Positions 1-64,000 of a stretch of 64,000 nucleotides of DNA are shown piece after piece. Each line of letters starts with the position of its first letter. The first letter of the stretch is position 1. The position numbers were made by a program, and so were the translations under genes. A model generated the notes under the pieces. The model saw only the letters and a list, made by a program, of their open reading frames with translations. It was not told the DNA's origin and did not search any database. This stretch comes from Selaginella moellendorffii (taxonomy: Eukaryota > Plantae > Lycopodiophyta): assembly GCF_000143415.4 (NCBI RefSeq), contig NW_003314317.1:602296-666295 (forward strand), written 5' to 3'.

Positions 1-485
1 CAGGTTGCAGCAAGGCAAAAGGAATATGGCAATAGGCTAGCAAGGGCCAAAGATGGCATGAGGCCTCATGCCATCTTGATATACACACAGCTGCAGGCAA
101 GTAAAAACATACATGACAATACGCTAGCCATGAAATTGCAAGGGCCCAAGATGGCATGTGGCATCATGCCATTTCTAAATGTGGTCCTAAGCCATTCCAT
201 GGTGAACATACCAGGAAGCACAAGTGCCGAATATCAAGAGGAAGCGGTAGCCACACCAAAGACAGTGCCGCTCACAACACCGCAACTACTCATAGCGCCG
301 CTCGCAACACTGCAACTGCTCGTAGCGTCGCTCGCACAAACTGCCACTCACATAAACTGCCGCTCGCAATGGCGCTCGCAATGCCGCAACCGCTCGTAGA
401 CGCATAAACCACAGCTCACAACGCCGCTTACACAAGCAGCGCTCACTGCGCTCAGCGGAACCAAGAACACGGCGCACAAAAATGA

Positions 486-2916
486 TAGACCTAGGAATGA
501 GTTCGAGAATTCAAAAATAACACACGCTTGAACGTCACATCAAATCCTCTGACAAACCAGATCTTATGATTCCTCTGACAAATTTCAAACTGAGTAGCTT
601 CTAGACTTTGCTGTCGGAGGTTGAACTTTGTCACATCATGTCCTTGCCTCGATCCAGCTGTGCCATGTCAGTGATTCGAACTTTGCCATGCCGTGTCAGC
701 GATCCAGGCCAAAATTATTCGCCGTGTAAAGGAATAATTATGCTGTGTGTGTACGTCCATTTATGGCAATATAAGGCCACACGCCATTCAAAGAATAATG
801 CTAGTCGAGCATTTTTTGGTGCATTTTTGGGTTCAAAATTGCATGAGCCCACACGCTATAAAGTTTACCTGTACCAAAAATAGAAACAACTTTATTTACT
901 TGGGAATTTAAGTGGTTGAGGCATTTTTAAACTTACAAACACATGCCCTACTTACATTCCTTTGGTTGCTTAAAATTCAAAAATATTATAAACCTTTCTT
1001 TTTGCATTTTCAATGTTTTCAATTATGGTTTTTGATTTTCGCAGGACCAGCCTAGAAATCTATTTGCATCCCGTCATGTTTATAGCTAGCTTTCGTTTGT
1101 CCCCTTCGCTAGCCTGAGATACATCTGCTCGGCATCTGCCTCTTACAGCATTTGCCCAGAAAGGGCATCTTTCTTCACGCAGCATTTGCCACATGTTTAG
1201 GGTTTAGGGTTTAAGGTTTAGCAATTCAGTAGCTTGATAAACATGCAAATATAGAACTTGATGCAAAATCCTTTGATATGTCACAATGCCCCTAGGACCA
1301 TAAACACATTTCAATAGAGAGGGTCCTTTCATTTCATAAATTAAACTCTTTACGTAGATCTTGGTGAAACCAGAGTTAGTGAAGTTGGTTTCTTGTGATC
1401 CTGCATCTGATTGTGATGTCCCTTTGCAGTGTCAATGGAAAGGTCAATGCACACCAAACTGTAAAATCTGAGCAAAATAACAGTCGGATCTATGGCAAAT
1501 GCCCCTGAAACATTGTAAGGCTCGTGTGGTCTCATGTAGTGTCCGATTGAGATGCTTCTTTGCAGGGTCATCAAGAAGGACATTGTATACCATTTTTTAT
1601 TTAGCTGAACATCTGGCATTTTTGGAAATACAAGATGCTTTGGAATATCCAATCATGCATGGTATAAATATAGCGAGGGTATTAAATAATATCCCAATCA
1701 TGATCTTTCTTTTGGATTTCGCGTGCATGCAGTCCGAGGAATGATGACGTTGCGGATTTCTTTTGGATTTGACGTGCATGCGTGTGGCCTCACATTATTT
1801 CCAGCTGCTAGCTTTTCATTTGTCAGCTCTAATTGTTGTCCATTTATGAACAGGCGAGGAATTGCGTTCTTCTTCCAGCCACTATCAATGTGGATGCAGA
1901 GAAGGGGGAGGAGCTCACCAGTTGGACTTTCGGGATGGAAGGCGAGGATCTGAGGCTGTACAACACAGATGGTGGGAGAAAAGAATGCATGGGGATCCTC
2001 ATCCAAGTGACAGACACTCCATGCAGTTCCATGCAAGAATATGGACTGGCACTTGTGGTAGAGACAGCGTCCGCCTTCAAGATCCACCTTGCACATCCTA
2101 GCGGCTTCCCGGAGGGGGGCAGCGGCTATGAGGAATTCCTAGAGGGAGCTAGGGAGAGGTTGTCCAGGAGGCCTACAATTTCAAAGACGCTGCGGGTCTA
2201 TGAAGATCACATGGAATCCACGGACCTCACCTACGGCGATGTTCAAAAACTATATTCCAACATTGAGCCGTTGAGAGTGCCTCCAGTTCGCGAAGCGAAG
2301 GGGAAGGGGGTCGATCTAGAAACTACCCCGAAGCAGAAAAGGGTGGTCAAGCTCAAGCCGACGTCCGACTCTCCTGGTCCAAAAAAGAAGCTACTCGGTG
2401 ATGCCATTGCCTCGGGTTCGAACACTACACCCACCAAAAAGAAGAGCCGCAGAGAGCAGAAAGAGCAAGAAGAGGCAGCAAAAATCGTCGCAGATAATAG
2501 TACTTGTTACTATTCCAACAAAGTATATACAATCGACGTGAGCCGTATCGACATCCAAAGCAAATACAACCACATGCTAGTATCTGATGAGTAGGTGGAG
2601 AAACTGAAGCAGAAGATGCTCGCAAGTCTAGTAACACCCGACATCGCAGACGTGATCCCCTACTACCGAACAATGAAGGGCGAGACGAGGTTTCCAGACT
2701 TGATCAATAGGAAGGTGTTGGGCGATTAGAACATCCGGTTCTATGCCGTCTCCGGGCAGCATTCTAGCTTGGCGATGCAAGAGATAGTTGTGGATATTAT
2801 GGTGGGCAAGGAGGTGAAGAAAGTCTTCAAGACAAGAGTTGTCCACCTGATAAAAGGCAACTTGCCCCTCCGATCTATCATATCCATCTCTCACGCGCAG
2901 AATGTCAAGCAAGAAA
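486..2916 (+). repeat. Tandem, internally deleted duplicate of 2917-6235 (includes a truncated copy of exon 2 of the ParB-like gene, ~1854-2916)
   Basis: 486-~1595 matches 2917-~4022; ~1517-1780 matches ~4174-4440; ~1780-2916 matches ~5098-6235. The junction CAAGAAA|TAGACCTAGG is at 2916/2917. ORF 1833-2594 is near-identical to 5152-6099 but has its own stops (2592, 2728). Confidence 0.92.
1196..1221 (+). repeat. Short interstitial plant telomeric repeat (TTTAGGG)n
   Basis: tttagggtttagggtttaaggtttag. Confidence 0.85.
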
Positions 2917-3626
2917 TAGACCTAGGAATGAGTTCGAGAATTCAAAAATAACACACGCTTGAACGTCACATCAAATCCTCTGACAAACCAGATCTTATGA
3001 TTCCTCTGACAAATTTCAAACTGAGTAGCTTCTAGACTTTGCTGTCGGAGGTTGAACTTTGTCACATCATGTCCTTGCCTCGATCCAGCTGTGCCATGTC
3101 AGTGATTCGAACTTTGCCATGCTATGTCAGCGATCCGCACCAAGATTATTCGCCGTGTAAAGGAATAATTATGCTGTGTGTGTACGTCCATTTATGGCAA
3201 TATAAGGCCACACGCCATTCAAAGAATAATGCTAGTCGAGCATTTTTTGGTGCATTTTTGGGTTCAAAATTGCATGAGCCCACATGCTATAAAGTTTACC
3301 TGTACCAAAAATAGAAACAGCTTTATTTACTTGGGAATTTAAGTGGTTGAGGCATTTTTAAACTTACAAACACATGCCCTACTTACATTCCTTTGGTTGC
3401 TTAAAATTCAAAAATATTATAAACCTTTCTTTTTGCATTTTCAATGTTTTCAATTATGGTTTTTGATTTTCGCAAGACCAGCCTAGTAATCTATTTGCAT
3501 CCCGTCATGTTTATAGCTAGCTTTCGTTTGTCCCCTTCGCTAGCCTGAGATACATCTGCTCGGCATCTGCCTCTTACAGCATTTGCCCAGAAAGGGCATC
3601 TTTCTTCACGCAGCATTTGCCACATG

Positions 3627-3652
3627 TTTAGGGTTTAGGGTTTAGGGTTTAG
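3627..3652 (+). repeat. Short interstitial plant telomeric repeat (TTTAGGG)3+
   Basis: tttagggtttagggtttagggtttag; duplicate of 1196-1221. Confidence 0.9.
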
Positions 3653-4909
3653 CAATTCAGTAGCTTGATAAACATGCAAATATAGAACTTGATGCAAAAT
3701 CCTTTGATATGTCACAATGCCCCTAAGACCATAAACACATTTCAATAGAGAGGGTCCTTTCATTTCATAACTCCTTACGTAGATCTTGGTGAAACCAAAG
3801 TTAGTGAAGTTAGTTTCTTGTGATCCCGCATCTGATTGTGATGTCCCTTTGCAGTGTCGATGGAAAGGTCAATGCACACCAAACTGTAGAATCTTGGAGC
3901 AAAATAACGGTCGGATCTATGGCAAATGCCCCTGAAACATTGTAAGGCTCGTGTGGTCTCATGTGGTGTCCGATTGAGATGCTTCTTTGCAGGGTCATCA
4001 AGAAAGACATTGTATACCATTCTGTAAAATCTAGTTGCGATCTAACGGTTGGATCTCCAGAAAACTCAAAAAAATCTCGTGCGTGTCAGAATATTCTAGG
4101 AATATACTCCTATGTGCCCCTGAAAATGGCATGCGGCCCCACGCCATTCAAGAGATAACGCCAGATGAATACATAAGGCTCGTGTGGTCTCATGTGGTGT
4201 CCGATCGAGATGCTTCTTTGCAGGGTCATCAAGAAGGACATTGTATACCATTCTTTATTTAGCTGAACATCTGGCATTTTTGGAAATACAAGATGCTTTG
4301 GAATATCCAATCATGCATGGTATAAATATAGCGAGGGTATTAAATGATTTCCCAATCATGATCTTTCTTTTGGATTTCGCGTGCATGCAGTCCGAGGAAT
4401 GATGACGTTGCGGATTTCTTTTGGATTTGACGTGCATGCATGCGCGCGGCGATCCAGAAATTAATGGTGGCACCCAAGTCCGAGGAATGATGACGTGGCG
4501 GGATTACCAACCGTCGTGACATTTCGCGCGTGTGAGGTTAGGTTTTGCATTTTGCATCGTACTCGCGCTCGCACACTCGCGCTCGCATCGCGCTCCCACT
4601 CGCGATCACGCTCACATTCGCGCTCATCTACCTTCTCTACAGGTTTCTCGTGTGCATTGGCGTCCACTCGCGCTTGCATCACACTCATGCTCGCATCGCG
4701 CTCGTGTGCATCGGCGTCCACTTCAAGACACACCCAGTTTGTAACTTCGCCGCCAACTCCACCGCCCACTCCGCCACCCACACGCAGCCCACTTGGCGTC
4801 CTGGGAGATTTCAGCGCCACTCTCCAACTGTAAGTGGCAGAGTAGCCTTGCTGCTACGATCCGCTGCACACACAGTGCACATTCGCCAGCGAGTCCAGCC
4901 TCGATTGTC

Positions 4910-7900
4910 ATGGCCTCCATTCGGCTTCAAATGGTAAGTCTTTTAGGCCAAGTAGAAAATGGCATGAGGCCACATGCCATTCAGTAGCAACATTGGCATG
5001 CACCGATTGGGCTCTCGAGTGCAGTCCGGTTACAGATGGCGTGTAGCCTCACGCCATCTTAGGATGCAGCCTCAAGACATCTGATGCAGTGGTGAATGGC
5101 GTGTGGCCTCACGTTATTTCCAGCTGCTAGCTTTTCATCTGTCAGCTCTAATTGTTGTGCATTTCTGAACAGGTGAGGAATTGCGTTCTTCTTCCAGCCA
5201 CTGTCAATGTGGATGCAGAGAAGGGGGAGGAGCTCACCAGTTGGACTTTCGGGATGGAAGGTGAGGATCTGAGGCTGTACAACACAGATGGTGGGAGAAA
5301 AGAATGCATGGGGATCCTCATCCAAGTGACAGACACTCCATGCAGTTCCATGCAAGAATATGGACTGGCACTTGTGGTAGAGACAGCGTCCGCCTTCAAG
5401 ATCCACCTTGCACATCCTAGCGGCTTTCCGGAGGGGGGCAGCGGCTATGAGGAATTCCTAGAGGGAGCTAGGGAGAGGTTGTCCAGGAGGCCCATAATTT
5501 CAAAGACGCTGCGGGTCTATAAAGATCACATGGAATCCACGGACCTCACCTACGGCGATGTTCAAAAACTATATTCCAACATTGAGCCATTGAGAGTGCC
5601 TCCAGTTCGCAAAGCGAAGGGGAAGGGGGTCGATCTAAAAACTACCCCAAAGTAGAAAAGGGTGGTCAAGCTCAAGCCGACGTTCGACTCTCCTGGTCCA
5701 AAAAAGAAGCTACTCGGTGATGCCATTGCCTCGGGTTCGAACACTACACCCACCAAAAAGAAGAGCCGTAGAGAGCAGAAAGAGCAAGAAGAGGCAGCAA
5801 AAATCGTCGCAGATAATAGTACTTGTTACTATTCCAACAAAGTATATACAATCGACGTGAGCCGTATCGACATCCAAAGCAAATACAACCACAGGCTAGT
5901 ATCTGATGAGTGGGTGGAGAAACTGAAGCAGAAGATGCTCGCAAGTCCAGTAACACCCGACATCACAGATGTGATCCCCTACTACCGAACAATGAAGGGC
6001 GAGACGAGGTTTCCAGACTTGATCAATAGGAATGTGTTGGACGATCAGAACATCCGGTTCTATGCCGTCTCCGGGCAGCATTCTAGCTTGGCGATGTAAG
6101 AGATAGTTGTGGATATTATGGTGGGCGAGGAGGTGAAGAAAGTCTTCAAGACAAAAGTTGTCCACCTGATAAAAGGCAACTCGCCCCTCCGATTTATCAT
6201 ATTCATCTCCCACGCGTAGAATGTCAAGCAAGAAACGTGCTACAAATCGGGTCTGCACGAGACATTGGCACAAACACGGAAGCTCTGGGTTCAACTGAAG
6301 AAGCCACAAAAACCAGGACAAGGACGTGCACTAGCACCTAGCGCCTGGCAGGTAAGCCTCGTTGCATGTGGCATAGCATGTGGCCTCACGCCATTTCCAT
6401 TGTAGGAATTCTCGAGTCTTCTCTTGAAAACACTAGGGGTCAATGACACACTCAGCATCCATAACATTCTACTCGCGACAAAAGTTGTTTTTGACAAATG
6501 GGTAGATGTGCTGAGGAGGTACCATGACGGGGAGTTGCTAAACTCAATGGGTGTGGAGGACGGCCGGAAGCCCAATGATTTGAAGCTCAACGCCTTGCGT
6601 TTCTCGCGGTCTCTAGACGACGACGACCTTCTGACAGTGGCTAATGCTCTTCTACGTGGTGAGGTAGTCTTCAACAAGACCAAAATGACTCCCGGCCATA
6701 TTGTGACATACGAGGACTTGTGCACGACTCTGAGAGCTCGTGCGCTATTGAAGGATTGGATCTTCGAGCAAGTGGCCGTGGGGAGGGTGAGCATCGACAC
6801 CACGCAAGAGATGATGGAAGAGCTGGAGTTGTCAAATGAAGACATCGACGAGTACGTGAAGGGGGCCCCCAAGTTCATCGATCTGCTGCGGGATGCCACG
6901 AAAAGTAAAGCTGAGAAGTTGGATCAGTATCCAGATTTCATTAAGAGGGATGTCGACCGCCGGCTTCAGAAACAGCTCGACCCCGCAGCAGAGGCCTATC
7001 GAGAACCTTACCGGGTATACGTGAATTCGGATGAGGATCAAAGGTGGAGGAGCATCGTTTCCCGCGGAGATGAGCAGGTCAAAAACATCGTTTGTGTGAT
7101 GGACTTCACAAACAAGGAGATCACTCATGCAAACGAAGTCAGCTCCATCATTGACTTAATGGTGGGACTTGCGGAGGTGGAATCTTCAGTCCACTATATG
7201 ATCTACGACTCCGAATCCTATCACAAGTTCTGGAAGGCCTTGAACGAGGTGAAGGCTCGGTTGAAAGGCAAGGAGATGCAGGAGATCCATGGGATAATGG
7301 CTAAGAAGAAGATACCGACGAATGTCCGCATCTTCACACTCGCCCTTGTTATTGGTCCTGCAGCAGAGTGGGACTAGAGTGACTTCCCAGCTTCGTTCGA
7401 CAAGGCCGATCGAATTGATCTGAGGGAGGTCAATTTACCCGTGCCTGAGGAACTGAAGACGGCTATAGAGCTTTCGAATCCAAAGAAAGCTCCAGGTGCA
7501 GCATGGGAAATGCTCATCTGGGTCTTCAACGCAATAGCAGGTGGGTCACCTGCTTCCGACTCCAAGGGCAAATGCGTTGTCGAGTACAACTGCGGCGGAC
7601 TATTCTTTCGAGCCGCACTACTTAAGGGTGTCCCGTGTGTTGCGGTGACAAACTCCATTGAAGAGGTGACTTCAATGGAGCATATAATTACAGTTGCCAA
7701 AGAAAAATAGTATCTTCTCTTCGAACCTGGTGAGTACGCACTTTAAGTTTAAATGTTATCTCACAAGCTCTATATGCAGGAGCGTGGCCACCCCCAGATG
7801 CTGAAACGGCGTTAACAGCTACTGTTGAAGATACCCATGTTGGGCCGAGCTCACAACCTGCACAAGGTAAGGTCATGTGAGGCCTCATGCCATTTTGATT

Positions 7901-10414
7901 ATAGATCGTTGTGAATATTCAGACACGAGGACTGAAAAGCGCACTGGTGGCGCGTCGAAGAAGGACAAACAGACAAGCAATAGGAAAAAAGGAGGTATAA
8001 ATTATATTTACAATGGCATGTGGTCTCATGCCATTCCTTGCAGGAGACACTTCTTCAAAGGCAAAACAGGCAAGCACCAGCCAAGCTCAAACTGACAGTG
8101 GTCATAAAAAGCGAAAGCACGTTGGACAGTCGTCGGGATCAGAGGCGTTTGATTCGAAAAGGAAGAAGAGCAACGAAAAGATGATAGGTAATGCCTCGCG
8201 GTCACCACCTCCTGACTCAGATTCCTATGGCGGACTCCCCTTCCCCAATCTCAATGGAGAGGTACAATAGATGAGGGATGCTTTTCAAGTCAGGGCCACG
8301 TTTTTCTCATCTCGTCGTCTTCGAAGGGTGCAAGAACGTGCAGAAACCATGTTAAGACAGTCGGGTGAGGATACGGTCCTAGGTCACGCACTAAAACAGG
8401 CTATGGATGTCTTGTATTTTGAGATGGAGACTCGGCCAGATGATTTTCCCAAGATGGTCCCGGAAGAACAAGCCATCCAGCTTGACCAGCCTATGGAAGA
8501 AATGCAGGAGGGGGATGAGGAGCCAGAGAAAGATAATGAGCAGGAAGAGCAGAAGGACGAAGAGGAGGACAAAGAAGAGGAGGACGAAGAAGAGGAGGAC
8601 GAAGAGGACTTGGATGGTCCTCACAATGGTGACGATCACAATAACAACGACGACGATGATGACGACGATGGCCAGCCTGAGGTGGCCAAAGAGCAGCGGA
8701 GGAAGGTCATACAAGACAAACCATCAGGTAAATAATAGTACATCCATTCCTAACCTTTTACCATTTCTAACATTGTCCATGTAGGTTGCAAAGCAAATGG
8801 TAAGTAGAGATTATTCAGTTGAATTAAGATACAAACTCTAGCCTTTAGTGTCGAGGAAGGATAGTGCCAAGCAAGGGTCAAAACGTATGTCCAATCCTTC
8901 AGAATCAGCAGTGCGCCCAAGTGATATCGGTCCTAGTTCCTCAATAGCAGTTGATGGTAAATACAGTATAGTCGATTCAATGTGCTAATGAATTTGTTTT
9001 TAGTGGCCAGTAGGGAGGATACCATCTCAATCGAAGGGAGATATTTGGACATGCATATGGATCCGCCAGTGGACTCTACTTGCCTACAAGAGTCATCAGA
9101 GCTGGTGGAGGCTACTATCCATATCAACGCCAAGCAAGCTGACCACGCTCCACTTGATGCTGCCCATACCACTGAGTCAATCTTGTCCACGTATCCAACT
9201 GACGGTGACCAAGCGCCATTGGACCCGCATGAGGCCGCCCCAGCCGCCGAGCCGGTCGTATCCTCATTTCCAACGGACTCAACGTGTGCCCAATCGTCTG
9301 ACTACGTGCCGTTGGAACCTCCCTACACCGCCCCTGCTGCCTGTTCGGTCATGTCCACTTTGCCAACGGAGGCACCAGCTGAAATGGCGTGTGATCACAC
9401 GCCATCGGAACCACCCCATGCCACTGTTGAGCCAGTTGTACCAGAGTCTACAGCTGAAATGGCATGTGCCCACACGCCATCGGATGCGATTGACCCCACA
9501 TTGCAGAGGAGAGTATTTCCGCCCTTCACGTTTCCTCGACCAAAACCCTCTCAACGACCATCAGGAGCACCATTCGCTAATATTGTAGATGGTAAAATTG
9601 ACTTGTACCATTTTTTATGCTGACGCATTTCATTTCAGAGTCACGGCGAAGGTACTGTATCGTTTTTGATCTGAACGGTGTCCTTTTCTCCCATGAGCGT
9701 GGCTCGTCCTCGAATGTCACTGCACCCTCCAAAGCCTGCGGTCGCAAGTTGGTCAAAAGAGATAGATTCACATTAATCACACGGGAGAAACTGCGGGATC
9801 TAATAATGACCATGCGACACTTAAAACTGAGGGCCGGGTTCAATTTGCAATTGGGAGTTTGGACATCCATGATGCGCCACAATGCATTAACGTTGCTACA
9901 GATGATGCACGATCAGACGCGAGTAATATTACCATTTGACTTTCTCCTAACGCAGGAGGATTGCTTGACTATGGTCCATGTGAGGGGTAGCAAGCCCATC
10001 TTCGTCAAGCCAGAGGCTGTAGTGATGAACCGGACTGCTAGGTCAAGTGAAATCCTCATCATCGATGACTCGCCGGTTAAAACTGCAGCGAACACGCACA
10101 CATATGCAGTGCACCCCATCTCTTGCAGTATGGAAACTAGGGAGAAGAAATCGTATGTTCTGGGGGACCTTGCAAAACGGCTTGGAGCGATGGTGATAGA
10201 GAACCGGCCAGTCCAGGAGGTGGCTGCAGAAATCAACCAAATGGCAGATGGAACGGTATATCAGAAGCCATTTGATCGGACAGACACCAGTCATCATTTA
10301 TGGCATGTATATTGTCTAGCCAAGCACTATTCGCATCTCCATAATCTGCTCAAATTGGACGACGATGACAAGGAGAAGAGAGAGGTGAAGCAGTGGCAGG
10401 GGGAGGAGAAGTGA
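4910..10414 (+). pseudogene. 10-exon multidomain gene: ParB/Srx-like N-domain, degenerate beta-class N6A/N4C DNA methyltransferase fold, acidic/Pro-rich linker, FCP1/NIF-like HAD phosphatase (~1618 aa if stops are read through)
   Basis: Exons joined by GT-AG introns with consistent phases: 4910-4933, 5173-6351, 6406-7729, 7780-7866, 7923-7994, 8044-8727, 8785-8799, 8849-8956, 9004-9591, 9639-10414 (4857 nt, no frameshift). In-frame stops at 5653, 6097, 6217, 7375, 7708, 8268; the upstream duplicate has CAG/CAA at the first three. Motifs: YTIDVSRIDIQSKYNHRLVSDEWVEKLKQKM...FYAVSGQHSSLA...ISHAQN (ParB/Srx-like); VCVMDFTN...NPKKAP...GKCVVEYNCGG..FRAALLKGVPCVAV (beta-MTase motif order); IVFDLNGVL...VWTSMM...IIDDSPVK (FCP1/NIF HAD). 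Confidence 0.7.
9639..10414 (+). CDS. FCP1/SCP (NIF)-like HAD phosphatase domain, DLNG variant (last exon of the 4910-10414 gene; intact ORF)
   Basis: ORF 9617-10414 has HAD motif I as DLNGVL, then VWTS, TQEDC, FVKP and IIDDSPVK. Acceptor TTTCAG at 9633-9638 is in phase with the preceding exon. Confidence 0.8.
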
Positions 10415-11244
10415 TTGAGTAGACATTTCCTTGTTTAAAATAAAATGGCATATGCCTCAATGCAGTTGAATTTTGTTATATTTATATACTATATAAAGGT
10501 TTGGAAACCTTATTTTACAAGTGGGATAATGACAATTCCCACTTTAACGAAATAGAGCTTTTGCTTAGTTGCCTCATAGTTGTCAAGTCCTACAACTCAT
10601 TGCTGGTGCTTCCACACCTCCATCATTATCTGGGTCACCACACTCCAACTGCATGCTTTGCCACTTAGGCTATGCCATTCCCATTTCCATTGGGATTCCT
10701 TTGGCAAGGGGTTCTCATGAACCCACCAGCATAGTGTAAGCCACAAATTTTTCCTTTCCAATTTGCCAGCTTACCTCGTCTATCCGTCCAACACTGCCTT
10801 GGCTTTTGCTAAGTTCCCTCGCCAAGGTTCTCGCCTACCTAGCGGCCCGGTATGGGTACCTCTCGCCCCTCACTTCCATCCCGAAGGAAGGCCCAAGCCC
10901 CTAGGAAGGGCGAGGACCAATGAGCCGCATGGTACTCAAGTGGGGCACCACTCCACATGAGCCGGGAGCACCGCAATTGGTTTCCCTTTCGGGAGTGGGA
11001 GCTGCTCTTGAGCACTTCCTTGGATGGCCCCTCCGGCACCAGCCAAGTCCATGCTCACTCCCACCCAAGGCCCCTCGGTCCCAGTCTCAACCTCAAGTCG
11101 GTTTGGAAGCCCAACTGGAGAGTCCCTTCAAAACTGGTTCCTGGACCTCACTATCCCTACTATACTTTTGGAACCCCCTGCAGCCCCCCCCCCCCTGGGA
11201 GACGCACGCTTTGGGCTTTCACCCCTTGACCCGTATTAGTATTT

Positions 11245-11535
11245 GGACTTAGTCTCTGGCTCGATCTCGGACCCGATTTCGGATCCGACTTCGGATTCGG
11301 GTTCGGACTCGATCTCGAACTCGATCTCGGACCCGATCTCGGACCTGACCTCGGACTCGACCTCGGACTCGGTCTCAGACCTGACTTCGGATCTCGGACT
11401 CCGTCTCGAACTCGGTCTCGAACTCGGACTCGAACTCGGTCCCCGAGTCGGTCTCGGACTCGATTCCGGACTCTATCTCGAACTCGGTCCTAGAGTCGGT
11501 CTTGGACTCGATCTTCGACTTGGTCCCATCCGATG
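11245..11535. repeat. Hexamer-based satellite (CTCGGA/CTCGAT/CTCGGT variants)
   Basis: Direct reading of tandem 6/12-bp units. Confidence 0.9.
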
Positions 11536-13735
11536 AACTCTTTGTCATTTTGGTCATGCTTTCGGGGTTCCTTTAGCCTACGACACCTCGGCGAGTTGGT
11601 TCCTTACACATAGCCTCAAGGTATCACACCTTGGCACATTTGGTGTCTCCACACCATTGGCTTCACGAGCCTACCTCTATGACACTTCTTCTTTGTGTCT
11701 AAGTCTCTGCCAAAACCAATACCACTCTTTCTCATGCCAACCATTTGTTAGCACTGCACCATAGAGATCACACACAACTTTGTGTCAAAGTTGTTTTCTT
11801 TTTGGGAACACCTTTCCCACTACTTTAGCATGGCACATTTTGCTATCGATGAAATACCCTCTGTTCTCATCCTTGGATCCTATGATCCCCCCCCCCATCC
11901 TTCGTGGGGTACAACACACCTCAGTCCAAATGCTTCAATCAGTCCTTTTAGGACCATTCCTTGACTCTACTTGAGTCATCCAGCAGTTTTGGACTTGGTT
12001 AATCCATAGACCCGTAAGGCCCCACTTGTGAGGCACTAGCTCACTGGAATACACTTCCTGCATTCCTGTCCTACTCAGAAGGACTATTTTCACAAGTGTT
12101 ACTCTGACACTTGTTTTTGTTCTCTAGGGCAACCTCTGCCCCTTAGGACTACTTGTCCATGTGATGAGAATACCAACTCATCTCTAAGTACACCCCCCAA
12201 CTCCTTGGGTTGTTCCAGCATTTATTAAAGGTAGCCCCGGCTACCATTTCAAGGACTTGAGTCCTCTTCCGTATTTGACCTCCCACGGTCATTACTTCTG
12301 GTCTCACATTCATGAGCACCAACCTCAACTATATGAGGATAATCTTGTGACTCCCTTATTGCTTTGGAGTCTTTATCTTTCCTGTGATCCCAACTTTAGT
12401 TGTTTACCACAACTACATTAGCCATTTACTGAGTCAAACGCTCATCTGGATCACATCCTCAACTCTTTGAGGAAAACCATATACTATTCCCCAGATCCCA
12501 AAGTCGTTCCCTTATCGGCCCCTTTTCTATCCACCACATCGCGCCCAAGTCACGCATGAACTTGAGTGGAGAGCCATGTCCTCTCGGCATGCTACTCCTC
12601 AAGGATAAGCCCACTCCTAAGACCTTCCAATGCCAATATCAATGGTGATATACTTGAGCACCAATAAAATTCGGACTAAGGAACAGCTCCAATACCAAAT
12701 TGTAAGCGACTAAATTTTCCATTTTACTTTAGTCACTTAACCGCACCTCCGACCACTTGGAGGAGTCTCACTCACAACCTCCGTAAGTCCTATTTTGGAC
12801 TTGGGCTTACTAGCCCCGAGAGTGGCATCCCTACCACTCAACTTCGTGCACTTGGTCCAAGTGCTCCACGTGTCCGATCCCATGACCGACACCCCAAGGT
12901 ACCACCAACATATCAGCCTGTTACGCTAAGGCCATGCCTATTCACCTTGGTCACAACGATGGTCTGACACCACCTACATCCCAGTCCCGTCACTCAAAGA
13001 CTGGGCCATCCATCCATGAGTGATCATCCCAGATCCACTCCTTAGCATCCTTAGGATGCCCACCGACATGGGATTAGCCTTCCCCAATATCTCCGTTCCA
13101 GTCCCCACTAAGTCCCTTTTCGTCCATGGCTGTGTTCGCCAACACTGCCACTGGATCGAGGCCCACAGGCCCGACCACTAAGTCCCACAGTCCTCTGGGA
13201 CTTCCTCACCACTCGACTGTGTCCTTGGTCACTACCCCAGAGGACTGCTCCTCTTCCTTTCCAAAGTCTTTGCCTTTGGGACAACATTTCGGAACACCGT
13301 GGCCTTACACGAGCCACCTGGGTACTCTCCCCGCCTTCCGCCCTTGGGTGCTCTAGCCATGGGCTTAGAGCGAGGTTCCGTTGAGCCACGCCTGGTATCC
13401 AAGTAGGTAGTGCCACCCACACTTGGACTGGGAGCATCGGCTAGTCGATCTCCCGGGGGAACTAGAGCCGGCTCTTGAACACTTCACCAAGCTACCCCGC
13501 TTGTCGGTCCGTGTTCACTTTAATTTGGGGCTTCCCAGGGGGCAGCCCCTCCCCCAAACCTGGGTTGGGCCTTCCGGGGCCAAAAGGGCTTTTTCTGGCC
13601 AAAAGGGGTCCCTGGGGGTCCAAACCCCAAACTTTCCCTATAAAATTTTTGGAAACCCCGGAAGGCCCCCCCCCCCCCCCCCCCCCCCCTGGGGGACGAT
13701 CGCTTTGGGCTTTCACCCAACTGCCTGTATTAGTA

Positions 13736-13789
13736 TTCGGACTCGGACTCGGACTCGGACTCGGTCTCGGTCCCGGATTCGGACTCGGA

Positions 13790-13820
<31 letters not shown>

Positions 13821-14250
13821 CCGGTCTCGATTCCATCTCGGACTCCATCTCAGACTCCATCTCGGGTCCATCTCGGACTCCATCTCGGGTCTATCTCGGA
13901 CTCCATCTCGGGTCCATCTCGGACTCCATCTCGGGTCCATCTCGGGTCCATCTCGGACTCCATCTCGGACTCCATCTCGGGTCCATCTCGGGTCCATCTC
14001 GGACTCCATCTCGGACTCCATCTCGGGTCCATCTCGGACTCCATCTCGGACTCCATATCGGACTCGACTTCGGGTCCATCTCGGACTCCATATCAGACTC
14101 CATATCGGACTCCACTTCGGGTCCATCTCGGACTCCATATCGGACTCCATCTCGGACTCCACTTCGGACTCCACTTCGGGTCCATCTCGGACTCCACTTC
14201 GGGTCCATCTCGGACTCCAATTCGGGTCCCCCTCGGACTCCATCTCGGAC
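13736..14250. repeat. Hexamer/12-mer satellite (CTCGGA-CTCCAT, CTCGGG-TCCAT), preceded by a poly-C run at ~13666-13689
   Basis: About 500 bp of tandem CTCGGACTCCAT-type units, which generate spurious SR/GL/MESE-repeat ORFs. Confidence 0.95.
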
Positions 14251-14493
14251 ACTTCCACGTGTCATGTGTTGGTCCTTTTTGGGTCCCTTTTTGGAGCTTT
14301 TCTTATTGGTTGCCTCGTGCTTGCTCCTTGAGCACTTTGTTGGGAGTTCCACTCCCGCTCTCGACCTTCCAAGTCGGAGCTTTTAGTCCAAACATGTTAT
14401 GCTCGTTTGGCTTTCGCTTCCGCCACTACCACGTGGCACCCTTTCCAGCTCCACTTTGGGGGCCTAGGGATTTTGTGTCTCACATAATATTAG

Positions 14494-14623
14494 CATAGTG
14501 GGATTTTGGTAGCCGTCGGATTGGTTTCAATCTAGACCACTTGCTCCTGTATATAAGCTAGGGTTTTTGGGCTAATGGATATGCACATTTCTGTATTCCC
14601 TTTCCATATTCCATGCACTCACA
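14494..14623 (+). repeat. ~120-130 bp short-LTR-like unit; further copies at 19861-19976 and 20053-20181
   Basis: All three share GGGATTTTGGTA...ACCACT...TATATA...TTCCATGCA(C/T)TCACA. The copies at 19861 and 20053 have TG...CA ends. Confidence 0.6.
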
Positions 14624-15384
14624 AAACATATTTAAAAATTATAATATTTCAATTGATCAATTGGATTAATAAATAAAACTATACATAATAACACTGCAAA
14701 CCCAATATAATTTTTATGTTTGGTCACTATACCATCAATAGTCAATGTAAAATCAAATACCTCCAATCAAATTTTATCTCATATGCAAGCACTTTGAGAC
14801 TTTCATACAACATCCTTCTTGAACATCTTTTTAAATTTTAATCTCCTTTGGTGACCCACATTAAACAAAAACTTTGATTAGATGAGCATTCTTAATTGAA
14901 ATAAAATGACATTTTGCAATCTTAGCCCTATATGGCATGTCAAAGTTAAAGAGATTAGCATACTTTTTGAGCTAGTTAATTGTTACAACATTATGATTGT
15001 TCAAGGGATCTGAAGATGGGAATAAAATATCAAAAACAAAACACAATAAAAAGTATGAAGGAGATTAAAATGATGGAAGTAAAGGGAGTGAAATAAAACA
15101 AATGGCATGGGTTTTTTGCTCACTAGAAAAGATAGTATTAAGTCTTGTCTAAAGGGCTCCTTGCTCAATACAATAAAATCTATCAAGTGTTATGGTAAGG
15201 TGAACCAAGTTGGACATAGAACAAAGACAAGCATGCAAGCAGAAGTTACACTATGCTTTAGATTGGTCAATCATACCCAACCTACCCATTATCCCCACTA
15301 TACATTTGGAACCCCTATAGCCTCCCCCCCTTGAAGAACACACACTTTGGGCTTAAGCCTCCCTTAGTATCAAGAATTAGTCTC

Positions 15385-17576
15385 TAGGACAAGCTTGAAG
15401 CTTACTAAGTATGGAATGACCTTAGATTGCGAATTTAGACACGGGACGAACACCATTATATTTAAAACAATTTCTACATTCTATAGATATGCCAAATGAA
15501 CAAATCTAAACACTTTCCATAAATAGCATTTGAGACCAGAATGAAACTAACACAAAGGGCATGATAAGCTATCATATAGCGATTATTGAGAGACCAAGCT
15601 CAATATTGCAGGGGTTCCCAACACTAGCAAGTGTAAGTGAACATCATGAATTTCTCGTCACCATATATACTTGACTAAATGACAATTTAGGATTTCCTTC
15701 CTTAGTGCCCTTAGGAATTCTGTTTTTATGCTCGTCTGGTTTAAATACACTCGAAATGTCCAATTAACTCCACTAGCACAAGAGGGATTGATAAAGGGTC
15801 TAGCAATACTTACCTCCTGCCGTCGTGGCAGTAAGTAAAGAGTGTCCGTAAGGACTAGATAATAGGTAACTTTCAATACCCGAAATCACATTTGCAACAC
15901 TACTAAACAATCCCATTTAGAATACAATTAACTCAACTTGCTACTTAGTTCATTTGAACGTCAATACAATTGTTAATTAGAAAATGCACAAATGCCAATA
16001 ACACAAAGCTACAACTAAATCATCAACACTATCTTTATCAAGACTAATGAAACTCAATATCAATCATAAGGAGAGACATCTCACTTCACTCAAATCTCAA
16101 TACCAATAATGTCAATAATAATGCATCGCTTTAATGCCATCAACACAATAATAAAGCTAATAGAAAGCATGAGTGAATCACTATTCAAATCTCTCTAACA
16201 ACCAAACTAACCAAATTCGAAGATACCTTAATTAATATCTGAGACCAATCTTTCAACAATACTTTGTTTTAGATAACACATCATCAAGAAGTGATTCACC
16301 ATATCTAAAACTCAATGAAATTTAACACTATAGACTAAATGCAACCAAATAATATCGATAGAGGTAGAGTTGATATGCCAATATGGAAAACCCATATAAG
16401 TTTAATGATACAATGCTCCACAATACCATCTGGTAAAACAAGCCTATCACCAATAAAAATTCATTGAGTGAGGCAAGTGTTAACAATCCTTGACAAAGTG
16501 TATAAACAATCACTAAATGCAAAGCAATTAGCAATCACTCTTCAACTTGCTTTCACAAGACCCAAATACTAAACTCATGTCATTGAGTCACATACTTGTG
16601 CAACATGAACGTAATACCTTAGATACAAGATATAGAAATATGAACAAGCATGAACTAAATGACCACTCGAATCCAACTCAACCGTAATAAGCTCACTAAT
16701 GCATTTAGCCAATAGCTCTAAGCATGCTTTAAAGAGGTTAGCTATGCATAATCAATACTTAGTTGAAACTAAAGTGAAGACCATGAGATGGACCTATATT
16801 AATACACAACCTCCTCATAGATAAAGCTATAGGATGGGTACCAATATCTCAATCTTAAACAACTAAATTGGACATCACCATCCTCAACCAAGGCACAAGG
16901 CCACCAAAACCAAGTCAAGATTAATGAAAACTCACTACTCTCATAGAGTTTAATGAAATGTAAAATGCAATCTACTACCAAGCATAATACTACAGAAGAA
17001 AGGCACAAGATCACCCTTCCTAAAAAAATGCAACGACCACTTTTCTACACCAACTTTAGACTCTATCCAATTTAATTGCCTTAGCCCCAAAAGTTAAGAT
17101 CCCTTTCAGGTTACAACATACATACTAAGGTCTAAGCTAACTAAAGTCAACTTCAACCTTTTCACTAGTTTGTACTAGCTTATAAAAACAGAAAAGTTTT
17201 CGGACAAAATGATTAACAGATCAGCTATTGGAAAAGTCTAAGAAAATTTGTGGGAAATTCCATCCTAAAGAAAGAATGACTCTAAGTCCAAGAATGCAAA
17301 CTTTCAAGACTCAACCAACTTCCTCCTACTAACAATTTCAAATAAGTTCACCTCAACACCAATTCTTATGATCCATAATATGCTTAAGCCTCGAACATTA
17401 TGCTCATATTTCTGACATCCAACACCGACATCCGTAAAATGCAAAATGAATATCTAAGACTTGACCACGAAGACCATATCTTCGGATATCTATATTGCAT
17501 TAACACTCTTCTTCAACCACCTTCAAGATCCAATGGAAGCTAAAACACTAACAAGAAAATGACATTGAAAATCAAG
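15385..17576. repeat. Unclassified decayed dispersed repeat; 15385-15900 recurs at 19332-19850 and ~16000-17570 recurs at ~62385-63945
   Basis: Collinear matches, e.g. taggacaagcttgaa..ttactaa at 15386 and 19332, and catcaacacta..taatgaaactcaatatcaatc at 16021 and 62401. No intact ORF. Confidence 0.85.
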
Positions 17577-17789
17577 NNNNNNNNNNNNNNNNNNNNNNNN
17601 NNNNNNNNNNNNNNNNNNNNNNNNNNNNNNNNNNNNNNNNNNNNNNNNNNNNNNNNNNNNNNNNNNNNNNNNNNNNNNNNNNNNNNNNNNNNNNNNNNNN
17701 NNNNNNNNNNNNNNNNNNNNNNNNNNNNNNNNNNNNNNNNNNNNNNNNNNNNNNNNNNNNNNNNNNNNNNNNNNNNNNNNNNNNNNNNN
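17577..17789. other. Assembly gap (213 N)
   Basis: Run of N. Confidence 1.
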
Positions 17790-20700
17790 ACTTAGGATAA
17801 TGGATCACCATTGAGAATCTAGTCAAAGCTATTCCAATGCTATTACATGCAAGTAAACTAGCTTCACTATCAATCATTTTGGGGTTGATCATCGAATAAC
17901 CAAGCAACTTCGTAAACACATTGTTCATTATCACATAGATATGATATAAGTATCACAATGACTTAATCATCAATTAAGAAACACCACGAGCAACACCTAT
18001 ATCATTACTTCAAAGGTTTATATAACTATCAAGTGCCAATTCAATACGATAAAATGCAACATAAATGCCACATTCCACCAATAGAAATTTACAACACCCA
18101 ACACTATTAACTTTTGTTCACAACATGGACAAGCTCATGCCACTCTCTTTTCGACTAAACTCAAAACTAATCCAACATCAAACTACTCAAGGAGCAATAG
18201 CAAGGTTCTTCAGAAAAGAATTAAATATTGCAACCCAAGTCTTTCAATAGTAAGCCTAGACAAAATGGTTTAGCGCTTCATTGCTATCCATCCCAAAACT
18301 CACCATTTATAAAACAATTATAACCAAGATGCATCAAAATAGAAACTCTTGATTGCATAATGTGAACACGGGTAATGAGTTAACATATCATTACAAATCA
18401 TCTCTCCAAAAAGAGAAGATAATTTATGTGTCTGATCCTTCATTTCTGATGATTCTTTTTTCGATCTCATCTTTGACTAAACCTTAAGCTTATGTTTGCA
18501 CTACCTTCAGTCCAATCCAAGAAAAGTTTATGAGAGAGCACAACAATGACTACTTGAACCAATAGACTAATCCCTACAGTCTTTATTGACCCACTTATAA
18601 TCATGCCTAGGAAGGATCCACTAGTGCCGTGCTAAATAGCTATAGACCAGCCTATTTACCACTCAAAGCAAACCCAAGGGAGGTTTTACTTTCACCCATG
18701 GTACATGGAACAACTCATGGAACCACCAATAGGTTAACATTAATCCTGCTAACTCAAAGTGTAACCTCGAGTTGCTAATGCACCTCACTCACGAGCCCAA
18801 GCAAACTTATGTTAATATGCCTCATTCATGAGCCCAAATGTAAACTCATGTAAATAGAGCATCTTAGTCCATCTTATGAGCCCAAGAGCAAATGGTATAA
18901 AAAGGTAACCAAAATTTATACCCAAGGAACAATTACGTAGCCTTTGCACTCAAATGTGTACTCACTCAGATTATCATTTTCATCTCTACATAACGAGACT
19001 AATTGCCCAATCTTATTGAATAGTACTCGTTGAGACTCTACCTCAGATACCAAATGTAGCACACATAGTTTTTACCCTTTACCCTATGGTGATTTTCCAT
19101 AGAATAACCACGAAGTGGAACATAAACCTTTATGTGCCATGTGTTATATGCCGTATAACACATGCCACATGTCCAATGGACAGTGGTGCGAAACCCGAGC
19201 TTCAAGGCCTTGGACCATTGAATGAAGGAATGGAATTAAACTCCTAAGCATGGGGCTAAGGAGCAACGGAATCAAATGGATGCTCTAGGATTGTTCCAAG
19301 TTACTTCGTGCTCCTGTCCCTTTGCTCCAATTAGGACAAGCTTGAAACTTACTAAATATAGAATGTCTCTAGATTACGAATTTAGACACAGAATGAACAC
19401 CATTGTATTCAAGATAATCTCTACATTCCATAGATATGCTAAATAAACAAATCTAAATACTTTCTATAAATAACATTTAGGACTGAAATGAGACTAACAC
19501 AAAGGGCATGATAGGAAAGGTGTTTGGCAGACACAATAAGCTATCATCTAGCAAATATTAAAGGACCAAGCTCAATATTGCAGAGATTCCCAACATTAGC
19601 AAGTGCAAGTCAACATCATGAGTTTCTCGTCACCGTGTTAAGTATGGTTGACTAAATGATAACTTAAGATTTCCTTTTTTAGTGCATTTCCAGTTTAAGT
19701 GCACATGTGATAACCAGTTTTTCAACTAGTTTAGGCGAAGACTAATAAAGGATTCAGCAATACCAACCTCCTACTGTCGTGGCAGTAAGGAAAGAATATC
19801 TGAAAAAACTAGCTAATAGGTAACTTTTGATACCCAAAGTCACATTTGTGGCAATATTAATGTAGTGAGATTTTAATAGCCATCAAATTTGTTTTCATTT
19901 ATACCACTCACTTTTGTATATAAATTATAGTTTTCTGGTTAATCATTATATATTCCATTTATTCCATACACTCACAATATTATATATATATTAATAATAT
20001 TAATAATTTAACAAAATAATAAATTAATTTGTGAGGTACAAGTTAATGCTATTGTAATGGGATTTTGGTAACTGTTATATTGCTTTCAATCCAAACCACT
20101 CACTTATATATATAAATTCAAGTTTTGGGCTAATTAATATGCATATTCATGTATTCCATTTCCATATTCCATGCATTCACATTAGTGGAGTTATCCTTAA
20201 GGAGTGCTTAGATTTGAGATTTTGGTTTAGATTTATCTTTTACATCATTTAAATCTCACTTTCTTTATAACTTTTTAAATTCCTTCTCTTTTACTTTTTT
20301 TCCTTTTCATTCATCTTCATGGGAGAGCAGTAGCCTCCTCCTCCTTTGACCAGCAAGAGTTGATGTAGTTACTTGATGCTATCTAGTTGCAATTGAATAA
20401 TTAAATGCAATTGATAGTAGCATTCATGGTGTGTGGTATAACTCTTTTTGCTCTTATTGCCAATCCTTATGGAGTTCTTCTGTAGGGATGATGTGTACCA
20501 TTGATTTAATCACTTTATGGTGATTGCCATTTATCATTCTAAAGATAATGCTCGGCATTATTGTGAGTTTCTCATATATCTCTAAATGATAATATTGCAA
20601 TAGTATAATGGTTTGAGTGTAGCCACTCTTGTCAACTGTTGTTTGAGTTGGTAATGCAATTTAGTGTTTGCTTCTTGAGCCTCTTGCTTCGTGTGGAACT

Positions 20701-21693
20701 AAATATGTTAAAGCAGATCAAGTTGGAAATGTTATGGTCAACATTTCATCAAATAAGATTTGCACATATATAAGAAAATAAAGAAAATGACTTGAGAGAT
20801 GATTCGTAAAGTTCAAATATAAAGAAAAAGAGCCTATGAATAAAGTGCATCCCATTTTCCAATAGGTTAAGGGTTTTAGGATATTTAAGATTAGCATCTT
20901 TGGGTTTAAATAGTATTAAGTTAGGTAACTAAATTCAAAAGATTACATTTGGTATTAAAAGGGTCTTAGATTCAATTTAACTAATTGGCTAGGGGAATCA
21001 CACTATATATTATGCACATTGGAACATTTTATTGGATATCTTAAATGTGCATTTAGACATGATGATGATTAATGCCTTCCAACAATTGTATTCTTTATTT
21101 GGTCTGGCTTGACTAGCTCTTGGCTTCTATTTAGGAGGGTGTCAACTTGTAAAGAGTATAATAAATTATAAACAACTAAAAAGAACAATTCAAAAAACAA
21201 TCTATAAAAATTCAAATATAAAAAAAAATGGCCTATGAATAAGAAGTGAGACACAAATCTGAGCCCCAAAATGGAGCCAAAAAAGTGCCACATGGCAATG
21301 GTTGAAGTGAAAATCCAACAAGTGTAACACATTTGAATCAACAAAAAAATAAAAATAAAAAAGAAAGTATACCCCCTCCTTTAGCCTTGAATATATTCTA
21401 TTTCAATCTTCACAAAGAAGTAATCCATAATCCCTCTCAATCACAAGATCAACAATGTGCATCTCTTTGATAAAGAAATCCATTTAGCATATCCTAAATA
21501 GCTTCTTCCATCTTGACAAAACCGATGATCCTAAAGCAACTTTAGTTGAGAAGTCTTGTGGGTTTAGGGTTTAGGTTTAAACCAAATAATAAAATCAATT
21601 TATATAGATTTATATATTTATTAATATTATTATTATCACTTAATCCTAACCGTAATACATACCTGGGAATTCATAAAAACTTCATACCATAAC

Positions 21694-22157
21694 TCTATAC
21701 CCTTTTGCACTCAATTCCATAAGATCTGCAAAAATTGCATCTTGACTCTCCTGCCATAAGCAAGAATAGTTTCGCCAATCATAGTCAGTTGTGTCACTAG
21801 TTTGGTCTACCGATTCCAATACTTTTCCTTCTGGAGAGACCTACAAATTTCCGACCTCAAGAAAAGAAGATAAAAGAAAAACAGTTGAAATCCTACCTTC
21901 TGGACCAAATACCTCACATATACATGCTCCTCATCATCCCACAGAAAGAGAGCCAGAGCCCTCATACCCTTTCCATCGGGAGGAAAGTATTGCCCTCCTT
22001 TGACAACCCAGCCCTGAACATTTTCTATTTCAATCTTCACAGGGAAGTAATCCCTCTCAGTCACAGGATCGACGATGGGCGTCTCCTCGACAGAGAAATC
22101 CACCACATACCCGGGATGTTTCAACCGCATCAGCATGCTCCGGATAGCTTCTTCCAT
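21694..22157 (-). pseudogene. Orphan gene family copy 1 (MEEAIRSML...DPVTERDYFPVKIE...), likely disrupted
   Basis: ATG at 22157; close paralogue at 27628-28151; premature stop at 21807-21809 where copy 2 has CAG; a third decayed copy lies at ~21365-21545. Confidence 0.55.
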
Positions 22158-23149
22158 CTTGAAAAAACCTAAAGCCGACCCTAAAGCAATTGAGGGCGAA
22201 AGGCTGAAAAATACAAGCGCTCCGAATCATGAGCACACCGTAGCAACGGTCCGGGCATCGCGCTATTGCAGGCATCTTGTCGAGGGTATTCCCGGGTCCT
22301 TGAGAATTCCAGAATGGAGTCTTGGGGCTTATATACAAAGAGAAGGTGCTAGAAGATGTTCGATTAAGTTCCACGACCATGCGGCAACTCGGTGACACGG
22401 ATGGATGGAGAGCTCTGGCCAAGCAAATATCTCAAAAGCTTCACCCGACCGTAAGGAATACAGCAACTGAGGAACTAATGGTTATCTTCCTCTTCTTCTA
22501 GCTTAACTAACACTTATCTTCTTCTTCTCGGTGAACTAACGGTTATGTTTTTCTTCTTCTAACTGCGATCTGACATTTCCAATCCATCATACCTTCCATC
22601 CATTTTACTTTCAATAGACCTTAATGCTTCGAAGATACAGTTCCAACACGTAGCCTTTTCACTGCTTGTAGTATGACAAAGTATGTTAGTGTAGCTGCTG
22701 GAGTTAGAGATTGAGACTTACCCTCACTAGAACCAGACAATCATGCAACACTTCTTTGAGAACCAGATGATCCTGTAAGAATGTATTGTGGTAAAAATTC
22801 CTTGAATCTATGAACGCGCTTACCTCTGATGCTTGCTGAACTCCCTTGTTTTGTAATTGGCTTGGAAGCGATGAGTGGCGAGCGTATAGACGCCTCGGTT
22901 TTGAACCTATACATTGATCCTGAGCTACAACAAAGTAAAGAAAAAGGATAACTAGCACATCCACAGCTTTGGTAGTTTTCAATTCAAGTGAGTCAATGTT
23001 TTGGCTGCTGGTGATGCTCCTGTAAGAATGTTGAAGTTCTGAAATCTACAGTGAACAAGCTTACCTCTGATGCTGCTTGAACTCTTGGAAGCAATGAGTG
23101 GCACCACCTCGGTTGTGTCCCTGTACATTGCTTTTGAGCTAAAGCAAAC

Positions 23150-24320
23150 CATAGCAAAAGGATTGAAAGCCTTTTCTTGTTCTTTGATGCTCTGGACCTT
23201 TTCCGCAGAAGAATCCCTGGCCGAAGCAGCTTCCTCCTAGAAGACGAGTAAAGAACTAGAGCAGAAAGAGCTAAAGATGAGAGGATTACCTCTTTGTCAA
23301 ACAATGCAACCTTAATGTTCAGCGCGTTTCTTTGCACTCCTCGCCTCGCATACTGGAAGGAAAAGTTACCCGACTTTGCACTTTCAAGTGCCTTTTTGAA
23401 CTTCATTCCACCAAAGTCGATGTTTCTGCTGCCGTCAATGACGCACAAATCCCCTCCACATTCCAGATTCTCAACACAAGCTTGAGCAAAGGCGTCGAGA
23501 CCCAAAGAAAGAGCTTCTCCCACACTTGCTCCTTCCCCATGGTTCTGTCCTCCAACCGGCTGTGTAAGAATCATTCGTGCTTGTCGTGCTCCAGAACCAA
23601 TGACCAACACTGATTGCTCCTTCGTAAGCGCTGTTGCCTTAAATCCGTTGCCTTCATCACCAGGGTGTTCTCATCATAGACGAAGAAAGATGCAATGAAG
23701 TTGCCATCTGTGCTTGAGAATAGGTCTGCTTTCTTCATTAAGAACTTGATTGCATCATGATGTGTGAACTCCTTCTTGCTCAGCTTCACTTGCAAAAGCT
23801 TGATGAGTTGATGACACGCAGCTACTTTCCCAGCAAAGCCAACTCGAAGTCTTGGCTAACTTCCATCACCTTCAGTTGCAGTTGTCAAGGAATCAAAGAG
23901 AACCAAGAATCCTTGCTTGCAAAGTAGTGCTAGCCCAATAGTTCCTACACAAGAAACAAATAATAAAACCAGAAAATCTTGCTTTTTGAGGGGAGTAAAA
24001 TGAATGCTCACCATGCTCTATGAGCTGACTTTGCTGGCTTGGAATAGAGATGGATATGATCTTGTGCCCCAGAAGAAATCTCTCCACCTCCTCAAGGAGG
24101 GGCTTGAATCCTGCACGAGAAAAAAAGAACTTGTAAGTCCTACATCATAGCAAGTTTTAGAATCTATGCACTCACCTTTGTGGGGGCAGCAGCCAATTGG
24201 ATGTATGCTCACAAAACTTGAGAGTTCCATTGACAAACTCACTTCACCAGCGCAGCTCTCGATTGCAAAGCAAGCAATCTCGTCGGCTCGAGTTTTCCCC
24301 TTATGAGCGGCACTGGCAAC
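23150..24320 (-). pseudogene. Divergent proteasome beta-subunit-like (Ntn-hydrolase) pseudogene, copy 1, with upstream sirtuin-derived exon
   Basis: Spliced reading ...SQLIEHG|TIGLALLCKQGFLVLFDSLTT..*PRLRVGFAG...VIGSGARQA...ECGGDLCV. Stop at 23856-23858 and a frameshift near 23600. Inverted paralogue of 29715-30860. Confidence 0.7.
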
Positions 24321-26719
24321 AGATCAAACGCAAGTCAAAGAATGTAAAATTAATAGTGAGAACAACATAAAACAAGAGATAACTGTAATAATGACAATTG
24401 TAATATTAAAGAACACAAAATGTACTAATTTCCTACCTTCCATGCACTTGGTATAATGCTTTAAAATCTTGATGTAAAACTAACGGTGATAACAACTTAA
24501 AATAAAAGATAACTGCATTTTAAATGCATCACTAACAATGTCATCGACTGAGCTTAATTAAGAGATTTTCCAAGTTCAATTGCAATATGCTTGTAGTCCT
24601 TTTCCTCTCGTTGAGACTTTAGTGTTGAATGAATATCCTTTAGAAATTGAAAGATGTTCTCGTGCTTCGCTACATAAAAGAATTCATGGGAGGTGCTCCA
24701 GCTGAGAAACGCAGCAAGTGACGAGAAGTACTTCATCCAACCAGAAGAACATCTGGGCATTCTAGGTTGTGACGGTGATCCAAGCCCCGATGGCGGCTGG
24801 AAAGCCAAGGTGGTGGAGGTTTCCAAGCTCTGCCCTCGGTCTCGAGATCCTTCAAAGTCGAGGTTCTTTGAACATTTATGCATTCGAAATCAGTTATCAG
24901 CTTAAGATCAATAAGTTACATACAAGGATCTCGTGTTTGCATCAAACGCATTGCTTTAAAACTTTCGAGAAGCCCTTGGTGCTCGAGGTTCTTCAGTTCG
25001 ATACGTATACATCTTACATCTGCTTCAGTCAATCCAGATCTGGTGAGACAAAAACCTCAGAACGATATAAAAAAACGTCAGCTTACTTTTTTTCTTGGAG
25101 CTTGATGATATATCTGGATACTTATAGATCGATCGATGTTCTTGGAGTTTGATGTTATATGCACGATGAATGATATCTTGATCGATCTTAGATTGGCTAC
25201 TACCAGTAGTGGCGCTGGCCAGAGACAAGCACTCAGCAGCTGATGGTAATGTTGCAAACAACATGCGCAATGAGACCATCGAGGAATTGGCCCCGGTAAG
25301 CGAGCCAGCGAGCAAGCAACTCCGCCATTCCATCCTGTTGTGGACTGCGAAGAATCCATTGCTCACTACACACAGCAGCCAGTTCCAAGTCCTCAGCCCC
25401 ACCGCCTCAAAGCCCCGCGATCGGTCGTGCGAGAGCTTGGCGAGCATGCATGAATCGGTAGAGCCAAGAGTGATAAAAGAGCTCCTCTTCGATCGGGACC
25501 GCGAGGCAACCGCCAGTTACTCGCAGACAATCCCACGCAGCTCCCATTTTCTTGGAGCCAAAATCCAGGGCAGGATTCCAGGCGGTTCTCATCTCCTGTG
25601 GTCGATTCTCGTCCAGGTAGATGGTCACGAGCCCCACCAAAAAATCCATCTATCACTGCCATAGAGGGATTGAAATAAAAGATGGAGTCCTCTTTCTTCC
25701 TCTACAGGCTGACCTTCCTTGCCATTGCTGCTGCCGAGCTTGGAAGTCTCGGCTTCTTCTTGGCCAACTTCTTTGTGGATGGCTCACGTTCCTGAACTCC
25801 ATTTGCTTCGTTACATGGATCTCCTTACGTCGTTTTCAAGCTCTCAAATCGCATCAACTGCGTGACATGTATCAGATCATCCCCTACAAACCTTATGGCG
25901 AGTAAGGAGGAATACGACATTTGATAAAAGTTCTCTCCACAGCAATTGTATCAACGTTTACGTGGGATTTGGCGTCCACGGTGCATCTCGGCACTCTATA
26001 GCACGGGCTTCCCTCAGAGTTTGGTGGTTCCTGCAGAGGGAATGAAATTTTTGCTCTCAGCACTCTCATTTACAAAGGAAGAGATCTCGTCAGAGTGAAT
26101 CGTCCAAGGACATATTTGATCTGTGTGCTTTGACATCCCCAAGTGCCAAGATATTATCAGAGTGAGAAATTGTTCTTGTCACTGCCTCTCTCTCGGCTTA
26201 GACACTTGGAAGAAAACGCGGACGTCAGCAAAGAGGAAGCATCCAAAGAACTTAACACTCACCTGCATGCGAGATTGTCTTTCCAGTTTCAGAGAAAAAT
26301 AGCGTCAAATTGTTGAGCAATCTCCATAAAGATAGCCAGCGTTTTCCACAGCCTACTCGCATTTCTCCCAGCAAAACCTGTACCAGCACTTGTCCATAGC
26401 ACCCTGTCACTTTTACACGGCAAGGACATGGAAAGAAGCATGAATGTCGTACCACTAGCTGTTTGTAATGAAGTTGAACCATGTGCAACCACTTGAAAAC
26501 ATTTCCCGACTGTCGAGTGTCTTGTCTCCAAGCCGAAGTTGGACGTTCCTGTACGTAGAACCACTTTTGAGAGACGGCATCAGCTGTAAAGAGCTTGTTA
26601 CCCCCCACCTTTGATTCACACACACTAAACGAGTAGAAGTCCTGGGATTTGTGATGAATTGCCTGAAGACCTATTTTGATTCCATTGGAGTCAAAAGAAA
26701 AAAAAGCTTTCTTTACCTA

Positions 26720-27410
26720 TGCTCTCCATCCGCCCATGTCACCGAGTTGCCGTGCGGTCGTGGAACTTGATCGAATGTTAGCTCAAAAGCAATGTACAGG
26801 GACACAACCGAGGTGGTGCCACTCATTGCTTTCAAGAGTTCAAGCAGCATCAGAGGTAAGCTTGTTCACTGTAGATTTCAGAACTTCAACATTCTTACAG
26901 GAGTATCACCAGCAGCCAAAACATCAACTCACATAAATTGAAAACTACCAAAGCTGTGGATGTGCTAGTAATGGTGTGTTATCCTTTTTCTTTACTTTGT
27001 TGTGTGTTCTTCTGCGGGTGTGTGTCCATGGCGTTAGCAAATTGCAGGCATCTTGGCAAGGGTATTCCCGGGTCCTTGAGAATTCCAGAATGAAATGGTG
27101 AGTCTTGGGGAGCAAAAGGATTGAAAACCTTTTCTCATTCTTTGACGCTCTAGACCTTTTCCGCAGAAGAATACTTGGTAGCAACATGCTGAGAAAAGAC
27201 GAGTAAAAAACTAGAGCAGAAAGAGCTAAAGATGAGAGGATTACCTGTTTGTCAAACAATGCAATCTTGATGTTCATCGCGTTTCTTTGCACTCCTTGCT
27301 CTTTCAAGTGCCTTCTTGAACTTCATTCCACCAAAGTCGATGTTTCTGCTGCCGTCAATGACGCACAAATCCCCTCCACAGTGCAAGAATCATTCGTGCT
27401 TGTCGTGCTC
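26720..27410. pseudogene. Scrambled third copy of the 22.2-23.6 kb block (inverted and direct pieces, including the beta-subunit C-terminus)
   Basis: 26721-26775 is the inverse of ~22360-22415; 26778-27003 is the inverse of ~22930-23141; 27040-27092 is a direct copy of 22265-22317; 27110-27410 is a direct copy of 23150-23590 with deletions. Confidence 0.8.
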
Positions 27411-27644
27411 TGCCTGTGTGAATAAGAAAACCAGAAAACGGAAAACAGTTCATCTTTGGAAACGCTCTTACTCCTTCCCTCTGCCGCACTCATAGATCAG
27501 CGCCAAATCCACATAAAACTGTGTGCCAGGATGGTGAGAGATGATGAAAGAAAGCTATTATTTAGGAAATTTAACATAATAACATAGAAATGTAGTAGCA
27601 GTTTCCATAACATAATAACTACACGATTCTATACCCTTTTGCAC

Positions 27645-28151
27645 TCAGTTCCATAATACGTGCACGCATTGCAGCTTGACTCTCCCTCCATAAGCAAGAA
27701 TATTTTCTCCAATCATAGTCAGTTGTGAGACTAATTTGGTCTGCTGATTCCAATAGTTTTCCTTCTGGAGATACCTATAAATTTCCAACTTCAAAAAAAT
27801 AAATAATAAACAGTGAAAACCTACCTTCTGGACCAAATACCTCACACATACATCGCTCACACATACATCCTCCATATCATCTGCGGTGTGGTAACCATAA
27901 ATATCATCTTCATCTTCTTCTTCATCATCATCCCAAAGAAAGAGAGCCAGAGCCCTCATACCCTTTTCATCGGGAGGGAAGTATTGCCCTCCTTTAACAA
28001 CAAAGCCCTCAACCTTTTTCGCTTCAATCTTCACAGGGAAGTAATCCCTCTCAGTCACAGGATCGAAGATGGCTGTCTCCTCCACAGAGAAATCCACCAG
28101 ATAACCAGGGTGATTCAATTTCAACAGCATGCTCCGGATAGCTTCTTCCAT
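27645..28151 (-). CDS. Orphan gene family copy 2, unknown function (probably spliced; acidic insert DDDEEEDEDD)
   Basis: Open 168-codon frame from ATG 28151, highly similar at protein level to 21807-22157. Confidence 0.5.
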   Translation of the reverse strand: MEEAIRSMLLKLNHPGYLVDFSVEETAIFDPVTERDYFPVKIEAKKVEGFVVKGGQYFPPDEKGMRALALFLWDDDEEEDEDDIYGYHTADDMEDVCVSDVCVRYLVQKVGFHCLLFIFLKLEIYRYLQKENYWNQQTKLVSQLTMIGENILAYGGRVKLQCVHVLWN

Positions 28152-28867
28152 CCGGACAAACCCTAAAGCCGACCCTAAAAAAGACTGGAGGTTCGAGTCT
28201 TGGATTTCTCATTGAAGGGATCTCTTCGAGTCTTGGATTTCTCATTTGAATGAGCTGCAAAGAAAGCCTTTTTTTCTTCGACCGATGCACTCACAGTGGA
28301 TTTTCAGGGAATTCACCACAAATCCTTCGGTGACAAGAACACAGTCACGGAATGCTACTCACATAAAGTATAATCGGTTAAAGGCCGGGGTGAAGGACTT
28401 ACACTCGTTTTGTCTGCGTAAAGATATGGCCGGGGGTGTAACAAGCTCTCCAAGCTCTCCGTCTCCCAAGAGTGGTTTTACGTCAGAACAGGAACGTACA
28501 AACTGTATATCCGGCGGCTCGGAGACAACGAGACACTCGGCAAAATGCCAGCCGGAGGACGGGAATTCTATTCGACGCTTCAAAGAGGAAGGGATTCCAT
28601 TGTGTCTTTTGTATTAGTTGATTTTTATTGAATCAGACGTCCATCACAGCGTGGGCTTCTTTTAACAAAGAGAATTTAGGGGTTTTGGCGTTGGGAGCTC
28701 GCTCGGCCAAGGGAAGCAATAGTTCTTTACTGGGTCGATGGGTTGCGCTTTCGATCACCTACATTGAGGTATGGATCCTTACCGGTAGATCACAAGCTGC
28801 GAGTAAACATTCCCCGGAATTCGTTTGTGCCGAGTGAGATCTTCGGTTCTTATTTTTCCATGACATA

Positions 28868-28910
28868 GCCACGTGGACCGTGACTATGCCACGTGGAATT
28901 CACACGTGGC
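28868..28910. promoter_or_regulatory. Cluster of three G-box/ABRE-type CACGTG elements
   Basis: GCCACGTGG 28868-28876, GCCACGTGG 28888-28896, CACACGTGGC 28901-28910. Confidence 0.55.
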
Positions 28911-29129
28911 AGCGTTTAAATATTTTTGGCGGGATGGTGCAAGACGGCTGGGCGCTTGCTTTCTTCTGTGATGCGCCTGATGTTCCTATCGTGCTCGAGG
29001 TAATATTTTCAATGCTAGCGAATGAAATCCCCTAACAGCAGATCTCTGGTGCTTTTTCATGCAGGGGCAGAGCCTGCCTTTCATGGACTATCTCAGTAAT
29101 TCTCTCGTCAAGCCAAGGGAAGGAAACCC

Positions 29130-29580
29130 CGTTCAGTTCCAGGCGTTGCTGCTCCCCAGCTTGAAATCGCAATTGCAGGTTTGCTCTCCAAGGTTTTAAG
29201 CCTTTGTAATTGTTTGTTTCAGGGATTATACGACATCAGTGCCTGTAAGCTCGGAGATAACGTTTCCTTGGATGGAGCTCCGTTCCAGGCGTTGCTGCTC
29301 CAGGTTTGTTGCTTTCCATTAACTTAGTGTCATCACAGGACGAGGTTCTAAGTCTTTTGAATTCTTTTGTTCCAGGGATTATACAACATCAGTGCTTGTA
29401 ACATTCCCTTGGATGGAGCTCAGTTCCAGGCCTTGCTGCTCCCCAGCTCGAAATTGCAAATGCAGGTTTGTTAGCTTCATCACAGGACGAGGTTCTAATT
29501 TTCTTTAATTCTTTGTTCCAGGAATTATACAACATCAGTGCTCGTATGCTCGGAGATAAAGCTTACTTGGATGGAACTCG
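29130..29580 (+). repeat. ~3 imperfect tandem copies of a ~140-150 bp exon/intron unit
   Basis: Recurring GTTCCAGGC(G/C)TTGCTGCTCC..CAGGTTTG and CAGG(G/A)ATTATAC(G/A)ACATCAGTGC..TTGGATGGA. Confidence 0.8.
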
Positions 29581-29790
29581 AGCTGCTGCAAGCATGGTTC
29601 AAGAGTCAGATGCGTTTCTCGTCATTGGCTCGACTGTAATGGTTTTACGTCTTGTGAGGTAAGTAGTAGCGTGACTTTTCTGTGACTTTGTGTGTGAATT
29701 GTTTCCCTCTGTCGCCAGTGCCGCTCATAAGGGGAAAACTCGAGCCGACGATATTGCTTGCTTCGAGATGGAGTGTGCTGGTGAAGTGAG
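29540..29790 (+). pseudogene. Fragment of a class II sirtuin (SRT2/SIRT4-like) C-terminus
   Basis: QESDAFLVIGSTVMVLRLVR|..AAHKGKTRADDIACF..AGE resembles plant SRT2 SDAFLVLGSS..FRLVR AAH..TRADD..GE. A second copy lies at ~24240-24320 (-). Confidence 0.7.
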
Positions 29791-30036
29791 TTTGTCAATG
29801 CAACTGTCAAGTCTCTTCCAAGTCGTCAGCATACATCCAATTGGCTGCTGCCCCCACAAAGGCGAGTCACTAGATTCTGTGAAACTATACAATGTAGGAC
29901 TTATAGATTTTCTTGTGCAGGATTTAAGCCCCTGGTGGAGAGATATCTTCTGGGGCACAAGATGGTCAGCTTCTCTATTCCACGGTGAGCATTCGTTTTA
30001 TTTCCCTCATGCTTTTCTTATATCTTTTATGTGTAG

Positions 30037-30809
30037 GAACTATTGGTCTTGCAGTTTTTTGCAAGCAAGGATTTATAGTCTTGTTCGATTCACTCACAAC
30101 TGTTACTGGAGACGACGGAGGTGTAGTTGAGAAGCGGAGGAACTTTAAGAAGATTGTGGAGGTGAGGAGTGAGCCAAGACTTCGAGTTGGCTTTGCTGGC
30201 AACGTGGCTGCGTCTTTACAAGTTATTAAACTCTTGCAAGTCAAGCTAAGTAGGAAAGAGTTAACTCTTCATGAAGCAGCCAAGTTTTTGACGAAGAAGG
30301 CAGGCCTTTATGCAACCACAGATCCAGACTTCGTTGCATCGTTCTTTGTCTACAACGAGAGCATGTTGGTGATGGTCAAGAATGACGGCAACGGGTACAA
30401 GACAACGGAACTTACAAATGAGCATTCCGTAATGGCCATTGGTTCCGGAGCACAACAAGCACAGGTGATTCTGAGACAACCAGTCCGAGGACAGAACCAT
30501 GGAAAGGAGGCGAGTGTTGGAGAAGCTCTTTCGCTGGGTCTCGACGCTTTTGCTCAAGCTTGCATCGAGAATCCCGAATGTGGAGGAGATTTGTGCGTCA
30601 TCGATGGCAGCGAGAACGTCAAGTTATGTGGAAGGAAGTTCAAGAAAGTGCTTGCTCGAGCAGTGTCAGATAATTTTTCCTTCCAGGACAAGAAGCGAGC
30701 AATGCAACGGAATGCTCTGAACATCAGAACTATATTGTTCAAAAAGGTAAACCTCTCGTCTTGTTTGAACTTTAGTAACTCATCTTTTCTCAGGAGGAGG
30801 AAGCTTTAA
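30037..30809 (+). CDS. Divergent proteasome beta-subunit-like protein (mature-domain exon intact), copy 2
   Basis: Acceptor at 30036, then (H)G-TIGLAVFCKQGFIVLFDSLTT...FKKIVEV...VGFAGNVAA...MAIGSGAQQA...ECGGDLCV. This matches the beta-subunit Thr1, Asp17, Lys33, Gly47, GSG(129) and xGG pattern. Confidence 0.72.
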
Positions 30810-33800
30810 CTTCTACTGCTTCGGCCAAGGATTCTCCCGTTGAGAAGGTTGAGAACATCACAGAAGTGGATGGAGTTGTAATGGTCTGTATTTGTGTGGT
30901 CTTTTTGCTTGCTTTGCTTCAGCTCACGATAAATGTGCAGGTGAAAAAACGAGGTGGCTATATGCTTGCCACAGTAATGGTTTGTGGTGTCTTTTTTTTT
31001 GGTTTGCTTTGCTTTACTTTGGCAATTTACAGGTACAAAACCAAGGTGCTTTTACTTTTGCCGCTCTTAGCTTCAATTACAAAACAAGGGTAAGGAATCT
31101 ATATCACATTTATTCTTTAAGGAATTTATTCTTACAGGTTGTGAAAGAAGCGTTCACTGTCCTGCATGATTGTCTGGTTCTAGCAATGGCAAGTCATGTT
31201 TAACTCCAGCAGCTACACTAACAGACTTTGTCATGCTGCAAGCAGTAAAAGAACCAAATATCTTCGAAGCACTATAAGGTCGAGATTGCAAAGGGCCAAT
31301 GTGTATCGCAGATAGAAGAGGAGGCAGTCGCTTCTTTGTTTGTTTGTCTTTTTTGCGTTTGCTCTTGTTCTTGCTGCAGGCCTCTGGAGGAGGGCACGAC
31401 GTGAACGTCGGGCAACGCCATTCCAAATAGCCCGCCTTGTTCTTTGTCGGGACTACAAAGAAATAAAGCGTATTATTTTAAGGGAATTTTTTCTGACCAG
31501 CAGCTTCTACGGGAGCTTGGTAATTGCCTCAGTGGCGATTCCAGCGTGGTGTCGGAGCCAGATAACTCTTTGATCACTGGAAACTTAAAAACTTTATCCC
31601 AAAACAAACAAACAAAATCGAATGCATGTACCAACTGTGATTCCAATGTCAAAACTAGAGCAGATCTGATGGGATCTCTCACCCGCATCGAATGAAAAAT
31701 CATAAAAGAATTAGAGGAAAAGGACCTCTTCAAACTCCTATGTGTGAGTGACACATCTAATCAAAAGAATAGAAGAAAAGGAACTCTTCCTCCTATGTGA
31801 GAGAAAGGTCACACATCTAATGACGGTTATGTATATTGATTAGTAAGTTTCTTGGTAGTTTTAGTTATTAATATCTTTGATTTCATTTTCAAATATGTGA
31901 TATACATGTGTTGTATATTTGTAACTATGTTTAGGCTATTTTTTTCAAGAGACATAATTTAGATAGCTAAAAGACGAATTCAAAATATATTGTCATTATT
32001 GAATGATTACATTAAGAGTTTGATATGTAAAATAAAATAATTATTATATTTCTTGCTCACACACTAGGAAAAATGACTGAAAAATCAAAATATTAGGATA
32101 TAGCAATAAAAATCAATTTTTTAATAATAAATTTTATTATAGCTTAATTTTATATTTCTCTTTTCATGAGGGTGAATATTTCAATCTTGTCAACCAATTA
32201 TAAAAAATATATTTACAAAATATCAATCAACCAATTTCATATATTACTGATTACTCTATGAACTTTTTTTTTTTTAAATTTTGACTATTTAGATAAAAAA
32301 TAAAGTTTTTTCTGAATTTTATTTTCTTTATTTTATAATTTTTGTAATACATTATATTTATTTATACAATTAATTAAAATAATATTAAAATTTTTAATAA
32401 ATATTTTTTAAAAAATTTCTGATGTCTAGATTACTAATTTATCAGTATTATTCTTAACTCTTAAAAGCCAAGAATTGCTACAATGCAATAAGCAATAATT
32501 TATATTTAATATACAAAGGACTTAACAGAATTTTTCATTTCTAAAACCTAATAGAGAAAAATAGGTTGTTTACCAAAGAAAATATTGTAATCTAAACCAA
32601 TTTCAACTGCCATTAGTAGTTGAAGAGGCCAAAAAAGAAAGTTAAATTCCTTAAATGTTCTTTACACAATTGTGGTTATCCCTAGATTAGGAACTTATAA
32701 CTAAGAAATAAAGTTATCCTCAATAGCATATTTGTTAACGCTTTTAAATATCATTTTAGATTTACTTGGTGTTTAAGAAATTTTATGTATTTTTATAATC
32801 TATAAAAACAAGATTAATCTAATTTTACATTAAATAAAAATAAGATTAATCTAAATGAAGAATATTTAAGCATCTTCTTATGTCCACTAGATAAATTCTT
32901 GACTAACCCCTTAAATAAAAAAAAATCTATAATTAGAATCCAAGTATATCATAGGATATACCTCAATCTAAACTAGAGCAAATTTGAAGAAACCCTTACA
33001 TACATAAACATTCTTTTTTTGAAGCAAAATTCTTTTCTAAGCTTTCAAGACTTTTTCTTCCAGAACTGATTGTACAATCTATAAAGTATAAAATAAAGAC
33101 AATTGCTCCTCAGGGATGCATTGACTTACAGTTTCTTTGTGTAACTCCAAAAATGCTTAATTTTCTCTATAGACAGAACAAATTATTGCAAAAAGACAAA
33201 GACTAGCTGGTAGGGTAGAGATGAACAGGGAGAGAAAGCTTGTGATTTGTCCTTTCAAAAGGATAGCTGTGAATTTCATGTAAGGAACATACCTAGAACA
33301 TTCAAGTATATCCTATAATTCCTCAATCTAGTGCCCATGATCGAAGTTATGATTTCAAATTCATTTGTATAATAGTAGTGATATTTCTTATTTATCACTA
33401 ATACAAAATTTATTTAAACTTCCAGAGCAAGTCAAAGAGTGCCAAAGAAGTCCAGAAAACGTTAGTCAGGCTCAATACTAGATCATTGACTTCAATTTTG
33501 TTTTTCAAAGAATGCTAGCTATAGTCAATTTGGTAGTCAATTTTACTTGTCCTAGGTAATTAAAAATCTCTCTATTTGTTACAAGCAACCAAACCATCCT
33601 CATACGGCAATGCCAATGAAGTGGCAATCATCCTCTTGGAGATTACAAAACATCACACACCAACTCGTTCAGATCATGGCTCCAATGCAGTTAGATAAGT
33701 AGTTTAAGTATGGGAGTCCATTCGTCCTACTGACCACACGAGTTACAAAGATATTAATAGCCACTTTGTATCTAGTTTCAGATGCTTCTGAGCCAGGAAA

Positions 33801-34111
33801 GCTCTCATTCTAAAAATCTATTCTTCTTATAATGGCATTGGTTTAGGGTTTCGGGGTAAACCTTTTAGAAGAGGTTTGTGAACAATGTCGTTTATTAACG
33901 TTGGTAAACTTCTTGGAGTTCAGTCCTACACAAACATGGATATTATGCATTTGAGCCATGCATATATGATAAGAAAAAAAGATATTTTTGTTATTATAAG
34001 TTATTTGCACCATTATCAAAAGAAACTACATTATTTATCTTATATTGCAAATAATTCCAATTGTATGCAAATTATTTAACATTAGCCAATGACACCTCTA
34101 AACCTATAAAC

Positions 34112-34622
34112 TTAACTTTTTGCAAATTGCATCAGTTTAGCTTCCAACTCTGGCTTATTTGCCCCAACAATCCTGTGTACCTCCTTTCCCGCAAGCATGA
34201 AAACAAATGTTGGCATCCCCTCTATCCTCCATTCCGCAGCAACATCCTAGATAGAATCATCTACCAGTAGCTAAGAAAAAAGAAGGAAAGAAAAAAACAC
34301 AAAAAACTTGCCTGCAATTGATCAACATCCACCTTGAGGAACACCACCGAGTCGTATGTCTTGGACAAGTCATTGAAGAAAGGTGCAATCATCTTGCAAG
34401 GGGGGCACCAAGCCGCAGTAAAATCAACCACTGCCTGAAAACAAATAAAGTGAAGCCTCAATAGCATGAAAATCACGAATAGAATAAATTGGAAGAGGAA
34501 ACACTGACCAGCTTCTTGGGATTGGAGGTGAGCTCCGAGAATTTGTTGCGCCAGGCCTCTGAGGAGGGCACGACGTGAACGTTGCCCGTGTCTCCAGCGG
34601 CAACAGCGATGGGCGCCTCCAT
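34112..34622 (-). CDS. Thioredoxin h-type (WCPPC), 3 exons
   Basis: Exons 34622-34509, 34434-34312 (123 nt, followed by a GC donor) and 34246-34112; [16 protein letters not shown]...FLKVDVD...GMPTFVF...IVGAN. Confidence 0.95.
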
Positions 34623-35012
34623 TCCAAACAGCGCGCCTCGTCTGATCGCTGCTAGCTGGGAGGAAGACTTACACGCAGTGGCCTTCTTCCACAAGCATCG
34701 CCCAACGTTCATCCTGCCCTAATCATTGTGTGAATAAAGGAAAACGCGATTTATATTTCATTTAACAGGTCTAGGTTTAACGTTAAGCCTTCTATAATTA
34801 ATTTTCTTCATCTTTAAGCCCAATGAAGTTGTAGAGTTTTTCAAATTAATTCCGATCAAGAGAATGAGCTCAGAAACTTTAGACGCGTGAATCTATATCT
34901 CTTTAGCTGCCTGGAATGTTTTGATCGATGATCTTGGTCTCCCTCTGTCCGAACCAAGAAAAAAGAAAAAAAATTTGCTTCCCTCAAAATCTGTAGCTTC
35001 CCAGAGTGCTCT

Positions 35013-36359
35013 CTACTTGAGCCGACGCTTAGATTCGCTGTACAGGATCACTCCAAACACTGTGAGTGTGTAGCCCGCCATGCCAACCACAGACACGGGG
35101 TTCCGGAACAAAAGTATGGACACCACAACGGCCACTGCTCCCTTGGCATTTCCCAGCACCTGTCAAGAACAGAACCATTAAAAGAGCGAGAGATTGAATT
35201 CCACTCAAGATAGGATAGAGAAAGGATAGCGAAACAGAGAAAGAGAAAAGTGATCGATCCTTAGAGCTGTGATTGTTTCGTACCTGGAGAGTCAAAGCGC
35301 TCGTGTGCTTGGTGACGAGGAAGTTAGTGAGGTTAACGAAGTAAGCGGTGGCCGAGTTAACCAGGAGCAAGCCGATGATGGAGAAGTTTGTCCTGGCGAG
35401 CGCGATTGTGATGCCCACCACGTTGGGTTCCATGATCAGCGTCGCCGGCAGCAGCAGCACCACGGCGATCGGTGCCATGTAGAGCAGCAAGTTCATAGAG
35501 TTGAGCTTCTCCCTGGAAGTAAAGTAGGACAAAAACCGCATCAGGGAATAACATTCGAAGGATGCAAACAAGAATTACATAAAGACGAAGAACAGTCGAA
35601 GCAAGCAAACGAGAAGAAGAAAAAAAATGACGCACGGCAAACAGGAGCTGCTAGGAAAGAAAATCGAAGAGCTTCTTACCCCTCGGAGGACAAGAGAATT
35701 CCCTGCAATACCGACTTGAGCGCTCTGGCAGCAGTGGCACTCACGCACATAATGAAACCATAGAGATGAAAGCTTGGCTCGCCCTGGAAACAAAGATTCC
35801 AACAAAAAACACAAAAACAATGAGTGTGAGATGGATCCAATAAAATACGAGAAACAATGGAAAGATCACTCACCCCACTAGCGATGATCACCCCCGTGAC
35901 AACCGGGACGAGCGTAAGATACGTGACCCAGGCCTCCCTCTTGAGCGTCATGAGATACGCAAACACGGCCGTGAAGAAGGGGGTGGTAGCTCCCACGGCC
36001 TGATTGAACGAGACCGGGAGGTAGCGCAGCGAGATGTTCCCACTCACCACCGACGCGCAAAAGATGATGCTCAAAGCCGAGATCTTGACGAACTGCGTCC
36101 TGGATCTGATAGCCTGCATGGGCACAAGCTTGAGCCACGCGATCCCAATGTAGCTGAAGAGTGCGCACGCCGTCATGTGGCACATCGTGAGGAAGATAGG
36201 GTACTTGAAGCCATAGTTGCTGAGGAGATACTTGTTGAGGAGAAGAACACCGATGTTGGACGAGTACCAGGCGCCAATCAACCCTACTGTGAAGACGCTG
36301 CCCGGCGCCATGGCCTGCGACGCCAGGGAGCCCGATCTTAGCAGCTTCTCCTTCTCCAT
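35013..36359 (-). CDS. Nucleotide-sugar / sugar-phosphate translocator family transporter, 4 exons
   Basis: [78 protein letters not shown]; stop 35013-35015. Confidence 0.95.
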
Positions 36360-36977
36360 GGCCGAGAATCCCCGAGAATGCGAGGCGCCGAGCAAACCTG
36401 GGGCGGATTCTCAGCCGATCCGGCCAAATCGACGCCCGATTCCTGCGAAGAAGACGCCGATCCGGCGAGGAATGCCGCCGCCGCCGCGCGATTCTTGGCT
36501 CCCGCCCGCCGATCTGGGCCTCATCGCGGCGCCATGGACTCCTCCTCTCGCCACAGCAGGTTAAAAACCAAAAGCTCTAAATTCAACTAAAACAAAACCA
36601 AAATGGTAGAGTATAAACGGCATGACACGTCACGCCCACGGACCCGCCACGTTGGCATTTACATTGGCGCCAACATCTACGTGGTGATCCGACCGACGTG
36701 GCGAGCTCTCGGCCGTCAATGCGACCGAATATCCGCACCCGCGTTGTTCGAATCTTCTAGCCCCTCCCTCCAGAAAGCGCCAGAGTCGTGGACGGCATTC
36801 TAAATTCCTCCGTGTAATTTGACATTGTCTCGTCACGAAGAGAGAAAATATCGACGAAACAACACGATGATTCCTGGGATCTCTCTGCGTGATCCACGAT
36901 CATAGAACAAAATACATCCAATCTTTCGCAATAAACAAACAAAAACTTAGACATATTTAGTGTCTCGTGTACCTTCT

Positions 36978-39212
36978 CTACAAAGATGCCAGGGATTGCA
37001 TCACGTCGGCGTATATGTCCTCGTAGTCTTCGATGCCGCAGCTAAATCTCACCAAGTTATCTTTGATTCCCATCTTGGCTCTTTCGGCAGGACTCTGATC
37101 CCTGGAAGATTAAAAAAGAGAATCCAAAAGTAGAGTTGATGACGGCTGTAAAGTAGAAACTTTTTTACTGGTTTACTTACCAGTATGAGATGATCGTCGG
37201 CTGTTCTACGAGGCTTTCGCAGCCTCCCAGAGACGGAGCGATGTATGGTATACGAAGCCCGTCTATGAACTTTGAGGTGAGAGCCAAGTCTCCATCGATC
37301 TAGAAATGTGACAAACCGGGTCATAGTCGTAACAAGAAAAAGAGAAGGAATGAAAAGAAGGAAGCTTACTTCAAAGCTCACCACGCCACCGAAACCACGC
37401 ATCTGCTTGCTTGCAATGTGGAATTCCGGATGGCTTTCCAGACCAGGATAGTGAACACGAGCAATCTAGGAAACAAAGCTTGTTAATATTTCCTCGAAGA
37501 GAAAAATATACATTACATTACCTTGGGATGGGATTCAAGAGCTCGTGCCAGTCGCAACGCATTCGAATTCTGCTGCCTCACGCGCAGATCCAACGTTTTG
37601 AGACCCCTTCCAATGAGATACGCAGCATGCTACAAACAGGAAAGAAGACCGATCAACAGGAAGCAAGCGTCAGAAAATAATGAGGAAACAAACACAAGTA
37701 TGCAATATCATCGTACCGCATCCACGACGCCTCCTAAAACATTGTGCAGCTTTCGCACAGTGTCAACGAGTGGCTTGGAGCCGCTGATACTGCCTGCCAG
37801 GACCTGAAATAAAAAGTTTCTATCAGCTTTCAATGCTCGAAAACAAAAAATAAAAACAATCGTACGTCATTGTGGCCGGCAATGTATTTAGTCGCCGAGT
37901 TGAGAACCAGGTCCGCCCCCAGAGCTAAAGCCTTCTGATTCACAGGTGTTGCGAAGGTTCCATCGATGCAAACAATGGCCCCCTTACGGCGACAAAGTGT
38001 TGAAACGAGTTCGATGTCTATACAGCGGAGATACGGGTTTGTAGGTGACTCCGAAAAAAATAATGATACCTGGATGGGCCAGCGACACAATAAGAGAGCC
38101 AAAGTCAGCAAGTGGAGATAGCGATATGTGATATTATAGCTTACAGGGTTGTCATCTAACGCTCCCTTGAGCGAAGCCATATCTGCCGGATCGATGACGG
38201 TAGTCTGAAAGATAACAAGTATGAATCGATACCGAGAGAAGGAAAACTTGCGAACGGGAGAAATCAGCATACCGTTATCCCCATTTTGGGGAGCACAGTC
38301 TGGACGAACTGCCTTGTTCTACGGTAGCAATCAGTCGTGGTTACAATGTGTCCACCAGCAGGAACCAAAGCCAAGAGCATTGTAGTTGCAGCACACATAC
38401 CGGAAGCCGAGACTAAAGTCTCTTCAGCACCCTCTAGAGCACTGTAGAAAAGATGAGATGATGAGATGGATTTCTATCTTTCAATCGCAAACCTGATCTT
38501 TCTTTCAGTAGCTTGGGTCGTGGGATTTCCATAGCGACCATACTCGAAGCTTTTGTATGTTCCATCCTACATTCATAGCAGCAGCGTGAGAAAATTGGTC
38601 AAGTAGAGACTTGTTCTTCCTTGCCTGAAATGCTATCAGATCGGCCGTGTTCCGGAAAGTATACGTAGCAGTCTGGACAATTGGAGTCGTGAGTGAATCG
38701 GCAACCTTGGTCCCATTCTCTCGCTCACCTATAGAAAACAAACGAAATTTTAGAGAAAGATCTAGTCAGTAGAACAAAGGAAAAGAGGAAATCACGCATG
38801 CTTTACCTCCATGCACAGCCAGAGTGCTTGTAGACTTGGGCTTTGGCTTCTCAGCCGCCTTATCGATCTTCACAGCCGTGCCGTTCACAGAGATTCCCAC
38901 CGACAGAGCCGCCGCGACGCCGTCGACGATCGAGCTACTGCCACCGCTGCTTTGGCCGCTCATGGCAGAAGCCGCTACCACTTGCGCAACCCCAATATTG
39001 CTGCAGTTCCTCCGCGATTTGACGCTGAGCTGCCGCGCGAAGTTTGGAGGAAACCTGAGAATCATCGCTGCCGACGCAATGCTGCTCAACCTGTCGGCCC
39101 CGGATCGGGGCGGAGAAATCGGCGCTGGCGCTGGCGATGGCGATGCCGCGCCGGATGAATCCGTGCGGTAATCGCAGCCGCAATAGAAAGGGAACGAAGC
39201 CGCGGCCGCCAT
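36978..39212 (-). CDS. CGS1: Cystathionine gamma-synthase, plastid, multi-exon
   Basis: Transit peptide, MTO1 region [40 protein letters not shown] (PLP lysine), [19 protein letters not shown]. Confidence 0.96.
38982..39014 (-). promoter_or_regulatory. MTO1 nascent-peptide region (SAM-dependent translation arrest and mRNA decay) of CGS
   Basis: Encodes [11 protein letters not shown], the conserved MTO1 motif of plant CGS exon 1. Confidence 0.85.
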
Positions 39213-39572
39213 CGCTCCTCCCACTTCCCTGATTCTCACGCTCGAGATTTTACCTTATAATGCAGACCTAGTTACCGCGAAAAAGTGACCGCGCGGTAAG
39301 AAAATTTCACCACGACGCGGCGGTATGTCGAGTCCGTGCGGGACCCCCGCGGGAGATATTCCAAGATATTGGTGGGAATCAAACGCTACACAACATATTA
39401 GCTACTATCATCTTCTCATTATCTCGTAGTGTGTTCTTTCTTCGTCTTGATTCAGTGTATATGAAATGTAGAGTAAAAAAATCCTTCGTTGGATGGATCG
39501 CTTATCTCCTTTTCTAGGAATTCCCAAAATCCTGTGCCAAAACTTCCTTTTGTTTTTCCTCTTTCGTCCTTC

Positions 39573-41424
39573 TCAAGCACTGTTCTCGTCCACAGGAGTT
39601 TCATCCGATGGCGTTGTCTCTTCGGAGTCTTGAGGAGCTGCTGCTGGACTGTTACTCTGCTTTCCGGAAGAAACTTTCACCATGGCGGCCCTCAAAAGCT
39701 TCTCTCCTAGCAAAAATCCTCGTCTAAATTCCTGCGTTACAATACCTTCGTCATACTCGCTAGATTCCTCGCGCATTATCGCCTCGTGAAGCTGTACCAA
39801 GATAATGCTCCACTCATTAGCACGAGAAGCAAAAGCGATCTTTGAGTGAGACTAAACTTACCTCGGGATTGAATTCCTTTCCGACTGTGTCGATGACTTT
39901 GACGCCCAAGCTCTTCATGATATCCACAAACTGTTTGTAGATCCCCTGATAGCTGCTGTCAATCTTCCTCTCGCCATCAGTCTCGGCCTTGATCGCTCCC
40001 TTGGCCCTCTCGAAGTTGTCGATCATTGGCAGCAAGCTTTCCACCACGTCGCCTTTGACGGTCTCTCGCAGCGAATCCTTCTCGCGTCCCGATCGCTTCC
40101 TGAAGTTGTCAAAGTCTGCGTTGAGTCGCAAGAGCCGCTCCTTGGCCAGGGCCGATTCCTCCGTGAGATTTGCAACGAGCTGACTGAGAGAGTCCCTCTC
40201 CTTTTGGATCACTTCCAGCTCCGCCTGTATGGTGCTCATTGCTGCTTGATCGTTGCCTAGAACAGCTTCAGAGTAGTTCCGGAGGAGAACTTCGATGACC
40301 GAAGCCGAGACCTCGGTCGGCTCACTCCCGTTAACTTGAGAAGTTGTGTCTTCCAGGCCGTCATCATCAGCCTTCTCCTTTTCGTCCTCCACTTGCTGCA
40401 AAGATCAAAATCAATTCTTGTCAAACGTGAAAGTGAAGAAAAGCATCCTAAGGAGCTGAGATGAAACAAAGCTCTCATCCATAGCAAGTCTAGCAGCGCA
40501 AGAAAAAGCTGAAAAAAAGGAACTTAAACCCAAGCAAAAAACAAAACTAATCACGAAGACATAAAAATCTATATACGCGGCATGCTGAAAAACCACTGAC
40601 GGATCAATCCAAGCAGAGAAAAAAATCAACTCTATAGATTGAGAGACACACAAATGCAGGAGTTTCACGCTGAACTGTATGAAGAAAATGGAACCGAGAA
40701 ATGCCAAGCAAAAATCGAAACCAATCACTACTAAGACAGAAAAATCTATTCACACAAGAACAAGTAGAAAAACCACTGACGTTCAATCCAAGCAGAGAAA
40801 ATGGAACAGAGAAATGCCAAGCAAAAATCAAAACTAACTCATCCACACAAGAACACGCTGAAAAAAATACTGACGGATCAATCCAGCTCCATGGATTGAG
40901 AGACACACAATGCAAGAGTTTCACGTCGCATGGACTATATGAAGTCATCCTACTAAAACGGACCAAGCAAAAATCAAAACTATCACTACTAAGACAGAAA
41001 AATCTATCCACACAAGTTCGAACACGCTGAAAAGGATCAATCCAAGCAGAGAAAAAAAACCAGCTCTATAGAATGAGAGACACACAATGCAGGAGTTCCA
41101 CGTAGCATGAATGGAAAAGAGAGGGAGGAATGCTCGCTCGCTATGGGAACCCTAGGGTTTTTGTAGAGCGAAGGCTCATACCTCAGCTTGGCTGGCCTGC
41201 TGCTCGGCGAGCGCAAACGTCCGGTAGCGCAATCTCCTGGATCCACAGACTGCGGCATTGCGCGTCCCGGGCCTGGAAACTAGGGAATTGAAGCACAGCC
41301 CTCGCCCGCGATGCTGCGTCCCGATCGAAATCGACGAAGAGCACAGGCTCCTCCGTAATGGCAATGGATTCACCAGTGTCGCCGACGCCGCCGACGCCGA
41401 TGCCGCAGCCATAGCCGCCGCCAT
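39573..41424 (-). CDS. CGE: Plastid GrpE nucleotide-exchange factor, 3 exons
   Basis: Exons 41424-41182, 40395-39862, 39791-39573; RLNADFDNFRKR, LLPMIDNFERA, FNPELHEAI, GFLLGEKLLRAAMVKVS; Ala/Ser-rich transit peptide. Confidence 0.93.
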
Positions 41425-41940
41425 GCACCGAAATTCCCCCTCCCCTCTCGTTCCCCTCCTCGGGCTTGGAATTTCCCTACTACACAGGAGAATTTTGACG
41501 GTCGCGATTGCTTATCCCGTGACGATTCTGGCGAGCATTCAATCCTGGCCGCTTGTTGCGGAATGTAGGCGCTGATGCCTTTACGGGCGGAAGAGTCTAG
41601 ACGTTGCAGGCATAGAAGAGGTCGGCGGTTCGAAGCCGGGTAATATACCGGGAAAAGATGCCACGCGCATCTTGACCGTTGATTTTTTCGGGGTCAGATA
41701 CGTGGACACGTGGCGCTTTGCGACAGACTTCTCGGGTCCGATCACTCGCAAATGTGCCCGCGCCAGCGACACTAGCGACTATTATTTTTACTCTTCCTCA
41801 CAATTTAGGGTTTTTAATTTCACTCCATCGCTGGAGCTGGGATTCGCGAGCGCACGCGCCGATCTTCGGGTAAATCTCTAGATCTAGGGCCGGATCTCAA
41901 GCTGGAGGGAGCTAGCTATGGTAATATCGAGCAACAGAGA

Positions 41941-44431
41941 ATGGAGGGGGCCGCCGCGACGATTGTGGCCCAGGATGGATCAGAGATTATCGACAGCGGT
42001 GACAGCAGCGACGAGGAAAGGCTTATAGAAATGGAAGCGCTCAAGAGCGACGCGGAAATCCCGAAATCCAGTCTTTGGAGCTTGGGGGATAGCTCTCTCG
42101 TAAGCCTCGCCTTGTGGTCGATGGTAGCTGGAGGGATCCAGTTTGGATGGGCTCTCCAATTATCTCTCCTCACGCCTTACGTTCAGGTAGATTTTTTTTT
42201 CTTCTTTTGGTGTTCTTCTTCTTTCCTTTTCGTGTGTTCTAAGAAACGTTGTTTCTCCTAGACACTGGGAATTGGACACTCCTCTTCATCCTTCATATGG
42301 CTGTGTGGCCCTGTCACCGGGTTGATCGTAAGTCAATTACATACGTTTTCTTACGTACGTTTTCCACGTTTTTTTTCTTTATTTTTCTCTCAGGTCCAGC
42401 CATGCGTTGGTATCTGGAGCGATAGGTGTAGATCGAAATGGGGACGCAGAAGGCCTTTCATTTTTGTGGGAGCCCTGCTGGTTTGCGTTGCCGTAAGTTT
42501 TAGTTGTTTCTTTTTACTTTCTGGTGACGACATCTGATAAGTTGCTCCATTTCAGGTAGTTTTTATAGGATTTGCGGCGGACTTTGGTTATTTGTTGGGG
42601 GATCCGCATGTTGATTGTAAGTAAGTATGCCACGTAAAACGAGTACACTATCATCGTTACACAGAGAATTTCAGGTCACCGAAGATAGTAACGCGGCCAT
42701 GGGCCGTGGGAATTTTTGTACTCGGATTTTGGATGCTGGATGTAGCTAATAACACTGTACAGGTAAAAGTTTTTAGAGTTCATCTTGGCATTGACACAGT
42801 CTAAATTCCAGGCGCCTGCTCGAGCTCTATTAGCGGACTTAGCAGGTACTCGAAACATATAATTAAAGTTTTGTGCATTGTTCAACTTTCTCTTCTGGTT
42901 GTTCAGGTCCGACTCAGAGGAATTCTGCTAATGCCATCTTCTGCTCATGGATTGCTTTGGGTAACATTTTGGGCTTTGCTACTGGAGCGGGTGGACACTG
43001 GCATAGGTACATTAGGCTTTCGATCTGTTCAAACTGCTAAATGAAATATCTGTTCAGGTGGTTTCCCTTCTTGAAGAGTAAGGCATGCTATGAAGCGTGC
43101 GGAAATCTCAAGGCTGCTTATCTTTTAGCTGTGGTAAGTGATTTGAATTCCCGCATCTGCTAGATTTCTGGTGGAAACTTTTGTCGCAGATATTCTTGGC
43201 GTTTTGTACAGCGATGACATTGTGGTTCTCACATGAAGTTCCGCTTTTGCCGAAAGATGAAAGGAAAGAAGACTATGCACCTATATCTCGTGAAGATCGT
43301 AGCGGGAAAGAGCTTGAACTGACCGTTATTAATGGTTCTCGAGCTGATGACGGATTATCGAATGGCCATCACAACATAAATGGCAATCACGATAAAAATG
43401 CTGCGAAGGAAGAAAAAGTCGACGTAGTTGCGGGACCTGGAGCGGTTCTGGTGAATCTCTTGGTGGGCATGAGACAACTCCCAGAGGCAATGAAGAGCGT
43501 TTTGGTCGTCATGACGTTATCTTGGGTAAGAATCTCTTTTCTTCTAGTTGATTTCTAACTTTGTGGTTTCTCAGCTATCCTGGTTTCCTTTCTTCCTCTT
43601 TGATACGGATTGGATGGGCCGAGAAGTTTACAACGGTGATCCTTCTGGTGGTATTGACAAGGCGAAGAGCTATCAGAAAGGAGTTCAAGCCGGTGCCTTT
43701 GGATTGTTATTAAATTCGGTACGCATTTCTTTTCGTTTGTTTGTTGATAGTTCAACCGTGCGCGCAGGTTGTGTTGGGCGTCTCTTCGTTTCTCATTGAT
43801 CCTTTGTGTCGCTGGCTCGGGTCGAAAACGCTATGGGCTACAAGCAACTTCATCGTTTTCATCTGTATGGCCTCTACAGCAATTATCAGCGCGTCGGCAT
43901 ACCACCATTTCCAAGACTTCCATTCGATAAAGAATGGAGCTCTTGTGCTTTTTGCGGTTCTGGGATTTCCTCTTGCGGTGAGCTAGCTTTGCTCTCTAAA
44001 ATACTCGACTCAGATCTTGTTCGCAGGTAACTTACAGCGTACCATTTTCCATCACTGCTGAGTTGACGGCCGATACAGGGGGTGGTCAAGGTTGGTATCT
44101 TGATCCTTATTTTTCTCGATGAATATTAAGCGTTTTTTCTTCGTTGCAGGCTTGGCGATGGGAATTTTGAATCTCTCCGTTGTTATCCCGCAGGTCGGCA
44201 TTTCATTTCTTCTGCGTTGATTCACATTGTCTTCTCAACTTTCCTTTTTCTTTCCAGCTGGTAGTTGCCTTGGGAGCCGGGCCCTGGGACGCGGTTTTTG
44301 GAGGTGGCAACGAGCCAGCGTTCGTTCTGGCAGCCTTGTTCGCGCTGGTCGCTGGGATAATCGCCATAGCCTGGCTGCCCCAGCTCTCCAGAGAAGGCTA
44401 CCATCGCACAGAGCTACACGGCCTTGGATAA
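41941..44431 (+). CDS. SUT2: Sucrose/H+ symporter, SUT2/SUC3-type (many short introns, extended central loop)
   Basis: [73 protein letters not shown]. Confidence 0.93.
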
Positions 44432-44621
44432 GCATTTGAGTTTTCTTTCTTCGTTTTTACTTCCATTCGCTTGGGAAGCTCACCAAAGCTTGCTTCTGTG
44501 TCTGTGTTTATCGCAGCAGGAGCAAAGTGTACATAGCAGAAGAGAATAAAATCAAAAGCCAAGGCGATATAGGGTTCTTCTCTCTGGCCTCGTCTTACCA
44601 ATAGTAGGGAAAGAAGAAGGT

Positions 44622-45111
44622 ATGCCCGTGCTAACAATTCATACCAATGTGGTGCTCTTGGATGGAAGTTTGATGTCCTCGGTTGTGAGCAAGCTTAGTC
44701 ACGAAGTCGCTAAAACTACAGGCAAGCCCGAGTCTGTAAGTGGAGCTAGCTCTTTGGATTTTTCTCTCGGAGTTTTTTTGACGTCTTGTTCTACAGTACG
44801 TGATGGTGCTTCTTCATGGTGGTGTCACTCTAGCGTTTCAAGGGAGCCACGAGAGCGCTGCTGCGTATGGAGAATTGGTCTCGATTGGTGGGCTCTCCCC
44901 GGGAGTTAACCAGGATTTGTGCAAAGCCATAGCTCGGGTTTTGGAGGAGGAGCTAAAGGTGCCACCGTCGAGGTGCTACATCAAGTTTTACCAAGAACAG
45001 GCATGTGTTTTAAGAATCTGGTGCTCGGTTTCTTTGTTTCTCTTTGACGAAATTTTATCTTTCTAGGCCCAGTCCGAGCAAGCTTCCTGTCTACACGCAC
45101 TCCACCAGTAA
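44622..45111 (+). CDS. MIF/D-dopachrome tautomerase-like (MDL) protein, 120 aa, 3 exons
   Basis: Exons 44622-44735, 44797-45000 (followed by a GC donor) and 45067-45111; N-terminal Pro (MPVL..TNV), GKPESYVM, AAYGELVSIGGL. Confidence 0.9.
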
Positions 45112-45389
45112 AAAAGAGAGAGATCCAATCTTTTGATCAGTCCATAGTCATTCTTTCACGGCTTACGCGTTTGATGATCACAGATCTTGCGAGACCAAAC
45201 GAACCGCAAAGATCTGTAAAGAGCTCCTGAGTTTTCTTGCGAGAGCTGACGATTTGATTCATGGAAGAAACAAAGAGCAAAAAGATGAACTTTTAACTAG
45301 ACGCGCGTGAGCCTACTTACGTACTAACTATACAAACCGCAAAAATTTCGAGAGAGCTCATCTTCCTTGAGAGTTGGGATTGGTCTTCT

Positions 45390-46634
45390 CTACTTGTCCC
45401 ACTCTGGATCGATGTCGGACGGAGGCTGGACGAGGCTGCGGGGAGCGGTGGTGCCGGAGACCGAGGCGCCACTGGCGCCAGCCTCGTCGATCCCGTTCAC
45501 CTCAGTGGCGTAGTGCCAGCCCATGAGATAAGGGAGAGCGTACTAGAAAAGAGTGTTCCAAGATACTGTTAGTGTTGAGTGGAAGAACAATGGAAGAACA
45601 AGCAAGAACTACTTACATTGGCCGCGGAGCGAATGATGGCAAATTCACCCTTTGAGATTGGAATGTTGAGTCGTGCCTCGGCTTTCTCCACCTTGTTTGC
45701 CACAGCTACAGGCGCGATGGAAATGAGTTCCAGAGAACTGGAAAGAAGGATCTTTCAGTTACTTACTTAAACCGAAGAAGAATCCATTCCTGTCCGTGGT
45801 GGGTTCGATCTTGAGCGACTTTCTCACCATTCCAGCGTCACTGCAGTTCCAAATGTTTATCAGCAAAACCGAGATCTCTAGCTTTCAGAAGGAGAAAAAC
45901 AAGAGGAAGTCTTACGATTTTCCCATGTTTGGGTCGTGAAAGAACTCGAGAGATTCCGACGGGGTCAGTGCAAGGATCTGTCCGAGCTCGCTCACAGAGA
46001 GAGCGAAAAGCTGCAAGAACCTCATCAGTGGCTGACACCTGCGAAAGCGGGAACGAGACTACCTGCTTTTTTCCCCAGTCGTACTGACGCTGAGAGATGG
46101 ATGGCGCAAACTCCAGCATCACAGTCCCCTCTCGAGAGAGAATCGCGTCTCCAGACTAGAGGAAACAAAATAAGAAATCAACTAAGAACAAAGCTTCTCG
46201 GATCTTCTTACATCTGATATCTTGAAAGTCGGCTTGATGAGTCGCATGTTGAGCGCACACTTTCCTTTGTAGAACACATGATCGGCAAAGACTCGCCTTG
46301 GTCGGGTTTCTGAAACAAAAGAACCTGCTAACAAGCTGACGGCGAGTGCCGATAGTTTTTCACCTGTAGCCTCATGGGCTGCCATCGTAGCCATGCTCCG
46401 ACGAATGGAGACACCACCAAGCTCCAGCTTTGGCATGGAGAACGAAAACACACTTGGGAGCCTGGATAAAAAAGCGAAGCACTCGTAATACAAGAAAAGA
46501 GATAAAAGGAACCACGAACTTGGTGTAGCCCAGCACACTTTCCATTGCACCGCCGCAGGTGCCGCCCAAAACCTTCGTCCTCGCCACAGCCCACATTCCT
46601 GCGTTAAAACCCTCAACCCAAAAATCCCTAGCAT
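45390..46634 (-). CDS. WHY: Whirly ssDNA-binding protein (WHY2-like, organellar)
   Basis: FYKGKCAL, LEFAP..RQYDWGKKQVFALSVSE, EFFHDPNMGKS, IPISKGEFA, LPYLMGW, C-terminal DPEWDK*. The 5' exon structure is approximate. Confidence 0.9.
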
Positions 46635-46792
46635 AAAGAAGTTAGCAAAACTAACCTGAGCTCAACTATGGAACTTTCAGTGAAGCGACTGGAGCCATAT
46701 GGCAATCACGTCAACGAGCCGTATCTCACACTGACACATATAAATCTCAGTGACTTCTGTTGTCTTTGACAAGGTTAATTGACTCGGGGAAG

Positions 46793-49700
46793 ATGGAAAT
46801 GGCGCAAGAACTGCTGGACGGACCGCTGCACGAGATCAAAGAAACCAGTAAGTATGATTTCCACTTCAACACCCATCAGTGCCAGTACCTGCAAAGCCGA
46901 TGCTCCGTGGTCGAAGAATACGTGCGGCTTTGGCAGAGCTGCTCCGAGCTTGAGCCACTTCCCCTGGCCATGGAGGAGCTCCGTTGTATGCTGAACAGAG
47001 CCTTGCAGCTTCTCAAGCAGTGCCAGCACGAGGAATGGCTGTACCATGCTGCAGTCCGGCTCACTGATTCCAGAGCCTTTGCGGAGATCTGCTGGTGTCT
47101 CAGTAGATTGACGGCCTTGGTCAATGCTCACATGATCCATTCTGCCATGGATATTAGGAGTCCCAATGTACAGTGCCTCATGGCTATGCCTTACAAGCGC
47201 AAGCACATAGAGAACCTGCGTTCGGCAATGGAGGACCTGAGTCCCTGCACATCAAGAGACAGAAAGGAGCTCTTCGTGAGAGCAAATTCCATCGGAGAAA
47301 CTGACGGCAGGTATGGTCTGGCACAGTACCTTGTTGAGAAGCTGCTGTCAAGCGGAGGAGGAGCACTTCCTACCATTCAGGCCCTCGAACTCAAGACTCT
47401 GATAGGTGCGGGGGCATTTGGTTCCGTGTACAGGGCTGAATGGCTGGGGGCACCAGTTGCTGTGAAAGAGTTTAAGAGCGGTGATGCTTCATTCGACAAG
47501 GAGGTGAACATCCTGAAAGAACTTATTTCAGAACCGCACCCGAGCGTGCTCCAAATGATAGGATACTATCAGAAGGATGAGAAGGCTTACCTTGTCATGG
47601 AGCTGATGGAAAGAGATTTGGCCAACGTTATAAGGAAGACTCGAGGTTCGCTGCAACTTTTAACTTCTATAGACATCATGCTCCAGATTGCGAGCGGCAT
47701 GAGCTACCTCCATCAAAAGAATGTGGTTCATCGAGACCTCAAGCCTTCGAATATCCTGGTTAAGACACAGAACCATGCCTGCACCACCTGTTCCAACGTG
47801 AGGTTAACAGACTTCGGAGTCTCAAAGTCGAACTTTATAAGCTTTGCACCGGACTTGTCTTACCAGAGGGGGACGATCCAATACATGGCTCCAGAGATGC
47901 TGAGGGGTCAGAAGTACTCCAGAGAAGTTGACGTGTACAGCTTTGGAATTACTTGCTTCCAGATCCTGACTGGAACGCTGCCATTTCAGGACGATGGCAA
48001 GCAGCTGGTGGCAGATAAACTGGTCGAGACGATCGAAGATGGAAATAGGCCCGACCTTCCAACAGGCTGTCCACTGGAGCTGGTTGCTCTCCTCAACAGG
48101 TGCTGGAACAGGAATCCGAAAGATAGACCAACCTTCGAACACATATCCAGGATGCTGTGGTCGCTAAAAGAAAGGTTGCTTGGTGGCCACAACCTCGAAT
48201 CCAGCTTCACAGGCAGTGAGATGTCCAGTTGCAACGCTGCGGAAGAGCTCACACTCGCTGCAGGAGATATGATCTGCCAGATTTCAGTTGCTGCTCCGTT
48301 CACAAATTTTCACCAGTGCTACTTCTTGCAGTCGAGGTGCAAGCAGATTTCCAGCTACCGCGAATTTCCGAATAAGCTGCGCCTTCGTTCATGGTTTGCC
48401 GTTCAGATAAAGCTGGTGACTACCTTGAGAACTGCGTTGTCGCTGATAGAATCTTACAGTGAAGAGAGGTGGCTGCATACGGCGGTGCTGAAAGAGCATA
48501 ACCCGTGGGCGTTCAGAAAAGCTCTTGAAGATATCAACAGATGTGAAACCACACTGAGAGCCATAAACCCCGGCAACCACAGCGATAACGTGATGACGTT
48601 CCCCGCTGTTCCTGAGCAATATGCGGAAGATGATAAAAAGAGAATGGCGGAAAGCATTAAAGGCTTACTCGATGCATCGGACCGGGTGACGGTTAAGTTT
48701 GCAGAATATTTGGTTCAAAAAGCAGCTTTTGATTCAGTGTTACCATGCATCGATCCAGAGGAAATCGTACTGCTCAATTTCATAGGAATGTCAAACCATG
48801 GGACGATATTTGCAGCAAGATGGCTAGACGTACCTGTGATGGTGAAAGCCCTTGGAACAGGAAATGAAGCTGAAAAGCTCCTGAAGGAGCTTGACAAGCG
48901 GCACGCAGAACTTATAAACAGGCCCCATCCAAATGTAGTGCAAGTTATCGGCTACACAAGGCACGGGGAAAACCTGTTCGTGGTGACCGAGCGGGTCTCT
49001 GGAGGCGACTTCCGAGTGACAAAGTTCCCTCTTGTATTGACCATCGAGATCCTGCTTCAAGTTGCTCAAGGCGTGGCCTACTTGCACGAACATAACCGCG
49101 AGCTCTCGGACTTGAATACGCTGCTGGTGGACTTTGAAAAAGGCCACTTCGACGAATTCACCGGTGGCATCACTGTCAAAGTTCAGGCACAGTCCAACCT
49201 CAGAAAACGAGATGGACCAAATAGCTTGAGTACCTTGGCTGGAAGGTGGAAGCATCCGTTCCACTTCCCTCACGTGCCAGACGCGGACTGCGGGAAGATC
49301 GACGCGTACAAGTTTGGTATAGCCTGCGTAGAAATGATCACCGGACAAACCATCGGGGAAGAAATACTGCTCTCTGGAAAACTACCGCAACTCCCTCACG
49401 ATTGCACGGGAATCAAGGCTGTGATAGAGAAATGCCTGAGCTCGCAGCCTCCGGGCTTCCATCAAATCGTGGAACTCCTGCAATCAGCTCAACTTAGACT
49501 GGAGATTCCGCCTACAAGCGACATAGACTACCGACGGATGCTTCTGGACTCCAGCGCTCAAACTGGACTCAAGCTCGACATAACGGGAGACGCAGTAATT
49601 GGTGGCAAGCTCATTGCTGTTGGAAACGTAGAAAATGTGGGTAACAGGCTCTACCAGTGGATCCGTCAGCACAAAGATGGAACTATAGAGCGGTTGCGGC

Positions 49701-50218
49701 CATTTCTCGTGACGGAGTTGGACTCTGGGACACTGGAGTATGATCTAACAGCCGACGACTTCAACAAGGCGATCTCACTCACTTACGTGGATATGAACGA
49801 AAAGATCGAAGTTTCCGGCAGAGAAACCACGAACAGTCGATGGGTTTCCTATAGTGACACTATGAAGCGGGCGCTAAAGATGATATGGGGTGCTGGCGAG
49901 GCCAAGTTCAAGGTTTTGCAGCTAAGGGAAGAAGAAGGGAGCAAGAAGAGCTACCTGGTGATTAGACGGCCGCATTGCATGCTGGAGTGGAAGCGCTACT
50001 ACTTGAAAAGGATGGAGATCAAGATCGCGTTCACCTCCCCGGCGGCCGGCATCAAAATATCCGAGGAGAATCCGCAAATTTGCCAGCTGATCGATAACGG
50101 CGGCGCGGAGGCCTGCAAGATCCGATTCAAGAACGCGTTCGAGAGAGACTTGGCGGTGCTTACCTTCCGGCATTTCTTGCGCGCCTGTGAGAAGGGGAAG
50201 CGCTCGCGACGACGATGA
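46793..50218 (+). CDS. Intronless tandem-kinase protein: [MLKL/MCAfunc-like helical bundle + active TKL kinase] + [helical bundle + pseudokinase] + Ig-like/PH-like C-terminus
   Basis: Single ORF of 1141 codons from ATG 46793. Kinase 1 has IGAGAFGSVY, VAVK, HRDLKPSN, DFG and YMAPE; kinase 2 lacks HRD and DFG. The motif N.HQC..LQSRC...L..AL.L......WL..A occurs twice. C-terminus: ITGDAVIGGKL..YQWIR...EYDLTADD...RDLAVLTFRHF. Confidence 0.9.
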   Translation: MEMAQELLDGPLHEIKETSKYDFHFNTHQCQYLQSRCSVVEEYVRLWQSCSELEPLPLAMEELRCMLNRALQLLKQCQHEEWLYHAAVRLTDSRAFAEICWCLSRLTALVNAHMIHSAMDIRSPNVQCLMAMPYKRKHIENLRSAMEDLSPCTSRDRKELFVRANSIGETDGRYGLAQYLVEKLLSSGGGALPTIQALELKTLIGAGAFGSVYRAEWLGAPVAVKEFKSGDASFDKEVNILKELISEPHPSVLQMIGYYQKDEKAYLVMELMERDLANVIRKTRGSLQLLTSIDIMLQIASGMSYLHQKNVVHRDLKPSNILVKTQNHACTTCSNVRLTDFGVSKSNFISFAPDLSYQRGTIQYMAPEMLRGQKYSREVDVYSFGITCFQILTGTLPFQDDGKQLVADKLVETIEDGNRPDLPTGCPLELVALLNRCWNRNPKDRPTFEHISRMLWSLKERLLGGHNLESSFTGSEMSSCNAAEELTLAAGDMICQISVAAPFTNFHQCYFLQSRCKQISSYREFPNKLRLRSWFAVQIKLVTTLRTALSLIESYSEERWLHTAVLKEHNPWAFRKALEDINRCETTLRAINPGNHSDNVMTFPAVPEQYAEDDKKRMAESIKGLLDASDRVTVKFAEYLVQKAAFDSVLPCIDPEEIVLLNFIGMSNHGTIFAARWLDVPVMVKALGTGNEAEKLLKELDKRHAELINRPHPNVVQVIGYTRHGENLFVVTERVSGGDFRVTKFPLVLTIEILLQVAQGVAYLHEHNRELSDLNTLLVDFEKGHFDEFTGGITVKVQAQSNLRKRDGPNSLSTLAGRWKHPFHFPHVPDADCGKIDAYKFGIACVEMITGQTIGEEILLSGKLPQLPHDCTGIKAVIEKCLSSQPPGFHQIVELLQSAQLRLEIPPTSDIDYRRMLLDSSAQTGLKLDITGDAVIGGKLIAVGNVENVGNRLYQWIRQHKDGTIERLRPFLVTELDSGTLEYDLTADDFNKAISLTYVDMNEKIEVSGRETTNSRWVSYSDTMKRALKMIWGAGEAKFKVLQLREEEGSKKSYLVIRRPHCMLEWKRYYLKRMEIKIAFTSPAAGIKISEENPQICQLIDNGGAEACKIRFKNAFERDLAVLTFRHFLRACEKGKRSRRR

Positions 50219-50497
50219 CATCCAAAATGCTGTGAGTCAACGGCGCGCGCCGGTGATTTCTTGCTGGAAATCGAAGTAGAAATGAAGAACCCTATATGTA
50301 CAAAAGAGAAAGGTGCAAGTCTCGAACCGGCGACTTTTGCTAAAGTGGCAGGTTTTTCATATTTCCCGCCCTTGGGAAGCTAGTATTTCGTGAGCGAGTT
50401 TGTTGGTCTCGGGATCGGGTAGTTTTAGAATTTTTTCTTCGTTGTGGGCAGCAGAAGACTTGAAACGATGGATGCATCCATTAAAAACCATGATGAG

Positions 50498-50625
50498 AAG
50501 CTGACGGCAAATTCCCGATATTTTTCTACCTGTAGGTTCATGGCCTCCAGTCGAAACCACCAAGCTCCAGCTTTACCATGGCACATGAAAACGCACCTGG
50601 ATAAAAAAAAGTAAAACACTCGTTA
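50498..50625 (-). pseudogene. Duplicated fragment of a Whirly 5' exon with flanking intron sequence
   Basis: agctgacggc...acctgtag...caccaagctccagcttt..catgg...cctggataaaaaa...cactcgt matches ~46334-46486. Confidence 0.8.
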
Positions 50626-51296
50626 GGAGAGAAATACCTAGAATAAAAGAGATAGTACCCTCAGGAGCAGGGAATAAATTTCAGGAAAATAGGGAATTTT
50701 TTCTGACATTTATCACTTGAACTATAAGTGTCAAATGACATTATCATAGAAACAAGTGACATTTTTTCATATAATGTTTGCTTAATGCCTTGTTCTTGAA
50801 GCCACACCCAAAAAAGATTGTGACCATTAAATTGTCAATCCTCCCATATGTGCATCCAATGTCTTAGACTCTCTAGGTTGACCCAATTTTGATTGAGGTT
50901 TTCTGGCACCCACCAAAAAGCATATTTTTACATGGTATAAAGATTATCTTGTGTAAGGAAAACCTCTTCATATCCAACCATTCTAGGTCACAGCTTATCT
51001 TGAAAATCCTGCTAACATGGGGGAGCAAGGAGCGGGAGAAATTGGGATTGAGCAAGAGTATGGAAGAAATCAAGTGGAGTGTAGAGGAAGGAGTGAAACA
51101 CCAAAGTGCATAGTTTTATACTTCTCAATTTGCATTTGCACTAGAAGACTATACTCCCTTAACTAAATTTTCTATTGGCATCTGGCATACATATTCCTTT
51201 TTTAGAATATTATTTATGAACATACTTGTGATCTAACAGTTAAAATTTTAGAACTTCAACTTTATAATGACACTCCAATCCAAAATGAATTTTCTT

Positions 51297-51300
<4 letters not shown>

Positions 51301-51334
<34 letters not shown>
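51301..51334. repeat. (TC)17 microsatellite
   Basis: Direct reading. Confidence 0.95.
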
Positions 51335-51337
<3 letters not shown>

Positions 51338-52957
51338 TGTGTGGAGCGAGTTCCATGTCCCTGTATGTGTCGAGAAATCAGTTCCTGCTCAACTGGGCAC
51401 TGATCCGCTGTGTCTCTGTTTTACAGCAGAAAGCGGGAGGTGGCCGGCACAAAGGTGACGCCGTCGGGGGCATTTGGCAAGAAGATGACCATGGACGACC
51501 TGGATCATAAATACGAGGATGATTGTGTCTTTTAGGGCAGGAGAGAGCAACAGTCGATGACAACAGCAGGAAGACAAAATCTTTATCTCTGGATCTCGCA
51601 CTGGTGTAATGAACGCAAGGTGACAGGCATTAGCAAACGGCTACTTTCAAATTGCATATGCAAGTGAACAGGAATTGAACAAGTGAACAATTTTCTGCTT
51701 TGTCTAATCACACTGAAGCATCGGTTGCTGATATTAATGGAATACTTGCATGCTCTGAAAACTCCAAGCTTTAATTGGCCGCACTCTGTATCTGCACCAT
51801 TAGCGTGGTGATGGAATATTCCAGCCGAAATATTTTCTAGGTATTTCTAGAATTAACTGCGATACTATAAAATTTAGTTTGTTTGCAGTTATCATCTCTT
51901 GAAGGAAATGCTCGCGATAACAGCTTTTGCATGGACTCCACAAAGATCACCAAGACTGGAATAGTGTCCTCCGTTCAAAGCCACACATGAAAACCTCACA
52001 CTGACCTTTTGAGAAAGGAGCACCTAACATACCACCACCACCTCTTCAATCTTTAGACTTGGCCTGTTACCTTACAAAGCAGTGTTTTTTACTTGTAAGA
52101 ATTAGATATTTGTTTTGTTTTTTAAGTTGTACAACCTTTTTTTTTGGAAATGCTGCCAGACATTCTTTGTCTTCCTTAGTAACTATGTTAGCAAATGTTG
52201 TGACTTAGTTACGAGGCAATGCAGATAAGGAAAGTCATTTGACAGTGTTTGAAAGCCATTGAAACCATTTCAGCTGAATTCACTTTCATCTCTTTTTTTC
52301 AAGAAGAGTTCTATCTTGTTTGCTTTTCGAGTGCTTGGACCATATCACTGCCTTGCACAATACAAATTTATTTCACTGCTGATCATATGTTTAGAAGCTG
52401 CAGATCTCATTTTTCTTATACATGTGTCCATCTTTTCTGCTTATTTCTCCGATTGCATCGTGCTTCACTTGACCTAAAAAGGCCAAGTTGAAATGTTTAT
52501 ATATTACTAGGGACAAGCAAAACTACAAACACCAACGTTGGGACAAGCACAGTCTCGACTTGAGAATTTCCCAGCCACTAGAGCTGTTTGACTTTCTCAG
52601 TTTGATCCTGTAAGAAGATCCAATTTTGAGTTTAATTATGTGATCTTTTGGGTATGAGGTCTCTTGCAAATTGGATTTTGTATTGTGGGGTTTTAGAGAC
52701 TGCCACGTCCATAGTGCGCACACAATGGCAACTTTGAATTGGGAGGAAAGTTCGGGATTGCATTTTTGAACTTGAGGTTAGAGCAGAGAAGGAGTTTATT
52801 GAAGTGGAGGCTAGAAACAGTTGGTGAGTATGTTATTGCTATTTCTGTGCCACAAGATTGCTGCTGTTGCCATAGATTTCTTGAAGGCAATGACATAGAA
52901 GCAATGTAAGTCATTTGATCTTGGTTGTTTGTATCTTTTGTTAGATCTTTCACTTTC

Positions 52958-53085
52958 AGAGGACCGCCTCCATCTCCTGGTGCCGACCACGCTGCAGCGG
53001 TCTATGCTGGTCATTACCTGTACATATTCGGGGATGGCTCACATTCCAGTTGCTTCAGTGACTCGCATTTTGAACTTGAAAACGG
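52958..53085 (+). pseudogene. Kelch-repeat exon fragment (ACBP4/5-like)
   Basis: GPPPSPGADHAAAVYAGHYLYIFGDGSHSSCFSD resembles the plant kelch-ACBP repeat PSPRSDHAAAVHAERYLLIFGGGSH..CFND; bounded by AG...GT. Confidence 0.65.
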
Positions 53086-53424
53086 TATGCTTGATGCATT
53101 TCTCCTTTGAACTTATGGATTGAAAACTTCAGACCAAATGATCATGCAAACAGACTTCTTGTGCAGGCCATGCTAGCACAGCAATTGGTGATTTGTGCAA
53201 CAATTTTGGTGGACGGCATTTATGTATGTTCCAACTTTTCATGTATCATGATCAGTACCATGGATTTCGGAAATGATTGTGAAAACGCACTTGTAACCTC
53301 TGTGCTAGCATGGACGTCTATCACGATATCTTCATCTTCTATTTCACAACACATTATATACATCATTTGTTTTCTTGGGATTGAGACATGTCTCCATGAA
53401 CTCCAAAAAAATAATAAACGACTG

Positions 53425-53882
53425 ATGGCACTCACGTCAGTGAGCCGTATCCCACACTGACACATAAATTTCCGTCACTTCTATTGTCTTGACAAGGTTA
53501 ATTGACTTGGTGAAGATGGAAATGGTGCAAGAACTGTTGGACGGACCGCTGCATGAGATCAAAGAAACCAGTAAGTAGGATTTCCACTTCAACACCCATC
53601 AGTGCCAGTACCTGCAAAGCCGATGCTCCATGGTTGAAGAATATGTGCGGCTTTGGCAGAGCTGCTCCGAGCTTGAGCCACTTCCCCTGGCCATGGAGGA
53701 GCTCCATTGTATGCTGAACAGAGCCTTGCAGCTTCTCAAGCAGTGCCAGCACGAGAAATGGCTGTACCATGCTGCAGTCCGGCTCACTGATTCCAGAGCC
53801 TTTGTGGAGATTTGCTTGTGTCTGAGTAGATTGATGGCCTTGGTCAATGCTCACATGATTCATTGTGCCATGGATATTAGGA
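53425..53882 (+). pseudogene. Truncated duplicate of the 5' region and first helical-bundle domain of the 46793 tandem kinase
   Basis: Near-identical to ~46699-47160; TAT>TAG stop at 53576; ends at an LTR remnant. Confidence 0.92.
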
Positions 53883-53889
53883 GCAATAC

Positions 53890-56800
53890 TAGAGCCAGTT
53901 TGGCCAGGAATGCCAGTGTGACCAAGGAATGCTATACCTACGTGTTAGATGATGATATAACCATTAAAAAGTCCAAGGCTAAAGTGAATATAGGGTAGTT
54001 TGGTGAAATGTTTAAAAATCAACTTTAGCTCCCCCGGGAGATTGAAGAGTTGATGCTCTTAATCTAAATGTGGGTGGCACTACTTACTTGGATATTTAGC
54101 GTGGCTTATTAGAATCTTGCTCTAGCCACATAGCTAGGGCATTTAAATGCGAAAGGTGGGGAAAGTACCTATGAAGTTTGTGTAGGGCCATAGTGTTTCG
54201 AAATGTTATCCCAAAGCCCCAAATTATGGAAAGGAAAAGAAGCAATCCTCTAATGTAATGACAAAGGATATAGTCACATGGTGCAAAAGTCATAAAGGAC
54301 AGTGGGACTTAATGGTCGGGCCTTTGAACCTTGATTTAGTGGCAGTGTTGGCAAGTATGGCCATGGATGAAAAAGGACTTAATGGCAACAGAAGAAAGGA
54401 CATTGGGGAAGGGTGTTTTCAATATCTCCAAGCATCTTAAAGGTGTTAAGGTGTGGTTAAGGGATTGTCAAGACCCGTACCAAAATCAAAACTGGAAAAT
54501 GCAGAAGACAAAAAGAAAAGCTAGTAGAGACAAAAAAGAAGCCTTAAACTGGCATTGATTCAAATTGTGGAGAAATGGAACAAGGCTAACCTATATATAC
54601 TATAGGTTGATGAAGCTCCACCACTCTTGGATCAAGGACGGCCTAAATATAGCTGAGGTCAAGGAGGCACCATATCATCATCAGGAATGTGGTTCAAGAA
54701 TCAGGAATTGTATGGGAAATCAAAGAGTCAAGAATAGAGAAGTGTCTCGAGAGTTAGGAATGTGGCAAGAATTGGGGGATTCCTGACAGCACCCCCTCCT
54801 CAAGAATGAGTGGAACAAGGACGTGAATGAGAATGAAGAGGAGGATGAGATGGGCGTCGAGGGATGGGAGATGGAGAATGAAAAGAATGAGGACTGGGAC
54901 GAAAAGGATAGCAGTGGTGAAAGTCCTAAACAAGGTTAGGAGAATGAATCAGGTTGTCCACAGGTTCCCAAGTGCGTTCCTCAAGTCTATAACCCTTCCA
55001 GTTTACTAGATAGTAGAGTTTAGACCGTGAGATCTTGGAATCAAGGATGTCCTGAACCTCATACTCAAACCCATCTTTGAGCTGCATTGGTGGAGGCAAA
55101 GGAATTACTCGATTTGGAATAGGACTGGGAATATAAGGCTCAAAGAGAGAGGAGTGAAAAACGAGGTGAATTTGATATGAGGAGGGAAGTGCAAAGCGAT
55201 AAGTGATAGGATTAATGATGGCAGTGATAGGGAAAGGACCAAGGCATTTGAAATCGAGTTTGGGACATGGCCTGGTGGTGGAGATATTTCGCCTGAGGAG
55301 CCAGACTTTATCCCCGATATTGTAAGAGGGACAATCTTGACAATGGACATTGGCAAATGTTTTGCGAGATTCTTGAGCACAATGGAGGTGGAAGGAGATG
55401 GAGTTGTGGATTTCCTAGAGGTTAGAGACAAATGCTTTAGAGCGAGGATTTGAATGAGAGGATTCAGATGGAGAAGGAAGTGAGAGATTGAATCAGGGAT
55501 TTCAGCCAGAGTTTGCAAAGAAGGGGGAAACTTGAAGGGAGGAGTGAACGAAGTTGTTATAGGAGAACTCAGCAAAGGGAAAGATATTGAACTAGTCATT
55601 TTGATGATAATTAATGAAGCACCTCAGGAATTGTTTCAACGTCTAAACCGTTTGCTCGAACTATCCATCAATTTGAGGATGATAGCCGAAGAGAGGTTGG
55701 CCTTCACTCCAAGTAGCTGCAAGAACCATTGCCAGAAATGATAGATGAACTAAAGTCCCCGATCCAAAACCATATATGCAAGAATTCCATGAAGTTGGAA
55801 AATTTCCCTGAATACCAGTTTTGCCATGTCCTCACCTGAAAACTCGTTGGTACACGGCAGGAAGTGCGCCATCATTGTGAAGTGATCCACCACAACTAAA
55901 ATGCTGTTGAAACCTCCAGAACTCGGAAGATCACTCAAGAAATCCATGGAGATGGATTCCCAAGGACCTGAAGGGACCGGGAGGGAATGAAGCAAACTTG
56001 AAGGATGGTGACAAGGTACTTTATTCCGGGCACAAGTGTCATAGGAGGTAACAAAAGCTTTGATGTAGTCATCCATGTGAGGCCACCAAAAGTCCCGTGC
56101 AACTAGCTCATAAATTTTCAAAATGCCGAAGTGACCAGTAGTCGGGCTATCGTGGCACACCATCAGAACCAACCTTCGAGCATCACCTTTAGGAACATAA
56201 AGCTGCTCCTCACGGTACAATAAGCCATCTAAGAACTCAAACTCATCAAATCATTAGCAGTCAGGAGTCACTAGGTGTCCAGCCTGAAGATGGGGGAAAA
56301 TATCAGTGGCGAGGTTGTCAGATTGAAGATCATTTCTGATGGCGTCCATCAAGGAGCAGTCATGAGGAAATTGCCATAACTTGAAGCCAATCAGGACCAA
56401 GGATAACTTGATCCTGTTGATCAAAGGCAGGATTACCAAGCCTGAGACTGAGATAGGAGCGCCTTGAAAGAGCATTAAGAAGGCCCTAAAGCTTTCTAGG
56501 TCTGTACTTGATAACAAAGTCAAACTGACTCAGGAATTGTGCCCACCTTGCCTAACGACGGCTCAAAACTTGGGAAGTGGCAAAGTACTTGAGATTTTTG
56601 TGATCCGTCCAGACTATTGTTTGATGGCTCACCCCCTCCAAGAAACGATGTCACTCTCCAAAGGAATCCATGATGGCAAGGAGCTCCTTGTCGTGGATTT
56701 TGTAATTGATCTCCACAGGCTGGAATTTCCGAGAATGGAAAGTGACCAGATGAAATTCCTGATCCACTCTGAGTTGAGACAACACAACACCGATGGCAAA

Positions 56801-59800
56801 GTCGGAGGCATTCGCCTCGATGAAGAAAGGTTGTGAGGGATCAGCATGGATCAAGATGGGAGCAAAACTGAAGGCCACCTTGAGTGTGTTGAAGGCCTGC
56901 TAGGTAGCAACAGACCAAGAGAAGGGAACATCCTTGTGAGTGAGATGTGTGAGAGGAAGGACAATGTCAGAGTAGTGATCAATAAATTTGCAGTAGAAGT
57001 TGGCGAAGCCAAGGAAAACCTTGGCAGGATCCATCATGATACCCTCAAGAATGACAATGTACCCAAGGAACTCCACATACTCTTGATTGAAGGAACATTT
57101 CTCAAGCTTTGTGTATAGGCCATGTTCCTGTAGCTTTACCAACACCTTGCGCGCATGCTCGTCGTGCTCCTCCTGAGTTTTTGAGTAGATGAGGATGTCG
57201 TCGAGGTAGACGATCACCATCTAATCAAGAAACTCCTGAAAGACATTGTTCGCCATGTGTTGGAAAACTGTTGGAGCATTTGTCGAGCCAAACGGCATGA
57301 CAGTGTACTTGAAGCAGCCACAACGGATTCAGAACGTAGTCTTCCATTCATCGCCAGGCCAAATCCGAATCAGGTTGTATGCTCTGTGGAGGTCGATCTT
57401 GGTGAAGAAGCAGGCACTGTCGAGGCGTTCCAATAGGTTTGAGATCAGGGGTAGTAGATAACAGTTCCAAACAATTACCTTGTTCAAACCTCGGTAGTCG
57501 ATGACTAGCCGCAAACTCCTATCCTTCTTTTTGAAAAGAAGATAGGTGCTCCAGCCGGGGACTGCGAATGCTGAATATACCCCGATGCAAGGCTCTTGTT
57601 CACATACTCTTTGAGGGCATTAATCTCAGATGGGGATAACTCGTAGATAGACCCCCATGAAGGTGACACTCCTTCCTATAAATCAATAGGACAGTTGTAA
57701 GGCCGATGAATAGGTAGTACACTAGCTTTTTTTTTGTCAAACACATTGCCAAAATCATGATACTTCTCAGGAAGACTGACAGGAGAAACATGCAAAGCAA
57801 AAAGAAAAACAAGTTCTTCATGAAGGAGTTCTTTCATAGTGATTGTGGAGATAGGAGGAGGCGTACAGGTGAATGGAATGATGGGACGAGGATATTGTCT
57901 AGTGTAAGATGGAAGAGAGGGAAAAGAAGATTGAGGGATATGGAGCAAAGAAGGTGAAAACTTCGTAGATTCAAGAATAGAAACCCGATTTGAGTTTAGG
58001 GAACTTTTCTTGATTTGGATTCGATGAACAACAAGGGAAGACGTGGGAGATGGTGACGTGGGAGAGACGAACTATAATTCCTTCCAACAGATTTGAGGCT
58101 GGTGCAATTGGAACCAAGGAAGGCCGAGCACCACAGAGGAGGATGTTGTTGATGATGTTGTTGATGTTGAAGGCAATATTAGTGACAGTGGACCCGATGT
58201 GTACTCGAATAGGCAACGTTTCTCTAAGTCCAAAAGATGGAGACACAAAATGCTCGCCGATGCCTTCAACCCTCAGATCCCATATGGTAGGAGAAAAAAG
58301 AACGTGATGTCAGGCAGCAAAGTTCGTGTCCATGAAGCAAGAAGTTGCGCCCAAGTCCAGTAGTGCTAGAGCCTTGAGTCCTAATTATCCGGTGAAAGAA
58401 ATGAGACATGGGATGTGGAAGTTGTGGGAATTGGTGGTGGCTTTGATGAAAGGTGGTAAGGAGCTTGATAAAGAAGAAAGTGATTTTATTTGGGGAGTCC
58501 AAACAGATAGGTCCTACTTTTTTTGGACATAGTCTTTTTCTGACTGCAACAGAGGTGGACCTTGAGGCAGAGTGAACTCAAGTAGTTGGGGAGGCTTCTT
58601 GGGACACACAATTGCTTTATGGATCAGTACAGTAGAGGCAAAGATTCTGAGATACTCGACGTTGCTTCTTAGTAGGACTCAACTTCCCTCTGATGAGTCG
58701 GGGAGTACCAGAAATATCCATCGGAACCAGAGCAGTAGGTTCAGAAGTATGCCCCAAAGACTCAAGCTGGGATTCTTGAGTCTCAGACGGGAAAACAGTG
58801 GCACAGTGACTTTCCTGATGATGTTCAAAGAGACGATTGTTGCATTGAACAGCTTTGTTAATGGCGTGCAATGGGTCCATGGGATCCTCCATGGTTAGCA
58901 ACAAATCCTTAACACCATTGTTGAGGCTGAAACGAAATTGATCAATCAGGGCCAGCTCATCCCATTGAGTGTCCAAGGCAAGGAGTTGGAACTCCGCAGC
59001 ATAGATCGAGGCAGGATAAGACCCTTGAGAGAGACGGCTCATCTTTGTGGTGGCAGCCCAAAATTGATTCGTTTCGCCAAAACATGCTTCGAGCTTCTCT
59101 TTGAACAACTGAAGATCCATCAGCTTCAGAACCATGACCTTTTTCATGCTCTTCTCTAGGAGAGGAGAAAACCATGACAAAGCTGCACCTTCGAGCAACA
59201 TCCCAATCGTGCCGATTTGAGACTCGGGAGTGGGGTACTGCCGATGTTGAAGTGCAAAGATCAGCTCCATTTGGTTCAGAAATCCGCGAAGCTCCGAATG
59301 CTTGCCTGAAAATTTCGCCGGGAAACTCACCTTCGATTCAAGAACTCTACTTGATCCTTGAGCCGAAAGTGAAGCAAGCTCCTATTGCATGTGAAGAAGG
59401 GCCACCTTCAACTTGGTATTCTCAGACTGGATTTTTGCAAGGACTTCAGCCAAAGAATCAAGATGGCTTGGAGACTCCATCAACAAAGAAGAAAGAAAAG
59501 GGGGAAAAAGGCAAAGGCAATCAAACAATCAAACGAGTTAAAGCAAAAGCAAAAAGCACAATTTGAATCAAATTGTCAAGACCCCTAACAAGATCAAAAC
59601 TGGAAAATGCAAAAGACAAAGAGAAAAGCTAGTGAAGACGAAGAAAAAGCCTTAGACTGGCGTTGATTCAAATTGTGGAAAAATGGAACAAGGCTAGCCT
59701 ATATATACTATAGGTTGATAAGGCTCCACCACTCTTGGATCGAGGACAGCCTAAATATAGCTGAGGTCGAAGAGCCGCCATATCATCATCAGGAATATGG

Positions 59801-60264
59801 TTCGAGAATCAGGAATCATATGGGAAATCAAAGAGTCAGGAATAGAGAAGTGTCTCGAGAGTCAGGAATGTGGTCTGTGGGTGAGGAATCCAGTGAGAGT
59901 CAAGAATGTGGCAAGAATTGGGGGATTCCTGACAAAATGACCATTTATAAACAGATGGCCCAATCTTTGAGAGATAGGATTGTGATGTAGATGGTTTTGG
60001 ACTATCAATGTGACAAAGATGAATAAGCATAGCATTAGCATAATGAGCTGATATATCAATAGTACATTTGGGTGTCGGTCATAGGATTGAACACATGGAG
60101 CACTTGGACTAAGTGCAAAGGCTAAGTGGCATAAATGCCATTCACAAGGCTAACATCTCCCCAAGTTTTGAAGAAGATTTATAGAGGTTGTGAATAAGAC
60201 TTCTCTAAATGGTCAAAGGTGTAGTTAAGTGACTAAAGTAGAATGGAAAAATTAGTCACTTATA
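53890..60264 (+). mobile_element. Older LTR remnant (homologous to 12701-13600 in opposite orientation), split by the chromovirus into 53890-54465 and 59935-60264
   Basis: The reverse complement of 12701-13600 aligns continuously across both pieces once 54466-59934 is removed. Confidence 0.8.
54466..59934 (-). mobile_element. Full-length but decayed Ty3/gypsy chromovirus (Tcn1-like): 5' LTR 59574-59934, gag, PR, RT, RNase H, IN, chromodomain, PPT, 3' LTR 54466-54788
   Basis: LTRs run TGTCA...TGACA. PPT GAGGAGGGGGTGC abuts the 3' LTR. gag 58617-59330; [12 protein letters not shown] and RLVIDYRGLN; RH IEANASDFAIG; IN CHDSPTTGHFG..WESISMDF; chromodomain YEVQDILDS..YYLVNWKGY..TWEP at ~54905-55075. 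Many stops and frameshifts. Confidence 0.95.
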
Positions 60265-60369
60265 GTGTTAGTCCTGTTTTGGTCCTATTAGCTATTTAGA
60301 GAATATAAGGTATAATAGAGATAGTGGGTAGGTCAAGAATGGCCAAGGTATAGTCTAGCTTTTGCTTGT

Positions 60370-61100
60370 GTGTTTATCCATGTTTACTTGGATCTAAAGC
60401 CAAACTCCATAGTGTCAGACTTTATTTGGCTTCATTTTGTGTGTTAATCTTGGCATTGGATATAATATGCTCTAGGATTATTCTTTTGTCGCTCTATGCT
60501 TTTGTCCTTTTGCTCTTTGGGTTGAATGCTTAAAAGTCACTTTGTATTCCAGTTCCTTTGCTCCTTGGCTACATGCTTGGGGGTTTGGCTTTATCACTTT
60601 ATTCAGTGGCTCAAAGCCTTAAAACTTATGTTCTACTCCATTGCCCTTGGCATGTAGCCAAAAGTTAATGTTTTATTTCGTGGTTATCCTATAGTAAATC
60701 ATTATAGGATAAATAGTGAAAACCATATATGTTATAGTCAGCAGAGTTTAAATTTTGCATTAAAACATGTAGAATATATAATTTTCACCCTCTACCCTAT
60801 GGTGATTTACGATTTACCATAGGATAATCACGGAGTAGAACCATATACCTTGGATATGTGGCCAAAGGCAGTGGAGTGGAACCCAAGTGTCAAGGCCTTT
60901 GGACACTAAACAAAGGGACATAGCCAAACTCCTAAGCATACAACCAAGGAGTGAAGAAATTAAATCACGAAATGACTCATGAAGGTACAACTTAGAGAGC
61001 AAAGGGACAAAAGCATAAAGTGATATTAGAACAGTTCTAGAACATTTAATATACCAATGATAAGACCAGCATAAGACCCATATCATTACATTAGGCCACT
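60370..61100. repeat. Long imperfect inverted repeat (arms ~60370-60710 and ~60795-61100); one arm also related to 19070-19270
   Basis: e.g. atgcttttgtccttttgctct (60496) vs agagcaaagggacaaaagcat; cgtggttatcctatagtaaatc (60678) vs gatttaccataggataatcacg (60811). Outer limits approximate. Confidence 0.8.
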
Positions 61101-62384
61101 AGTATGCTGAAGTAGTGTTAAACATTATTTGGCTCCATTTTATGTACTAGCTAACATGGTATGAAACTTATGTTAAGGTTTGGCACTTTAATCCTTTTCC
61201 TTTTTGTGGCTTTGCTCATGTCCTAAGCTCTCTCTCCATGCTCTAGCTTAAGACACAAAGCGTAGAACCCCTTGATATTTTTGCTTTTGCGGGGTTTTAA
61301 TACAACCATTTGGAATATTTCAAGAATCAAAATATTCCCTCTCTCTCTCTCAAGATGCCCATGGCTGCAACAATTGGGCTTAAACCCAAGCCAAACATAA
61401 AATAAGGGCAAGTATATAAGCAAGGAGCTAGAACTCAAGCAACTTCTCTTGCATTTGTTGTTGTTGCTAAATGATCTCCTTATATCTTGCAAGCTTCAAC
61501 AACACCTTCTCAATAATTAAGGGAATTATATCATCACTATATACGGCTAAAGAAGAATGGACCATAGTAGCATATAAGCTCCTATCAAAAGATGGGAGAA
61601 AAACCTCCTCTACCATATAAATCTTAAGCTCTTAGAAAAGATCCCACTCTAAAGTTTCTATTATAGTGAATGCCTTATGATATGTTTAAAACTCTCACTT
61701 GAACATCTTGGGCTGGAGATTTCCCTTGAGGCTAAAGATGACTGCAATGATGCTATGAGGTTCATTTGTGATGACCTTATGCTAGACACACTCTTTCCAA
61801 TAAGACCTAAACAACATCACGTACTCTAGCATAAATTCCCGTGCCCCTTGCCAAAAAGTGAACAAGTTCATAAGTAAGCGATTCATTCGTCGCTACTAAT
61901 CAAAGTCACCTTGAAAAGATGCTTTGAATGTGGAGTAGTCAGACATGTCTACCTCCAAGAGAGTCTCTACCCATGCTACTCCTCGGCTAGTGAGCAATCA
62001 CAAGAAGTCACAAAACTTGTGATTATCCTTGACAATGCCATTCAATTCACAATATTGCTTGAAGTGACATATACCTTGGTGGAGATGTCACCATTATCAT
62101 AGAAGTATGCCAAGTTAGTGCTTTGTTGTGGCATATGTATAGGAAGAGCCATGGGCAGTAAACTCCCTAACTCGGCATTTATGATGAACAATGAATCCTC
62201 CTCTTTGGAAAGATATTCAAATGAGCTGGGTTGCAAGTTGAGTTAATTGTGTTCTAGACAAGATTGTTTAGTACAGGTTGAGCTTTGATTTTTTCCTAAA
62301 AAGTGATTTAGTTGTGGACAATGTTAACTCTACAAGAGGAAGAGTTGGTGATCAATATTGGAGTGTTTGAATCTCCAATAACAT

Positions 62385-64000
62385 AAAGTTACAACCCAAG
62401 CATCAACACTATTTACATTGAGATTAATGAAACTCAATATCAATCCCATGGAAAGACATTTCATCCCACTTGAATCTCAACAATAATAATGTCAACGGCA
62501 AGACATCACTTCAATGCCATCAACACCAGAACAAAACTAAAAGAAAGCAAGAGTGAATCACCACCAAAAACTTTTTAACAACCAAGCTAACCAAAGTCAA
62601 AGATACCTTGGTTAGTATCTGAGACCAACCTTTAACAAACTCAGTTACAGATAACACATCATCAAGGAGTGATTCACCATATCCAAGACTCAATGAAATC
62701 TAACACTACAGACTAAACACAACCAAAATGACATTGACAAAGGAATTGATTTGTTCACATGGAAACCATGTAAGTCTAATGACACGATCCTCCGCAACAC
62801 CATCTGGTAAAGTAAGTCTATCATTGCTAAATCATCATCGAGCGAAGTGTCAATAGTCTTTGATGAAATCTACAAGCAATCATTAGTTGCAAAGCAACTA
62901 GCAATCACTCTTCAATTTGCCTTTCACAAGACCTAAACACTAAACTTACGTTATCAAGTCATATACTTGTCCAATATAAACGTAATACCAGGTATGAGAT
63001 AAAGGTTTATGGACAAGCATAAACTAAATAACCACTCAAATCTAACTCTACCACAATAAGCTCACCAACACGTTTAGTCAATAGCTCTAAGCATGCCTTG
63101 AAGAGGCTAGTTATGCATGATCAACACTTAGTCAAAATTAAAGTGAAGACTATGAGATGGACTCATATTGGTACACAACCTCCTCATAAACAAAACTATA
63201 GTATGGGTACCAACATCTCAACCTCAAACAACTAAGTTGGCCATCACCATCCTCAACTAAGGCGCAAAGCTACCAAGACCAAGTCAAGATCAGTGAAAGT
63301 TCACTACTCTTATAGAGTTTAATGAAATGCAAAGTGCAAGTTGCTACTAAGCAAAATACTATAAAAGAAAGGCATAAGGGCTACCTTTCTAGAAAAGTGC
63401 AACGGCCACTTTTCTACACCAACTCCAGACTTTATCCAACTCAATTGCTTTTAACCTCAAAAGTCAGCATCCCTTTTGAGCTGCATTATACAAACTACTT
63501 ACTAAGATCTAAGCTAACTAAAATCAATTCCAACCCTTTCACTAGTTTATACTGGCTTAAGAAAACTGAAAGGTTTTCAAGCAAAATAATCAACAAATCA
63601 GCCATTGGAAAAGTCAGAGAAAATTTGTGGAAATTTTCCATCCTAGAGAAATAATGACTCTCAGTCTAGGAATGCAAACTTTCAAGACTCAATCAACTTC
63701 ATCCTATTTACAACTTCACATAGGTTCACCTCAACACAAATTTTCATGACCCAGCAGTATGTTAAGCATCGAACATCTTTGCTCATTTTCCAACATCCAA
63801 CACCAACATCCACAAAATGCAAATTGAATATCTAAGGCTTGATCACGAAGACCACATCTTCAGATATCTACATTGCACTAACACTCTTCTTCAACCACTT
63901 TCAAGATCTAACATGAAGCCAAAACATTAATAAGAAAAATGACATATCAAGGTCTAAGGAAAATCCCTCATCACTCAAAATAACAATACTAGTTCCACTA
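62385..64000. repeat. Second copy of the unclassified decayed repeat at ~16000-17570
   Basis: Collinear similarity throughout; runs off the window end. Confidence 0.85.

Follow-up and report, generated by a model that had tools for sequence, protein, structure and literature searches.

Plant MLKLs have been described as pseudokinases that are conserved across seed plants, and AtMLKL functions in bundle-mediated cell death and in immunity; the identity of the solved structure 6KA4 as a plant MLKL has been confirmed (10.1101/681015). A second group is represented by Pm13 from wheat/Aegilops, an MLKL-K protein with an active kinase, and MLKL-K proteins are stated to be restricted to Poaceae (PMC11297308). 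The kinase of Pm13 is of the RLK LRR_8B type and originates from a recent fusion, and the Pm13 bundle alone does not kill cells (PMC11297308), so that the presence of a bundle fold is no proof of executor activity. Cell death is executed by a helper MLKL (10.64898/2026.08.07.743466). For proteins consisting of a kinase and a pseudokinase, a decoy model has been described (PMC8761531). Among proteins with a fused Ig and PH fold, SCAB1 regulates actin, and its Ig-PH part has been described as an atypical phosphoinositide-binding site (PMC10730221), while AIR9, the namesake of the A9 domain, is a microtubule-binding division-site protein. In the lycophyte Selaginella moellendorffii, about two NLRs have been reported (PMC3782705).

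Here we describe a gene located in a window of 64,000 nucleotides of S. moellendorffii genomic DNA, which encodes a tandem protein related to each of these systems. With high confidence, its product consists of a four-helix bundle with brace, a kinase that is predicted to be active, a second bundle with brace, a pseudokinase and an Ig-PH module, in this order, and is placed in the family of plant MLKL-like proteins. The initial annotation, which was made from the sequence alone, had assigned such a protein to a non-seed plant, in agreement with its actual host.

Gene structure and the duplicated unit

The open reading frame is unbroken from the first ATG to the stop codon (Table 1), and nothing comparable to it was found on the opposite strand of the same interval. 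The product is 99% identical to that of S. moellendorffii LOC112344817, and the publicly annotated version of the locus shows 97.6% DNA identity over 17.8 kb. Since the annotated LOC112344817 span of 3426 nt equals the coding length of 1141 codons plus stop, the gene has no introns. Unlike the tandem-kinase gene, all four upstream genes have genomic spans that far exceed their coding need, and the earlier description of an intronless gene among intron-rich neighbours was therefore accurate. The flanking genes have housekeeping functions, and the surroundings of the tandem-kinase gene are rich in transposable elements. A dead fragment of the 5' end is located 3.3 kb downstream of the intact gene. 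Among the window ORFs of at least 200 aa, none was recognised as an NLR or another immune gene, but such a scan has little power where genes are rich in introns.

Table 1. Features of the tandem-kinase locus and its upstream neighbours (positions refer to the window).
Feature	Position	Strand	Residues	Basis or remarks
Coding sequence, intronless	46793..50218	+		1141 codons + stop; allele of S. moellendorffii LOC112344817
Unit 1 four-helix bundle, MLKL/HeLo-like	46793..47155	+	1-121	AF2 model, VIA, Foldseek
Unit 1 brace-like helices	47156..47377	+	122-195	Model helices 142-165, 174-186
Kinase 1	47378..48178	+	196-462	Pfam PK_Tyr_Ser-Thr E 1e-66; all catalytic motifs present
Unit 2 helical domain	48221..48769	+	477-659	Homology to unit 1 bundle + brace (BLASTP E 1e-7, alignment, local HMM)
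Pseudokinase 2 (predicted)	48770..49474	+	660-894	Pfam kinase match E 2.5e-9 on piece; motif table
A9-type Ig-like beta-sandwich	49577..49792	+	929-1000	Sub-threshold Pfam IG_AIR9 E 1.3e-4; model strands; SCAB1 Ig-PH match
PH-like domain	49856..50212	+	1022-1140	Helix, seven strands, long C-terminal helix; DUF7046 equivalent in relatives
Dead partial duplicate of 5' end	53393..53884	+		~120 nt upstream + first ~123 codons; stop at codon 21
Whirly	upstream gene			263 aa product vs 1226 nt span
MFS	upstream gene			586 aa product vs 2516 nt span
GrpE	upstream gene			331 aa product vs 1834 nt span
Cys/Met enzyme	upstream gene			516 aa product vs 2243 nt span

Residues 26-462 of the product align to residues 505-903 with 27% identity (BLASTP, E 1e-31) in a single alignment that runs through both the helical part and the kinase, and the helical parts of the two units were also matched when compared alone (E 1e-7). 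The internal duplication of a helical domain plus kinase, which had been proposed initially, was thus recovered; bundle and kinase were duplicated as a whole unit, consistent with an event inside the Selaginella lineage. Kinase 1 carries the motifs GAGAFG (position 205), VAVK (222-225), HRDLKPSN (313), DFG (340) and APE (366), and its best natural matches in a sequence search of the PDB are AtMLKL3 and AtMLKL2. The kinase of unit 2 either has degenerate versions of the G-loop, HRD, DFG and APE motifs or lacks them, and it keeps just the context of the beta-3 lysine (VMVK) and a single aspartate (LSDLN). Judged by these motifs, kinase 1 is predicted to be active and unit 2 to contain a catalytically dead pseudokinase, as had been suggested. 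With two kinase-like domains in one chain the protein is a tandem kinase, and no signal peptide or transmembrane segment is apparent in it. The C-terminal part, which had been given as ~240 aa and comprises ~247 aa (895-1141), is unrelated to unit 1 or unit 2. The sequence motifs quoted in the initial annotation are real and conserved across relatives in two alignments.

The bundle of unit 1 was modelled using AF2 (pLDDT 85.5, pTM 0.82), with helices at residues 2-18, 27-49, 57-76 and 93-121. In a VIA fold search of 48,161 chains, the top three matches were the N-domain of human MLKL (Z 12.9), mouse MLKL (10.6) and AtMLKL3 (10.2), followed by an unrelated chain at Z 9.2; helical bundles can reach Z 10-13 by chance, and the assignment of the MLKL fold consequently rests on the agreement of several lines of evidence. 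In the match to AtMLKL3, residues 1-195 of the model were placed on residues 1-287 of the chain, with 188 residues aligned. Foldseek ranked AtMLKL3 first (prob 0.99), AtMLKL2 second (prob 0.94) and the executioner domain of human MLKL fifth (TM 0.53/0.69). Profile-profile comparison matched the helical domain to the DUF1221/MLKL_N group (prob 77%, E 2e-5). When moss and alga relatives were included in the N-domain profile, its top PDB match was mouse MLKL 13-151 (E 0.023), which is supporting evidence only, one moss/Klebsormidium member of the profile carrying Pfam MLKL_N itself. This match depended on the moss and Klebsormidium sequences, since a profile built from Selaginella alone gave no MLKL match among PDB sequences. 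The tandem protein has no match to Pfam DUF1221 (PF06760; none even at E up to 10), MLKL_N (PF22215/cd21037) or MCAfunc, and an atlas fold search with the model of the bundle yielded nothing but weak matches to helical proteins of bacteria (TM ≤0.48). On the basis of the model, the helical domain of unit 1 is an MLKL-type bundle with brace, while that of unit 2 is probably an MLKL-type bundle as well through its homology to unit 1. The MLKL-like character that had been proposed for both N-terminal repeats is therefore upheld, for unit 1 by its model and for unit 2 by homology.

Paralogues and relatives

Three intact paralogous loci are present in S. moellendorffii, and the three copies are kept under purifying selection (dN/dS about 0.37, range 0.36-0.38). 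The 3.4-kb ORF is unbroken in both haplotype/assembly versions as well as in two further paralogues, with dN/dS 0.34-0.38, and the catalytic motifs are kept in all of them. Variable residues make up about 17% of N1 and the pseudokinase, whereas their share in kinase 1 and the tail is about 8%. Of all domains, the intact kinase 1 is the most constrained, and the highest dN/dS was obtained for pseudokinase 2 (0.5-0.66); among the three or four sequences compared, no domain exceeded 0.66 and none exceeded 1, i.e., no positive selection was detected. A protein of 1028 aa (P0003) was considered as a variant devoid of the kinase-1 core and was ruled out: its locus contains a continuous ORF of 1143 codons, and the short model is hence an annotation artefact. 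A relative with a single unit (P0130) is likewise intronless, so that intron poverty looks like a trait of the family.

When the N-domain by itself was used in a word-based homology search, only the three Selaginella copies were retrieved. Proteins consisting of bundle, brace and kinase with intact catalytic motifs are found in the lycophyte, in mosses, in a fern and in the alga Klebsormidium. The Klebsormidium relative (P0022) passes Pfam MLKL_N narrowly, with 27.2 bits versus a cut-off of 27.0, and the fern relative passes Pfam DUF1221; a DUF1221 relative from Ilex has degenerate kinase motifs. We conclude that the gene belongs to a Selaginella-expanded clade of a streptophyte superfamily of "helical bundle + brace + TKL kinase" proteins, in which the seed-plant MLKLs of the DUF1221 type are included. 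The intact motifs in the lycophyte, mosses, fern and Klebsormidium suggest an active kinase as the ancestral state of the plant MLKL-like protein. The current picture of pseudokinases in seed plants and active MLKL-K in grasses only is widened by these proteins from non-seed plants. Rather than being single-copy and invariant, which would have spoken against the initial proposal, the family is multi-copy and its architecture varies across plants.

The Ig-PH tail and possible functions

The best match of the tail model was the Ig-PH part of SCAB1 (4dix_A; Z 15.2, rmsd 4.3, 189/212 residues; Foldseek E 5.8e-9), and PH domains match the range of the PH-like domain at Z 10-13. At the sequence level the tail scores 22.2 bits with IG_AIR9, below the cut-off of 27.5, and has no direct match to DUF7046. 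Relatives of the tail exceed the Pfam IG_AIR9 threshold, DUF7046 is found in aligned relatives, and phmmer ties the tail to proteins that pass both (best E 6e-11). Moreover, the tail can be aligned over its full length to A9 + DUF7046 C-termini, down to the RD..VLT motif at the terminus. In the tail, Ig and PH are fused into one module, which is homologous to the A9 + DUF7046 end found in a family of streptophyte proteins, and the initial reading of the tail as an A9-type Ig plus PH-like C-terminus shared with plant coiled-coil proteins was correct; by fold class it would be of the lipid-binding type. A protein atlas search with the tail gave no usable match.

In an exhaustive search with the tail, kinase-bearing proteins with an Ig-PH tail were found only in S. 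moellendorffii, and the module also occurs without a kinase in a free-standing Selaginella family (SELMODRAFT_443175). Every member of the Selaginella clade carries the same tail, including single-unit paralogues at 20-25% identity, and the swapped C-terminal domains for which a survey of paralogues had been suggested were accordingly not observed in this clade. The tail was gained once, early in the clade, and is already present in the single-unit relatives. It belongs to the least variable parts of the protein (7.7% variable residues), the dN/dS of the PH part being about 0.1. This pattern is more readily explained by a module for constitutive targeting or interaction than by a bait that was swapped in recently, and the high, clade-wide conservation partly weakens the reading as an all-in-one immune receptor with an integrated decoy.

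We propose the following mechanism, for which animal and Arabidopsis MLKL, Pm13/MLKL-K of wheat and the cereal kinase-pseudokinase receptors serve as analogues. The resting protein would be autoinhibited, its bundles being held by the kinase-like domains, and the more variable pseudokinase unit may act as a regulator or bait. Activation, which would involve kinase 1, would free bundles and braces for oligomerisation, the PH-like tail could help to bring the protein to a membrane or to a site at the cortex, and the output might be ion flux, cell death or defence signalling. Taken as a whole, a real and intact gene for a tandem MLKL-like protein working in this manner is the explanation that we mildly favour. 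The cell-death or immune mechanism considered by itself is tentative, and the immune role is put forward as a hypothesis from analogy.

The strong conservation of the tail in all clade members, the function of its closest solved relative SCAB1 in actin regulation, the microtubule-binding and division-site role of AIR9, the intact and most constrained kinase 1 and the housekeeping neighbours of the locus would also suit a signalling kinase that is associated with a membrane or the cytoskeleton and serves development or the response to abiotic stress rather than immunity. In such a protein, the tail would constitutively localise the chain or bind a partner, the helices would do no more than regulate or dimerise, and the output would be the phosphorylation of substrates by kinase 1. 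We regard this alternative as somewhat unlikely, since the bundle is specifically MLKL-like and not a generic coiled coil, and since a kinase-pseudokinase tandem, recent copy expansion, a dead copy nearby and a variable bundle and pseudokinase are frequent in immune families. A far-reaching extension of the proposed mechanism appears doubtful: the expanded clade of catalytically competent MLKL-like proteins would be the main intracellular sensor-executor system of a plant with a reported NLR number of about two; in the tandem form, the degenerate unit 2 would serve as bait or regulator, kinase 1 would fire once unit 2 is perturbed, and the two freed bundles, steered by the PH-like tail, would permeabilise a membrane. 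If true, it would constitute an NLR-independent, single-chain immune device and show an MLKL-like role before seed plants turned these proteins into pseudokinase helpers. It is improbable that the protein is a self-contained sensor, kinase and executor with an Ig-PH tail that works as an integrated decoy by imitating something in the host that pathogen effectors target; integrated domains of cereal tandem kinases are established effector baits and a free-standing Ig-PH family is what one would expect of the model for a decoy, but the tail is not swapped among paralogues and occurs in the diverged single-unit relatives. A non-functional or mis-assembled sequence, such as a retrocopy drifting to a pseudogene, could be read from the lack of introns, the transposon-rich setting and the dead 5' fragment, but is highly improbable in view of the ORF being intact in both assembly versions and two paralogues, the low dN/dS, the retained catalytic motifs and the intronless single-unit relative.

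For the proposed autoinhibited MLKL-like mechanism, the intronless and modular protein offers a compact test case of whether a pseudokinase gates an MLKL bundle in cis and whether a PH-like domain aims the bundle at membranes. An immune role, if true, would be informative on the defence of early vascular plants, given the reported near absence of NLRs.

Comparison with described systems

The Selaginella protein shares with AtMLKL1-3 (PDB 6KA4, 6LBA) a four-helix bundle and brace at the N-terminus, followed by a TKL-type kinase fold. However, the AtMLKLs are described as pseudokinases, whereas the kinase of unit 1 retains all catalytic motifs; in addition, the entire unit is tandemly duplicated, and the C-terminus is a folded Ig-PH module in place of the serine-rich tail of the AtMLKLs. 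The AtMLKL-type DUF1221 Pfam signature is absent, and the link is by profile-profile comparison only. Pm13 MLKL-K and the R3AK helper MLKL resemble the protein in that a single chain combines an MLKL-type bundle and a brace with a Ser/Thr kinase whose activity is predicted or demonstrated; the immune cell-death role belongs to Pm13 and the R3AK helper. The Selaginella protein differs from Pm13 in its MLKL/TKL-like kinase, its lycophyte lineage, the second unit and the Ig-PH tail.

The fused Ig and PH fold is shared with SCAB1 and the "AIR9-like A9 domain-containing" coiled-coil proteins (IG_AIR9 + DUF7046). The N-terminal parts of these proteins are coiled-coil or actin-binding, and they lack the kinase that the Selaginella protein carries. 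The arrangement of two bundle-kinase units and an Ig-PH module was not found elsewhere in the databases or literature searched, and we have not found the duplication of a whole bundle-kinase unit, or a SCAB1-like Ig-PH tail on it, described before.

Like the cereal tandem kinases (Rpg1, WTK1/Yr15, WTK3/Pm24, WTK4 and Rmo2), the protein is a cytosolic kinase-pseudokinase tandem born by duplication and carrying an extra non-kinase domain. The resistance role is that of the cereal proteins, the Selaginella protein having no known resistance function. Its kinases, unlike theirs, are not RLK/Pelle-derived, and its extra domain is Ig-PH, whereas HMA, vWA or MSP domains are found in the cereal proteins. 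Finally, the cereal tandem kinases duplicate the kinase only, while the duplicated unit of the Selaginella protein also includes the helical bundle.

Architecture of the window gene and its locus

One open reading frame of 1141 codons makes up the window gene, and the ORFs on the other strand are all short and due to chance. The encoded protein differs by 16 substitutions (99% identity) from Selaginella moellendorffii LOC112344817, publicly named only 'uncharacterized protein'. Since the DNA is 97.6% identical across 17.8 kb to the LOC112344817 locus on scaffold GL377571.1, the window represents this locus in another haplotype or assembly. The annotated span of LOC112344817 equals its coding length and the gene therefore has no intron, whereas the DNA spans of the four genes upstream (Cys/Met-metabolism enzyme, GrpE, MFS transporter, Whirly) far exceed what their products require, in line with the initial annotation of an intronless gene amid intron-rich neighbors.

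Pfam detected one strong kinase domain, a second, weaker kinase stretch and two sub-threshold matches. The two halves of the protein (aa 26-462 and 505-903) form one alignment covering both helical region and kinase (27% identity, E 1e-31), and the helical regions alone gave E 1e-7. Kinase 1 carries the G-loop GAGAFG, the beta-3 lysine motif VAVK, the catalytic loop HRDLKPSN, DFG and APE, while kinase 2 shows GMSNHG, VMVK and LSDLN and lacks DFG and APE. Both the duplication of a helical domain plus kinase and the pairing of an active-motif unit with a pseudokinase unit are thus borne out, and the initial observation on this gene is correct in every particular.

Coordinates of the window gene, its domains, copies and flanking DNA
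Feature	Position	Strand	Remark
Window gene	46793-50218	+	
Tail-coding 3' end	49475-50215		dS to L001 (paralogue B) 0.044; remainder of gene 0.11-0.16
Pfam DUF7792	aa 41-103		sub-threshold
Pfam kinase	aa 198-455		E 1e-66
Pfam IG_AIR9	aa 927-1003		sub-threshold
Partial copy of 5' end	53393-53884	+	89-92% identical; about 120 nt upstream and first ~123 codons; in-frame stop, codon 21
Partial 5' copy, reference haplotype	L002 16683-17142		
L005 paralogue	GL377621.1 5995-9426		
Repeat/transposon DNA common to paralogue flanks	13700-14500		internally repetitive block, ~13.7-14.5 kb
Same	15200-20400		
Same	58620-59330	-	retrotransposon gag ORF
Same	60400-64000		

Similarity in the partial copy within the window stops abruptly beside repeat DNA, and the copy is what is left of a duplication that was aborted or broken. 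The paralogous copies lie within TE-rich DNA.

Fold of the helical domains and the C-terminal tail

A confident model of unit 1 (aa 1-195, from a 19-sequence alignment; pLDDT 85.5, pTM 0.82) has four long helices and, after these, two further ones. In a VIA-align comparison with 48,161 representative chains, MLKLs filled the top three places, namely the human MLKL N-terminal domain (Z 12.9, rmsd 3.3, 147/152 residues), mouse MLKL (Z 10.6) and AtMLKL3 (Z 10.2, 188 residues aligned, brace included), the best unrelated chain reaching Z 9.2 and the plant CC/CC-R domains of NRG1.1, Rx and MLA13 following at Z 6.7-7.7; helical bundles can attain such Z by chance, and the assignment therefore rests on several agreeing lines. 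Independently, Foldseek (350,542 chains) placed AtMLKL3 (6KA4 in its structure paper, 10.1101/681015) first (prob 0.99) and AtMLKL2 second (prob 0.94), with the human MLKL executioner domain fifth.

The sequence evidence is weaker than that from the fold. The window protein matched neither DUF1221 nor MLKL_N in Pfam, and a Selaginella-only profile of the helical domain missed MLKL among PDB sequences. With moss and alga relatives included, the top PDB match was mouse MLKL residues 13-151 (E 0.023), and profile-profile comparison with the DUF1221/MLKL_N-positive group gave a probability of 77% (E 2e-5). The closest natural PDB matches of kinase 1 were AtMLKL3 and AtMLKL2. Taken together, the agreement of fold, profile and family context makes it very probable that the unit 1 helical domain is an MLKL-type bundle, as initially proposed; by homology, that of unit 2 would be one too.

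An exhaustive HMMER search with the tail (aa 890-1141) as query, run against 1.84 billion cluster representatives, returned only 15 proteins at E <= 1e-3, including the window gene itself. Most of them come from streptophytes (Physcomitrium, Sphagnum, Riccia, Psilotum, Spirogloea and also Selaginella), are about 600-900 aa long and carry C-terminal IG_AIR9 and DUF7046, with which the tail aligns end to end; their label is 'AIR9-like A9 domain-containing protein'. The tail model (pLDDT 77.6) runs from a beta-sandwich through a helix and seven strands to a long C-terminal helix. Its top match in both methods was the fused Ig-PH of SCAB1, a regulator of actin in plants (Foldseek E 5.8e-9; VIA Z 15.2, 189/212 residues), and its second half matched dozens of canonical PH domains (Z 10-13). 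The suggested resemblance to the C-terminus of plant coiled-coil proteins, with an AIR9-type Ig and a PH-like part, is correct.

Family members and sequence variation

The doubled architecture (bundle-kinase-bundle-pseudokinase-IgPH) occurs at three full-length S. moellendorffii loci: the window gene, L001, which lies about 52 kb from it on the same reference scaffold, and L005 on another. The public L005 model SELMODRAFT_422394 (1028 aa) is an artefact of annotation and not a real short variant; the DNA is a continuous 1143-codon ORF, and the model omits about 113 kinase-1 core residues, which looks like a false intron. L005 is a third intact paralogue.

Other S. moellendorffii proteins (P0014, P0130/P0159) are bundle-kinase-IgPH, those of the moss Ceratodon (P0006, P0007, P0008, P0010, P0011) bundle-kinase-kinase, and the fern Adiantum P0013, which passes Pfam DUF1221, DUF1221-kinase-kinase. 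Two further Ceratodon purpureus proteins, P0004 (1414 aa) and P0005 (1479 aa), hold four or five kinase-like stretches each instead of the usual tandem pair. The protein P0022 of the alga Klebsormidium nitens (1118 aa; MLKL_N-kinase-Sel1-LRR) passes the Pfam MLKL_N threshold barely, its kinase is predicted active, and its single chain combines an MLKL-type bundle with repeats like those used for recognition.

In a tree of whole units, without resolution inside the Selaginella clade, all Selaginella units fell on one side of a split (support 93/90) with unit 2 on a very long branch, consistent with unit duplication within the Selaginella lineage and subsequent fast divergence. All catalytic motifs are kept in P0014, P0130, P0022, P0178, P0017 and P0013 (lycophyte, mosses, fern, Klebsormidium), and mostly among non-seed-plant members of the family, while the seed-plant DUF1221 protein P0114 (Ilex) shows the published pseudokinase pattern (degenerate K to R, HGD, GFG). 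The ancestral plant MLKL-like protein may thus have been an active kinase.

Variation by domain among the three paralogues
Domain	dN/dS	Variable residues
N1 (bundle + brace)	0.38-0.54	16.9%
Kinase 1	0.19-0.25	8.6%
N2	0.21-0.43	13.7%
Pseudokinase 2	0.63-0.66	16.6%
Ig-PH tail	0.33-0.43	7.7%

Overall, the paralogues gave dS of 0.08-0.14 and dN/dS of 0.36-0.38, and per-domain dN/dS, from few sequences, revealed positive selection in no domain. In a separate three-way comparison the pseudokinase reached 0.49-0.63 and the PH part, taken by itself, about 0.1. The low tail dS between the window copy and L001 may reflect gene conversion across the 3' end.

Candidate function and known systems

The architecture of the window protein is solid, and its function we infer. 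Most economically, it would be an autoinhibited switch in which the variable pseudokinase unit acts as regulator or bait, kinase 1 as activating element, the bundles and braces oligomerize and the PH-like tail aids targeting. A non-immune signaling role is a serious rival. The reported near-absence of NLRs in S. moellendorffii (about 2; PMC3782705) makes the immune reading attractive and is no test of it. The idea that the tail is an integrated decoy is weakened, because the Selaginella clade as a whole inherited the tail from its ancestor, paralogues have not swapped it and it is strongly conserved.

Among open-access papers and preprints, none that we found describes a tandem MLKL-like protein, an MLKL-IgPH fusion or these Selaginella genes. 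In animals and in Arabidopsis (10.1101/681015), MLKL-type bundles carry out membrane damage or Ca2+ influx, Pm13 (PMC11297308) and R3AK (10.64898/2026.08.07.743466) are active-kinase MLKL-like proteins of cereal immunity, and tandems of a kinase and a pseudokinase form a recognized class of receptors (PMC8761531). The window protein shares the fused Ig and PH fold of its tail with SCAB1, whose Ig-PH is reported to be a phosphoinositide-binding site of an atypical kind (PMC10730221).
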